Part shown: one piece after another, positions 1-64,000 of the stretch | Layout: every line of letters starts with the position of its first letter | Numbering within the stretch: the stretch's first letter is position 1 | Assembly (NCBI RefSeq): GCF_963921235.1 | Contig: NC_086097.1 | Span: 174,408,001 to 174,472,000, forward strand | DNA: 64,000 nucleotides | Source: Mobula hypostoma | Taxonomy: Eukaryota | Direction: 5' to 3' | The notes under the pieces: model-generated | What the model was told of the DNA's origin: nothing | Databases searched by the model: none | The model's input: the letters and a program-made list of their open reading frames with translations, nothing else | Position numbers and translations under genes: made by a program

Positions 1-264
1 TGTTCGAAATTACTCCGTTCTGACTTTTCTCCACTTCGCACGCCCCAACTCCATCTCGACCTTGCTCCAACTTTGCATTGCACCCGCACGCCTTGACCTT
101 TGAGTCAGCCTCACTTCCGCTCGCCTCTTCAGTGTTTGTAGTGATCGCTAACCACAATTTTTACAGAAGTAGTTTTATTAATAAACTATTTAGTTTTATT
201 TTTTGCTTTATGAACCGCCAGTAAGCTGTCTTCCGTCTTCAGGAACACCATCTGTGGCTGTCTT

Positions 265-1055
265 GGGGCAGATTAGGGTGGATAAATCCCCAGGGCCTGA
301 CCGTGTGTTCCCTTGGACCAAGTGGGAGGCTAGTGCAGAAATCACAGGGACCCTAACAGAGATACTTAAAACATCCTTATCCATGGGTGAGGTGCGGGAG
401 AATTGGAGGGTAGCTAATATTGTTCCGTTGTTTAAGAAAGGCTCTAAGAATAAGCCAGGAAGCCATAGGCCAGTAAGATTGACATCAGTGATGGGAAAAT
501 TATTAGAATTTATTCTAAGGGAGCGAATATCTAAGGATTTGCATAGACAGGAACTGATTAGGGATAGTCAACATGGTTGTGTGTGTGGTTGTCGTGTCCA
601 ACCAATCTTATAGACTTTTTTGAGGAAATTACCGGGGAAGTTAATGAAGGCAAGGCAGTGGATGTTGTTTACATGGACTTTAGCAAGGCATTTGATAAGG
701 TTCCCCCAAGGGGGGGTTGGTCAAGAAGGTTCAGTCACTTGGCATTCAAGATGAGGTCATAAATTGGATTAGACATTGGTGTCGCAGAAGAAGCCATCCA
801 CCATATTGCTGATGGTTGCCTCTCAGACAAGAGGCCTGTGACCAGTGGTGTGCCATAGGGATTGGTGCTAGTTCCGTTGTTGTTTGTCATCAATATCAAT
901 GATTTGGATGATAATGTGATAACATGGATCAGCAGATTTGCTGTGGCATCAAGATTTGGGGTGTAGTGGATAGTGATGAAGATTATCAAAGCTTGCAGTG
1001 GGCTATGGTGCAGCTGGAAAAATGGGCTGAAAACGGACAGATGCAAGTTAATGCA
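265..1055 (+). mobile_element. CR1-clade LINE ORF2 (RT) fragment, frameshifted
   Basis: DKSPGPD, WRVANIVPLFKKG, RPVRLTSVMGKLLE and VDVVYMDFSKAFDKVP motifs. Confidence 0.9.
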
Positions 1056-1320
1056 GACTCCTCCTTTTCTCCTATGGTCCTCTTGCCTCTCCTATCAGAT
1101 TCCTTCCTCTCCAGCCCTTTATCTTTCCTACCCACCTGACTTCACCTATCATCTTCTAGCTATCCTCCTTCCCCTCCCACCACCTTTTTTTTATTCTGGC
1201 ATTTTTCCCTTCCTTTCCAGTTGTGAGGAAGGGTCTCTGCCCAAAACATTGACTGTTCATTTATTTCCCTAGATGCTGCCTGAACTGCTGAGTTCCTCCA
1301 GCATTTTGTGTGTGTGTCTG
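1056..1320 (+). mobile_element. Penelope-like element terminal (pLTR) fragment with decayed hammerhead
   Basis: Pyrimidine-rich body and GAAGGGTCTCTGCCCAAAACATTGACTG...AGATGCTGCCTGAACTGCTGAGTTCCTCCAGCA tail shared with 10205-11199 and 40841-41140. Confidence 0.75.
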
Positions 1321-1329
1321 TGTTTTGCC

Positions 1330-2230
1330 TCACACAATAACCCTTTCATTCCCGGAATGGTCCTCTAATGCCAGCACATCTTTTTTTTATATAAGGGGCA
1401 ACCAGCTGCTCAAACTAAGCCAATTGTGGTCTGACCAATGCCTTAGAAAGTCTCAGAATTACATCCTTGCCCTTATATTCTTGTCCTTCTTGAAATGAGT
1501 GCTAACATTGCATTTGTCTTCCTTACCCCTGATTCAACCTTCAATTTAACCTTTAGGGAACCCAGCATGAGGACTCCCAAGAACCTTTGCACCTCAGATT
1601 TTTGAACTTTCTCCCTGTTCAGATAGTAGTCTGTCTTTATTCTTTCTACCAAAGTGTATGACTATATTCTGTTTGCCATTTCTTTACCCATTCTCCCAAT
1701 ATGTTTAAGTCCTACTGCAGGCTCCCTGTATCCTCAACACTACCTGTCCCTCCACCTATCTTCGTATCCTCTGCAAACTTGGCCACAAAGCTATCAACTC
1801 CATCATCCAAATCATTGACATATAACGTGATAAGAAATTATCTCAACACCAAACCCCATGGAACACAACAAGTTACTGGCAGCAAACTTGAAAAGGCCCC
1901 AAGCCTCGTGTGCAGCAACTTGTCAAAGACCTTATGAAAATGTAAGTAAGCAACATCCATAAACTATTCTTAGTCTACCCTGCCTGTTATTTTCTCAAAG
2001 AATTCTAATGTTTCTGTCAAGTAAGATCTCCTCTTAAGGAAACCATGTTGACTTTAGCCTACTCTATCATGTGCCTCCAAGTACCCCAATACCTCATCCT
2101 TAATAATTGACTCCAAGCATCTTCCCAACCACCGAAGTCAGACTGACTGGCTGATAATGTCCTCTGCTTTGGCTCCCTTCCTTCTTAACGAGTGGAGCGA
2201 CATTTGCAATTTTCCAGTCCTCCAGGACCT
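1330..2230 (-). mobile_element. Degraded CR1 RT fragment
   Basis: Antisense CR1 RT motifs (ATCCTCTGCAAACTTGGC = AKFAED; AGTCAGACTGACTGG = PVSLT). Confidence 0.75.
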
Positions 2231-5200
2231 AGTATTCTAATTTGTACCATCCTGGTGCAGGGTCTTAATGTTGCCTAACCTGCTGAGTTCCTCCAGCACT
2301 TGATTTATTGCTCCTGCTTACAGCATCTGTAGTCTGTTGACACCTCAATATTATATTTATGTCTGGTTTTTGATGGATCACTGTTTCCAATGTGTGGGGC
2401 AAGTGTTGGGATTGTTCATTTTCCCCCATGCTTCCTACTGTGCATAAGTTCTCAGATAAACTTATCATAGAAAAGGGAAGCAGGATTGTGGCCACATCCC
2501 CCAATACTACAAATTTCATTATTCCCTTTTTTTTGGCCATGTTTCATGGACCATCCTTCTCCTGGAATTTACTTGAGAACTACTGCCAGTGATATATAAA
2601 ATTAATCTTTCTGGTGTGCAAGCTCTCTGTGGAGGCCAAGAGGAACTGTTTATTTAACCTGAAGACGTCAATAAAACCACCAGTTCAACAACAGGACCTC
2701 AGTGGTCATCTTTTTTTGCTTACAATTGTGTTAAATGTGGCGCAGACAACTAATTTCTACTTATCTCCTGGGATTGGAGGCCTGCCTGCGTGTGAGTGGG
2801 TGGGAGGGTGGAAAAGGGGCTTGTTTTGTTGTTGTTGTTTCGCTGAACATTTTGGGCATGCTATGTTGATGTAGGAATGTGTAGCAACACATGCAGGCTG
2901 CCCCCAGTATACCCTTGGGTATGTTGGTTATTAATGCAAAAGACACATTTCAGTGTATGTTTTGATTTACATGTGATAAATGAATAAATCAGAATCTGAA
3001 TACAGTGCAATTGTTTATATTTTAACTGAAAGTAGAAGCTTTCAATATGAGCAGATGTTTAGCTGGAATAAAATTAGATTCATTAACAAAAGAAAGTTCT
3101 TTCTTTTTTTGAACTTCATATTAATATTACTTTTTGATTTAATGTAAGAAAATTGTTTGGAATGCTATTACTATACTCCTTGGCTTTAAATGCAGTGACC
3201 ACTGATAAAATTATTCATAACTCGAACTGGACAACCCCCATTTTGATAAAATAACCCAGTTTATTGGTACTTGAACTCTGTATAAAAAATATTGTGCCAG
3301 GATGTACTTTGAGCAAAAAGGTAGTTTTACACATGCCATATACCAGGGTAATCTTCATTATCTTTGGACTTTAATTGACCAATGTTTGAAGCTCAAAGTT
3401 TGAGGCATGCTAATATAATTATTCTTTATTATCTGATGAATCTCTATCACAGCTTGCAGGAGCGGAAAAACTAGCATATGGAGTTTACTTTGCTGAATGG
3501 CTTCATTGATAATAATTTGCATCATTTTATGAATGATCATATATAATTTGAATATGACTTAAGTGAACCAGTTACAATCTTGTGATTATACTCTGTCAAA
3601 ATGCATGCATCTGAGTTTTATGTTGTCTTTGCACTTACTTACATAAAGTGTAATAAACCCCTCAAAAAACAAGCAGGACATACATTTGACTAAATGTGCT
3701 TGAGCTTGGTATTATAAGTTGGTTCATCTTCTGGGTACATTTTTGTTGCTCTGACGCTGACAGTTTGAATGGTGTGTATTGAACATGCATGCCTGATGTC
3801 AGAAATGTCACTAGCTTGTATTATATCTTTGGCCAAAGTAGTTCAGATTCTGATGAAGGAGCAATTTTTTTGAAACTTCTGGCAGCTCCAAACTTGCCTA
3901 TATTTCATTGTTTCCTCTCATGGAAAAAATTCAGTTGTTTCTTAAAGTGCCTGCATGATGGTTGGAAATGGTAGTACAGCTTAAACTGCATTGAAGTGAT
4001 ATAATGAGCTTTGTTGACTTGGATGATCTTTGCTCAATAATTTTGTTTTGTTCCTAATACTTGGAGAAGATTCAAATGTAGGGATAAGTTATGGGTTTAC
4101 TTTATCTCTATTCTATGTGATGTTGGAATTCCTATTTGATAGGTTCAGTTCATTGCAGTTTGGAATTTGTGATAAATAAGTTGCATAATCAGTATGATAA
4201 TTCTCAAGTGCTTATACAGCAGTGCTTCTCAGTGACTGCTTAGCAGTATAATAATGCTGTGGTGCACTACTATTAACCATCTGTCTTTCATTTTCCCCAG
4301 TTGTTGATAGGAGAGGAGGCTTCTTTCTATAGAATGAGATCAGGGGAGAATTTTAATTCAGGCTTCCACCTCTGTCTCACTTGCTCAACTCTAAGGATTG
4401 GTGAGATTAGGGATCTTACAATGATTGCATGGTTTCTACACTGGAATCTTTGGATTTATTGATACTTCTCAGTTTTATTTATTTTACTTTCTGAAGTTCA
4501 AGTTTTGTACTTTATGTTCATGTAAACTTTCATTCTTAAAAAGTGCTTGAAAACAGCATTTAGTAAAAAATGAAAAGTTGATCTGAGCTAGTAACACAAT
4601 AATTTAAGAACTGCTAAGTAAATTTATAGACAATAGCATTGAATGGCTGATTCCAACAAGACAGGACAGTTCAGGAAAAGATTTACTGCCTCTGTAAAAA
4701 CAAATAAAGCTCCAGTAAGTATTGTATGTCTTTTCTTGTATGTTTGTCAAGTTATTTTCAATTATGATATGTCCAGCTTCATAAATTCTGTAAAGAGAGT
4801 TCGCCAATATGTTTCTTTAGTTATACTGATAAGCTTCTGATTTTGGCATGCAGGCAAGAAAATCAAACAAGGATCTATGTTTTCGCAAACCTTAGCATTG
4901 TGTCTGGTTTTGCCAGTTTTGAAATTAAGTTGACAATCTGTGGCTGGGTACTCATCATCTCATGTATTTCTTGTAACACCAGTTGAAATGCTACTTCTCT
5001 GATAGTCAACGTGCTGTCAGGAGTTTCAAAATCATTTACCTTGCCCATTGCACAGTGGATTGCAGACTGGCTCTAGAGAAGGTGGAGATGAGAAAATAAT
5101 TTGATTACTTTTCTCTCTCCTTTCTATAACTGCAATAAACTCTCGTCAGCCATTCTTCATTATCGCATACATGCCTCACATGTGGTAATGGACTCAAATG

Positions 5201-5866
5201 CAGGACAAAAAAGAGCTTGGGAGCTTGCCAAATATTTTAATCGTTAAAATCTGTTCAAGTTTGAAGAGAGTGCACAGATAATTCAGAACTGCATTGTGCT
5301 ACATTAGTAGTAAACAAGCTCGAAGTGTCCTTGGTACCTTATTGGCTATGTTTCCCTTCAACCTGTGGTGTCCTCCAATATTGTTTTGAGTGCTAGGAAT
5401 TGCGTTACCACCTGATGTATTTGAGTACTTCAAAATAGTATTTAGTTTTAGATAGATTGTTGCATTTTAACACAGAATCATCTTTTCCTGGACTTTGGAA
5501 AGGAATATGGCCGATTCTTCCCATTCCTTCCATATATCCCATGAAGTATGGAAAATGCTAGAACGCCTGCATTGTGCTATTTTATCCAAGCAGGAAAATA
5601 CTTAAAAATATTGCCATTTTGGTTATTTTTGAGGCAGATTGCAAATTAAGACCACCATCATCGTAGTGATCATTGTCAGAGTGGACAAAGTTACTGTGGT
5701 GATCTTGAGGCTTAGAGTGAACAGAGTCACAGCAGTGATCTGAGGCTTCAGCTCTTCGCAGCTTCAGTCAGAGAAGGCAAAAAAAAAGAAAAGCTCAAGA
5801 TAAAGATTTCTTTCCCTTTCCTTCTTTATATCTGCTCAGTAGAGATGCCAAGCAGGATAGTTGAAA

Positions 5867-6380
5867 TTCAAAGTTGAAAGTAAAATTTATTAGCAAGAGT
5901 ACATGCATGCCACCACATACAACCCTGAGATTCTTTTTCTGCGGACATACTTAGCAAATCTATAGAACCGGAGCTGTAAGCATTAAATATCAGGAACTGT
6001 AAACTGTAAGCAAACTGTGCAAATGCAGATAATAAATAAATAGCAATACATAACAAGCACGAAATAACAAGATAAGAGAAGTCCTTAAATGAGTGTAGCT
6101 ATCCCCTTTTCTTCAAGAGCCTGATGGCTGAGGGGTAGTAACTGTTCTTGAACCTGGTGGTGTGAGTCCTGAGGCACTTGTACCTTCTTCCTGATGTCAG
6201 CAGTGAGAAAAGAGCATGGCCTGGGTGGTGAGGATCTTTGATGATGGATGCTGCTTTTCTACAGCAACATTTCATGTAGATGTGCTTTATGTACTGGGTC
6301 AAATCTACCTTTTGTAGGATTTTCTGCTCAAAGGCATTGCTGTTCCCATACCAGGCCCTAATGTAGCCAGTCAGCACACT
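5867..6380 (-). mobile_element. Rex1/Babar-type LINE 3' fragment
   Basis: IIKDPHHPGHALFSLLTSGRRYKCLRTHTTRFKNSYYPSAIRLL; tail AATAAATTTTACTTTCAACTTTGAA. Confidence 0.8.
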
Positions 6381-6486
6381 TTCCACTTGCAGGATGTGAG
6401 AAGGCAGGGAGACCTCCAGTGGCCCTGATGAATACAACTGCAAGAAGTGCATCCAGCTGCAGCTTCTGACAATCCACATTAATTTT

Positions 6487-6765
6487 ATGTATTTATTTAT
6501 TGAGTTACAGCACTGAATAGGTCCTTCCGGCCCTTCAAGCCATGCAGCCCAGCAATCCCCCGATTTAAAATCACAGGACAATTTACAATGACCAATTAGC
6601 CTACCTTTGCATCTTTGGACTGTGGGAGGAGACCGGAGCACCTAGAGGAAAACCCACTTGATCACAGGCAGAGCATGCAAACTCCTTACAGGCAGCAACG
6701 GGAAATGAACTTGGGTTGCTGGTACTGTAAAGCATTGTGCTAACCACTATGCTATTGTGTCACCC
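6487..6765 (-). mobile_element. tRNA-derived V-SINE-like element
   Basis: Minus strand: A-box-like TAGCATAGTGG, B-box-like AGTTCATTTCC, V-domain-like GGTGCTCCGGTCTCTCCCACAGTCCAAAGATG, AATAAAT tail. Confidence 0.75.
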
Positions 6766-7085
6766 TAGGACATGGAGCTGGAACTGGATGAACTCCAGAT
6801 CATTCGGGAGGTTGAAGTGGTGATAGATAGGACATAGGTAGTTACACCTAAGGTGGAGGAAAAAGGAAACTGGGTGACAGTCAGGAAGGGGAAAGAGGTT
6901 TATCAGCCAGTGCAGGGTACCCCAATGGCCACCCCCCTCAGCAACAGGTTGACAACACTTTTGGTGGGGGGATGATCTGACAGAGGAAAGTCACAGTGAT
7001 TGGATCTCTGGCACTGAGTCTGCCTCTCTGACTCAGAGGGAAAGGGAGGAAAAGAGCTGCACTGTTGTGATAGGGGATTCATTAT

Positions 7086-7995
7086 GGGAATACCATCTAT
7101 AAATTTGCTGACGACACAACCATTGTTAGTAGAAGTTCAGGTGATGGCGAGGGGGCGTACAGGAGCCCTCTAGAGGAGTGGTGTTGCAGCAACAACCTGG
7201 CATTCAACGTCAGTAAGACGAAAGAGCTGACTGTGGACTTCTGGAAGGGTAAGACGAAGGAACATATACCAATCCTCATAGAGGGATCAGAAGTAGAGAG
7301 AGTGAGCAGTTTCAGGTTCCTGGGTGTCAAGAAGTCTGAGGATCTAACCTGGTCCCAACATATCGATGTAGTTATAAAGAAGGCAAGACAGCGCTATACT
7401 TCATGAGAAGAGATTTGGCATGTGAACATATATATTCAAAAATGTCTATAGGTGTACTGTGGAGATCATTCTGAAAGGCTGCATCACTTTCTTGTATGGG
7501 GCGGGGGGGGGGGCGCGACTGTACAGGACCGAAAGAAGCTGCAGAGGGTCGTAAATCTAGTCAGCTCCATCTTGGGTACTAGCCTACAAAGTACCCAGGA
7601 CATCTTCAGGGAGTGGTGTCTCAGAAAGGCAGCTTCCTTTATTAAGGACCTCCAGCACCCAGGGCATGCCCTTTTCTCACTGTTACCATCAGGTAGGAGG
7701 TACAGAAGCCTGAAGGCACACACTCAGCGATTCAGGAACAGTTTCTTCCCCTCTGCCATCCGATTCCTAAATGGACAATGAACCCTTGGACACTACCTCA
7801 CTTTTTTTAAAAATATACAGTATTTCTGTTTTTTGCATGTTTTTTAATCTATTCAATATATGTGTACTGTAATTGATTTACTTATTTATTATTTTAATTT
7901 TATTATCTTTTTCTCTGTTAGATTATGTACTGCTGTTGCTAAGTTAACAAATTTCACGTCACATACCGGTGATAATAATTCTGATTCTGATTCTG
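7086..7995 (+). mobile_element. Rex1/Babar-type LINE 3' end
   Basis: YKFADDTT, KTKELTVDF, HPGHALFSLLPSGRRYRSL; (TCTGAT)n tail at ~7980-7995. Confidence 0.85.
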
Positions 7996-8324
7996 AATGG
8001 ACAGGAGGTTCTGTGGGTGAGAACAAGATTCCCAAATGGTATGATGCCTCCCAGGTGTTAGGGATTGGGACATCTCAAATCAAGTCCTCAGTGTTCTTAA
8101 GTGGGAGGGTGTAAGGCCAGAGGGTGTGGTCCATGTAGGTACCAATGACGTGGGTAGGAAGAGTGATGAGGTTCAGCAAAATGAGTTCAGGGAGTTAGGT
8201 GCAAAGTTAAAGGGCAGGACCTTAAGGCTAGTGATCACAGGAATGCTACATGTGCCATGTGCTAATGAGTCCAGAACTAGGATGATTAAATGGTTTAGCA
8301 CATGGCTGAGGAGTTGGTGTAGGA

Positions 8325-9350
8325 CAGGGGTCCCCAACCTTTTTTGCACCGCGGACCGGTTTAATATTGACAATATTCTTGCAGACCGGCCGACTGGGGG
8401 TGTGGTGTTAATCACGACCGGAATATAGGTGATAAGTTTACTATAAGTCACTTATAGGTGGCTAATAAACTCAATTTCGTTTCTCAAATTCTAACGAATT
8501 TAATATTAAACACAGCGCATATTTTCCTCGCATGAATATAATGATGAGTCAATTATAAGTCACTTTTAAGTCAATAGCATCATAACATTTTAAGTAACGT
8601 TTGGATATTAAACACAGCGCATATTTTCCTCCTATAAACATATAAAATCATTGCAACATACCAATATCACTGAATCAGTAGGAGCCCTGGTCTTGTTTCT
8701 GGCAACAAGACGATTCCATCGAGGGGTGATGGGAGACAGCGATACTCGAAGGGGGTTCCTTATGTCCAGTCTATTCCACTTCGCAGAGATATGATGTTGG
8801 AAATGGAAGCAACGTTTTCAGTGCTTTTGTGGCTATCTCAGGATATTTAGCCTTGACTTTGATCCAGAATGCCGGCAGAGATGTTATGTCAAACATAATT
8901 TTCAGCCCGCCGTCATTTGCAAGCTCGAGGAGTTGATCTTCTTCCTGCGCTGACATGGATGACGTGTGCGTGATAACCTCTCATGCATTCAAGTTCAACA
9001 GTGGGCATGACAGGGAATGAGGAAAGGTGCAGCAGGGTTACCTGATTGGCGTTTTTGGTGCCAAGTTCCAGAAACCTGGCCTTTTTCCAATGTGGTTGGC
9101 GTCAGAAATTTCATTTGGCTTTTGGGCTTTTTCCTGGCTTTTTTACATGCTAAATTATCTGCTTGAAAATTACATACCATCCTTTTTCTGAAACATTTTC
9201 CTTTAAGAAAAATGTTTTTTGGTCAGTTATGTTTGGCAATGTTTCTGCCGCCAAGAGTCTGGGCAAGAAGGTGCCGACCGGCAAGTTGGCAACATGGTCA
9301 CGTCGCCAAATCATATCGTTTCCTCGCAGCCTGGTGGCTAGGGACCACTG
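8325..9350 (-). mobile_element. Non-autonomous hAT (Charlie/SPIN-Buster type) element with transposase C-terminal remnant
   Basis: TIRs CAGGGGTCCCCAACC ... GGCTAGGGACCACTG; ORF 8771-8956 LLELANDGGLK...FWIKVKAKYPEIATKALKTLLPFPTSYLCE (hAT dimerisation domain); homologous to 30323-31506. Confidence 0.88.
9033..9296. mobile_element. Small TIR element nested in the hAT copy
   Basis: Absent from the homologous hAT copy at 30323; imperfect TIRs CAGGGTTACC ... GGCAACATG. Confidence 0.6.
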
Positions 9351-9359
9351 GTCTATGGT

Positions 9360-9790
9360 ACAATGCCATCGGAATGATTTCACCCTTCCTATCTTTGAGT
9401 TCTACCCATATAGACTGAGAGGATGAGCCCTCCAGTATTTCCCCTTTGAGTGCAGCTGTGATATTGTCTCTGATTAGTAGTGCATCGCCCCTCCCCCTTT
9501 TACTCCCAGGATATTAACCTGCCAATTCCTGTTGGCTTCTCAACCAAGTCTCTGTAATGGCCACCAACATCATAGCTCCTTTTACCGATCCATGTTTCAA
9601 GTTCATCACCTTTACTCATAATGTTTCTCGCATTAAAATGCATACGCTTCAAGCTATCCATCCCATCATATCTATTACTTTGCTCCAGCCTGTTTCTACT
9701 GGCTCAGGCAAAAACCTGCTCTCCATCTTCCACTTTCTGATCTGGTGCTCTGGTTCCATCCCTTGCCAAGCTAGTTCTTTTTCCTGATTT
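9360..9790 (-). mobile_element. Degraded CR1 APE-endonuclease fragment
   Basis: Antisense VAITETW (CCAAGTCTCTGTAATGGCCAC) and KGEGR-ALLI-like motifs. Confidence 0.6.
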
Positions 9791-10009
9791 TTTTCCCTTT
9801 ATTTCCAGTATTAATTCACAAGATTGTGTTAAAAGGAAATTAGAGACCTTTCATTCAAACCTCTTGACGACTAATTAATCCAGGCATGAGCATTCATGTT
9901 ATATTTGATGTATATCCTTCTGACAAAAATTGAGGCTATTTGGCCAATTGAATTTATGCTGGCCCTCAGAGCAATCACATTTTTCTTCATTTTCCCTTTA
10001 ACCTATTCT

Positions 10010-10204
10010 CTCACACAAACCAATTAATTTGCCCCCGATTGTCCTGTCATGCCCTATACATAAGGGGAATTTTACAGTGGCCAGTTGACATGTCAACTAC
10101 CATGCATTTGGGACGTGGAGGGAAATAAGAGCATCCAGAGGCAATCTATGCAGACATAGGCAGAAGGTGCAAACGCTGTGCTACCCACAATAAGGGTCAG
10201 GATC
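10010..10204 (-). mobile_element. Degraded V-SINE-like element
   Basis: Similar to 6487-6765 (TTTACAGTGGCCAGTTGAC...TTTGGGACGTGGAGGGAAA). Confidence 0.55.
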
Positions 10205-11199
10205 AAGCAACACACATCAAAGTTGCTGGTGAACGCAGCAGGCCAGGCAGCATCTCTAGGAAGAGGTACAGTCAACGTTTCAGGCCGAGACCCTTTGTCA
10301 GGACTAACTGAAGGAAGAGCAAGTAAGAGATTTGAAAGTGGGAGGGGGAGGAGGAGATCCAAAATGATAGGAGAAGACAGGAGGGGGAGGGATGGAGCCA
10401 AGAGCTGGACAGGTGGTTGGCAAAGGGGATATGAGAGGATCATGGGACAGGAGTTCCAGGGAGAAAGACAAGGGGGGGGGGAACCAGAGGATGGGCAAGG
10501 GGTATAGTCAGAGGGAGAAAAAGGAGAGTGAGAGAAAGAATGTGTGTATAAAAATAAATAACGGATGGGGTACGAGGGGGAGGTGGGGCATTAGCGGAAG
10601 TTAGAGAAGTCGATGTTCATGCCATCAGGTTGGAGGCTACCCAGACGGAATATAAGGTGTTGTTCCTCCAACCTGAGTGTGGCTTCATCTTTACAGTAGA
10701 GGAGGCCGTGGATAGACATGTCAGAATGGGAATGGGATGTGGAATTAAAATGTGTGGCCACTGGGAGATCCTGCTTTCTCTGGTGGACAGAGTGTAGGTG
10801 TTCAGCAAAGCGGTCTCCCAGTCTGCGTCGGGTCTCGCCAATATATAGAAGGCCACATCAGGAGCACTGGATGCAGTATATCACCCCAGCCGACTCACAG
10901 GTGAAGTGTCGCCTCACCTGGAATGACTGTCTGGGGCCCTGAATGGTGGTAAGGGAGGAAGTGTAAGGGCATGTGTAGCACTTGTTCCGCTTACACGGAT
11001 AAGTGCCAGGAGGAAGATCAGTGGGGAGGGATGGGGGGGGGGGGACGAATGTCCAGCTCTTGGCTCCATCCCTCCCCTTCCTGTCTTCTCCAATCTTTTT
11101 GAAGTCCTGACGAAGGGTCTCGGCCTGAAACGTCAACTGCGCCTCTTCCTATAGATGCTGCCTGGCCTGCTGCGTTCACCAGCAACTTTGATGTATGTT
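10205..11199 (-). mobile_element. Penelope-like element 3' part (GIY-YIG endonuclease remnant) with an inverted second pLTR
   Basis: Minus strand: PGTYPCKRNKCYTCPY...FTCESAGVIYCIQCS*CGLLYIGETRRRLGDRFAEHL; 11051-11199 is an inverted copy of the terminal sequence at 10207-10410. Confidence 0.9.
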
Positions 11200-11229
11200 A
11201 CAAGTTATGATGGTAGACAGGCAATCATC

Positions 11230-12750
11230 AGCATTTTAGGAAATAATTGCTGATTTGAAAAACATGTATTTTGTTAAGGTAAAAATAACCCGTTGGAAAA
11301 TTTTTAGTCCTTGGCTGGCAAAACAATCAAAGGAAGAGGCTGATAAAAATGCCAGAAATAACAATAGGCCTGACGACTGGGAATATTATACAACTCAGCA
11401 AAGGATGACCAAGAATTGATTTAGAAAGGATAGACAGAACAAGAGAGTAAACTGGTTTAAAAAAAAACAAAATAAAGCTGACTGTAAGAACTTGTAAGCG
11501 TATGTAAATTGAGAAATAATATTTTTTCAAATGTTTGTTGCCTTACAGACAGAAATCGGAAAAATGTAGAATAGGAAATACAAGAAAAATTCATTGTGTT
11601 CTTAGTTGAGAATAAGACACAAACAATTGCCAAATATACTAGAGAATTGTGTATCTAGCAAGAACAAGGAACTGAAGGTTAGAATTAGTAAAAAGAAAAA
11701 TACTTAGGTAAGACTAGATGCTCAAAAGTCCTAAAGGTGTGATGATCCAGATCACAGACATTTGAGCACTATAGAATACAGTAGATGTGTCGGTTTTCAT
11801 TTTTCAAAATTAGATTCTGAAGTGGTTCGTTCATTTTGGGAGGTAACAAATGTGACTCCACTATATACAAAGAACAGATAAAGCAGGTATAATTTTTGGA
11901 GAAATGTTGGAATCTAAAGTCTGAGTTGTAGTACAGTATACCTACATTTTCAAAAACCTTTGATTATATTCCACAGAAGGTGTTGGTCAGCAAGCTTAAG
12001 GCATATGAATTTGGAGGATAGGAACATAATATATTGGTGTGAGAAGAGATTAAGAGTTGGACTAATTAGCCCTTTTCAGATTAACAGGATGTGACTACTG
12101 AACTACCACAAAGATCATTGCATGTCCCCAGCTCTTCACAATCTGGATAAAAATGTTGGTTAAGGGACCCAAGTGCCATACTTGTAAGTTCACAAATCTA
12201 GGTGAAATTTTGAGTAGGATGGAGGATGAGAAAAGGCTTAATTTGTACGTAGACAAGCTGAGTAAATGGGCAAGTTGAAAATATTGTAGAAAAAATGTGA
12301 GGTGATCCGTTTTGGTGCAGAAAAGTAAGACATCATGTTACGGCTATGAAAGTTGTTGGTGAGACCACACTTGATGTGCATTTCTAGTCATCCAGCTATA
12401 GGAGGGATGTTATGAATTTGGAAAAGGTACAGCAAAAATTTCAGTAAGATTTTAACAAGAGCTTAAGTTACAAAGGGGGGCTGGATACGCTGGAACTTTT
12501 TTTTCCTTGGAGTGTAGAAGGGTGAGGTGTGGCCTTTTAGAGGTATATAAAATCATGAGGGGCATAGATAAGGTGAATGGTTATGGGCTTTTTCCCTAGG
12601 GTAGTAGAGTCCAAATATTAACTGAATCAAGGGATAAGATGGTTTGCACAGAAACATAGTGCTGAGCTATATCAACTATGATTTTGATAATTAGTGGGGT
12701 ATAAGGTTGAAGGATCCAAATGACCAGCTTCTACACTTGATTCCCATGTT
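11230..12750 (+). mobile_element. Old, heavily degraded CR1 ORF2
   Basis: Residual motifs (GGGAGGTAACAAATGTGACTCCACTATAT; GTGAGACCACACTTG; AGAGGTATATAAAATCATGAGGGGCATAGATA). Confidence 0.6.
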
Positions 12751-13649
12751 CTTACGTGCTGAATTTGCTTGCAATCATTTTTCTTTAATTGTCTATGCAG
12801 AGCTCAGTTGAATGCTTCATTAACATGCATTAAAGTACAACTTCTCTGTCAAACAAGAATCAATTCTTCTTTACAATCCACGTGTATCTATAGCCCACAA
12901 CAGAAATTGAATTGGACAGCATCTGTGGGGAGAGAAATTGTTAACATTGCAGGTCAGTGTCCTCAGTTGAAACTGGGCAAGTGAGAAAATAAGCATGTTT
13001 TAAGTTGCAGAGAAGATGGAGCAATTAAATATATTTAAGTTGGAAAATGGTAGACAACTAAACTATTAAGTAGTGAAAGGGTATGGGGGAAAGTGGTGAT
13101 GAGGTCAAGATGGGATCATCCAAGTTCTTTTAAATAACAGAGTAGGTTTGAGGGGCCAGTTATGACGTTGTGTAAAGGGAGTGTTGTGATAGATTGGAGA
13201 CTGGATTGTCTAGGTGAGACAGAGCTGGTCTTGGTGCCACCTTAGAGAGGGAATTAAATGTTTGTTAGTCATAGCTGATCTGCCTGGGGGAAAGAAAATG
13301 GATAGGGGCAGTAGAGATAAAAAAGAAACACCCTTGAAATGCTGGAAATCTGAAATAAAAGTTATTCCTAGAACTGGAATGGGTAGCAACTGTGGAAAGA
13401 TAAAACCTAGCTGCTTGTATTCATTCAGTTCTTATGCAGTTCTGGAGTCTCTTTGCCACCGCACATTGACCTTAAGGTGGCTATGCTGGGAATTATAGTT
13501 TATGTCAAATTGCTGAGCACTGAGAGTTCCTGTGGTGTTGGAATGTTCATGGGCATTCATGGTGAATGTGATGATAATGTAATATAAATCTTACAGTATA
13601 TGGCCTGTCACAAAAATGCTGATATAGAAATGTACTGTGTCATATATTT

Positions 13650-13802
13650 ATGAGTACAGTCAACATTTCGGGTCCTGACGAAGTGTTTTGGCCTGAAATG
13701 TCAACTGTACTCTTTCTCATAGATGCTGCCTGGCCTGCTGAGTTCCTCCAGCATTTTGTGTGTGTTACTTGAATTTTCAGCATCTGCAGATTTTCTCCCG
13801 TT
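13650..13802 (+). mobile_element. Short Penelope-derived insertion with degenerate hammerhead and 14-bp TSD
   Basis: TGTGTCATATATTT at 13636-13649 and 13803-13816; CTGACGA...GAAATGTC core; begins with a short inverted copy of its own downstream sequence. Confidence 0.85.
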
Positions 13803-16800
13803 TGTGTCATATATTTGCAAGTTTTAATGAGTGAAGTATTATTATGGTAAATCATATTTCAGATTCATATATTTATGTACATATTGTACAATAGAATATT
13901 CAAATTGTATTCCCCTATTTCTATATTGATGTTAAATGAGTGAAAGACATTGATAAGAAAAGAGTTAAAATGTCATATTAATTTTTCCTTTGAATCAGCA
14001 ACATCAGCATTGTTGATCATATCTGATTAGACACAAAGTCAAAAGGCGTCAGAAAAGAAACCTTTTATATCTGTAGGAAACTTCTTCACCAATAATCTGA
14101 CATGACATTGTGAAAAGAATCATGTTTGTTGTGAAACTACTTAACCAAAATTTAAAAATTTACAGTGATATTTTTTACATATGTTAAATAGGAATTCATA
14201 TTTTGTACAATCAGTCTGTTTTGGAAATGATGTGTATAAGTGATGAAGTACATAATTGTTGTGATGTGTATAATTGACAGAAAGGATGTACTTGGTCTCT
14301 TTATTAATTTTATTGTTAATATGCAAACAGAAACATGATTTTAATAGGGTTTTAAATGCTTTTGAAAATTAAAATCGATGTTGATCAAGAGCATGGTCCT
14401 TTTTTCATCATTCTCCATAAACACAACCTGTCTATATCTGAATATTGCAAGCTCACCCATGATCTTTGCTGATGTAGTAATGTGCAACTAGTAATTTAAT
14501 ATTGGGAACCACAAAATGACCTTGCAATCAACAATTCATTAACCAATCCCTGTGCTTGTTAATTTGATCTTCCTGTTCTCCTGATGTCTCATATTACAAA
14601 ATCCTCATTCTCCTGTTCAAATCTTTTCTGTAGTCATAACACTTTTATTGCTGAAACCTTGACCAGGCTCACAACTTGCCAAGCACTGTAAATTCCAATG
14701 ATCCTTTGCACCCTCCGACTCTCTTTAGTCCATCAGCATTGGCTTTGCCTTCATCCTTAAATCCCTACATCTCTCAGCATCTCTGCCCTGAAACCTGCTG
14801 TCCTCTTCGAAGAATAAGTCACACTTCCAAAACTCACTTTTTCTAGATTACCTCAATTTTATACAATATTCAGAAAGTTTTCATTGCTAAAAGTGTTAGT
14901 TATTATATTGTAGCAGTGACCTGACTATAATTTTGACTTTAGTTTTCTATTATGCTGTCCTAAGAATTAATTCATGATCACATAGATTAATTATTAAAAT
15001 GGCTAGAGCTGTTGATATAGGATGATGGACTGAAGACAGTTTTCCAGCCAAAAGTGTACTGGCAGCTTCATTGCAAATCTTTTTCTCATAGCTTTGATTG
15101 GCGGTAGTGTCTGAGAATGATGATTTCATGTTTGAAATCTTACTAGATGAGTAAAGTTCATCTCAAATATGGCAAGGAGAGGACAGTGTTCAAAAGAAAA
15201 TCAGACAAATGTTTTTAATAGTTAAATCTGTAATTTATTGTGTGATACTAAAAAATGTTGGTTGATTTACATGAGGCTGCCATAACTTTGGCAAAGTTAC
15301 AGCAATTTGGACCTCTAATTTTTCTTTTGCGCTACAAATCACCACACAACAAATCTGTGTTGATTTATGATGGTCATTGTTAGCTTCACCTCAAAGATCA
15401 AAGTATAGCAGGCAACAACATAGACTAGATTTTTGTGCATTACATGAATGTGTAATATTGTACTGCCTCTAATATAAATCTAGTGACACATTTTCATCAG
15501 AGCACCAAATACATGTGGCAACTTTAGAGTTCTGGACTCAAATTGGGAATCTAGCATTTATTGGTGTTACACAAGCTGAAGGTTTAGAACTGATGGTTTG
15601 TAATGCTTTAGAGACAGCTTGTGTAGTGCTGCAACAGCATTTTTTTGCTGGTAAGAGTTCAATGCTGTGTAATTTTTGCTAACGCATTAAAATTATGATA
15701 AATGACTGGGCCGCCTTCAGATAGCTGCTGTTTTCAAATAGCTCAGTAATTGGATGAATGAATTGGTTCTGTGATGTCAAGAATGACATCACATGTGGTT
15801 TACCACGTCTTAGAAGTCATCTCAAATGAGGGTGTAAAAGTTAATTATTCAAAAATAACTATTTTGATATTGTATTGAGATGTATCTCTGACAGAAATGC
15901 AGATTAAAGCAGGTTTATTTTTTAACTTTATGGCTTATGTACTTTAGCCATGAGGCTTTCTATATGATGTGGTACAAATCCAAATCCAGTTTCTACATTA
16001 GATTGGAGCTTACTGGATGACTGACAATATCATGAAACAATCACAAAGAAAAGTTTAGATCAAGAGTAATTCTATCAAGTGATCTTATCTGAAGGCTTTG
16101 TTTATTTAGACAACCCAAGCTTTGTGTTTTTACACTTTGCTGTGTAAGTCAGCATAGCAGTCCAATTAATAAAGCTCTTTGCATTTCATGTAAAACTGCC
16201 CCATTGTTAACTTTCATCAAATAGTTTGCTAACACTTTGCAATCTGCTGACAGCTTATGATTGACTATAAGTGAGGATTTATCTTGGACAACATTAAAAT
16301 TCTTTCACCTCAGTCATTTTGCAGATAAGAGTTATTCTTTGAGGTGGAACTTGGGTCATAATGAATCCTTCGCCCTGACTGAGGCACCTATTCTGTTTGA
16401 AGAAAGAAGTGCTGACAGTAAAAGTAAATATTGATATCTACCGCGAGGCTCGTGATGGGTTCAGTTTAACAGATAAAATTGCAATGTCTTTTTTCACAGC
16501 TGTAACCAATTGTCTTGCATAACCCTGCAGGCAATAAAGTGCTGGTATAAAGGTTTTATAGAATTTTTAGACTTTTTGTGCAATACAGAAACTAATGGCC
16601 AGTGAAAGTTCAAGCATAATTTTTGGAGAAAAATTGCATGTTACATCAATAATTGAAGGAGGGTTGCTCCACATATAGTTAAGATCTAATAATAGAGAGC
16701 AACAAAGTTTAAAGAAGATTGCCGATTTTTTTTCATGCGATCTGCTTAGCTGAGTAACCTTCTATTTCAAACAAACCAATTGTTTTTCAGGGTCATCCTC

Positions 16801-17559
16801 CTAAACAAGGTTCCACAAGGCTATCATAAAGACACCTGTGTGACTGTTAAAGGGATAGTAAAGAATTGTTACCCGTTTTCCCATTTGCAAGTCGGATTTG
16901 AGTTATACTAAAGGACATTGTTTTCTTTGGGAAGGTAAAATGAAAACTAGAGGGAATGAGTTTAAGATGAGAGGTGAAAGATTTCAAAATGACCCAAGCA
17001 GCATAATGCAGAGGATAGTGAACTGCCAGAAGAGGCAGTGGTTAAGCTGGGTGCAATAATAACATATTTGGACTTTTGGATAAGTACATGAATAGGAAGG
17101 GTTTGGAGCGATGTGGCTCAAATATGGGCAAATGGGACTAACTTGATGGACATCATGATCAGAATGAACATACTTGGCTGAAGGGTCTGTTGTCATGGTC
17201 TGTTGCTCTTCGAAATTGATTTATGACTCTAAGCTTTTGATTTAAGAGCAGTATTTCTCAATCCTAATTTTTAAGCAATGGAGTACTTTGCAGCATGAGA
17301 GACTGCTGTTTCTTAAGAAGCCTCTGAAGCAGCTGTGGGTAGAAGAAACACTGTTGTAGCTTGGGTGATTCAGCCATGTTAGAATGCCAGGGAAACCACA
17401 AATCCTTTGTGGTTGTATTGTGTTGGGTAAATGGATCATAACATATTCTTAATGCTTTTTTAATTTCAACCTTGCACATTTTTTTACTGAAAGTTAAGGT
17501 CCTACTTAAACTACCAGAGTTGAACTTCAAAGAGTTGAACCTGTAGTTTAGTCAATTCA

Positions 17560-18010
17560 GCCCAAAGTAACATTGGCAAATTGCCTACTCCCCTTTCCCT
17601 TTTCTCTCCTCCTGATTTATCCAATTACTCCTGTACCCACTCTAACACCCTCCTCCACTCATACTGTCTTGGTTCCCTCCTATCCCATTGCTCCCATTTG
17701 TCTTCCCTACCACCCTTATCTGGTTTCATGCTCTACTTTCCTTTCCTATCCGATCAGCAGCTCTTTAATACTCCTGTCACCTCCAAGCCTCTGTCGCTAT
17801 TTCCACACTTCCTTCTTCCATCTACATATACCCTTTCCTCATCTGGACCACCTATCATGTGCCAGCTCTTGCACCACTTCTCTCCATTTATTTATACTAG
17901 CTATCTCCCCTCTAACTCTCAGTCAGGGGGTCTTGATCTATAACACTGACTGTCCATTTCACTCCACAGGTGCTGCTTGACCAGCTGATTTCCTCCAGTA
18001 GTTTGTTGTT
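17560..18010 (+). mobile_element. Degraded Penelope-type pLTR
   Basis: Pyrimidine-rich body ending GGTGCTGCTTGACCAGCTGATTTCCTCCAGTA, similar to the other pLTR tails. Confidence 0.55.
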
Positions 18011-18756
18011 TGGGATATAAATTAGAATGGAGCCATGTGGGATCTCTGTGGGATATTAATATCATTTGTAGCATTATTCCAATGGTAATTGAAAGGCCTG
18101 GAATAATGATTGCAAGGCATGGTCATATCCATCACAACAAGGAATTTAAATTCAATTAATTAAGTAAATCTTGAGTAAAAGTTGTATCATTCATTTTTCC
18201 CAAGAAATTCTATAATACCATCAATTTTATTTTATGAAAAAATAGTCCACTTATTTCCAGTACTAAGAGACAAGTCAGTTATTTCAAAACTTGTAAAAAA
18301 GATTACCAAAGTGATTCAAAGTTATTAATCTCCCTCACCTTCTCAAGAGCATTTCGGGATGGCAGTGTCAACAATCATTCTGTTAATGAACACAAAAATA
18401 AAGCAGAGTGCACACTAAGCTTTGTTATACCGATGGATATCCTATGTTGAAAGAATATACAAATATCCTTTGACAATTAAATGCTGATTATTGGTCACAA
18501 ACCTGCCATATGTGAAAAATTGTGGTATTGAATGTACATATTTTTGCTGTGCAGTTGATATTTGTGAATGCACAGCAAGCTTAATAGCCAAAATCTGTCT
18601 GGATCAGGTGGGGAAGTTGGTTTGTTAATTTTTAAAAATTTTCTTTTTGCTCAGCATAACAAAACTTTAAATTTACAGATACATTTACATTTCTTCCCCT
18701 CACAGATCTCAGCTATCACAGCACTTCCATCAAAATACAGACATCACCCCAACATC

Positions 18757-21700
18757 CTATACAAAAGCCCTTATTAGTATAGCAGACAGGTTTACATCTA
18801 CATACTGCAGAAAAGGTTGCCATGTTTTATGAAAACTATTTGTTTTTGAGTGTACCATACATGTCAGAAAGTCCAAAGGAATGTATTCCGTGATTAATCT
18901 ACGCCAACCAAAAAGTCCTGGGGCCTTATCGGATATCCAACAAAGTAAAATATTCTTCCTTGCACAAAAAGTCAGGATGTTAAAAAGTTTTTTCTGATGT
19001 GCATTAATAATATGACTGCTGGGTAAGCCTAAGAGAAAAGACACTGGGTCCAGTTCAAGTTCCATCCTCAGAACCTTTACCATTTTACCCAAAATGTCAC
19101 TCCAGTATGCCTGAAGCTTGGGACAAAAACAGTGGGAGAAAGTTCCAGTGTTTACTTTACATTTAGAACATATTGGAGAAACCCCCGTCTGAAATTTCGA
19201 GAGATGATCTGGAGTCAGATGGGTTCTATGCAGAATTTTGAGTTGCAGTGCTTTAGTTCTATTACAAACTGAAATTTTCTTTGCATTATCACAGATGTCT
19301 TCCCATGTTTCAGCTGTAATTTCTACTCAGCTCTTCCTCCCAGACCTTTCCCAGCTGCTCAGCCTCTCCACAAGAACATTCCCTCAGGATGCTGTAAAAG
19401 TACTAATGGAGTCTTCACCCTTAGAACAAAACACCCTCTTTTCTATGTCAGAACTATAGAAATCAGTTAACAATGATGTTTTTTTCTGTATGTAATCTCT
19501 TATCTGAAAGAAACGAAAAAGATCCTTGTTGGGTATGTTAAATTTCTGTACTATTTGACTAAAAGACATCATCGTTCCTTCATCAAACAAATTTCCTAGA
19601 TGGAAAATACCCTTAGAAATCCAAAGTTTAAATCCAGAATCCATTATGCCAGGCTGAAAAACTGGACTGCCGGTTGTTGGAGTGAAGGGTGATATTTTCG
19701 TTACGTTGCCCTCAATTTATCACACCGCCCTCCAAACCCTGATTGTATTAATTCTTATTGGATTGTGAAAATATTCCTTAACTAGTTTCATCTTATTGAG
19801 GAAAAGCAAATTCGTAAGACGGCATTTTGCTTGTGAAGCTTCAATATCTAGCCAAATTGAGGAGGGGTCCCTGCAAACCCGGTCAACCACATAAAATAAA
19901 AAGGAACTTAATTGATATTTTTTGATGTCTGGAAAATCCGGACCCCCTAGACTACTGGGAAGTTATAACTGAGACATTTTAATACAGGGTCTTTTTTTCT
20001 TCCAGATGAAAAAAACAAACCAGCCATTTATTTTTTTAAAGTATTTGTTGGGTAAAAATGACTGGAATCATTCATATTGGATAGAGCAGACGAGGAAGAA
20101 TGTTCATTTTGAGCAAGGATATTCGGCCAAGCCAAGAAATGGGAAGAGTGCTCTCGCTCAAAATCCTGTTTGATTTTGTCAAATAACTGTGTAAAGTTAG
20201 CTCTGAATATTTGATCAAACGTAGGCCCCCTCGGCCTGAGTCGACGTAGTAGTAGGTGTGATAAATATGCCTAAGTAAACAAAACCTGTCTGCGACACAC
20301 ATCAAAGTTGCTGGTGAACGCAACAGGCCAGGCAGCATCTCTAGGACGAGGTATAGTCGACATTTCAGGCCGAGACCCTTCATCAGGACCAACTGAAGGA
20401 AGAGTTAGTAAGAGATTTGAAAGATTTGAAAATTTGAAACTTGAAAACCTGTCTGCGACCATTTAAAGGGGAAAACACCCTGAGTGTCAGGTACCTGCTG
20501 CAGGTTCCCCAGAGGCATAGCTTCTGATTTAGTAAAGTTTATTTTATAACCTGAAAAGTCACTAAATGAATTGATGCTTTGTATAAGGTGGTGCACTGAT
20601 ATAGCAGGGTTTGATAAGAAAATTAGAACATCATCCGCATACAATGTAATTTTATGTGACTTTAGTCCTATGTCTGGAGCAGATATTTTGGGGTCTCGCC
20701 GAATAGCCTCAGCCAATGGCTCGATCACTAGTGTGAAAAGTAGTGGTGATAAAGGACAGCCCTGCTAGCTGCCCCTCAGAATACTAAAATTATCCGACCT
20801 AATACCATTAGTGAGAACCGCAGCCAAAGGGTCATTATAAAGAACCTTCACCCACTTAATAAAATTATTGCCCAAACCAAATCATTCTAAAGTGAAAAAA
20901 AGATACGACTATTAGACACGATCAAAGGCCTTTTCTGCATCTAAGGAAACCACCAAGCCGTCCACTGCCTGTTGTTGACATGCCTGAATCACATTAAGTA
21001 ATCTTCTAATATTGTTAGATGATCTACGGCCTTTTACAATACCCATTTGATCCTCTTTTATGATAAAAGGTAACACAATTTCTAATCACAACGCTAAGAT
21101 TTTAGATGAGATTTTAAAGTCAACATTTAACAATGAAGTAGGCCTGTAGGAGGCACAATCTTCAGGGCTCTTTCCTTTCTTAAGAATTAGGGAGATATTA
21201 GCTTCTCTCAGTGATGGTGGGAGGAGAACACAGTTAAATGCATGATTGAACATGTTTAGCATAGGCTCTGATAATAACCCTGTGAACTCTTTATAGAATT
21301 CACTAGTGAGTCCATCAGGACCAGGGGCCTTCCCACTTTGGAGCCGTCTCACAGCTTCCTGTATCTCATGTATAGATAACGGAGCATTGAGGACGGACTC
21401 TTGTTCAGAAGAAATGCCTAGGAGATCTAAATTCCTGAAAAAGGACTCCATCCTAGATTGTCCATCATTACCTTGCTCAGATTGATACAATTTAGAATAA
21501 AAATTCTTAAACACAACATTAATCATTTTAGAATTACTAGTGAGGGGTCCTATCCCATTCCTAATTGAAGCAATAGTCTGAAGGGCATTTTTCTTTCTAG
21601 CTAAATGAGCCAAATACCTACTTGGTTTTTCACCATGTTCAAACAATCGTTGTTTAGCAAATGTCAATTTTCTTTTGGCTGCTTGTGTAAGTAAAGAGTT

Positions 21701-22723
21701 TAGTGTACAGCGTAGGGATGTGATATTCTGTAACTTGGCTGCAGAAGGCTTATTAATATAATCCTTTTCAGCTGCCGCAAGCCTTGCTTCCACTAGGCGC
21801 TGCTGTTCCGCAGCTTGTCGCTTCTTTCTAGCAGAGTAGAAGATAATTGCATTGGCCTTAGCGGTTTCCCAGTGCATCGATGGACTACTAGCTGATTTGG
21901 AATTAATAGATAGGAAAGTTTTAAATTCGTAAGTAAATTAGTCTATCTTTTAGAATAAAAGGATTCAGCCTCCAATGTCTAGATCGTGCTGAATTATCTT
22001 TGGGCTTAATATTTAAATATACTGCTGCATGGTCAGAAATAGCGATATTTCCAATTGTGCAGGATACAACTAAATCTAGGAGCGTTTTGGGGGTTAGAAA
22101 AAAGTCTATTCTGGTATAACACTTGTGTGGATTAGAAAAAAACTGTGAAGTCTTTGTCTGGGGGATGTAACAACCTCCAGACATCCACAAGTCCTAGTTC
22201 TCCACATAAACCCATGATTTGTTTGGATTGTGAGGAGAGCAACAAGGGACCACTAGGCACTCTGTCTATCAATGGGTCCATGAGACAATTAAAATCCCCA
22301 CCTACAATAATATTTTGTATTGAAAAGCTTGTAAGTTTTGGAAAAAGCATCTATTAGGAATTTGGGAGGATGAGCTGGAGGGCAGTAAACATTGAGAATA
22401 CCATATTCCTCTCCATATATTGAAGCCTTAACAATCACAAATCTCCCATACTTATCCTTAATGCAGTCTAATAACTTAAAAAGTAGGTTCTTCATAATTA
22501 AAATGGCCACCCCCCCACTCCTGGTATTAGAAGATGAAAAATAGACTCGATTAAATCTACTCTGTTGCAGTTTTAGATGTTCTTTATCATTTAAATGTGT
22601 CTCCTACAATAAGGCTATGTCCACCCTTTCCTTTTTCAGGTTTAATAGGATTTTCTTTCTCTTGATTGGTGAATGACTCCCCTTAATGTTCCAAGTGCAC
22701 AATTTTAATACATTACTGGTCAT
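18757..22723 (-). pseudogene. L1 ORF2 (APE endonuclease + RT + C-terminal Cys/His motif), disrupted
   Basis: MTSNVLKLCTWNIKG, GGDFN, SDH, GKAPGPDG, QGCPLSPLLF, LYADD and CSKC...HC; multiple frameshifts plus nested insertions. Confidence 0.92.
20297..20443 (-). mobile_element. Short Penelope-derived insertion in L1 ORF2, 16-bp TSD, hammerhead motif
   Basis: AAAACCTGTCTGCGAC at 20281-20296 and 20444-20459; removing the insert restores FKWSQTGFVYLGIF; minus strand GGTC-CTGATGA-AGGGTCTCGGCCT-GAAA-TGTC-GACT (20355-20390). Confidence 0.9.
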
Positions 22724-23164
22724 AACCCTTTATAACAATCATTTGACTCTGAAGGAGAAGAAACCCAACTTAAGATCAGCTGAGCAGAAATAAGTGGATA
22801 AAAAAACACACAAAAAAAACAAAGCGCCAACAGCGCTGAACAAGATGACTTACTCCACACTTAAAGGGGATATCTGAACCTTCTAGCACCCCATATTCTA
22901 CCCCACTGCCAATATAGCATTTAACATAGTCAAAAATGAAAACAGGACATAATTTATCGATCCACCGATTTGTTACCATCATGTTTAAGCTCCTTCAGGC
23001 TGGATCAGCACTGCTAATTTAAACAAATAATGAAACTATATTAATCAAAACAAATACGTTACCCATCCTGTAAGATACCTTGCTGTCGAGTAATGAAAAG
23101 GTAAAATAAAGCGACCATCGAGCATGTATCGCTCATAACCAGGGCTACACAATATATACATTCT

Positions 23165-23991
23165 TTAGCCCAATGTGTCTACAAAAGTTTTAGCTTTGCT
23201 AGGAGAATCAAATACCTTGGTGGTTTCGTTGTAGGTGATTTTCAGCGCCGCTGTGTACAGCATAAAGTACTGGATTCTGGATTCCCTCAGCCACTTCTTT
23301 ACTTGGTCGAATTCCTTGCGCTTCCAAATAACGGCTGCTGAAAAATCTTGAAAAAACATAAGCCTGGATCCCTCATATATTAAAGCCTGGGCATCAGTCC
23401 CGCGGCGTCTCGAAGCCTCCATCACATTTGCTTATCACCAATTATGGAACTGCACAAGGACAGGTCGAGGGCGTTGGTCTGGGCCCAGTTTTGGAGCCAG
23501 CATACGATGAGCTCTTTCCACTTTAATGTGTCCAGCCTTGGTTTCCAAATCAAGGAAACTAGGCAGCCAGCCCTCAAAAAACTTCGCTGGTTGTCTGCCT
23601 ACTGTACCTTCAGGTAGACCGATAATTCGTATGTTCTCCCTCCTACCTCTATTCTCGAGACCATCAGTATGGTCAGACAGGTTTTGAACTTGCTTTTCTA
23701 GCATCCGAATGCAGCTCTAGGCTTGAACAGCTACAGTCTATACCATGGAGACTCGGACCTTGGCCTCGGTCATTCTTGTATCAAGATTTTTAAGCTCCAG
23801 TGTGTGGTTGTGGAGTGTTAGAGAGAGTGGACCCAGCTTCTTGTCCATCACTTTGGATATGTTCTCCGTAACTTCCTGAATTATTTGACGAAAAGCAGGG
23901 TCCAACGTGTTAGCATAACTGGCTTCTCAGCCCCAGGAGGGCGCTCTGTGCAGTCCATCCTGGCTGCCTTTTTAGTGCTTTTCGATGGCAT
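23165..23991 (-). pseudogene. L1 ORF1 (coiled-coil/RRM/CTD type), disrupted
   Basis: LENRGRRENIRIIGLPEG, KVERAHR, PRPVLVQF, FFQDFSAAV; ATG at 23991; internal stops and frameshifts. Confidence 0.88.
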
Positions 23992-24692
23992 GGTATAGAA
24001 GCAGCTCAAATAAATACTCATCAATGTTCACGTTATTAAATCCAACACTTGGGCATTTTAAGAAAAAGTTGGAATGGATAGGTTTATATGCAAAATTATC
24101 AGTGTTACAGCGCTGAGCTCAGCAAGCAGACTGCGCCACCATCTTGAAACCTGGTTTGTTACTTTGACAAGTCAATCTTTCTTTTTCCCATAAATTCACT
24201 ATGAAGTTAAAGGTGGCAGTATTAACGTGGAGTTTTATTTAAACATTCTCATTGTTTTTGCCAGACACACCAATTAGTTAGTTACATGTGCTTGCCAGAG
24301 ACTAATGTCTGTGGTTCCCTCTTCACATGTGCTCCCTGGAAAGTTGCCAGCTAATTCTGGGTCAGGTTATATATGGCACTACTTACTGTTTAATTAGAAT
24401 CCTGTATGTATTGGTTTTAATATTGTCACATGTACCAATGCACAGTGAAAAGTTTGTCTTGCATACCATTCATACTATCAGTTATTGCAACAGTGCAATA
24501 TAAATCTACTGTGGCCCTTGGCCCACAGTGTTGCTTGACATCTTACTTCAATGAACTGGGTAGAGTCATAGAATTGTACAGTATGGAAACAGGCCATTTG
24601 GCCCAACTTGTCCACGCTGACTAGTGGACACCCTTCGGTATTAATCCAATGATCTAGCACTTGGTCTATAGCCTTCTATTGCTGAAGCAATT

Positions 24693-27512
24693 TGTAGCGA
24701 TTACTTGAAAACAAACCAAAACCGCTGAGAGACTAAGTCAGGGTGTTCGTCCATCGTCGACGTCGATGAGGACCTCGACACCATTATTATGGTGTCGAGA
24801 CTAGCGCGTTGTTTGGATTTAAGTGAGGGAGAGTTGCGCAGCGTCAGCCTCACGCTCTCTTTCCAATTCCCATCTGGATCCAGTGGCAAGACAGAGTTGA
24901 GACGACTGGAGATAGGACTAGGCACAGTGGATGACCAGGACGTCTTCTGTGTCTTGTCCTGCTCTACACATTCAACGACGCTTGCAGAGACCGCCTTCTT
25001 GACCGTTGGACCTTTGGTTTCGTCTTCTCAATCTGCTGGAGTCTGTCTTCACATGCTGGAATAGACAACTCCCTTATTTCACCAAGGGTTTGAGACCCGT
25101 TGGCTACCCTCACCTGGTTTAGCCGGCTTGTCGAAGCCATTGCCCAGGGTGTGGCCGCTGTCGCATGCAAACAGCTATGGAGAGCCACAGGTGAGTGCTG
25201 AGTGCCAGGTGGGGACCAAAGTCAGGGTAATCAACACTGTATAACAAGCTTCCAAATAACAAATTTTCAAATCGAAGAAGTTATGTTTGACCCTTAATTA
25301 CGAAGCCAGCAAAGATGAACAATCTTGTAGCGTTAGCAATATAGTGATTTTAGTGTTCAAATTAGTGTAACTAAGTGTTTCAATCAGTGATCAAATAGCG
25401 ATATAGCAGTTTAACTTGCCCTCTAATTTATCAGCATTCGAATAGCGTAACTAAGCATTCTAGTAATGCTCCAGTTAGTGGTTTAGTTAGTGAAATAATG
25501 AAGTTAGTATAACTAATTAGCGTATTTAAGCGGTCTTCCAACACATTTGTTTTTCAATAATCATTGGCATGCAATTAATGCAGTTAAATCAACCTTTGAT
25601 TTAATGCATGCAGAGGAAACAGTAGATACAGAATATTTTCTTCCTGCAGCAGAGCTTCAAGTGCTGACATTAGACACACTGTCATTTGATTTCATGTCAT
25701 TCTGTGGGTCATCTGCTCTATGTGTAGTCAAAACATGCCTTAGAATTGGAGAAAAGTTGTCTGATGGAAGGTGAGACACATATTCACTTGTTTTAACAAC
25801 TTAACCTTCAATGTAACATGTTTGGTTCACATTTGTTTCACATCCCCTGTGAATGCACTTCTATAGCCATCAATGATTGTCTTCCCTGCTTGCCCTGGAG
25901 AGGTAATGAGATTAGCATTTGATGTTCTTTAGCAACAGCTTCACAGAGATTAGTCAATTTCTTGAGATGAGGTTGCAATTGTGAGGCATTTTCTTTAATT
26001 TTCATAAGATCATTAATTGATTTTGTTCACATTTGTTTCATGCTCCATTTGAAGACTTTTGATTGGATTAGCCTCAGTTTTAGGTTTAAATTCTCTTTTG
26101 CAAGCCCCAACTGCAGGATCATTGGCACCAATCCCATGCTTTGATGCACTCATGTTTCTTTCTCTAGTTGCACGACTCACAATTAACTCTGTTTGCCCAC
26201 AGCTCCAGCAATATTCGATTTAATAAATGTAGTCAACAAACAGTCTGCGCATCCACAGCGCCTAAACCAGACTGAACAGACAGACTTCAATTCAAATGCC
26301 CACACCCAGAATATTTCAGCATTTCAATAAAACAAAGTGACAAACCCTTAAGCAAACACCACATGATCGAGCAATGGTCTCCAGTGGACGGGTACCATTG
26401 TCCATTCAAAACTGTGTTCAAACCACAAACACACAGCATGAATCAACAAAACGTCACAGATAATCCTATTGCAAGCCGTTCCTTTTCCCGAAGTGTTATT
26501 TTCAGTGTTTTGATTCTAATTTCACCAATGGGTCCGAGGCAGTCCTTTGCCATAGACTGGTGCTTGTTTGGTATAACTTTTTTTTTGTTGACAAATGTTG
26601 GGATTACTTGAAAACAAACCAAAACTGCTGAGAGACTAAGCCAGGGTACTTGATACTATATGACACTCTTCCAAATAACGAATTTCCAAATTGAGAAAGG
26701 TACATTTGATTCTTTGTTACGAAACGAGCAAAGATGACTGATCTTGTAGCAATTAAAAAAAAACTAGTGAAACTAAATTAGCAATATAGCGATCTTAGCG
26801 TTTAAATTAGTGTAACCAAGTGTTCCAATTAGCAATGGAATAGTGATATAACAGTCTAACTTGCCATCTAATAGCGATATTAGCATTAGAATAGCATAAC
26901 TAAGAATTCTAATAACGTTCCAATTAGGGATCTAGTTAGTGAAATAATGAAGTTAGCGTAACTAATTGGCGTATTTAAGCAGTCAACAAAAAAATATCAT
27001 TCCCCGTGGCTCAACCTCTCTCCGCTAGATTAAATTAAACAACTAAGACAAAGCGTGAATACATAACTATACTAATTTGCTTCTACCACACCCCAATCCA
27101 CGTGACAGATTGGCGTGATAAATGGAAACCCTCTTCGTCAAGATTCTGAACCTTCATGGTGGAATTGAGGTGAACCGGCTGGGGGTTTAAAAATCCATTT
27201 AATTCCTTTTTGAAGGATATCACTGATCCATGAATGATCCCACTTTTTGATGGTTGTTCACAACTCACGCTCAGCTCCAACTAAGTTTGTTGCATTATCA
27301 GAGCACAGTTCACAAACCTGTCCTTGTCTTGCTATAAAGTATTGAAGTGCGTTAACAAAGGAATCTGTGTCTAAAGAAGATGCCACTTCAATGTGAACAG
27401 CTCGTTAACTAGACAGGTAAATATGAACCCGTATGACCTCATACCTCTTCACAGTACTCCTGTTTTTCATCTCAAAAGGTCAAGGTAGTCCACTCCTACA
27501 CGTGTAAACAGA
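24693..27512 (-). mobile_element. BEL/Pao LTR-retrotransposon remnant (integrase fragment, LTR, gag N-terminus, partial second LTR)
   Basis: My minus-strand translation of ~27512-27180 gives [60 protein letters not shown]; diverged direct repeats 24693-25535 and 26596-26985; gag-like DSVSNVST..SSACIKSKVDLTALIA at ~25560-25720. Confidence 0.82.
24745..25218 (-). mobile_element. Non-coding RTE-type retroposon with 10-bp TSD, inserted in the LTR
   Basis: AAGTCAGGGT at 24735-24744 and 25219-25228; the sister LTR lacks it; CpG-rich; perfect 11-bp hairpin 24774-24799 near the 3' end. The RTE assignment is by recalled resemblance to RTE 5'UTRs. Confidence 0.7.
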
Positions 27513-28769
27513 GTCAAAATGTGAATATGTAACTATACTCATTTGCTTTTACCACGCCCCAACTGCTGTCTGGATGAAGAAGCCCCCCCCTCCCCCCCCC
27601 CATATTCCCTCTAAATCTTTCCCCTATATTGTCCTATATCTATGTCCTGTGGTTTTATTTTCCTTTGATACGGGGAAATGTTTCCTGCAGTCTACCCTAT
27701 CAATATCCCTATAATGTAATTGGGTTAACCATGTCCTGTTTTGACCCTCTGTGCTTCAGGGAAAATATGTAGCTTCTTCAGTCATTTCTCATAACTGAAC
27801 TGCTCCATTCCAGGCAACATCTTGGTGAATCTCCTCTGTGTCCTGTCCCAACACATTCTTTATTAGTATAGTGATCAGAAATGCATGTTTTATTTCAGCT
27901 AAGGTCTGATTGAGGTTTTGTAAAAGTTCGAGCATAACTGCCGTATTTAATGCCTCAACTAATGAAGGCCAGTGTTTCATATGAGTTCCTTACCATGTTA
28001 TCTACCTGTGTTGTCACTTTGTAAGGATCTATTGCCTTGTTTTCCACATGTGGTTACACAAAAAATTCACCGTTAACTTTGAAGAATGCTGTTTAAACAT
28101 AGTGATGTGTTTCTGTTATTTATCTTATTCTCCTGCTTTTGATGGAGAAATTCATTTTCTTCATTAGTTCTCAGTGCAGTGGATCCATCTTAGTTAGTGT
28201 ATGCTTCATGCGAGGGTACACACTCCAGTGACTTGAAGACAAGAACATAGATGGATATCACCATGTAATGGGGTGCTGCATTGATTGCAGGTGCTGCCTT
28301 TCTCAGGTGCTGTTAAACCTAAGGCTTCATCACCTTTCACAGGTAGATACAAAATTCTGTCACATAAGACCTTGTAGCACTATTTGGAAAGTAAGCAAGG
28401 AAGATCGCCATTTATCTGATTTTCTTCCCCCTTGAAAGGATTTAGACATTCTTGAATAATTGTTTTGAGCACTTTTTAATTTGCTCATGGCATGCAGACA
28501 TTCTGAGTAATTACTGTTCATCCCCATTTCCCCCTACTAGGTGGAGTGCTGTGATTTTCAAAGAAATGGTCGTAGGAATGGTGTACAGTATGTACTGAGT
28601 GTAAACTTGCATTGACCACAGGTGCACAAGTTAAAGTCCTAAACTGAGGCAAGACTAATTTTGGTGGCATTTTCAAAGACAGAAACCATAGAAAAAGTAC
28701 AGCACAGAAACAGGCCTTTTGGCCCTTCTTGGCTGTGCCGAACCATTTTCTGCCAAGTCCCAAACTTGC

Positions 28770-31700
28770 GAAGGTTGATTGAGAAAGGCTGTTAGCAGGT
28801 TAAAGAGCAGGTAGGAAGCTTTTAAAAGGGAGAAAGGACTGCATTCAGGGACAACTTGTTCCTGTGAGAATGAAGGGCGAGGCTGGGGCTGTTTATCCTG
28901 GAGTGAAGGAAACTGAGGGTTGATCAGAGGAAAGAGTGGCCAATCAGAGAGATCAGAAGGCTGAGAAGACATAGTTCACTCAGGTTCGCTGATCAAGTAG
29001 AAAAGGCAGCAACTTGTGGCAGTTTTGAAGCTTTGAGTAGTGGCCAATCAACATTTGAGATTGATTAGCAAGAACAAATTAAAGTAAGGCAGGGGCAAAC
29101 AGAGTGACCATTGTCACAGTAGCCATCATTGGAATGGACAGTTAGAGCGAAGATTTTGAGACTTTAGCTTTTCAAGGCTTCAGTGAGGAGAGGCTTGAGT
29201 GAGAGGAAGCAAAAAAAAAGCTGTAGGTAGTGTTTTTCCCCCTCCTTCTTTACATTTGCTCAATTAGAACAGTAGAGATGGCAGATAGGATAGTGGAGTG
29301 TTCCTCTTGCAGGATATGGGAAGGCAGGGAGACCTCCTGTGTTCCTGACAACTGCACATGTGAGAAGTGTATCCAGCTGCAGTTTCTAGCATTCTGCATT
29401 TCAGAGTTGGAGCTGGAACTGGATGAACTCTGGATCATACGAGTGGCTGAAAGTGTGGTACATTGTACATAGAGAGAGGTAGTTACAGCCAAGGTGCAGG
29501 ACACAGGGAACTGGGTGACAGGAAGAGGAAAGGGGCTAAGCAGCAGGTACAGAGTACCCCTGTGGCCATCCCCCTCAACAACAGGTATATCACTTTGGAT
29601 ACTGTTGGTGGTGGTGGTGGAGGGAGGGGGGGAGGCGTGGAATGACCTAGCAGAGGAAAGTCACAACGGTCAGGTGTCTGGCATTGAGTCCGACTCTGCG
29701 ATTCAGCAGGGAAGAGGGGAGACGAACCAAGCTGTGGTGACTGGGGATTCGTTAGTTAGGAAACTAACTAACTTCTGGTCGCCCTACTACAGGAAGGCTG
29801 TGGAAATCATAGAAAGGGTGCAGAGGAGATTACAAGTTGTTGCCTGGATTGGGGAGTATGCCTTATGAAAACAGGTTGAGTGAACTTGACCTTTTCTCTT
29901 TGGAGCAACAGAGGATGAGAGGTGACCTGATAGAGGTTTATAAGATGAGAGGCATTGATCGTGTGGATAGTCGGAGGCTTTTTCCCAGGGCTGAAATGGC
30001 AGCCACAAGAGGGCACAGGTTTAAGGTGCTTCGGAGTAGGTACAGAGGAGATGTTTTTTACACAGAGAGTGGTGAGTGCGTGGAATGGGCTGTCGGAAAC
30101 AGTGGTGGAGGTGGATACGATAAGGTCTTTTAAGAGACTTTTGGATAGATACATGGAGCTTAGATAAACAGAGGGCTCTGGGTAACCCTAGTAATTTCTA
30201 AGGTAGGGACATGTTCGGCACAACTTTGTGGACTAAAGGGCCTGTATTGTGCTGTAGGTTTTCTATGTTTCTGTGTTTTTCTATGGAACACAAAGGAGGT
30301 TCTGTGTATGAGATTTCTAGATCAGCGGTCCCCAACCACCGGGCCGCAAGGCATGCGCTACCGGGCCGTGAGGAAACGATATGATTTGGTGATATGAGTC
30401 AGCTGCATCTTTCCTCATTCTCTGTCACGCCCACTGTTGAGCTCAAACGCACGCGAGCTCATTATGCATGCGTCATCCACATCAGAGCGGAAAGGATATC
30501 AACTCCTCGAGCTTGCAAATGATGGCAGGCTAAAAAGTATGTTTGACATAACATCTCTGCCAGCATTCCGGATCAAAGTCAAGGCTTAATATCCTGCGAT
30601 AGACACGGAAGCACTGAAAACATTGCTTCCATTTCCAACATATCTTTGCAGTGAATGCAATGAAAACTAAATTGCGCAATAGACTGGACATAAGGAACCC
30701 ATTCGAGTATCGCAGTCTCCCATCACTCCTCGATAGGACCGTCAGGAAAACAAGTATTCAGCCCAAGGCTCCCACTGATTTAGCGATGTTGGTATGTTGC
30801 AATGATTTTATATGTTCATACGAGGAAAATATGCGCTGTGTGTTTAATATCCAAATGTTACTTAAAATGTTATGATGCTATTGACTTATAAGTGACTTAT
30901 ATAACCATACAACAATTACAGCATGGATACAGAACATCTCTGCCCTTCTAGTCCGTGCCGAATGCTACTCTCACCTCGTCGCACCGACCTGCACTCAGCC
31001 CATAACCCTCCATTCCTTTCCTGTCCGTATAGCTGTCCAGTTTAACTTTAAATGATAATATCGAACCTGCCTCTACCACTTCTACTGGAAGTTCGTTCAA
31101 CACTTACTTCAAGCTCCCCTGATAATTGACTTATCGCTATATTCATGCGAGGAAAATATGCGCTGTGTGTTTAATATTAAATTTGTTAGATAAACCCTTT
31201 TGGAAACAAAATTGAGTGTATTAGCCACTTATCATCTATATTCCGGTCGTGATTAACACCCCCCCCCGCCCCCCGAACAGAATCGCCAAAAATGATTTGC
31301 AGGAAACAAATCACACATGCACACTGGTGCCCGCGCAAGGCTTCATGGTCATTGTAGTCTTTCTCGGGATAAACACAATGTTTTTGACTGCTACTCTTGT
31401 CCATTGGCAACCATTCCCCCCCCCCCCCCACCACTGGTCGGTCGGTCCGCAAGGATATTGTCAATATGAAACCGGTCCACAGTGCAAAAAAGGTTGGGGA
31501 CCCCTGTTCCAAATGGTACGTTGACTCCAGCGTGCCGGGATTCAGGTCACCTTGGATTGTGTCTTCAGCGTTCTTAAGTGGGAGTATGAGCAGCCAGAGG
31601 TTGTGGTCCATGTATGCACCAATGACATGGGTAGGAAAAGTGTCAAGATACTGCAAAGGGAGTTAAGGGAGTCTGATGCTAAGTTAAAGGGCAGGACTTC

Positions 31701-33110
31701 TAGGGTTGTGACTTCAGGATTGCTACCCGTGTCACATGCTAGTGAGGCTATAACTAGGAAAATTATACAGTTTAACACATGGCTAAGGAGTTGTTTTAGG
31801 AGGGAGGGCATAAGATTTTTGGATCATTGGGCTCTCTTCTAGGGAAGGTGAGACCTGTACGGAAGAGATGGTTTGCCCCTGAACTGGAGGGAGACTAGTA
31901 CCCTACAGGAAGGTTTCTTAATTCTGCACAATGGGGTTTACACGAGAGTTGCAGGGGGATGGGAACCGGAGTGCCAGAACAGTTAGTGAAGAGGTTGTGG
32001 AGACGGATGTTGGTAAGATCATAGATAAAGTCAGGAATCAAAAGGTTGAGAATGGTGTGACTGGTGTGCTAAGCTACGTATATTTCAATGCATGAAGTAT
32101 CATATGAAAGGTGGATGAGCTTCGGGGCATGGATCAACACTTGGATTTATGATATTGTAGCCATTAGTGAGAGCTGGTTGCTGGAGGGGCAGGACTGAAA
32201 GCTCAGTATTCTGGGTTTCCATTGTTTTGGGTGTGACAGAGCAGGAGGGATTAAAGGTGGAGAGGTGGCATTACTAGTCAGGGAAAATGTCACAGTAGTG
32301 CTCAGTCAGGACAGACTGGGGTTGAAAAATGGCAAATGGAATTTAATGCAGACAAATGTGAGGTGTTGCATCAACCAGGGTAGGTCTTACACAGTGAACA
32401 GTAGGGCACTGAGAGGTGTGGTAGAACTAAGGGATCTAGGAATACAGGTCCATAATCCATTGAAAGTCTCATCACAGATAGATGGGGCCGTGACATAAGT
32501 TTTTGGCATATTGGCCTTCATAGATTAAAATATTCAGGAATTCAGGAGATGGGATGTTATGTTAAAGTTGTATAAGACGTTGGTGAGGCCTAATTTGGAG
32601 TAAAGTGCACTTTTGGTCACCTACCTACAGGAAAGATGTAAATAAGGTTGAAAGAATACAGAAGAAATTTAGAAGGATGTTGCTGGGTCTGAGTTATAAG
32701 GAAAGATTGAATAGGTTAGGACTTTATTCCTTGGAATGCAGAAGGTTGATGGGAGATTTGATAGAAGTGCACAAAATCATGAGGGATATAGATAGGTTAA
32801 ATGCAAACATTTTTTTTCACTGAGTTTGGGTGGGACTACAACCAGAGGTCAGGGTTAAGGGTGAAAGGTGAAAAGTTTAAGGGTAACATGAGGGGAAACT
32901 TCTTCAGAAGGTCATGATAGTGTGGAATGAGCTGCCAGTGCAGGTGGTGCATTTCAACTTTTAAGAGAAGTTTGAATAGATACATGGATGGTCGGGGTAT
33001 GGAGGGCTGTGGTCCTGGTGCAGGTTGATGGGAGAAGGCAGTTTAAATGTTTTTGGCATGGACTATATGGGCTGAATGGCCTGTTCCTGTGCTGTACTTT
33101 TCTATGACTC
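28770..33110 (+). mobile_element. CR1 LINE (5'UTR, ORF1 zinc finger/esterase, internally deleted ORF2), with nested CR1 3' fragment (~29770-30285) and hAT
   Basis: MADRIVECSSCRIWE..CTCEKCIQLQ, TGDSLVR, VVVHVCTND; ORF2 end FWSPTYRKDV..GDLIEVHKIM; nested copy ends in (TTCTATGT)n. Confidence 0.85.
30323..31506 (+). mobile_element. Non-autonomous hAT (Charlie/SPIN-Buster type) element
   Basis: TIRs CAGCGGTCCCCAACC / GGTTGGGGACCCCTG; imperfect 8-bp TSD TTCTAGAT (30315-30322) / TTCCAAAT (31507-31514); transposase remnant MKTKLRNRLDI. Confidence 0.9.
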
Positions 33111-33203
33111 TGACTTTATAGGGGTTCCTAAAGTCTTGAGAGGCATAGATAAAGTGAATGGTTGCAGTCTTTTTCCCAGGGTGGAGAAGACTTAAACTTG
33201 AGG

Positions 33204-33389
33204 AATACACACAAAGTGCTGGAGGAACTCAGCAAGCCGTGCAGCATCTATGGAAAAAAGTACAGTAGAGGTTTTGGCCGGAAACTTTGACTGTACTTTT
33301 TTCCATAGATACTACCTGGCCTGCTGAATTCCTCCAGTATTTTGTGTGTGTTGCTTGTATTTCCAACATATGTGGATTTTCTTTTGTTT
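33204..33389. repeat. Fold-back (palindromic) Penelope-tail element
   Basis: Two pLTR tails joined in inverted orientation, arms ~33204-33272 and ~33284-33352, centred on TTTTGGCCGGAAA. Confidence 0.85.
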
Positions 33390-33639
33390 CTTAAATTAGA
33401 GAGCATGGATTTAAGGGGAAACATTTAAAGGGGACTTGAGTTTCAAGCTTTTCATACAAGAGAGTGGTGGCTATATGAAGCAAACAGCCAGAAGATCTGG
33501 TAGAAGTGGGTCCAATTGCAATGTTTAAAAAACATTTATACAGGTACAAGTATAAATGTGGTTAAGAGGGATATCAGCCAAATGCAGCGAAATGGGAATA
33601 TCTTCATGAGGCACCTTGGTTTGCATATATGAGTTGGGC

Positions 33640-34150
33640 AGAGACTTGAAACTGCTCACCCTTTCCATTGTTGATCCCTCGATGAGGTCTAGCATGTGTC
33701 CCTTTGACTTGCCCTTCCGGAAGTCCACAGTCAGTTCCTTGGTCTTACTGACACTGAGTGCAAGGTTGTTGTTGTGACACCACTCAACCAGCTGATCTGT
33801 TTCACACTTGTACACCTCCTTGTCACCATCTTATAGTCACCCAACAATAGGTATGACATTGACAAATTTATAAATATCATTTGAGCTGTGCCTAGCCACA
33901 CAGGATAGGTGTAGAGAGAGTAGACCTGTGGGCTAAGCACACATCCTTGAGGTGTACCATTGTTGATTATTGGTGAGGAGGAGATGCTGTTTCTGATCTG
34001 CACTGACCTGTGGTCTTCTGATGGGAAAGTCAAGGATCCATTTACAAAGGGAGGTACAGAGGCCCAGGTTTTGGAGCTTGCTGATTACTACTGAGGATAA
34101 TGGTGTTGAACACTGAGATGTAGTCAATAAACAGCAGTCTGACAGAGGTA
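33640..34150 (-). mobile_element. Rex1/Babar-type RT fragment
   Basis: GTPQGCVLSP, WCHNNNLALSVSKTKELTVDFRK. Confidence 0.8.
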
Positions 34151-34274
34151 TGCTATTGCTCTCATGGGCTGAAAGGCTTGTTTAGTGGTTTACTGTTCTA
34201 TTTTCCATGTTAATTAAAGATGCAAACATTGCAGGTTGGTAGCAGAAAATTCTGATAAGTGCCAATGCAAAGGG

Positions 34275-34504
34275 GAGGGAACGTCGACTCAGACCATGAG
34301 AGGCCTGCGTCGGGCATTTTCATGCCTTACAAGGCGCAAGTTGGAAGTCTTTGTGGGGCGCCACTCCTTGCACAGACACTAGAGCAATGTGTGGTTAAGT
34401 GCCTTGCTCAAGGACACAAACGTGCTGCCACAGCTGAGGCTGAAACTAGTGACCTTCGGATCACTAGACGAATGCCTTAACCACTTGGCCACGTGCCCAA
34501 CATG
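34275..34504 (-). mobile_element. tRNA-derived CORE-like SINE with 11-bp TSD
   Basis: Minus strand: A box TGGCCAAGTGG, tRNA-like head, CORE-like GTGTCCTTGAGCAAGGCACTTAACC; AATGCAAAGGG at 34264-34274 and 34505-34515. Confidence 0.85.
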
Positions 34505-35073
34505 AATGCAAAGGGTTAAGAAAAAACTCGAAAAGACTTTTAGGAAAACAAACAGGAAGTAAAAAATTAAATGATCAAAGAACATAAAAGGAACATAAAA
34601 CATAAAATATTGACGTCAATAACAAAAGGGTTAGAGAATAGGGCTTTGAAGGGAGAGGATACTGTCTCAAAGTTCAAAGTAAAACATCTACTGCACAATT
34701 TCCATCGGTACAGGAGCAGCACAGGGATGTGTGCTTAGCCGGCTGCTCTGTTCACTTTACCCCTATGGTAAAGTGGCAAAGTACAGCTCCAACACCATAT
34801 ACAAGTTTGCTGATGACACCATTGCTGAGGGTGTATCAAATGTGATGATGAGTCAGCATCCAGGAGGGAGACTGAAAATTTGGCCGAGTGGTGTAATAAC
34901 ATCAACCTCTCAATGAATGTCAATAAGACCAAGGAACTGATTGTAGACTTCAGAAGATGGAAACCAGAGGTTCATGAGCCAATACTCATTGGAGGATCAG
35001 AAATGGAGAGAGTCAAAAACTTTAAATTCCTGTAGTCACTATCTCAGATGACCTGTCCAGGGCCCATCATATA

Positions 35074-38000
35074 CAGTGCCTATAAAATGTATTCATTCCC
35101 TTGAAAGTTTTCATGTTTTATTGTTTTACAACATTGAATCACAGTGGAATTTATTTGGTATTTTTTACATTGATCAACAGAAAAAAACTCTTTCGTGTCA
35201 AAGTGAAAACAAATCATTTCAAAGTGATCTAAATTAATTACAGGTTTCCCCCGCCATCCGAAGGTAGAGTGTTCCTATGAAACAGTTCGTAAGCTGAAAT
35301 GTTTTAAAACGAAGAAGCAATTACCATTTATTTACATGGGAAAAATTTGTGAGCATTTGCAGACCCAAAAATAACCTACCAAATCATGCCAAATAACACA
35401 TAAAACCTAAAATAACAGTAACATACAGTAAAAGCAGGAATGATATGATAAATACACAGCCTATATAAAGCAGAAATACTTTTCCACAATCATTACTGAA
35501 CTGCTCTCTGTAGCGAAAATCTCGCGCAAGCACCGTCAGCAGAAAATCTCATGCAAGCGCTGTTGGCAAAAACACAGTGCAAGCGCTCTCCAGTAACCTT
35601 TAAGCTATGAAGCTGCCAAATCATACCAAATAACACGTAAAAATACACAGCCTATATAAAGTAGAAATAATGTATGTACAGTATAGTATCACTAGCGGAA
35701 TTGGTTCAGCGCCGAGCACACTGATGATGGTGTGTTAGACTGAGTCGTCGCAGGGTGGGTGGTGCAGTGGCTCCCACCCTCCAGGCTGCCGACAGATACC
35801 GAACCGCGAAGCATGCAGGGGTACAGCGGTAGCTGGGAGGCATCCAGCACATCTTTAAGAAAAAAGCAGAAATAAACATGCTAATTAATTAGGTGCCGCC
35901 CGGCACGTAATTGTCGGCCCAGATCAGTGCCGATTTTGGATTGCGTCGTCTCTGATCTGAGCCGACAATTACGTGTTGGGCAGCACCTAATTAATTAGCA
36001 TGTTTATTTCTGCTTTTTTCTTAAAGATGTGCTGTGTGCCTCCTGCCTACCGCTGCATTCTCTGAGAATCGCGGGGTGGTGGGACACTGGGGTGTCATCT
36101 CGTCATCTGTTTCCATTAGAACAGGCATCTCATCTTCTCCTATGACTGCCTGCCTCGATGTTGAAGGTTGAGGTTCGTCGTCTGCTGTGGCTGATGCGGA
36201 AGGCTTGCTTGACTGCTGAGCCTCGCGCATTTTTCTATCATACAGTTCTTTGTAAGGACTCGAACCATCCTGCAAATATCCCCTAAACCTACGTACCCTT
36301 TCAAAATTAAAGTCGTACTTTATCATTGCAGCGAAAATCTCACGCAATTGCTTCACGTTCAATTCCTGGATGACTTCACTTTCGGTCCGTTTGCTACTGC
36401 ATTCAGTTTCAATTGTTTTCGTATCCTCTTCCAATTGCATCAGCTCTTCATCTATCAGTTCTTGGTCATGGGATGCCAAAACATCTTCCACATCATGTTC
36501 TTCAGCTTCCACAAGCCAAACTCTCTTAGTCCTTACTTCGTTCACCAAGATCGAAACGCTTAATTATGTCTAGTTTTACGCTAAGTGTAACACCCTTACG
36601 AGCTCTTCTGGGCTTTTCCAATACCTTGGAACTCATCTTGCAAATGGCTGCTCACAGGCACCTGTTTAAGCAACGCTGGCTAGAATGCTGTTCCAAATCC
36701 GGGGGAGAGTGTCTGCTTGGGGCACGCGCTGCCTTTTATCGTGCGCTGATATTCCCTGCGCACTGCTTTTTTTTCATAACAGTGAAAACACCTTCTGAAA
36801 GCGAAAACAGGGTACTAATGTAGGTCTTTCGTAACAGTGAGGTTTCGTAAAGCAAACGTTCGAAAAGCGGGGGACACCTGCACAAATATAAAACACAAAA
36901 TAATTGATTGCATAATTACTCACCTCCTTTAAGTCAGTATTTAGTAGATGCACATTTGACAGCAATTACAGCCTTGAGTCTGTGTGGATAGGTCTCTAAC
37001 AGCTTTGCACATCTGGACACTGCAATTTTTCCCCATTCCTCTTTACAAAACTGCTCAGGCTCCGTCAGATTGCACGGGGATTGTGAGTGAACAATCCTTT
37101 TCAAGTCCAGCCACAAATTCTCAATTGGATTGAGGTCTGGACTCTGACTTGGTCACTTCAGGACATTAACTTTGTTGTTTTTAAGCCATTCCTGTGTAGC
37201 ATTGGCTTTAATGCTTGGGGTCATTGTCTAGCTAGAAAACAAATCTCACAAGTCGCAGTTCTCTTGCAGACTGCATCAGGTTTTCCTCCAGGATTTCCCT
37301 GTATTTTGCTGCATTTATTTTACCCTATATTTTCACAAGCCTTCCAGAGCCTGTAGCAGTGAAGCATCCCCACAGCATGATGCAGCCACCATCGTCCTTC
37401 ACATTAGGGATGGTGTGTTTTTGATGATATGCAATGTTTGGCTTATGTTTGGCATTAGTCTGATGGCCAAAAAGCTCAATTTTGGTTTCATGAGACCATA
37501 GAACCTTCTTCCAGCTGACTTCAGAGTCTCCCACATGCCTTCTGGCAAAGACCAGCTGAGCTTTCATGTGAGTGTTTTTCAATCGTGGCTTTCTCTTTTT
37601 GACTCTGCCATAAAGCTACTGGTGAAACACTCAGGCATTAGTTATTGTATGCGTAGTCTTGCCCATCTCTGCCGCTGAAGCTCTTAACTCCTCCAGAGTT
37701 ATCATTGGTCTCTTGGTTGCCTCCCTCACTAGTCCCTTCTTGTACAGTCACTCAGTTTTTGAAGATGACATGCTCTAGGGCAGATTTACGGCTGTCCCAT
37801 ATTCTTGACATTCGTTGATAATTGACTTAACTGTACTCCAAGGGATATTCAGTAACTTGGAAATTTTCTTGTATCCATTTTCGTGGAGTTGCTTTAAGTG
37901 TTCTTTGTCTTCATGGTCTAGTTTTTGCCAGAATACTGACTCACCAGCCGTTGAACTTTCCAGATACTGGTGTATTTTTACTACAATCAATTGAAACACC

Positions 38001-38305
38001 TTGTCTGCACACAGATCTCCAGAAACTAATTATGTGACTTTTAAAACCAATTGGCTGCACCAGTGATGATTTGGTGTGTCAGTTTAAAGGGGGGGGGTGA
38101 AATCAATTATTCTGTGTCTTATATTTGTAATTAATTTAGATCACTTTGTTGAGATCTGTTTTCACTTTGACATGAAAGAGTATTTTTCCATTGATCAATG
38201 TCAAAAAAGCCAAATTAAATCCACTGTGATTCAATGTTGTAAAACAATAAAACATGAAAACTCCCAAGAGGGTTGGGGGGGGGTGAATACTCTTTATAGG
38301 CTCTG
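35074..38305 (-). mobile_element. Tc1-family transposon, long TIRs, TA TSD, disrupted transposase (~37914-36934)
   Basis: TA|CAGTGCCTATAAA ... TTTATAGGCTCTG|TA; ~200-bp TIRs; GYKKISKLLNIPWSTVKSII, WKKVLWSHETKIELFG, GGCIMLWGCF, FCKEEWGKI..STKY. Confidence 0.92.
35241..36880 (-). mobile_element. Tigger/pogo deletion derivative nested in the Tc1 left TIR
   Basis: TA|CAGGTTTCCCCCGC ... GCGGGGGACACCTG; N-terminal HTH remnant (RKGVTLSVKLDIIKRFD, from 36636) joined to an acidic C-terminus (DVEDVLASHDQELIDEELMQLEE); no DDE core. Confidence 0.88.
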
Positions 38306-38536
38306 TAATTATAATTGCAAAGAAAGCACAACATCACCTCTGATTCCTTAGGAGTCCATGGAAATTCGGCATGCCATCAAAAACTTTGACAATGGGTGGT
38401 GGAAAGTGTATTGCCTGGCTGCATTACAGTTTCGTATGGGAACACCAATGCCTTTAAGCAGAAAATCCTTACCAAAGGTAGTAGATTTGGCCCAGTACAT
38501 CTCAGGTCGAACCCTCCTAACCATTGATCACATCGT

Positions 38537-39220
38537 AGAGTCGGGAGGAGAAGATGGCAGCGCGACACAGCTTGCAGCGGCCACTCCGGTGAATGATATC
38601 TGTTATCTGTCAAGTAGGGTGCCGTGCACAATTCTGATTTGATGGAGACAGACGTGAGAGCACGGAGGAACATCTGTGAAACTTCTGAAATGCCTGTTTC
38701 GCTGCTGCTGCTACTGTGTGATCCAGAATCTCTGGAGGGGAAGGCCCCGAGTCCTCGGCTTTGCTTGTTGCTTGGCGGCCGGGGCGGAGTCAAAGCTCTC
38801 GGCAGAAATGGTGCTCGGTGTCAGAGGGCTGGTCGGAGGCTCGAAGTTTTTGGACGGACTCAGAGTCAGTTGCGGTCGGGTGCTTCCAATAGTGCTGTAT
38901 CGGCAAGTTTGCGGCGCTTTGGAAGTTCATGGCAGGGACAGTTTCTCCCTTCTACCGTCTGCGTGAGATGATGGAGCTATCAGGACTTAAGACTTTTTTA
39001 CCATGCCCATGGTCTGCTCTTTATCAAATTACAGTTTTGCTTTGCACTGTTGTAACTATACGTTATAATTATGTGGTTTTGTCAGTTTTAGTCTTGGTTT
39101 GTCCTGTGTTTCTGTGATATCTTTCTGGAGGAACATTGTATCATTTTTAATGCATTGTATCATTTTAAATGACAATAAACGAGGACTGAGTGTCCTCATA
39201 ATCTAATCTAATCTAATCTA
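38537..39220 (+). mobile_element. Non-coding, CpG-rich retroposon (AAGATGGC start, (AATCT)n tail)
   Basis: Interrupts the host LINE; starts GAGAAGATGGCAGCGCG, ends AATAAA...CATAATCTAATCTAATCTA. Confidence 0.65.
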
Positions 39221-40840
39221 TGTGAAATGTTGTCGTAGAAGGGCATCATCGAAGATCCTCACCACCCAGGCCTTGCTCTTTTCTTGCTGCTGCCATCAGG
39301 TAGAAGGTACAAGTGCCTCAGGACTTGCACCACCAGGTTCAAGAACAGTTACTGCCCCTCAGCCATCAGGCTAATGAACAAAAGAGGATAACTACACTCA
39401 TTCTGTTTCTGGTGTTCCCACAACTGATAGTTTCACTTTAACAACTCTTTATCTTGTTTCATACTTTAATTATTTATTGCTATTTATTTATATTTTCAAT
39501 TGCACTTTGTTCATTGATCATGTTACAGTTACTGCTCTATAGCTTTGCTAAGCATGCCCTCAGGAAAAACAATCTCAGGGTTGTTTGTGGTGACGCGTAT
39601 GTACTCTGATAAGAAAGTTTTCTTTGAACTTTGAAACCAGAGCATCTGGAGGAAACCATGTGGTCATGGGCAGAATGTACAAACTCTTTACAAAGGTTAG
39701 CAAGAATTGAACCCAGGTTGCTGACACTGCAAAAACATTAATATAATGGCTGTGCTACTGTGCCATTCCAATTAATGTGCATTTAAAATAGAAAAGTGAA
39801 TATGAAGTCGAAATAGTGGCAGAGCCAGCAGACCCATTTGGATATAGATTCAATTCTGATTGTGTGAAATATGTATATTTTCCCGGAAACTTTTCCCTGA
39901 AATATTTTCCCAATGACATGCAGGTAGGTGGGTTATTTGTCCCCTGTGTGTAGGTAAGTGCTTGAAATTAACAGGAGTTGATGTGAACATAGGGAGAATA
40001 GGTTTGCAGGAAAGTTAGTGGGAGAATGGGATTGCTTTGTTTGCGGGCACAGGTTGGGTGGGGTGATGTGGCCTTCTCATATGTTAAAGGAATATGGAAG
40101 TATTTTAAAGTATTACTCTAAATTTCAAAAAATACAAAACCTATGTTTGTGCCCATTTAAAAGAATCTAGAGAAGACCTGTAATAGGCATTACTACACAC
40201 ATTGAGTAACTTGTTCAAAAACATGTATCTTCAGAAGTGGTAGACAACTAAAAATGAGGATAGAATATGTTCAGTACACAGTAGACTAATCAGCATAGCA
40301 TCAATGGTAGAAACAATAATTGAATCCCTTTTACCATTCAAGGCCATGGGAGAACTTTGGGCCCAATTAATTTTATTGTATTCTCATAAAAAAATTTCTA
40401 GCCTCATATATATAGCTGCACTGGAAATGCTTTGAATTATTTGTACATCTCCATTTGTTAAAGGCAACAATAGTTGAACTTTAGCAGAGATCACAGGGCT
40501 AACTTCAGTGGAGCCAATGTATCTTTTCTGTTTAGACATGCTTATTATCACATGTATGTTTTTGTTTAGCAGTCTCTTTGCAATGATGTTGGTGGGGTGT
40601 TTTAGTATTTGTCTTTCCTTGTTTCTAGCCATCTAGAAAAAGACTGCGAACATCTACCTTATCTATGTTCCTTATGATTGTATACATATGTACAGATTCA
40701 GATTTATTGATCACATGTACTTTGAATCATACAGTGAAATGTGTCATTTGTGTTAACAATCAGCATACCCAAGGATGTACGATGCCAACATAGCATGCCC
40801 ACAGTGTTCAGCAGAACAACGCAAGCAGCAGCAACAACAG

Positions 40841-41140
40841 CCTTGTCTTTCTTCCCGGACCTCCTGTCCCATGATCCTCTCGTATCCCTTTTGCCTATCA
40901 CCTGTCCAGCTCTTGGCTCTATCCCTCCCCCTCCTGTCTTCTCCTATCATTTTGGATCTCCCCCTCCCCTCCAACTTTCAAATCCCTTACTCACTCTTCC
41001 TTCAGTTAGTCCTGACGAAGGGTCTCGGCCTGAAACGTCGACTGCACCTCTTCCGAGAGATGCTGCCTGGCCTGCTGCGTTCACCAGCAACTTTAATGTG
41101 TGTTGCTTAAATTTCCAGCATCTGCAGAATTCCTGTTGTG
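40841..41140 (+). mobile_element. 300-bp Penelope-derived pLTR insertion with 11-bp TSD
   Basis: AGCAACAACAG at 40830-40840 and 41141-41151; closely matches the reverse complement of 10207-10472. Confidence 0.9.
41008..41043 (+). ncRNA. Minimal type I hammerhead ribozyme motif (predicted cleavage after C41039)
   Basis: AGTC / CTGACGA / AGG-GTCTCGG-CCT / GAAA / CG / TC / GACT: complete core, stems I and II paired, palindromic ACGT in place of stem III. Activity is not shown. Confidence 0.8.
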
Positions 41141-42062
41141 AGCAACAACAGAAGCTACTTTCCCTCTCAAACACCCACCCACCCACATACACCACAAGCC
41201 TCCAACACCAGGACAGACCTCCTCTGCGCCTCCACTCCCTGGCCCTGGACTCTTATATTCTCAGACATCAAGCCTTCAGCTCTGGACTTGTCAGCTTTGG
41301 TCTTCGACCCTCAGGCTTTCAATGACTGGATTTGCTGAGCTCTGGACTATGACCTGCTGTAAACTAATGATGTACATTTATTTAATGTACATCATTAGTT
41401 TACAATAGTCTTTTAACTTGTTGCCATACAGTTTATTTTTGGTGTAACAGACTGCTGCACCAAATGATGACAATTAGTTTCTAAAGTCCTGTGGTCAAAA
41501 TGCCACTATTGATAAAGGTAAAAATTGGAACTTTTTAAACTTTTTATGGTTAGTCAATATTTTACAAACATACATTTGATCCCCAGTGCTTTAGTTGTAA
41601 TTACTTTTTGAAGTGGGGCAAAATAGAGGCTTACAGCAATGGAATATGATGGGAATTTGGGCTATGTCAGATTAGGGATAGTGAGTTCTTGGAACCTCAA
41701 TGAAAAGCCAAGCACTATTATGGAAGTTCACTATCAATATAGCAGACCATGAAATGAAGTTGGATAAACTTATGTTGAATTTAAAAAAAGGTAGCATGAA
41801 GGAAGAATGCCAATTTTAAGAAAGAATGTGCACCTGTCATTGTGAATTGGATCTGTGAATACTTAGTTGCCATAGAAGGCTTGATTCTTTTTGGCTTTCA
41901 AAGTTGTTTCTCTGACCCAGTTCTTTATCCTTTCAAGTATTCTACCTTGGCATAACTTATTTTTAATTTTGTGATTAAAATAGTGCTGAATAAATACAAA
42001 CTTTTTTGAGTGATTTGCATCAATTTTTATTCTTCCTGGCACTATTCAGATCTCAATCCGTA

Positions 42063-42850
42063 TTCAAAGAATCAAAGTACATTTTTTCGAAGTACATTTA
42101 TTATCAAAGTATATGCACAGAATACAGCTCTGAGATTTGTCTTTCTGCAGGCAGCCTCAAAACAAAGAAACACCATGGAACCCATTCAAGAAAATATTAA
42201 ACACACAACGCGTGAAAAAAGAATAGTAACTAGCGAGCGAACAGCATATAGAATATCAAACATCAAGCTTGGAGTCCAGTACTACTACAGGCTGCATGCA
42301 GAGCTATTCTTCGTTGAAGCACCCCAGTTCACATCCATCGCCCTGATCAAACTGCTCAAAAGCAACAAAGAAAAGAGTAACCAGACCCAAGAAATATATG
42401 CACCATGAACCTCAAAGTCTCCTAAAATGAGTCCAAGTCTTGTCAATCGATCCTTGCAGCATGGAAACCAAGGCAATTTTCTCCCAACAGCAGCTAGCGA
42501 GAGGGAGAGGAAGACGGGCTAAAAGCAGGGAGACAGCACCAAACACCAGCCTGTCCTCTGCTCTCCTCCTCGTTCACTTTAACCTTGCTTGACACCTCAG
42601 TTGGAGAGAAGCAATAGAGTGGATCATGGGCTTGCGCCCTGTCTCCAGGCTGCACACACTACACCAAACCTCATTGAACTCCCTCAGAGACAGCAAAGCA
42701 TCAGATTGTTCAATCGGCCCCAAAATACAGCATCGAAATGTAAATCACAGGTTCTAATTGCACAGAACTTAGTAGTAGAATCATATTTGAAAGAAGAAGT
42801 AGTAAAAGAAGTAATTTTGGGAACTGCCCGCAGGACATCGCTGTTGGTGC
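42063..42850 (-). repeat. Non-coding interspersed repeat with LINE-like tail (second copy ~55617-56239)
   Basis: Both copies share AAGTACATTTATTAT...AAACACCATGGAACCCATTC...TGATCAAACTGCT...GGGCT.GCCCTGTCT. Confidence 0.7.
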
Positions 42851-42939
42851 AATGAAGTAAATTTATTATCAAAGTGCATACGTTATATGTCAGTATACAC
42901 AACTCTGAGATTCATTTTCTTGTGGGCATTCACAACAAA

Positions 42940-45900
42940 TGAAGGGTCGAGGCGAGGTAGGTTACCTGTGAAGAATAGAAATAGGAAGTATGTCTGTGAG
43001 GCCAGCGTTCTATACTGGGTGTCAGATGTGGGATGTCCAGGAGACTCCTATCCTCCCGGACAGCCACATCTGCGCCAAGTGCATCGAGCTGCAGCTCCTT
43101 AGGGACTGGATTAGAGAACTGGAGATGCAGCTTGATGACCTTCATTTAGTCAAGGAAAGTGAGGAGGTGATAGAGAGAAGCTATAGGCAAGTAGTCACGC
43201 CGGGGCCCGGGGAGACAGATAAGTGCTGATCACAGATAGTGCCACGGCTACAGAAAAGGAGGAAACCATGGAGAGATTGTCTGCGGAGTCTCTATGGGTG
43301 GAAGTTAGGAACAGGAAGGGGTCAATAACTCTTGTTCGCTTCAGAAGTTTTCTGATGACTCTGCCAGAGTTGGATGTATCAGCAAGGGAGATGAGGCTGA
43401 GTACAGGGCTATGATAGGAAGCTTTGTCACAATTTCCCCTGGGATCAATAAAGTATGACTACTACTACTATGACATGGTGTGAGCAGAATTATCTGCAGC
43501 TTAATGTGCAAAAGACTAAGGAGCTGGTGGTAGACCTGAAGAGAGCTAAGGTACCGGCGACCCCTGTTTCCATCCAGGGGGTCAGTGTGGAGGATTACAA
43601 ATACCTGGGGATATGAATTGACAATAAACTGGACTGGTCAAAGAACACTGAGGGTGTCTACAAGAAGGGTCAGAGCCGTCTCTATTTCCTGAGGAGACTG
43701 AGGTCCTTTAACATCTGCCAGATGATGCTGAGGATGTTCTACGAGTCTGTGGTGGCCAGTGCTATCATGTTTGCTGTTGTGTGCTGGGGCAGCAGGCTGA
43801 GGGTAGCAGACACCAACAGAATCAACAAACACATTTGTAAGGCCAGCGATGTTGTGGGGATGGAACTGGACTCTCTGACGGTGGTGTCTGAAAAGAGGAT
43901 GCTGTCCAAGTTGAATGCCATCTTGGACAATGTTTCCCAATGTCTCTACATAATGTACTCTTCAGGCACAGGAGTACATTCAGCCAGAGACTCATTCCAC
44001 CGAGATACAGCACCGAGCATCATAGGAAGTCATTCCTGCCTGTGGCCATCAAACTTTACAACTCCTCCCTTGGAGAGTCAGACACCCTGAGCCAATAGGC
44101 TGGTCCTGGACTTATTTCCTGGCATAATTTACATATTACTATTTAACTATTTATGGTTTTATTACTATTTAATTATTTATGGTGTAACTGTAACGAAAAC
44201 CAATTTCCCCAGATCAATAAAGTATGACTATGACTACTGGGTGTTTTTTATAGACCACCCAATAGTAACAGGGACATCGAGGAGCAGATAAGGAGACAGG
44301 TTCTGGAAAGGTGTAATAATAACAGGGCTGTCGTGGTGGGAGATGCTAATTTCCTAAATATCATCCTAGTGCAAGGGGTTTAGATGGGAGATGGGGTGGA
44401 GTTTGTTAGGTGTGTTCAGGAAGGTTTCCTGACACAATGTGTAGATAAGACTACAAGAGGAGAGGCTGTACTTGATCTGGTATTGGGAAATGAACCTGGT
44501 CAGGTGTCAGCTCTCTCAGTAGGAGAGCATTTTGGAGACAGTGATCACAATTCTATCTCCTTTACCATAGCATTGGAGAGGGATAGGAACAGACAAGTTA
44601 GGAAACCATTTAGTTGGAGTACGGGGAAATATGAAGCTATCAGGCAGGAACTTGGAAGCGTAAATTGGGAACAGGTGATCTCAAGGAAATGTACGGCAGA
44701 AATGTGGTAAATGTTCAGGGAATATTTGCATGGAATTCTGCATAGATATGTTCCAATGAGACAGGGAAAGGATGGTAGGGTATAGGAACCATGGTGTATA
44801 AAGGCTGTTGAAAATCTAGTCAAGAAGAAAAGCTTATGAAAGATTTGAAAAACTAGGTAATGATGGAGATCTGGAAAATTATAAGGCTAGCAGGAAGGAG
44901 CTTAAGAATGATATTAGGAGACCAGAAGGGGCCCTGAGAAGGCCTTGGTGAGCAGGATAAGGAAAACCCCCCAAGACATTCTACAATTATGTGAAGAGCA
45001 AGAGGAGAAGACATGAGAGAATACAACCAATCAAGTGTGACAGTGGAAAAGTGTGCATGGAACCGGAAGAAATAGCAGAAGTACTTAATGAATACTTTGC
45101 TTCATTATTCACTACCGAAGAGGATCTTGGCAATTGTAGGGATGACTTACAGTGGATTAAAAAGCTTGAGAATATAGACATTAAGAAAGAGGATCTGCTG
45201 GAGCTTTTGGAAAGCATCAAGTTGGATAAGTCTCCGGGACCAGATGGGATGTACCCCAGGCTACTGTGGGAGGCAAGGGTGGAGATTGCTGAGCCTCTGG
45301 CCATGATCTTTGCATCCTCAGTAGGAATGGGAGAGGTTCCAGAGGATTGGAGGGTTGCAGATGTTGTTCCATTATTTGAGAAAGGGAGTAGAGATAGCTC
45401 AGGAAATTATAGACCGGTGAGTCTTACTTCAGTGGTTAGTAAGTTGATGGCAAAGATCCTGAGAGGCAGGATTTATGAACATTTGGAGAGGCATAATACG
45501 ATTACAAATAGTCAGCATAGTTTTATCAAAGGCAGGTCATGCCTTACAAGTCTGATTGAATTTTTTGAGGATGTGACTAAGCACATTGATGAAGGTAGAG
45601 CAGCAGATGTAGTGTATGTGGATTTCAGCAAGGTTTTTCATAAGGTACCCCATGCAAGACTTATTGAGAAAGTAAGGAGGCATGGGATCCAAGGGGACCT
45701 TGCTTTGTGAATCCAGAATTGGCTTGCCCACATAAGGCAAAGTGTGGTTGTAGTCGGGTCATATTCTGCATGGAGGTTGGTGACCAGTAGTGTGCCTCAG
45801 GGATCTGTTCTCGGACCCCTTCTCTTTGTGATTTTTATAAATGACCTGGATGAGGAAGTGGAGGGATGGGTTAGTAAATTTGCTGATGACACAAAGGTTA

Positions 45901-46837
45901 GGGGTGCTGTGGATGGTGTGGAAGGCTGTCAGAGGTTACAGTGGGACATCTATAGGATGCAAAACTGGGCTGAGAAGTGGTAGATGGAGTTCAACCCTGA
46001 TAAGTGTGAGGTGGTTCATTTTGGTAGGTCAAATATGATGGTAGAATTAAACAATGTTGTAATTAAACAATTCTGATTAAACAATGTTATAATTTGAAGT
46101 ATTAATGGTAAGACTCTTGGCAGTGTGGAGAATCAGAGGGATCTTGGGGTCCAAGTCCATAGGATACTCAAAGCTGCAGCGCAGGTTGACTCCGTGGTTC
46201 AGAAAGCATACTGTACATTGGCCTTCATCAATCATGGGATTGTGTTTAAGAGTTGAGAGATAATGTTACAGCTTTATCGGGCCCTGGTCAGACTCCACTT
46301 GGAGTACTGTGCTCATTTCTGGTCACCTCACTACGGGAAGGATGTGGAGACTATAGAAAGGATGTAGAGGAGATTTACAAAGATGCTGCCTGGATTGGGG
46401 AGCATGCCTTATGAGAATAGGTTGAGTGAACTCAGCCTTTTCTCCTTGGAGCGGCGGAGGATGAGAAGTGACCTGATAGAGGTATATAAGGATGAGAGGC
46501 ATTGATCGTGTGGATAGTCAGAGGCTTTTTCCCAGGGCTGAAAAGGCTAGCACGAGAGGGCTCAGTTTTAAGGTGCTTGGAAGTAGGTACAGAGGAAATG
46601 TAGGGTAAATATTTTATGCAGAGAGCGGTGAGTGCGTGGAATGGGCTGCCAGTGACGGTGGTGGAGGCAGATACAATAGGGTCTTTTAAGAGACTTCTGG
46701 ATAGGTACATGGTGCTTAGAAAAATAGAGGGCTATGGGTAACCCCAGGTAATTTCTAAAGTAAGTAAATGTTCGGCACAGCATTGTGGGCCGAAAGGCCT
46801 GTATTTTGCTGTAGTTTTTCTATGTTTCTATGTTTCT
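42940..46837 (+). mobile_element. CR1 LINE (ORF1 start, internal deletion, most of ORF2), disrupted
   Basis: CTGCQ-like/CAKCIELQ finger; LDLVLGNEPGQV, GDSDH, DKSPGPDG, PQGSVLGPLLF, KFADDTK; (TTCTATGT)n tail. Confidence 0.92.
43332..44237 (+). mobile_element. Young Rex1-type LINE 3' part nested in CR1
   Basis: KFSDDSA, RLYFLRRLRSFNIC, FYESVVASAIMFAVVCWG; (GACTAT)n tail. Confidence 0.9.
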
Positions 46838-46839
46838 AA

Positions 46840-47275
46840 ATGCAAAGAAACAACAAAATAATAATAATAAACAAGTAAGCAATAAATATCAAGAACATGA
46901 GATGAACTGTCTTTGATAGTGAGTCCATATGTTGTGGGAACAGTTCAATTTTGAGGTGAGTGAAGTTATGCTCTCTAATTCAAGAACCTGATGGTTGAAG
47001 GTTAATAACTGTTTCTGAACCAGGTGGTATCGGTGCTGAAGCTCCTGTACCTCCTTCTTGATGGGAGCAGTGCAAACAGAGCATGGCCTAGAAGGTTGGG
47101 GTCTCTATTGCTGGATGCTGCTTTCCTGCGATTGTACTCCATGTAGATATGTTCAATGGTGGGGAGCACTTTAGATTGGGTTTTTTGTAGGCATTTCCCT
47201 TCAAGTGCATTGGTGTTTCCATACCAGGCCATGATGTAACTAGTCAATATAATCTCCACTGCACATCTATAGAAC
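46840..47275 (-). mobile_element. Rex1/Babar-type 3' fragment
   Basis: AWYGNTNA...GHALFALLPSRRRYRS. Confidence 0.7.
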
Positions 47276-48214
47276 TGTAGACTAAAAATCAGCGGCGTTT
47301 AGGTTTCCTAAAAGACCCCAAAGTATGTTATAAATCTAAGCAATATATTAAGCTAAGTTTTGGTACTGTATGTAATTCAGGGAACTCATTAATACCATAT
47401 TGAGCATACAGCATTGTAATAGTGTAATTTGCACCATACTATGAAGATGTTTTATAGAGGATTTTTTTAAAATTGTAAAGTTGACCTCTCAAGCATTTCT
47501 AAATTGTCAGACAATTCTTTGAATATTCAATAATAGATGAGCAAAAATTTCCTTTAATATTAAAGGCATTGTTTTCAGTCTCTACTGCAAACTCTTTCCC
47601 TCCTATGGTTAGTTCCTGAGACTAAATGGGCCATTTGTGCTGGACATGTTTGCTACCATGGTATTGTTAAACCTTCTATTTTCTCCGGCTGACTTTGTCT
47701 ATATTTAGCTCATCTGCTACTGAAATCCTCTTCATTGTAACTCTTAACCTGTGACTTGATTATTCTAAGGCATTTTGGAGGCTTTCATCTGCCAAAGGTC
47801 TCCAAACTAGTCTCAAGACTCATTTACCTCTGTAGTTGCCCTTACTATTTTCTGATTAAACAATGTTATAATTTGAAGTCCTCAAACTATTGAAGTCCTC
47901 AAACAAAGATGTCTCTGGCTACATCTCTATCTATCTTTGCAATTATGACATATTGAGAATCTTATCAGTTCCAGCTTCTTCATTATCCTCAAATTTGCTC
48001 ACTCCACCACTAAGGCCACCAAGCTTCTAAGCTTTAGAATTACTTCTCCAGATCACTGCCTCTTGAAACCATTTCACCTGTGAATATGGTTAGAGATGAA
48101 TGGTGGCTCAACAGTTACGATAGTGGACAGTCACCTAGAGGTCTGGATAGAAAATTAAGAGATTTAATTTTCTGGAAGTTAAATTCAATTAATAATCCCA
48201 AGTAAAAAAAAAGC

Positions 48215-48500
48215 GGTTGGCGCACTCCTTTACAACACCAGCAATCACCGAATAGGGTTCAATTCCCGGCTTTGTCTGTAATGAGTTTATACATTCTTCC
48301 CGTGACTGCTCGGTTTTCCTCCCACAATCCAAAGATGCACAGGTTAGGTTGAGTAGTTTGTGGGCATTCTATGTTGGTGCTGAAAGCATGGTGACACATG
48401 CTGGCTTGCCCCTAGCACATCCTCAGACTGTGTTGGATGTTGACACATATGACACATTTCAGTGTGTTTCAATGTACATGTGACAAATAAAGTTAATCTT
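48215..48500 (+). mobile_element. V-SINE-like element
   Basis: B box GGTTCAATTCC and CTCCCACAATCCAAAGATGCACAGGTTAGG domain. Confidence 0.65.
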
Positions 48501-49129
48501 ATCTTAATCATTGATAGTTCTTCCATTTGTTCAACTCCCATTTCTTAAAATAAATCTAGAACTGTCAATTGTCAATTCTGGATTCCCCAATTCCCTACCG
48601 CTCTTGTTAGGATTGCTACACTGGGTAGAAGAGTTCTCCTGAATGTAATGCAGAAATTCTGTGACCTTTATATGTATCTGACACAGATTGTTTCCCAGTT
48701 AATAGTTGGTTAAATGAAATATCCCTGTTACTCTTTCACTGCATTTCCCTTGTTGGAAATTTGCATACAGTTTTACTGTTCTGTCTCTCTGCTTCAGCGC
48801 TGGTAGTACATTTGGAAGATCTTTTGTCAGAACTGTGAAAGAAACAAAAGCTTGTTAAACTATAAAAGGGGGTGGGGTGGGGGTGAACGTCACCGGGTGA
48901 CTAAGAGGAAATGCTGTAAAGAAAGTTATTTGGTCAATGATTGAATGAGAGGACTTAGAGACTGAGAACGTAGACAAAAGAACATAGCAATTGCAAAATA
49001 GAGAAAGAAGACATGACCAGCACTTTATACTGAGCGTGTCCACAATTACCAGAGAGGAGAAAATGATAAAATGAAAGTAAGAAGGGAAAAAATAACGAAC
49101 AACTGAGTTAACTGTCACTCCACAGATGT

Positions 49130-50370
49130 TTCACTGATAAGGGCAGAGCTCAAGTAGCTTGAATATGTAGAATTCCATATTGATTCCAGAAGGCTGCTGT
49201 GTACCCAGGTGGAAGATGAGGTGCTGTTCCTCAGGTTTGTATTTGGGATTATTGTAACATAACAGGAGGCCATAGACTGAAGTTTGAGTAGGATGGAGAA
49301 TAAAAATTGTAGAAAATGGGAAACTCAGGGTCACCCCCATGGACTGAACTTGGGTGTTTTGTTGCAAAGTGATCACATGATTTGCATGTGGTTTCTCCAA
49401 TGTGAAGGAGACTATGTTTGAGCGTAGTCCACTAGACTGGAAGAAATAAAGTAAATTATTGCTTCACTTGGAAAGGTTGTTTGGTCCCAGGGTGGTGGTA
49501 GGAGAACAGGTAAAAGCACAAGAGTTGCATTACTGCCAATAACAAGAAAAATATTGTAAGTAGGGAGTTGTTACTGGGAATGGAATAATGAACCAGGGAC
49601 TAGTCCCTGCAAAAAGCTGAAAAATAAAGCGAAGAAGATGTGTCTGGTGGTGCAATCTTTCTGATGGTGGTGGGAATTATGGATTATGATCTATTAAATG
49701 CATACTTTGGTGGGGTGGAAGGAAATACTCAGGGGAACTCTGCTCTTGTTCTGACCTGGAGGAGAGGTGGTGAGAGTAGAAGGCTGAGAAATTGATGACC
49801 TGTGGCCAAGGCCTTTATTAACAATGGTAGAGGGGAAGCCATGCCTCAGGAACAAGGAAGACATTTCAGAGGAATATGTATGGAAAATCAAAGCAAATAC
49901 AATGGAGATGGTGGAAATAGGAAGCAGTGTGGGGAGAAGTGTGGTTGAGATAACTGAAGGAGTCAGTAAGCATGTAATGGATGTTAGTTGCTCGTCCAGC
50001 TCCTGAGATAGAGACCAAGAGATCCAGAAAAGAGATTGATTAAGTGATGGTATGGACAAGATGGAAATTGGCAGCAAAAGTAATCAAATTATTGAGTTCT
50101 GCATGAGTACAGGAAGAAAGCAGTACCAAAGCAGTAATCGATTCCACCAGAAGGAGAGTTGAAAGAGTGGACCAGCAGGGAGTTGAAACAAAGACTATTC
50201 CACATACCCAATGATAAAGACAGGTCTTGTTATCCCAACCTGGAACATCTAATGATTAAGCACCAACTGTTCTACTTACTGAGAGAGTTCTTTGCTGTGA
50301 TCCTGATTGCAGTTTATATACTGCTAAAGACAGATGTTAAGCAAACACTCGATGAATTGAGTGTCATGAT
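49130..50370 (-). mobile_element. Degraded Penelope-like RT/GIY-YIG remnant
   Basis: SEMSSLFLRHGFPSTIV, RVPLSISFHPT, EEQHLIFHLGTQQPSGINMEF. Confidence 0.75.
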
Positions 50371-50377
50371 TAGGAAA

Positions 50378-50624
50378 TAGTCATAGTCATACTTTATTGA
50401 TCCCGGGGGAAATTGGTTTTCGTTACAGTTGCACCATAAATAATAAATAGTAATAAAAGCATAAATATTTAAATAGTAATATGTAAATTATGCCAGGAAA
50501 TAAGTCCAGGACCAGCCTATCGGCTCAGGGTGTCTGACCCTCCAAGGGAGGAGCTGTAAAGTTTGATGGCCACAGGCAGGAATGACTTTCTATGACACTC
50601 TGTGTTGCATCTCGGTGGAATGAG
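50378..50624 (-). mobile_element. 5'-truncated young Rex1-type copy
   Basis: Matches the 3' end of 61525-63225, including the (GACTAT)n tail. Confidence 0.85.
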
Positions 50625-50759
50625 GTGAAACAAGGAACAGCCTACCCCAAGCATTTTCAGATCCTTGGTGGGGAGTTCAGTTAGGCTAGCTTCAAGAAAT
50701 CTCTGCCCAATTGTCATCAGCGTATCACCTGGAGCACAAGGGGGCCCATCTGCATACAG

Positions 50760-52870
50760 GCAGAGGCTGAAGAGCTAGGCACTCGATGTAGGGACAATTA
50801 AGAGGTGGTTGTGGGAGGCAATGGAGTGGCTACGGGATTGCTTTGAGTCAGTGGACTAGGCCATGTTCAAGGACTCATCAGAGGGTTTGAGTGAATATGC
50901 CTAGATTTTCATGGACTGTAAAGGCACTTGGGGATGAGTGCGTCTCCACAAAATCATTCGGGTCTACCTTATCAGAAGCTCTGGATGAACTAAGAGATCT
51001 GCAATCTGTTGAAGCCTCGATCAGTTGCATTCAGGTCTGGCCATCAAGGAGCATGTAAGAGGTCCAGATAGTAACCTGTAGAAAGCAATCTCACATGCAA
51101 AGTGACAATTTGGACCAAACCTGAATCACGGAGGGATGCTTAACAGCTGTGGCAGGGCTTGAATGCTATCATGTTCTACAAAGTAAAACCAAGTGACATA
51201 TATGACAACAAGGGTTTGCTCCCAGATGAGCTCAATGTTTTTCATGCTCACTTTGACTGTCAGAACTCGGAGGCAACTTAAGAAACTCCTGGAGCCCCCA
51301 ACGACTCTGTGATGAGAGAGCATCTGTTGGAGGGTGAATCCACAGAAAGCATCTGGCCCAGGCAGTGTACCTGGCCAAGTACTGAAGACCTGTGCTACTC
51401 CACTGGCGGGAGTGTTTACTGACATCTTTAACCTCTTGGTTCAGCAGTCTCAGGTACCCACCTTCAATCATACCAGTGCCCAAGAAGAATGTGGTAACCT
51501 GTCTCAATGAATATTGTCCAGGAGCACTTGAATCCACTGAGATGAAGTGCTTTGAGAGGTTGGTCATCAAACATATTAACTCCTGCCTGAGGAGTGACTT
51601 AGATCTACTTAAATTTGCTTAGTGTTACAATAGATCAACAGCAAATGCTATTTTATTGGCTCTTCACTCACCCCTGGAACATCTGGACACGATCATCCCC
51701 TCAGAACTATTCAATAAGCTCCAAGACCTAGACTTCAATACCTCCTTGTGCAACTGGATCCTCAATTTCCTCACTTGCAGATCCCAGTCAATTCAAATTG
51801 ACACCAACGCCTCCTCCACAATCACTATCAGCAGAAAACAACGTGCTTAGCCCCCTGCTCTACTCGCTTTGTATTTATGACTGTGAGGCTAAGTACAGCT
51901 CCAATGCCTTATTCAAGTTTGCTGACGACAGCACTGTTGGCCAAATCAAAGTTGATGACAAATTGACATATTGGAGGGAGATTGAAACAATGGTTAAATA
52001 GTACCACAGCAACAGCCTCTCACTCGACGTTACAAAAACCAAAGAGCTGGTTGTTGACGATAAGAGGAGGAAACTGGAGGTCTGTGAGCCAGTCCTCATT
52101 AGGGGATTGGAGGTGGAGAGGATAAGTAACATTAAATTCTTTGGCATTATCATTTCAGAGATTGGTCCTGGGACCAGCACATTAGTGCCATTATAGAGAA
52201 GGCATAGCAGCACCTCGATTTTTTTTAATATATATAAAAGTTTGCGCAGATTCGACATGACATCTAAAACTTTGACAAACCTCTATAGATGTACAGTGGT
52301 GAGCATTCTGACTAGTTGCTTCACAGCCTGGTATGGAAACACTAATACCCATGAACAGAAAAGCCTCCAAAAAGAAGTGGATACTGCCCTGTCCATCTCA
52401 GGAAAAGCCCTCCCCACTATTGAGAATAAGTACAAGGAGTGCTACCACAAGGAAGTAGCATCCATTATTCAGGACCCCCACCATCCAGGCCATGCCCTAT
52501 TCTTGCTGTTGCCCTCAGGAAGGAGGTACAGGAGCCTTACCACCAGGTTCAGAAATATTTGCTACCTTTCAACCATCAGAGTCCTGAACCAGTATGATTA
52601 ACTTCACTTACCTCAACAATGAACTGATTCCATAACTTATGGACTCACTTTCAAGGACTCTACAACTCATGTTCTCAAAAAGATTTAATATTTATTTATT
52701 TATTTATTTATTTATTTACTTACTTTTATTTGTACAATTTGTCTTTTTTAGTTTTTCATTGATTCCATTGTATCTCTTTGTATCTACTGTGAATACCCGC
52801 AAGAAAATAAATTTCAAGGTAGTAGATGGTGACATATACATACCTTGATAATAAATTTACTTTGAATTTT
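50760..52870 (+). mobile_element. Degraded Rex1/Babar-type LINE ORF2
   Basis: IIPVPKKNVVTCLNEY, MKCFERLV, FKFADDS, HHPGHALFLLLPSGRRY. Confidence 0.82.
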
Positions 52871-52879
52871 GAACTGTAG

Positions 52880-54370
52880 CTACATCTATGGTCAGGACAT
52901 TACACCACATCTACTTCCTTTTCCCTTTTTAGCATTTCTCTGACCACTCCTTTCAGAGTTTCCTAGTCAATCCTCCATTTCCTGGCACTCATTCCTCCTC
53001 TTATGGCACTTAACCCTTGCATCCACAGGTAATGCATACTTCTCCTTTCACCTCTTTGTTTCCCATTATTGAGGACCTGAACAGTATTTTCAGGTGAACC
53101 AATGATTAATTTGAACTTCTTCCAATCCAGCATACTGCATTCACATTGTGGGCTTGTCTATACTGGAAGGAAAGACAAACAGAGTTTTGCAAAATGCTTC
53201 CCATTGCCAGCTTCTTTAATCCTCTATCCCACTGCCACTCTGACTTGTCGGCCTGTTCTATTGTATTAAGGCTCAATTATCATCATTGTCAGGTGCCATG
53301 CCCAGTTTGAGCTTTGACTGCCATGGCCCACACATTCCTGTTTCGGGTTAAGTGTATCAATTCATTGGTATTCATTTCCAATTCTCTGGCTGCTGTCTCC
53401 ATCATCATTTGTCTTTGTCTTCCTCTTGCTTTCTTCCCTTCAATCTTTCCCATAATTACTGTGCATTCTAACTCCTCTTTCCTAATCACACGTTCAATGA
53501 AGTTACGTTGCCTGTTCATGATCTCATACATTATTTCTCTTTTTGTGTTTGCTCTGTTCATGACATCATCATTAGATATTCGTTTTGTCCATGATATTCT
53601 TTGCATCTTCCTCAAACACCACATCTCTGCTGCTACAATTTGTTCCCTCATGTTACTAGATATTGTCTAACATTCTGAGCCATATAACATAACTGGATAA
53701 ATGTAACATTTCAGTACTCTGAGGTGGGTTGTCATGCCTAGTTTAGTATTGGTCAGTATACTCTTCATTCTCATAAAGGTGTCTTTTGCCATCCCTATTC
53801 TTCTTTTGATGTTCAAGTCGCACCTGCCATCTGATGTCACGCAGCTTCCTAAGTACAAGGCTCAATACAGGCTTGAGAAGCTGCACTTCATCTTCTGTCT
53901 GGGCGCGTTATAGCCTTCTGGACTCAATGTTGAATTTGAGAGTTTCAGGTCACTTGATTGTCATCCATTTGTGATATTGGCTCATTTCTATTGTTGTTTC
54001 TTCTTTTTTTCTTTCTGGGAGTGTGAGATATATTCAACCTGATCTGTCTTAAAGCACTGTGTTCTCAACTTCCACATCCTTTTATCTATTTTTTGTTTTC
54101 GCTCTCACTTTCTAACTGCTTCAATTCACTCATTGATCAGTTAACTTTGTCTACAGCCTATCCCTTAGCACACCAGTTATACCCTGTCAGAGACATATTC
54201 CCTTCCCCCAACCCTCTCTTCAGCTTTGCAACCTTCTTTTGTATCCCTCCCAATCTGATGGAGTCTTTGACCTAAAACATTAGCTCCATTTCTCTTCCCG
54301 CTGATGTAGCCTGGCCTGATGAGCATTTCCAGCAGTTTTGCTTTTTATTTCAGATTTCTAGCCTCTGAAG
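52880..54370 (+). mobile_element. Degraded Penelope-like 3' region hosting an RTE
   Basis: Decayed GIY-YIG-region similarity (LHFIFCLGAL.PSGLNVEF) and pLTR-like tail. Confidence 0.6.
53278..53856 (-). mobile_element. 5'-truncated RTE-clade LINE with 10-bp TSD
   Basis: YLGSCVTSDGRC..IKRRIGMAK, MLYGSEC, AAEMWCLRKMQRISW, GKIEGKKARGRQR; AAGGCTCAAT at 53268-53277 and 53857-53866. Confidence 0.92.
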
Positions 54371-56239
54371 TGGAATCACTTGTTTATCCCCAATGATTAC
54401 AGATTTGAGTTAAAATTTTACTTTAAAGAATGCTAATTTCTACATCTAAGGGATGGACTTTTGCTTTGGTCTTATTAAAGGTAGTGCCCAAATCTTCATA
54501 TTACAGTATAAAATGTATTAGCTTTTAAGGTTGTGCGATTGCGTTGTTTTTTGTTGGCCATGAAAAGCTGCCAGTAAGTCTTCATATTTTGGCAGCCTCT
54601 TGTGGTTCTAATTGGTAATGCTGTGCTATTTTCAACTTGTTCTTTGTACTTTTAGAAAACTGTTAAGATGTGGCATTTTACAAAAACCACAAAATCCTTC
54701 AGTGTGCCCAATTTGTGATGATTGGGACACTTCTCTTTTTTATTGGGAAATCAATTATGAAATTAAAGTTTGCTGGTTTTGTAACTTATTCAAGAAGTTT
54801 AACACCATAATCATTATATTGGAAGATCAATGGAGAAACTAAAGCTGTTATAGTTTCACACAAAGTTTAATAGCAAATGTAAAGCAACCAAGGATTCAAG
54901 ACTTTTCTCAATAACTATGGAGGAAAGTAAACAAAATGAAAGTTTAGACAGATTCTCAGTTCATTTATGGTATTTACAATTTTCATGGTAAGCTCACAGT
55001 AATCTGTGATCTCCATTGAATATATTAAGCAAAAGAATAAGATTGATATGGTTTGTAGAAAGACTCAATTGTGATTGAGCTTTGCTGGAGGAGAAAGAAG
55101 ATAGAAGTAAACCCAAAAGGAAAGGAAAGCCATAGATCATTGAGAGAGAAACTCATCATAAAGCCCTATTTAATAGCTGATGTGGAGGAAATGCTGCTTG
55201 AGGGTCTTTCATAAATGTGATACATGATCTATCCATGTCCTTTACCCACTCTCCATATTGGAGTTCACCTTTAAGGCATTAGACTCAAATTACAGGTTAA
55301 TCAGCAAACAAGGCAGTTTTTATCAATCTTCAGATGTGGATAAGAGCACAGAGGACCTTTGGCTTGGTTTGACCATCTTTACATCCCCTTGTTAACCTTC
55401 TCCCAAGCTCTTAGTATGGTGAGGTAACTATAGTAAGAATATTTAGTATATTGAGTTCACCTTTATGCATCTCAATATTGTCATCCTGCAGAGGTAAAAA
55501 TAAATTACAACAATTTAGAGTCAGAATCAAATTTATTACTACTGATATATCTCACGAAATTTGATGTTTTGTGGCGCATTACAGTTCCATATATTAAAAA
55601 ACTACAAGTTACAACAAGATTCAAAGTACATTTATTATTAAAGCATTTATACAGAATAGAGCTCCAAGATTCATCCTCCCACAGGCAGCCACAAAGCAAA
55701 GAAACAAAGAAACACCATGGAACCCATTCCAGAAAACACCAAGCGCAAAAAAACCAGATAGTAAAAACAGTAAAAAATGAGTGAACAACACAGAATATCA
55801 AACGCCAAACCAGGAGTCCAGTAGTATTGAGTTTAGTTCAGTTCAATGCTGCACCACTAACCGACCACAGGGTGCATTCTTCACTGAAGTGCCCAGGTCC
55901 ACATTGATCAAACTGCTTAAAAACAGCAAAAAAATGAATAACGAGAATCCAAAAACACATGCAACATGAACCTCGAAGTCCCCCAAAACGAGTCCCCAGC
56001 CTCACCGATCAATCCTTGCAATATGAATCCCAAGCCTCCTGCCCTTTCCTTCGAAAGCAGCTAGTAAGAGGGAGAGGACGGCTGGTCAAACGCAGACAGA
56101 CAGCGCTGAACACCCCACCTCCCATCCTCTACTCTTGTCCTCATTGGCTTCAATCTTGCTTGACGACTCAGTCAGAGAGAAGAAATTGGGTTGATCCTGG
56201 GCTCACGCCCTGTCTTCAGACCTTCAGGCTGCACACTCT

Positions 56240-58300
56240 CAGAATCAGAATCAGGTTTATTATCACCAGCATGTTTCATGAAATTTGTTAACTTAACAGC
56301 AGCAGTTCAATGCAATAGATATTATAGAAAAGAGAAAAAGAATAAATAAATTTATTACTTTATACATATATTGAATAGATTAAAATTGTGCAAAAAACAA
56401 AAGTAATATATATTAAAAAAGTGAGGTAATGTTCAACGGAAGCTGTTCCTGAATCGCTGAGTGGTGTACTTTCAGGCTTCTGTACCTCCTACCTGATGGT
56501 AACAGTGAGAAAAGGACATGCCCTGGGTGCTGGAGGTCCTTAATAATGGATGCTGCCTTTCTGAGACACCGCTCCCTAAAGATGTCCTGGGTACTTTGTA
56601 GGCCAGTGCCCAAGATGGAGCTGACTAAATTTTCAACCCTCTGCAGCTTATTTCAGTCCTGTGCAGTAGCTCCCCCACCACCCCAACCAGACAGTGATGC
56701 AGCCTGTCAGAATGCCCTCCACGGTACATCTACAGATATTTTTGAATGTTTTTGTTGACATACCACATCTCTTCCAACTCCTAATGAGTATAGTCACTGT
56801 CTTACCTTTTTTATAGCTGCATCGATATGTTGGGACCAGGTGAGGTCCTCAGAGATCTTGACACCCAGGAACTTGAAACTGCTCACTCTCTCCACTTCTG
56901 ATCCCTCTATGAGGATTGGTATGTGTTCCTTTGTCTTACCCTTCCTGAAGTCCACAATCAGCTCTTTGGTCTTACTGATGTTGAGTGCCAGGTCGTTGCT
57001 GCGACACCCTCCACTAGTTGGCATATCTTGCTCCTGTACGCCCTCTCATCACCATCTGAGATTCTACCAACAATGGTTGTATCATCAGCAAATTTATAGA
57101 TAGTTTTTTAGCTATGCCTAGCCACACAGTCATAGGTACTGTGGCATGCAAAAGTTTGGGCAGCCCTGGTCACAGAACTGGAAGTCTTTTGCAAGGAAGA
57201 ATGGGCAAAAATCCCCCAAATAAGAATTGAAAGACTCTTAGCTGGCTACAAAAAGCGTTTACAAGCTGTGATACTTGCCAAAGGGAGTGTTACTAAGTGC
57301 TGCCATGCAGGGTGCCCAAACTTTTGCTTTGGGCCCTTTTCTTTTTTTGTTATTTTGAAACTGTAAAAGATGGAAATAAAGAAGTTTTCTTGCTTAAAAT
57401 ATTGAAGAAATGTGTCATCTTTAACTTTATGCCTTTTGGAAATCAGTTCATCTTTTACTCGCTTAGTTATTCACAGTAACAGAAATTTTGACCGGGGTGC
57501 CCAAACTTTTGCATGCCACAGTATATAGAGAGTAGAGCAGTGGGCTAAGTACATACCCATGAGGTGCACCAGTGTTGGTCGTCAACAAGGAGTAGATGTT
57601 ATCACCAATCCGCACAGATTGTGTCCTCGGTGTCAAGATCTCTGAGGACCTAACCTGGTTCCAACATATGAATGTAGTCATAAGAAGGCAAGACAGTGGC
57701 TATACTTTATTAGGAGTTTGAAGAGATTTGGCATGTCAATAAATACACTCAAAAACTTCTATAGATGTACTGTGGAGAGCATTCTGACAAGCTGCATCAC
57801 TGTCTGGTATGGAGGGGCTACTGTACAGGACTGAAAGAAGTTGTAGAAGGTTGTAAATCTAGTCAGCTCCATCTTGGCACTAGCCTACAAAGTACCCAGG
57901 ACATCTTTAGGGAATGGTGTCTCAGAAAGGCAGGGTCCATTATTAAGGACCTCCAGCAACCAGGGCATGCCCTTTTCTCATTGTTACCATCAGGAAGGAG
58001 ATACAGAAGCCTGATGGCACACACTCAGTGATTCAGGAACAGTTTCTTCCCCTCTGCTATCCAATTCCTGAATGGACATTGAAGCTTTGGACACTACCTC
58101 ACTTTTTTAATATACAGTGTTTCTGTTTTTGCACATTTTATAAACATCTATTCAATATACGTAATTGATTTACTTGATTATTTATTATTATGTTTTATTT
58201 CATTTTTTTTCTCTCTGCTAGATTATGTATTGCATTGAACTGCTGCTGCTGCGTTAACAAATTTCACGTCACATGCCGGCGATAATAAACCTGATTCTGA
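56240..58300. mobile_element. Two Rex1/Babar-type copies in divergent orientation (minus 56240-~57620, plus ~57621-58300)
   Basis: Each copy has its own (CTGATT)n tail at the outer end and both encode QSTQDIFRE.CLRKA..IIKDLQ. Confidence 0.85.
57139..57521 (+). mobile_element. Tc1-derived miniature element
   Basis: TA|CTGTGGCATGCAAAAGTTTGGGCA ... TGCCCAAACTTTTGCATGCCACAG|TA; internal FCKEEWAKIP..RLQAVILAKG. Confidence 0.9.
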
Positions 58301-59240
58301 TCCTGATCCAATTGCAGAGAGGTACAGAGGCCCAGGTTCTGTAACTTCTCATTCAGGATTATGGGAGTGATGGTATTAAATGCTGAACTATAGTCGATGA
58401 ACAAAATCCTGACATAGGTGTTTGTGTTGTCCAGGTGGTCTAACACCGTATGAAGAGCCATTGAGATTGCAACTGCCGTTGACCTATTGTGGTGATCGGC
58501 AAATTGCAATGGGTTCAGGTCCGTGCTGAGGCAGAAGTTCAGTCTCGTCATGACCAATTTCTCAAGGCATTTCAACACTGTAGATATGAGTGCTACTGGG
58601 TGATGGTCATTAAGGCAGCTTACATTATTCTTCTTAGGCACTGGTATAATTGTTGCCTTAATGAAGCAAGTGGGAATTTCTGCCTGTAGCAGTGAGAGGT
58701 TGAACCAACAATAAGAAATATCTTAAGAAGAGTGAAAAAGTGAGCAATATAGTGACGAAGTGTTTGTGGGTTCATGGACGAGTCAGAAATCTGTTGGCAG
58801 AGGAGAAGAAACTGTTTTTAGAATGTTGAGTGTCTGTCTTCACGTACCTGTTCCTCCTACTCGATGGTAGTAATGAGAAGAAGGCATGTCCCTGATTGTG
58901 AGGGTCTTTAAAGATGAATGCTGCCTTCCTGAGACACTGCCTTTTGAAGATGCCTTTGAAGGGTTGTGCCCATGATGGAGCTGCTTGAGTCTACAACCCT
59001 TTGCAGCTTCTCTCCTCAAACACCTAATGAAGTATAGCCATTGGTATGCCTTAATCATGTTTCCTGAACATGTTGGGCCCAGGATAGATCCTTAGACATT
59101 GATCCCCAGGAACTTGAAGCTGCTCATCTTTTCCACTGCTGACCCCTCAGTGAAGACTGATGTCTATTCTCCCAACTTACCCTTTCTGAAGTCACAATTA
59201 ATTCATTGGTGATACTGATGCTGAAAGCGAGATTGTTGTT
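58301..59240 (-). mobile_element. Rex1/Babar-type RT fragments
   Basis: PVALISTVLKCLEKLV, VRILFIDYSSAFNTI. Confidence 0.75.
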
Positions 59241-59429
59241 GAAATCAAAATGGATTATGAATATGTAAGTTCATTGTACTAATGTGTTATTTCCCATAAC
59301 TTCAATTAAACTCAAATAGTGTGATTTTAAAATGGTTAGCACAAATGAACATGGTTGCAGATATATAGACTAATGGTATGATGATCAGTGAGTGGCTATT
59401 AATTTGAGGAAATTGAAAATTGATCAAAG

Positions 59430-59670
59430 GTGGCATGGTAACATAGCTACTGTAATCCTATTACAGCACCAGCAACCTGAGTTCATTTCCACCACTCTCA
59501 GTAAGGAATTTCTACATTCTCCCTGTGACTGTGTGGGTTTCTTCCAGGTGCTCTTGTTTCTTCCCATATTCCAAAGATGTATGAATTACTCGGTCAATTA
59601 GTCACAGGGATGTACAAACGTAATTGAATGGCCAGGAGCACCTTTTACTGTGCTATATCTCTAAAATAAA
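59430..59670 (+). mobile_element. Degraded V-SINE-like element
   Basis: GAGTTCATTTCC; TGTGTGGGTTTCTTCCAGGTGCTC..CCCATATTCCAAAGATG; A-rich tail. Confidence 0.65.
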
Positions 59671-60247
59671 AACAAATAAAATAAATTATCCTTCTGAAGG
59701 AAATTGAATGGTATAGTTATATCACAGAAACTGTGGAAAGCATAACAAACAATAATAAGGCTTATAAGTCAGTTTGTAATTTATTTGGAAGTAGAGATTT
59801 GGTTAATTCATCAACTGTATTCTCAAAAAATAAGAATCAGTGGGAGTAATTACTGAGGTGGGAAATGACCCTGGCACGAAACAGCACTTTGTTAGTTTTT
59901 ATCTGTTCAGGAAGGCTCTTTAGTTCTACTAAGCAGGTTAAAAATGGAAAGTTTCTCTGGAGACTGATAAACAATAATAGATAAAAATAAAGCATGAAGT
60001 GGTCAATGAAGCTCAGTTTGCACAGAGGAAATTTAATGGGAAATAGTTACATTGGTTGCAGATGGACTTGTTTCCTGAACCTCATTCCTGATAGAAATTC
60101 TAGAGCTGTAAAAGGTTTATACATCAGATTTACAGTAAGATAGAAAAGGTGAATTAAAGGATTTGTTTGTTTGACTGCACTAAAACTCAGATGATGCTGA
60201 TTTCCGTGTCCAACTGATTTTCCCCTTCCTTTTCTCTTTTAAAATAG

Positions 60248-60385
60248 GCTATTTTTATGATTCCCACCAACCCACCACCAACATTCCGGAAGCCAGAACT
60301 TTGGTCAGATGAGTTCACAGATTTTGTTAAGAAGTGTCTAGTGAAGAATCCAGAGCAAAGAACAACTGCCACACAACTATTACAG
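60248..60385 (+). CDS. STK3: Internal coding exon (138 nt, phase 0/0) of STE20-like kinase STK3/MST2, C-terminal lobe of the kinase domain
   Basis: Polypyrimidine tract and TAG acceptor (60245-60247); frame reads [48 protein letters not shown] donor at 60386. This matches the MST1/2 exon as I recall it, and KKCLVKNPE fits STK3 rather than STK4 (KQCLVKSPE). Confidence 0.93.
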
Positions 60386-61524
60386 GTTTGGTAAAATGTT
60401 TTTCAGTAAATCCTTAGTTTTATGTGATGTAATAAATTTCCAGGTCTGAATTATGTACAGTTTAAACAAATACTTCAGCTTTCATCAGAAGGATGCCTGG
60501 CCAATGGATATGGATTATACATTTGAGCACCTGGATTTTAACATGTTCATTTATACAGCATTCCTGATTTTGATATGGCTGTTCTAGACATTTTACATAA
60601 TTGTTCTGGCTGCAAATGAAAGCTCATTAATATTATGGTACATTATTAAGTTCAGATATATCCCTTAAATTTAGAGAAAAAATATCAAAAGCAGAGAGTC
60701 GTCTGTATGAGTATTAATGTTCATTGTTTTACTGACGTTTCACTGGCTTCCTGATGCATAATCATGATCGTTCCTGTAAGCCCTTAAAGTGACAAACTAC
60801 TCAACAACAACTGAGAGCACCAAAGAACATTAGATATTGGATCTCGAATTTTTCAATCCCTTACAATTTCTGGACAAGATGAGGAATAGGATTCTATGAA
60901 TGAGAGACACTAGGTTGCGGATGTGCTGGAGCTGATCGTATATACATACATTTGGATATCCTGGATGAAATCTATTTCATACTTTCACTTAATTACTAAC
61001 TCAATGATTGAGCTCTATGCCATCTTGCAGTCTTGTCTGCAATTGGTCTTGAGGACTAGGATAGCTTTTCCTTTTGCTGTCATGTCACTTTGGTGTTGAA
61101 TTATTCAATTCAAAAAGCTGGCTGAATGCCTATATTAATTAGGTATCTGGTGGCTTGTTTGCTGGCAGAAATACATTTATAACTTTCCCATTGGGAATTG
61201 TATAATTAACTGGCGAATAGGTTTCATTCTTTGAGTATCCAGGTTAAAAAATACGGAATACATCTTATCTAGAATACAGAAATGGGGCATTGGACTATTG
61301 GGCCAGGGCCAGTGCTTCTGTTCCAATTTTACTAGTTTTTTTTTCTATGTCCTCCTATTCTTTATCCTTCATGGACTTAGCTACCTTTGCCAAAATATAT
61401 ATATAAGCTCTTCTGTACATGCTGACAGGTAGTGAAAGTGCAGCTGAATTTCCTATTGGATTCTTTCTTTCTTTTGTTCTTCAGCAGCCCATTGCGATCA
61501 AGAATGACTTGCACTCACTCAAGT

Positions 61525-63225
61525 TTAGTCATAACCATAGTCATAGTCATACTTTATTGATCTCGGGGGAATTGGTTTTCGTTACAGTTGCACCATAAAT
61601 AATAAATAGTAATAAAACCATAAATAGTTAAATAGTAATATGTGAATTATGCCAGTAAATTATGAAATAAGTCCAAGACCAGCCTATTGGCTCAGGGTGT
61701 CTGACCCTCCAAGGGAGGAGTTGTAAAGTTCGATGGCCACAGGCAGGAATGACTTCCTATGACGCTCAGTGTTGCATCTCGGTGGAATGAGTCTCTGGCT
61801 GAATGTACTCCTGTGCCCACCCAGTACATTATGTAGTGGATGGGAGACATTGACCAAGATGGCATGCAACTTAGACAGCATCCTCTTTTCAGACACCACC
61901 GTGAGAGAGTCCAGTTCCATCCCCACAACATCACTGGCCTTACGAATGAGTTTGTTGATTCTGTTGGTGTCTGCTACCCTCAGCCTGCTGCCCCAGCACA
62001 CAACAGCAAACATGATCGCACTGGCCACCACAGACTCGTAGAACATCCTCAGCATCGTCCGGCAGATGTTAAAGGACCTCAGTCTCCTCAGGAAATAGAG
62101 ACGGCTCTGACCCTTCTTGTAGACAGCCTCAGTGTTCTTTGACCAGTCCAGTTTAATTTTCAATTCATATCCCTAGGTATTTGTAATCCTCCACCGTCCA
62201 CACTGACCTCCTAGATGGAAACAGGGGTCACCGGTACCTTAGCTCTCCTCAGGTCTACCACCAGCTCCTTAGTCTTTTTCACATTAAACTGCAGATAATT
62301 CTGCTCACACCATGTGACAAAGTTTCCTACCGTAGCCTTGTACTCAGCCTCATCTCCCTTGTTGACGCATCCAACTATGGCAGAGTCATCCGAAAACTTC
62401 TGAAGATGACAAGACTCTGTGCAGTAGTTGGTCCGAGGTGTAAATGGTGAAGAGAAAGAGAGACAAGACAGTCCCCTGTGGAGCCCCAGTGCTGCTGATC
62501 ACTATGTCGGACACACAGTGTTGCAAGCACACGTACTGTGGTCTGCTAATCAGGTAATCAAGAATCCATGATACCAGGTAAGCATCCACCTGCATCGCTG
62601 TCAGCTTCTCCCCCAGCAGAGCAGGGCAGATGGTGTTGAACGCACTGGAGAAGTCAAAAAACATGACCCTCACAGTGCTCGCTGGCTTGTCCAGGTGGGC
62701 GTAGACACGGTTCAGCAGGTAGACGATGGCATCCTCAACTCCTAGTCGGGGCTGGTAGGCGAACTGGAGGGGATCTAAGTGTGGCCTGACCATAGGCCGG
62801 AGCAGCTCCAGAACAAGTCTCTCCAGGGTCTTCATGATGTGGGAGGTCAATGCCACCAGTCTGTAGTCATTGAGGCCGCTGGGGCGCGGCGTCTTCAGCA
62901 CAGGGACGAGGCAGGATGTCTTCCACAATACAGGAACCCTCCGGAGCCTCAGGCTCAGGCTGAATACATGGCGAAGTACTGCACATAGCTGAGGGGCACA
63001 GGCTTTGAGCACCCTGATACTGACACCATCCGGTCCTGCAGCCTTGCTTGGGTTGAGACGTTTCAGCTGTCTTCTCACCTGTAGAGCTGTGAAGCCCACT
63101 GTGGTGGCTTCGTGTGGGGAAGGGGTATAGTCATGAGAGCAGGGTGGGGGACTGTGAGGAGGGGTAGGAGGGGAGAGTGGAATATGTGTTGGTTGGGGGC
63201 CGACAACAGATGGCTCGTGGGGGAT
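61525..63225 (-). mobile_element. Young 5'-truncated Rex1-type LINE (RT domain)
   Basis: KAAGPDG, LTSHIMKTLERL, DPLQFAYQ, FFDFSSAFNTI, GAPQGTVLS, KFSDD; (GACTAT)n tail; a few frameshifts. Confidence 0.93.
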
Positions 63226-64000
63226 GGGCACATACTGGGTTATGAGGTGACTGGTTAAGCCAGTGTATGAGCCACAGGGTTATGGGCTGAATGAACACAG
63301 GAAATTAGGACTAGCTGGGTGGGCTGCATGTTCAGCATGGAGTGGTTGGGCCAAAGGGCCCGTATCTATGCTATATTGTTCTATGAACTATTACATAGAT
63401 AGAGAAGCGATAGCTCATGGGGCAAACAAGTGGGTAGGTAATTAGTGAGCTGATACATCCTTTGTGAGGTATGATCTTTTTATGTGGCCTCAAGGTTCTG
63501 AATACTGAATGTTTCTTCTCCACTTTGAATGGTTCTGGGCCAGACTCTTGGGAATTTTTTCCTCTGTCCATCTCGTAAACTTCCTCCTATGACAGAGCTT
63601 GAAACAATGTTAACTATTATAGTTTGGAATTGGGGCTGCAAAAGCAATAGAACTTCTTTCCTATTTTAATAATACAGAAGTAAGGACTAAATATTCAGAG
63701 AGACAGAACCCCAAGTTTATGTTGCCAAATTTGTTAAGAGTTTATTGCTTACTTTTTAAATCCTTTATTTGTTTGCAGACAGATTATAGGCAGATCTGTA
63801 TAATCATGATAATCTATCTTCACATCCTGATTTGACAGCTAAGTATTTCTTAAATATTAACTAAGTTAACTTAAATATTTCTGATTCTAGTCTCCGTGTC
63901 TGGAATAAGATATGCAAACTTTGCTAGCGTGAAGTGCAAGGTCTGTGTTTTATAAACTCTCAAGTCCCTTTCAAATGTAGACACAAATTTGGATTTATAG

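Follow-up and report, generated by a model that had tools for sequence, protein, structure and literature searches.

Minimal type I hammerhead ribozymes (min-HHRs) in the pseudo-LTRs (pLTRs) of Penelope-like elements (PLEs), taken as established in the earlier note on this DNA, were indeed described in 2014 (Cervera and De la Pena, PMC4209133). The accessible text of that paper reports no cleavage for monomers and weak cleavage for dimers, and maps the end of an intron of the D. virilis Penelope to helix I. For PAc, which is a Poseidon element from the green anole, hammerhead cleavage was seen only when the protein of the element was present (Frangieh et al. 2024, PMC11167929); in its accessible parts, the same report describes the anole hammerhead as dispensable for insertion in vitro, finds no RNA-seq ends at the cleavage site and traces the PLE tail of 30-40 nt to two internal starts of reverse transcription. 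For Xenopus, cleavage is reported for one of nine dimers (bioRxiv 10.64898/2026.07.22.740005, accessible text). Whether PLE hammerheads cleave in vivo, and for what purpose, is the question of the field.

Hammerheads are also found in non-LTR retrozymes: those of chondrichthyans have a mean length of 363 bp and are linked to PLEs in one chondrichthyan, and retrozyme monomers frequently sit within introns (42-44% in Xenopus; accessible text of bioRxiv 10.64898/2026.07.22.740005). Domesticated intronic hammerheads of the amniote type are described as few-copy and deeply conserved, with helix III and tertiary contacts (PMC7229834, PMC6155905). On the protein side, the Neptune and Nematis PLEs are characterised by a CX2-5CxxC linker (Craig et al., bioRxiv 10.1101/2021.04.23.441226). 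Cartilaginous fish are absent from the available rows of the Fig. S3 alignment of PMC4209133, and the accessible passages found on hammerheads with shark and Penelope yielded no shark data. The literature titles listed include none on the present PLE family in rays; subscription papers and bioRxiv supplements may cover it.

The window analysed here is a stretch of 64,000 nucleotides of Mobula hypostoma (NC_086097.1, positions 174,408,001 to 174,472,000 of the forward strand); all coordinates below count from its first letter. At 41 kb it contains a 300-nt unit (40841-41140) with a hammerhead motif. The reading that we prefer, with a probability of roughly 0.88, is that this unit is a dead-on-arrival insertion of a Neptune/Nematis-type PLE, carrying a solo hammerhead that most likely causes no relevant cleavage of STK3. 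The features are:

10205-11050, minus strand: longer copy of the family, in which the pLTR, with G8>A in its hammerhead, is preceded by a broken GIY-YIG endonuclease end (10591-11031)
11050-11199, plus strand: pLTR piece in inverted orientation with which the 10205-11199 insertion starts at its 5' end, containing the hammerhead at 11103-11138 with G1.1>A
20292-20423, minus strand: another young copy of the pLTR, the third, in antisense and flanked by a separate 16-bp TSD (20281-20296/20444-20459)
40830-40840, plus strand: left TSD, 11 bp, within a different repeat's CAG/CAA-like tail
40841-41108, plus strand: 5'-truncated PLE 3' UTR or pseudo-LTR, with the truncation at a C-run
40993-41005, plus strand: pyrimidine tract ending in CAG, similar to a 3' splice site; the predicted fold pairs it with the catalytic core
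41007-41044, plus strand: minimal type I hammerhead with helix I, core C3-A9, extra A41019, 4-bp helix II, GAAA and ACGU
41039-41040, plus strand: predicted scissile bond C17/G1.1, from hammerhead numbering
41109-41140, plus strand: PLE 'tail' of about 32 nt, which only some of the copies have
41141-41151, plus strand: right TSD, 11 bp, exact duplicate of 40830-40840
60248-60385, plus strand: coding exon of STK3 (MST2)

On inspection of the sequence, all conserved hammerhead positions are present and intact in the 41-kb copy, and the earlier claim of an intact minimal core is thus correct. The CUGACGA core (C3-A9) is at 41012-41018, GAAA (G12-A15.1) at 41032-41035, C15.2-G16.2 at 41036-41037, U16.1 at 41038 and C17 at 41039; both the CUGANGAH box and the GAAA-N-N-U-H box are unbroken. 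Helix I forms as the earlier note had proposed, by pairing of AGUC (41008-41011) with GACU (41040-41043), and is extended by a U•G pair (41007/41044). Helix III is absent and, also as proposed, the palindromic ACGU at 41035-41038 is found in its place (the 15.2-16.2 palindrome); hammerhead numbering predicts the cut after C17, at the suggested position 41039. It is the helix II of that proposal that has to be replaced: the AGG/CCU register (A-U, G-C, G-C) has a pair probability of about 0.02 and was rejected, whereas predicted folds of the isolated motif favour G10.1•U11.1, G-C, G-C and U•G, with A41019 unpaired, at pair probabilities of 0.88-0.97, a register that agrees with the layout of published min-HHRs. 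At position 11.1, U is the majority letter in four public runs, with C in 17-24% of the depth.

A descriptor of the minimal hammerhead matched twice in the window (41012, plus strand, and 20386, minus strand) and once in 200 dinucleotide shuffles of it; the motif is thus not a chance occurrence. An Rfam scan of the 64-kb window with E up to 1 returned five matches, none of them to a hammerhead family, and viral contigs scanned for the motif gave no match. By sequence, the 41-kb motif is a PLE min-HHR of the kind described by Cervera and De la Pena in 2014: it shares with the accessible description in PMC4209133 the CUGANGAH core, the extra nucleotide before 10.1, GAAA-N-N-UH, the palindrome at 15.2-16.2, a short helix I, a pyrimidine-rich 5' flank, the position downstream of an endonuclease and the occurrence mostly as solo copies from 5'-truncated elements. 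It differs from the consensus of that paper in having G10.1•U11.1 instead of G-C, a G•U that several of the Fig. S3 members also have, and in its short helix II of 4 bp.

The unit around the motif is bounded by an exact 11-bp TSD (40830-40840 = 41141-41151), as the earlier note had reported, and this 11-mer occurs only these two times in the window. Between 40841 and 41108 the unit is 92.9% identical, over 269 nt, to 10473-10205 (minus strand), which is the 3' end of the GIY-YIG-bearing copy at 10205-11050; the Penelope derivation claimed for it is thereby supported. In this longer copy, a GIY-YIG endonuclease is represented at 10591-11031 by its C-terminal part; a single in-frame stop interrupts it, its core contains two cysteines and its linker reads CX4CxxC; the Pfam GIY-YIG match is weak on the window piece (E 0.036) and above cut-off in two of three homologous loci. 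Of the sibling copies, those at 10205, 20292 and 11199 stop near the equivalent of 41104-41108, and the copy at 13672 continues; among the loose contig ends listed from public DNA runs, clusters are found near 41107-41109 and 41139, at the two ends of the tail. Loose contig ends of other copies in these runs extend upstream into C-runs. The identity to the end of the GIY-YIG fragment, the TSDs of 11 and 16 bp, the tail and the inverted 5' piece together indicate a PLE insertion. The 41-kb unit represents a GIY-YIG PLE that was truncated from its 5' side and of which the 3' end, pLTR and 32-nt tail, remains.

The Neptune/Nematis type of the parent element is suggested by its linker motif, no RT of the family having been recovered. 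Like the EN+ PLEs of this type in the accessible text of bioRxiv 10.1101/2021.04.23.441226, the window family has a C-terminal GIY-YIG, core cysteines and the CX2-5CxxC linker, and its insertions show 5' truncation, an inverted 5' piece, a tail, TSDs of variable length and a location next to simple repeats. With PAc (PMC11167929, accessible text) it has in common the hammerhead in the pLTR and a tail that is delimited by two insertion ends separated by 30-40 nt; unlike PAc, a Poseidon element, it has the CX4CxxC linker of the Neptune/Nematis type. An older PLE-like coding remnant at 49169-50083 (minus strand) matches the endonuclease end weakly and has no Pfam match. Directly upstream of the unit lies another dispersed repeat (40676-40830), and the PLE piece is inserted in its CAG/CAA-like end.

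A stop-free frame of 195 codons spans the unit. It has no match in PDB, and a Pfam search of four open frames over the unit gave none either; we therefore reject a coding role, which agrees with the lack of a credible ORF stated by the earlier note. The part that follows the hammerhead (41045-41140) is predicted to fold as a multibranch, with a closing helix that uses the tail; this could be a protein-binding structure or the structure at which reverse transcription starts.

A non-coding unit of about 300 nt with a type I hammerhead and of pLTR origin also resembles non-LTR retrozymes (accessible text of PMC7229834 and bioRxiv 10.64898/2026.07.22.740005), and the unit could be a member of a non-autonomous non-LTR family, retrozyme- or SINE-like, that is mobilised as a fixed 300-nt piece. 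We consider this quite unlikely. The length of the unit is close to the mean of the chondrichthyan retrozymes and many contig ends are at 40841; however, the loose ends at 40841 run into C-runs, as they do in the endonuclease-bearing copy, and the 5' ends differ among the copies of the window. Moreover, retrozymes are tandem units with a hammerhead in each, whereas the 41-kb unit is a solo TSD-flanked copy that has no tandem neighbour, the nearest young copies being 20 and 30 kb off.

The right junction of the insertion is apparently common to a second organism, in which 26 nt of tail are joined to the flank, fewer than the bridging rule of 31 nt; the insertion may thus not be very recent. In contigs, the flanks of the two organisms differ by about 1% (6 of 455 and 7 of 586 letters). 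The 15 joints listed (of 242) include no empty site, and the 24 loose ends listed (of 1773) include none at 41040; neither listing counts as evidence.

For the motif as such, the earlier note had stated that absence of stem covariation would speak against it; covariation of helix I is present in families of other hosts. A metagenome search with a pattern that fixed the hammerhead core and left helix I free gave at least 121 loci, none of which matched the window family (blastn, 1e-6), and which accordingly test the motif class only. Full flanks are available for 65 distinct cores, and in 40 of these helix I reaches at least 3 bp, compared with 0-32% when the arms were slid and a mean of 26% when partners were swapped. 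In an alignment of 71 cores (69 of the 70 distinct metagenome cores, one being without flank, plus two copies from the window), helix I shows 77% pairing, a covariation score of 0.54 versus 0.02-0.19 when slid, and 63 double-change cells (0 of 500 shuffles); the rows of this alignment are mutually related and come from the families of other hosts, not from the window family. A protein-level match to the endonuclease of the window is found in 31 of the 121 metagenome loci listed, and in 28 of these 31 the motif is 72-173 nt downstream of the endonuclease on the same strand. Contigs of distant subfamilies stop aligning at 41008 (three of four runs) and at 41044 (all four) among the rows listed, and these are the ends of helix I. 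The covariation of helix I across related families in other hosts indicates that the motif is selected in the element.

A profile search found 12 related terminal copies in the window, eight on the plus and four on the minus strand, about one per 5 kb. Five window copies are scored by the covariance model, two of whose members are window copies by construction. The family to which the 41-kb unit belongs is very large: over the motif, public DNA runs give a contig depth that sums to several million, versus about 12 in the flanks (the sum is not a copy number). The stretch from C3 to G1.1 has five substitutions in the three other young copies, every one of them a transition at CpG, and the 41-kb copy owes its intact state solely to its four CpGs having so far escaped mutation.

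The host gene is recognised from a single exon at 60248-60385, which has AG and GT ends and matches human STK3 at 43 of 45 residues; with ten homologous proteins, no other STK3 exon was found in the 64-kb window. The statement that the hammerhead is sense to STK3 holds for the strand, both being on plus; its location in the pre-mRNA would follow if the 41-kb unit is in an STK3 intron longer than 60 kb, with the upstream exon outside the window, as we infer. This intron shows no depletion of sense copies, which make up 8 of the 12. The CAG-ended pyrimidine tract immediately 5' of helix I (40993-41005) could be a cryptic acceptor in the sense orientation of STK3. A 110-bp inverted repeat, 90% complementary and with a spacer of 12 nt, is present at 35824-36055; its scores for miRNA families are all below threshold.

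That the 41-kb copy has become a regulator of STK3, in the manner of the conserved intronic hammerheads of amniotes, is extremely unlikely. The copy is intact, sense and possibly common to two organisms, but the flanks of these organisms differ by so little (about 1%) that the sharing is no sign of constraint, and the identity of about 93% to its siblings extends over the entire unit and not the motif alone. Furthermore, unlike the domesticated amniote hammerheads in the accessible descriptions, the 41-kb motif is a high-copy repeat without helix III and without loop-loop elements. A function of the hammerhead in STK3 is unsupported.

The predicted folding of the 41-kb copy is unfavourable to cleavage. 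Even in the isolated motif, predicted pairing joins the core to the substrate strand, GACG to CGUC, with a probability of at least 0.98. When upstream sequence is added, the pyrimidine tract pairs over the core and the probability of helix II is at most 0.005 in four of four contexts; the ribozyme fold in context has a predicted probability below 1% and the dimer-ready state a predicted cost of 4.2-8.3 kcal/mol. The designed one-site dimer has -10.5 kcal/mol, compared with -31.7 for the inactive cofold and -11.7 for each of two folded monomers. All of these models describe equilibrium and ignore proteins and co-transcriptional kinetics. A purpose-built anti-ribozyme hairpin in the upstream sequence is unproven, as 43 of 300 shuffles inhibit equally.

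The earlier note had proposed that the STK3 pre-mRNA could be cleaved by pairing of the 41-kb copy with the copy at 11103-11138, and this finds no support on either side. The proposed partner is 29.9 kb upstream, in the inverted arm of the 10205-11199 insertion; its G1.1>A breaks the closing pair of helix I, which affects the substrate half and leaves the enzyme half intact, and in the predicted fold nine of ten sampled positions are engaged by the antisense copy that lies 797 nt upstream. The 41-kb copy, besides its predicted misfolding, faces two antisense copies within its own transcript that are 91-94% complementary to it.

A conditional activity can nevertheless be envisaged, in which the STK3 intron is cleaved at a low rate when the 41-kb copy pairs with a sense copy (the one at 11103, another one in the gene, or a PLE transcript in trans), chaperoned by the PLE protein. 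The core positions are all intact, the 11103 copy could in principle act on the 41-kb site with its enzyme half, partners in trans may be common in so abundant a family (about one copy per 5 kb), and the published PLE hammerhead did cleave once the protein of its element was supplied (PMC11167929, accessible text). We nevertheless regard this activity as unlikely: the designed dimer lies energetically far above the inactive cofold and the folded monomers, the 11103 partner is predicted to be occupied by its antisense copy, sense copies are not depleted in the intron, and for the anole element the accessible text of the same paper finds no RNA-seq ends at the cleavage site. A more elaborate version, in which PLE protein or transcripts trigger the dense, sense, intact hammerheads in host pre-mRNAs such as that of STK3, and the pyrimidine tract with CAG serves as an off switch released by splicing, is very unlikely; if true, the introns of cartilaginous fish would be subject to a further, transposon-dependent level of cleavage.

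For the preferred reading, a dead-on-arrival PLE insertion, published work on PLEs suggests the following course. The GIY-YIG nickase of the element would have cut AC-rich DNA; reverse transcription would have begun at the outer of two internal start sites, giving the 32-nt tail, and halted after 300 nt at the C-run, and repair would have left the 11-bp duplication. As published for other PLEs, a hammerhead without helix III would have an active site only when two copies pair through ACGU, probably assisted by the element's protein. Selection on the min-HHR would have acted in the parent element's tandem RNA. At STK3 it would be a solo passenger in a long intron, mostly misfolded and without a realistic partner; on these models, cleavage of the STK3 pre-mRNA at the 41-kb copy to a biologically relevant extent is most likely not taking place.

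The 41-kb copy is then one more instance of the 2014 motif, in a lineage with very abundant PLEs. A genome with about one relic per 5 kb would be a good statistical test ground, and the 41-kb locus alone has no special leverage. Two older pLTR copies at 33190-33390 form an inverted head-to-head pair, and both are without the 5' half of the hammerhead. Contigs in three of four runs join 41042 back to 41008 at low depth, equivalent to a head-to-tail duplication of the hammerhead alone; a comparable back-joint of 35 nt is present at 40894-40860 in one run, and the joint of 41042 to 41008 may be generic.
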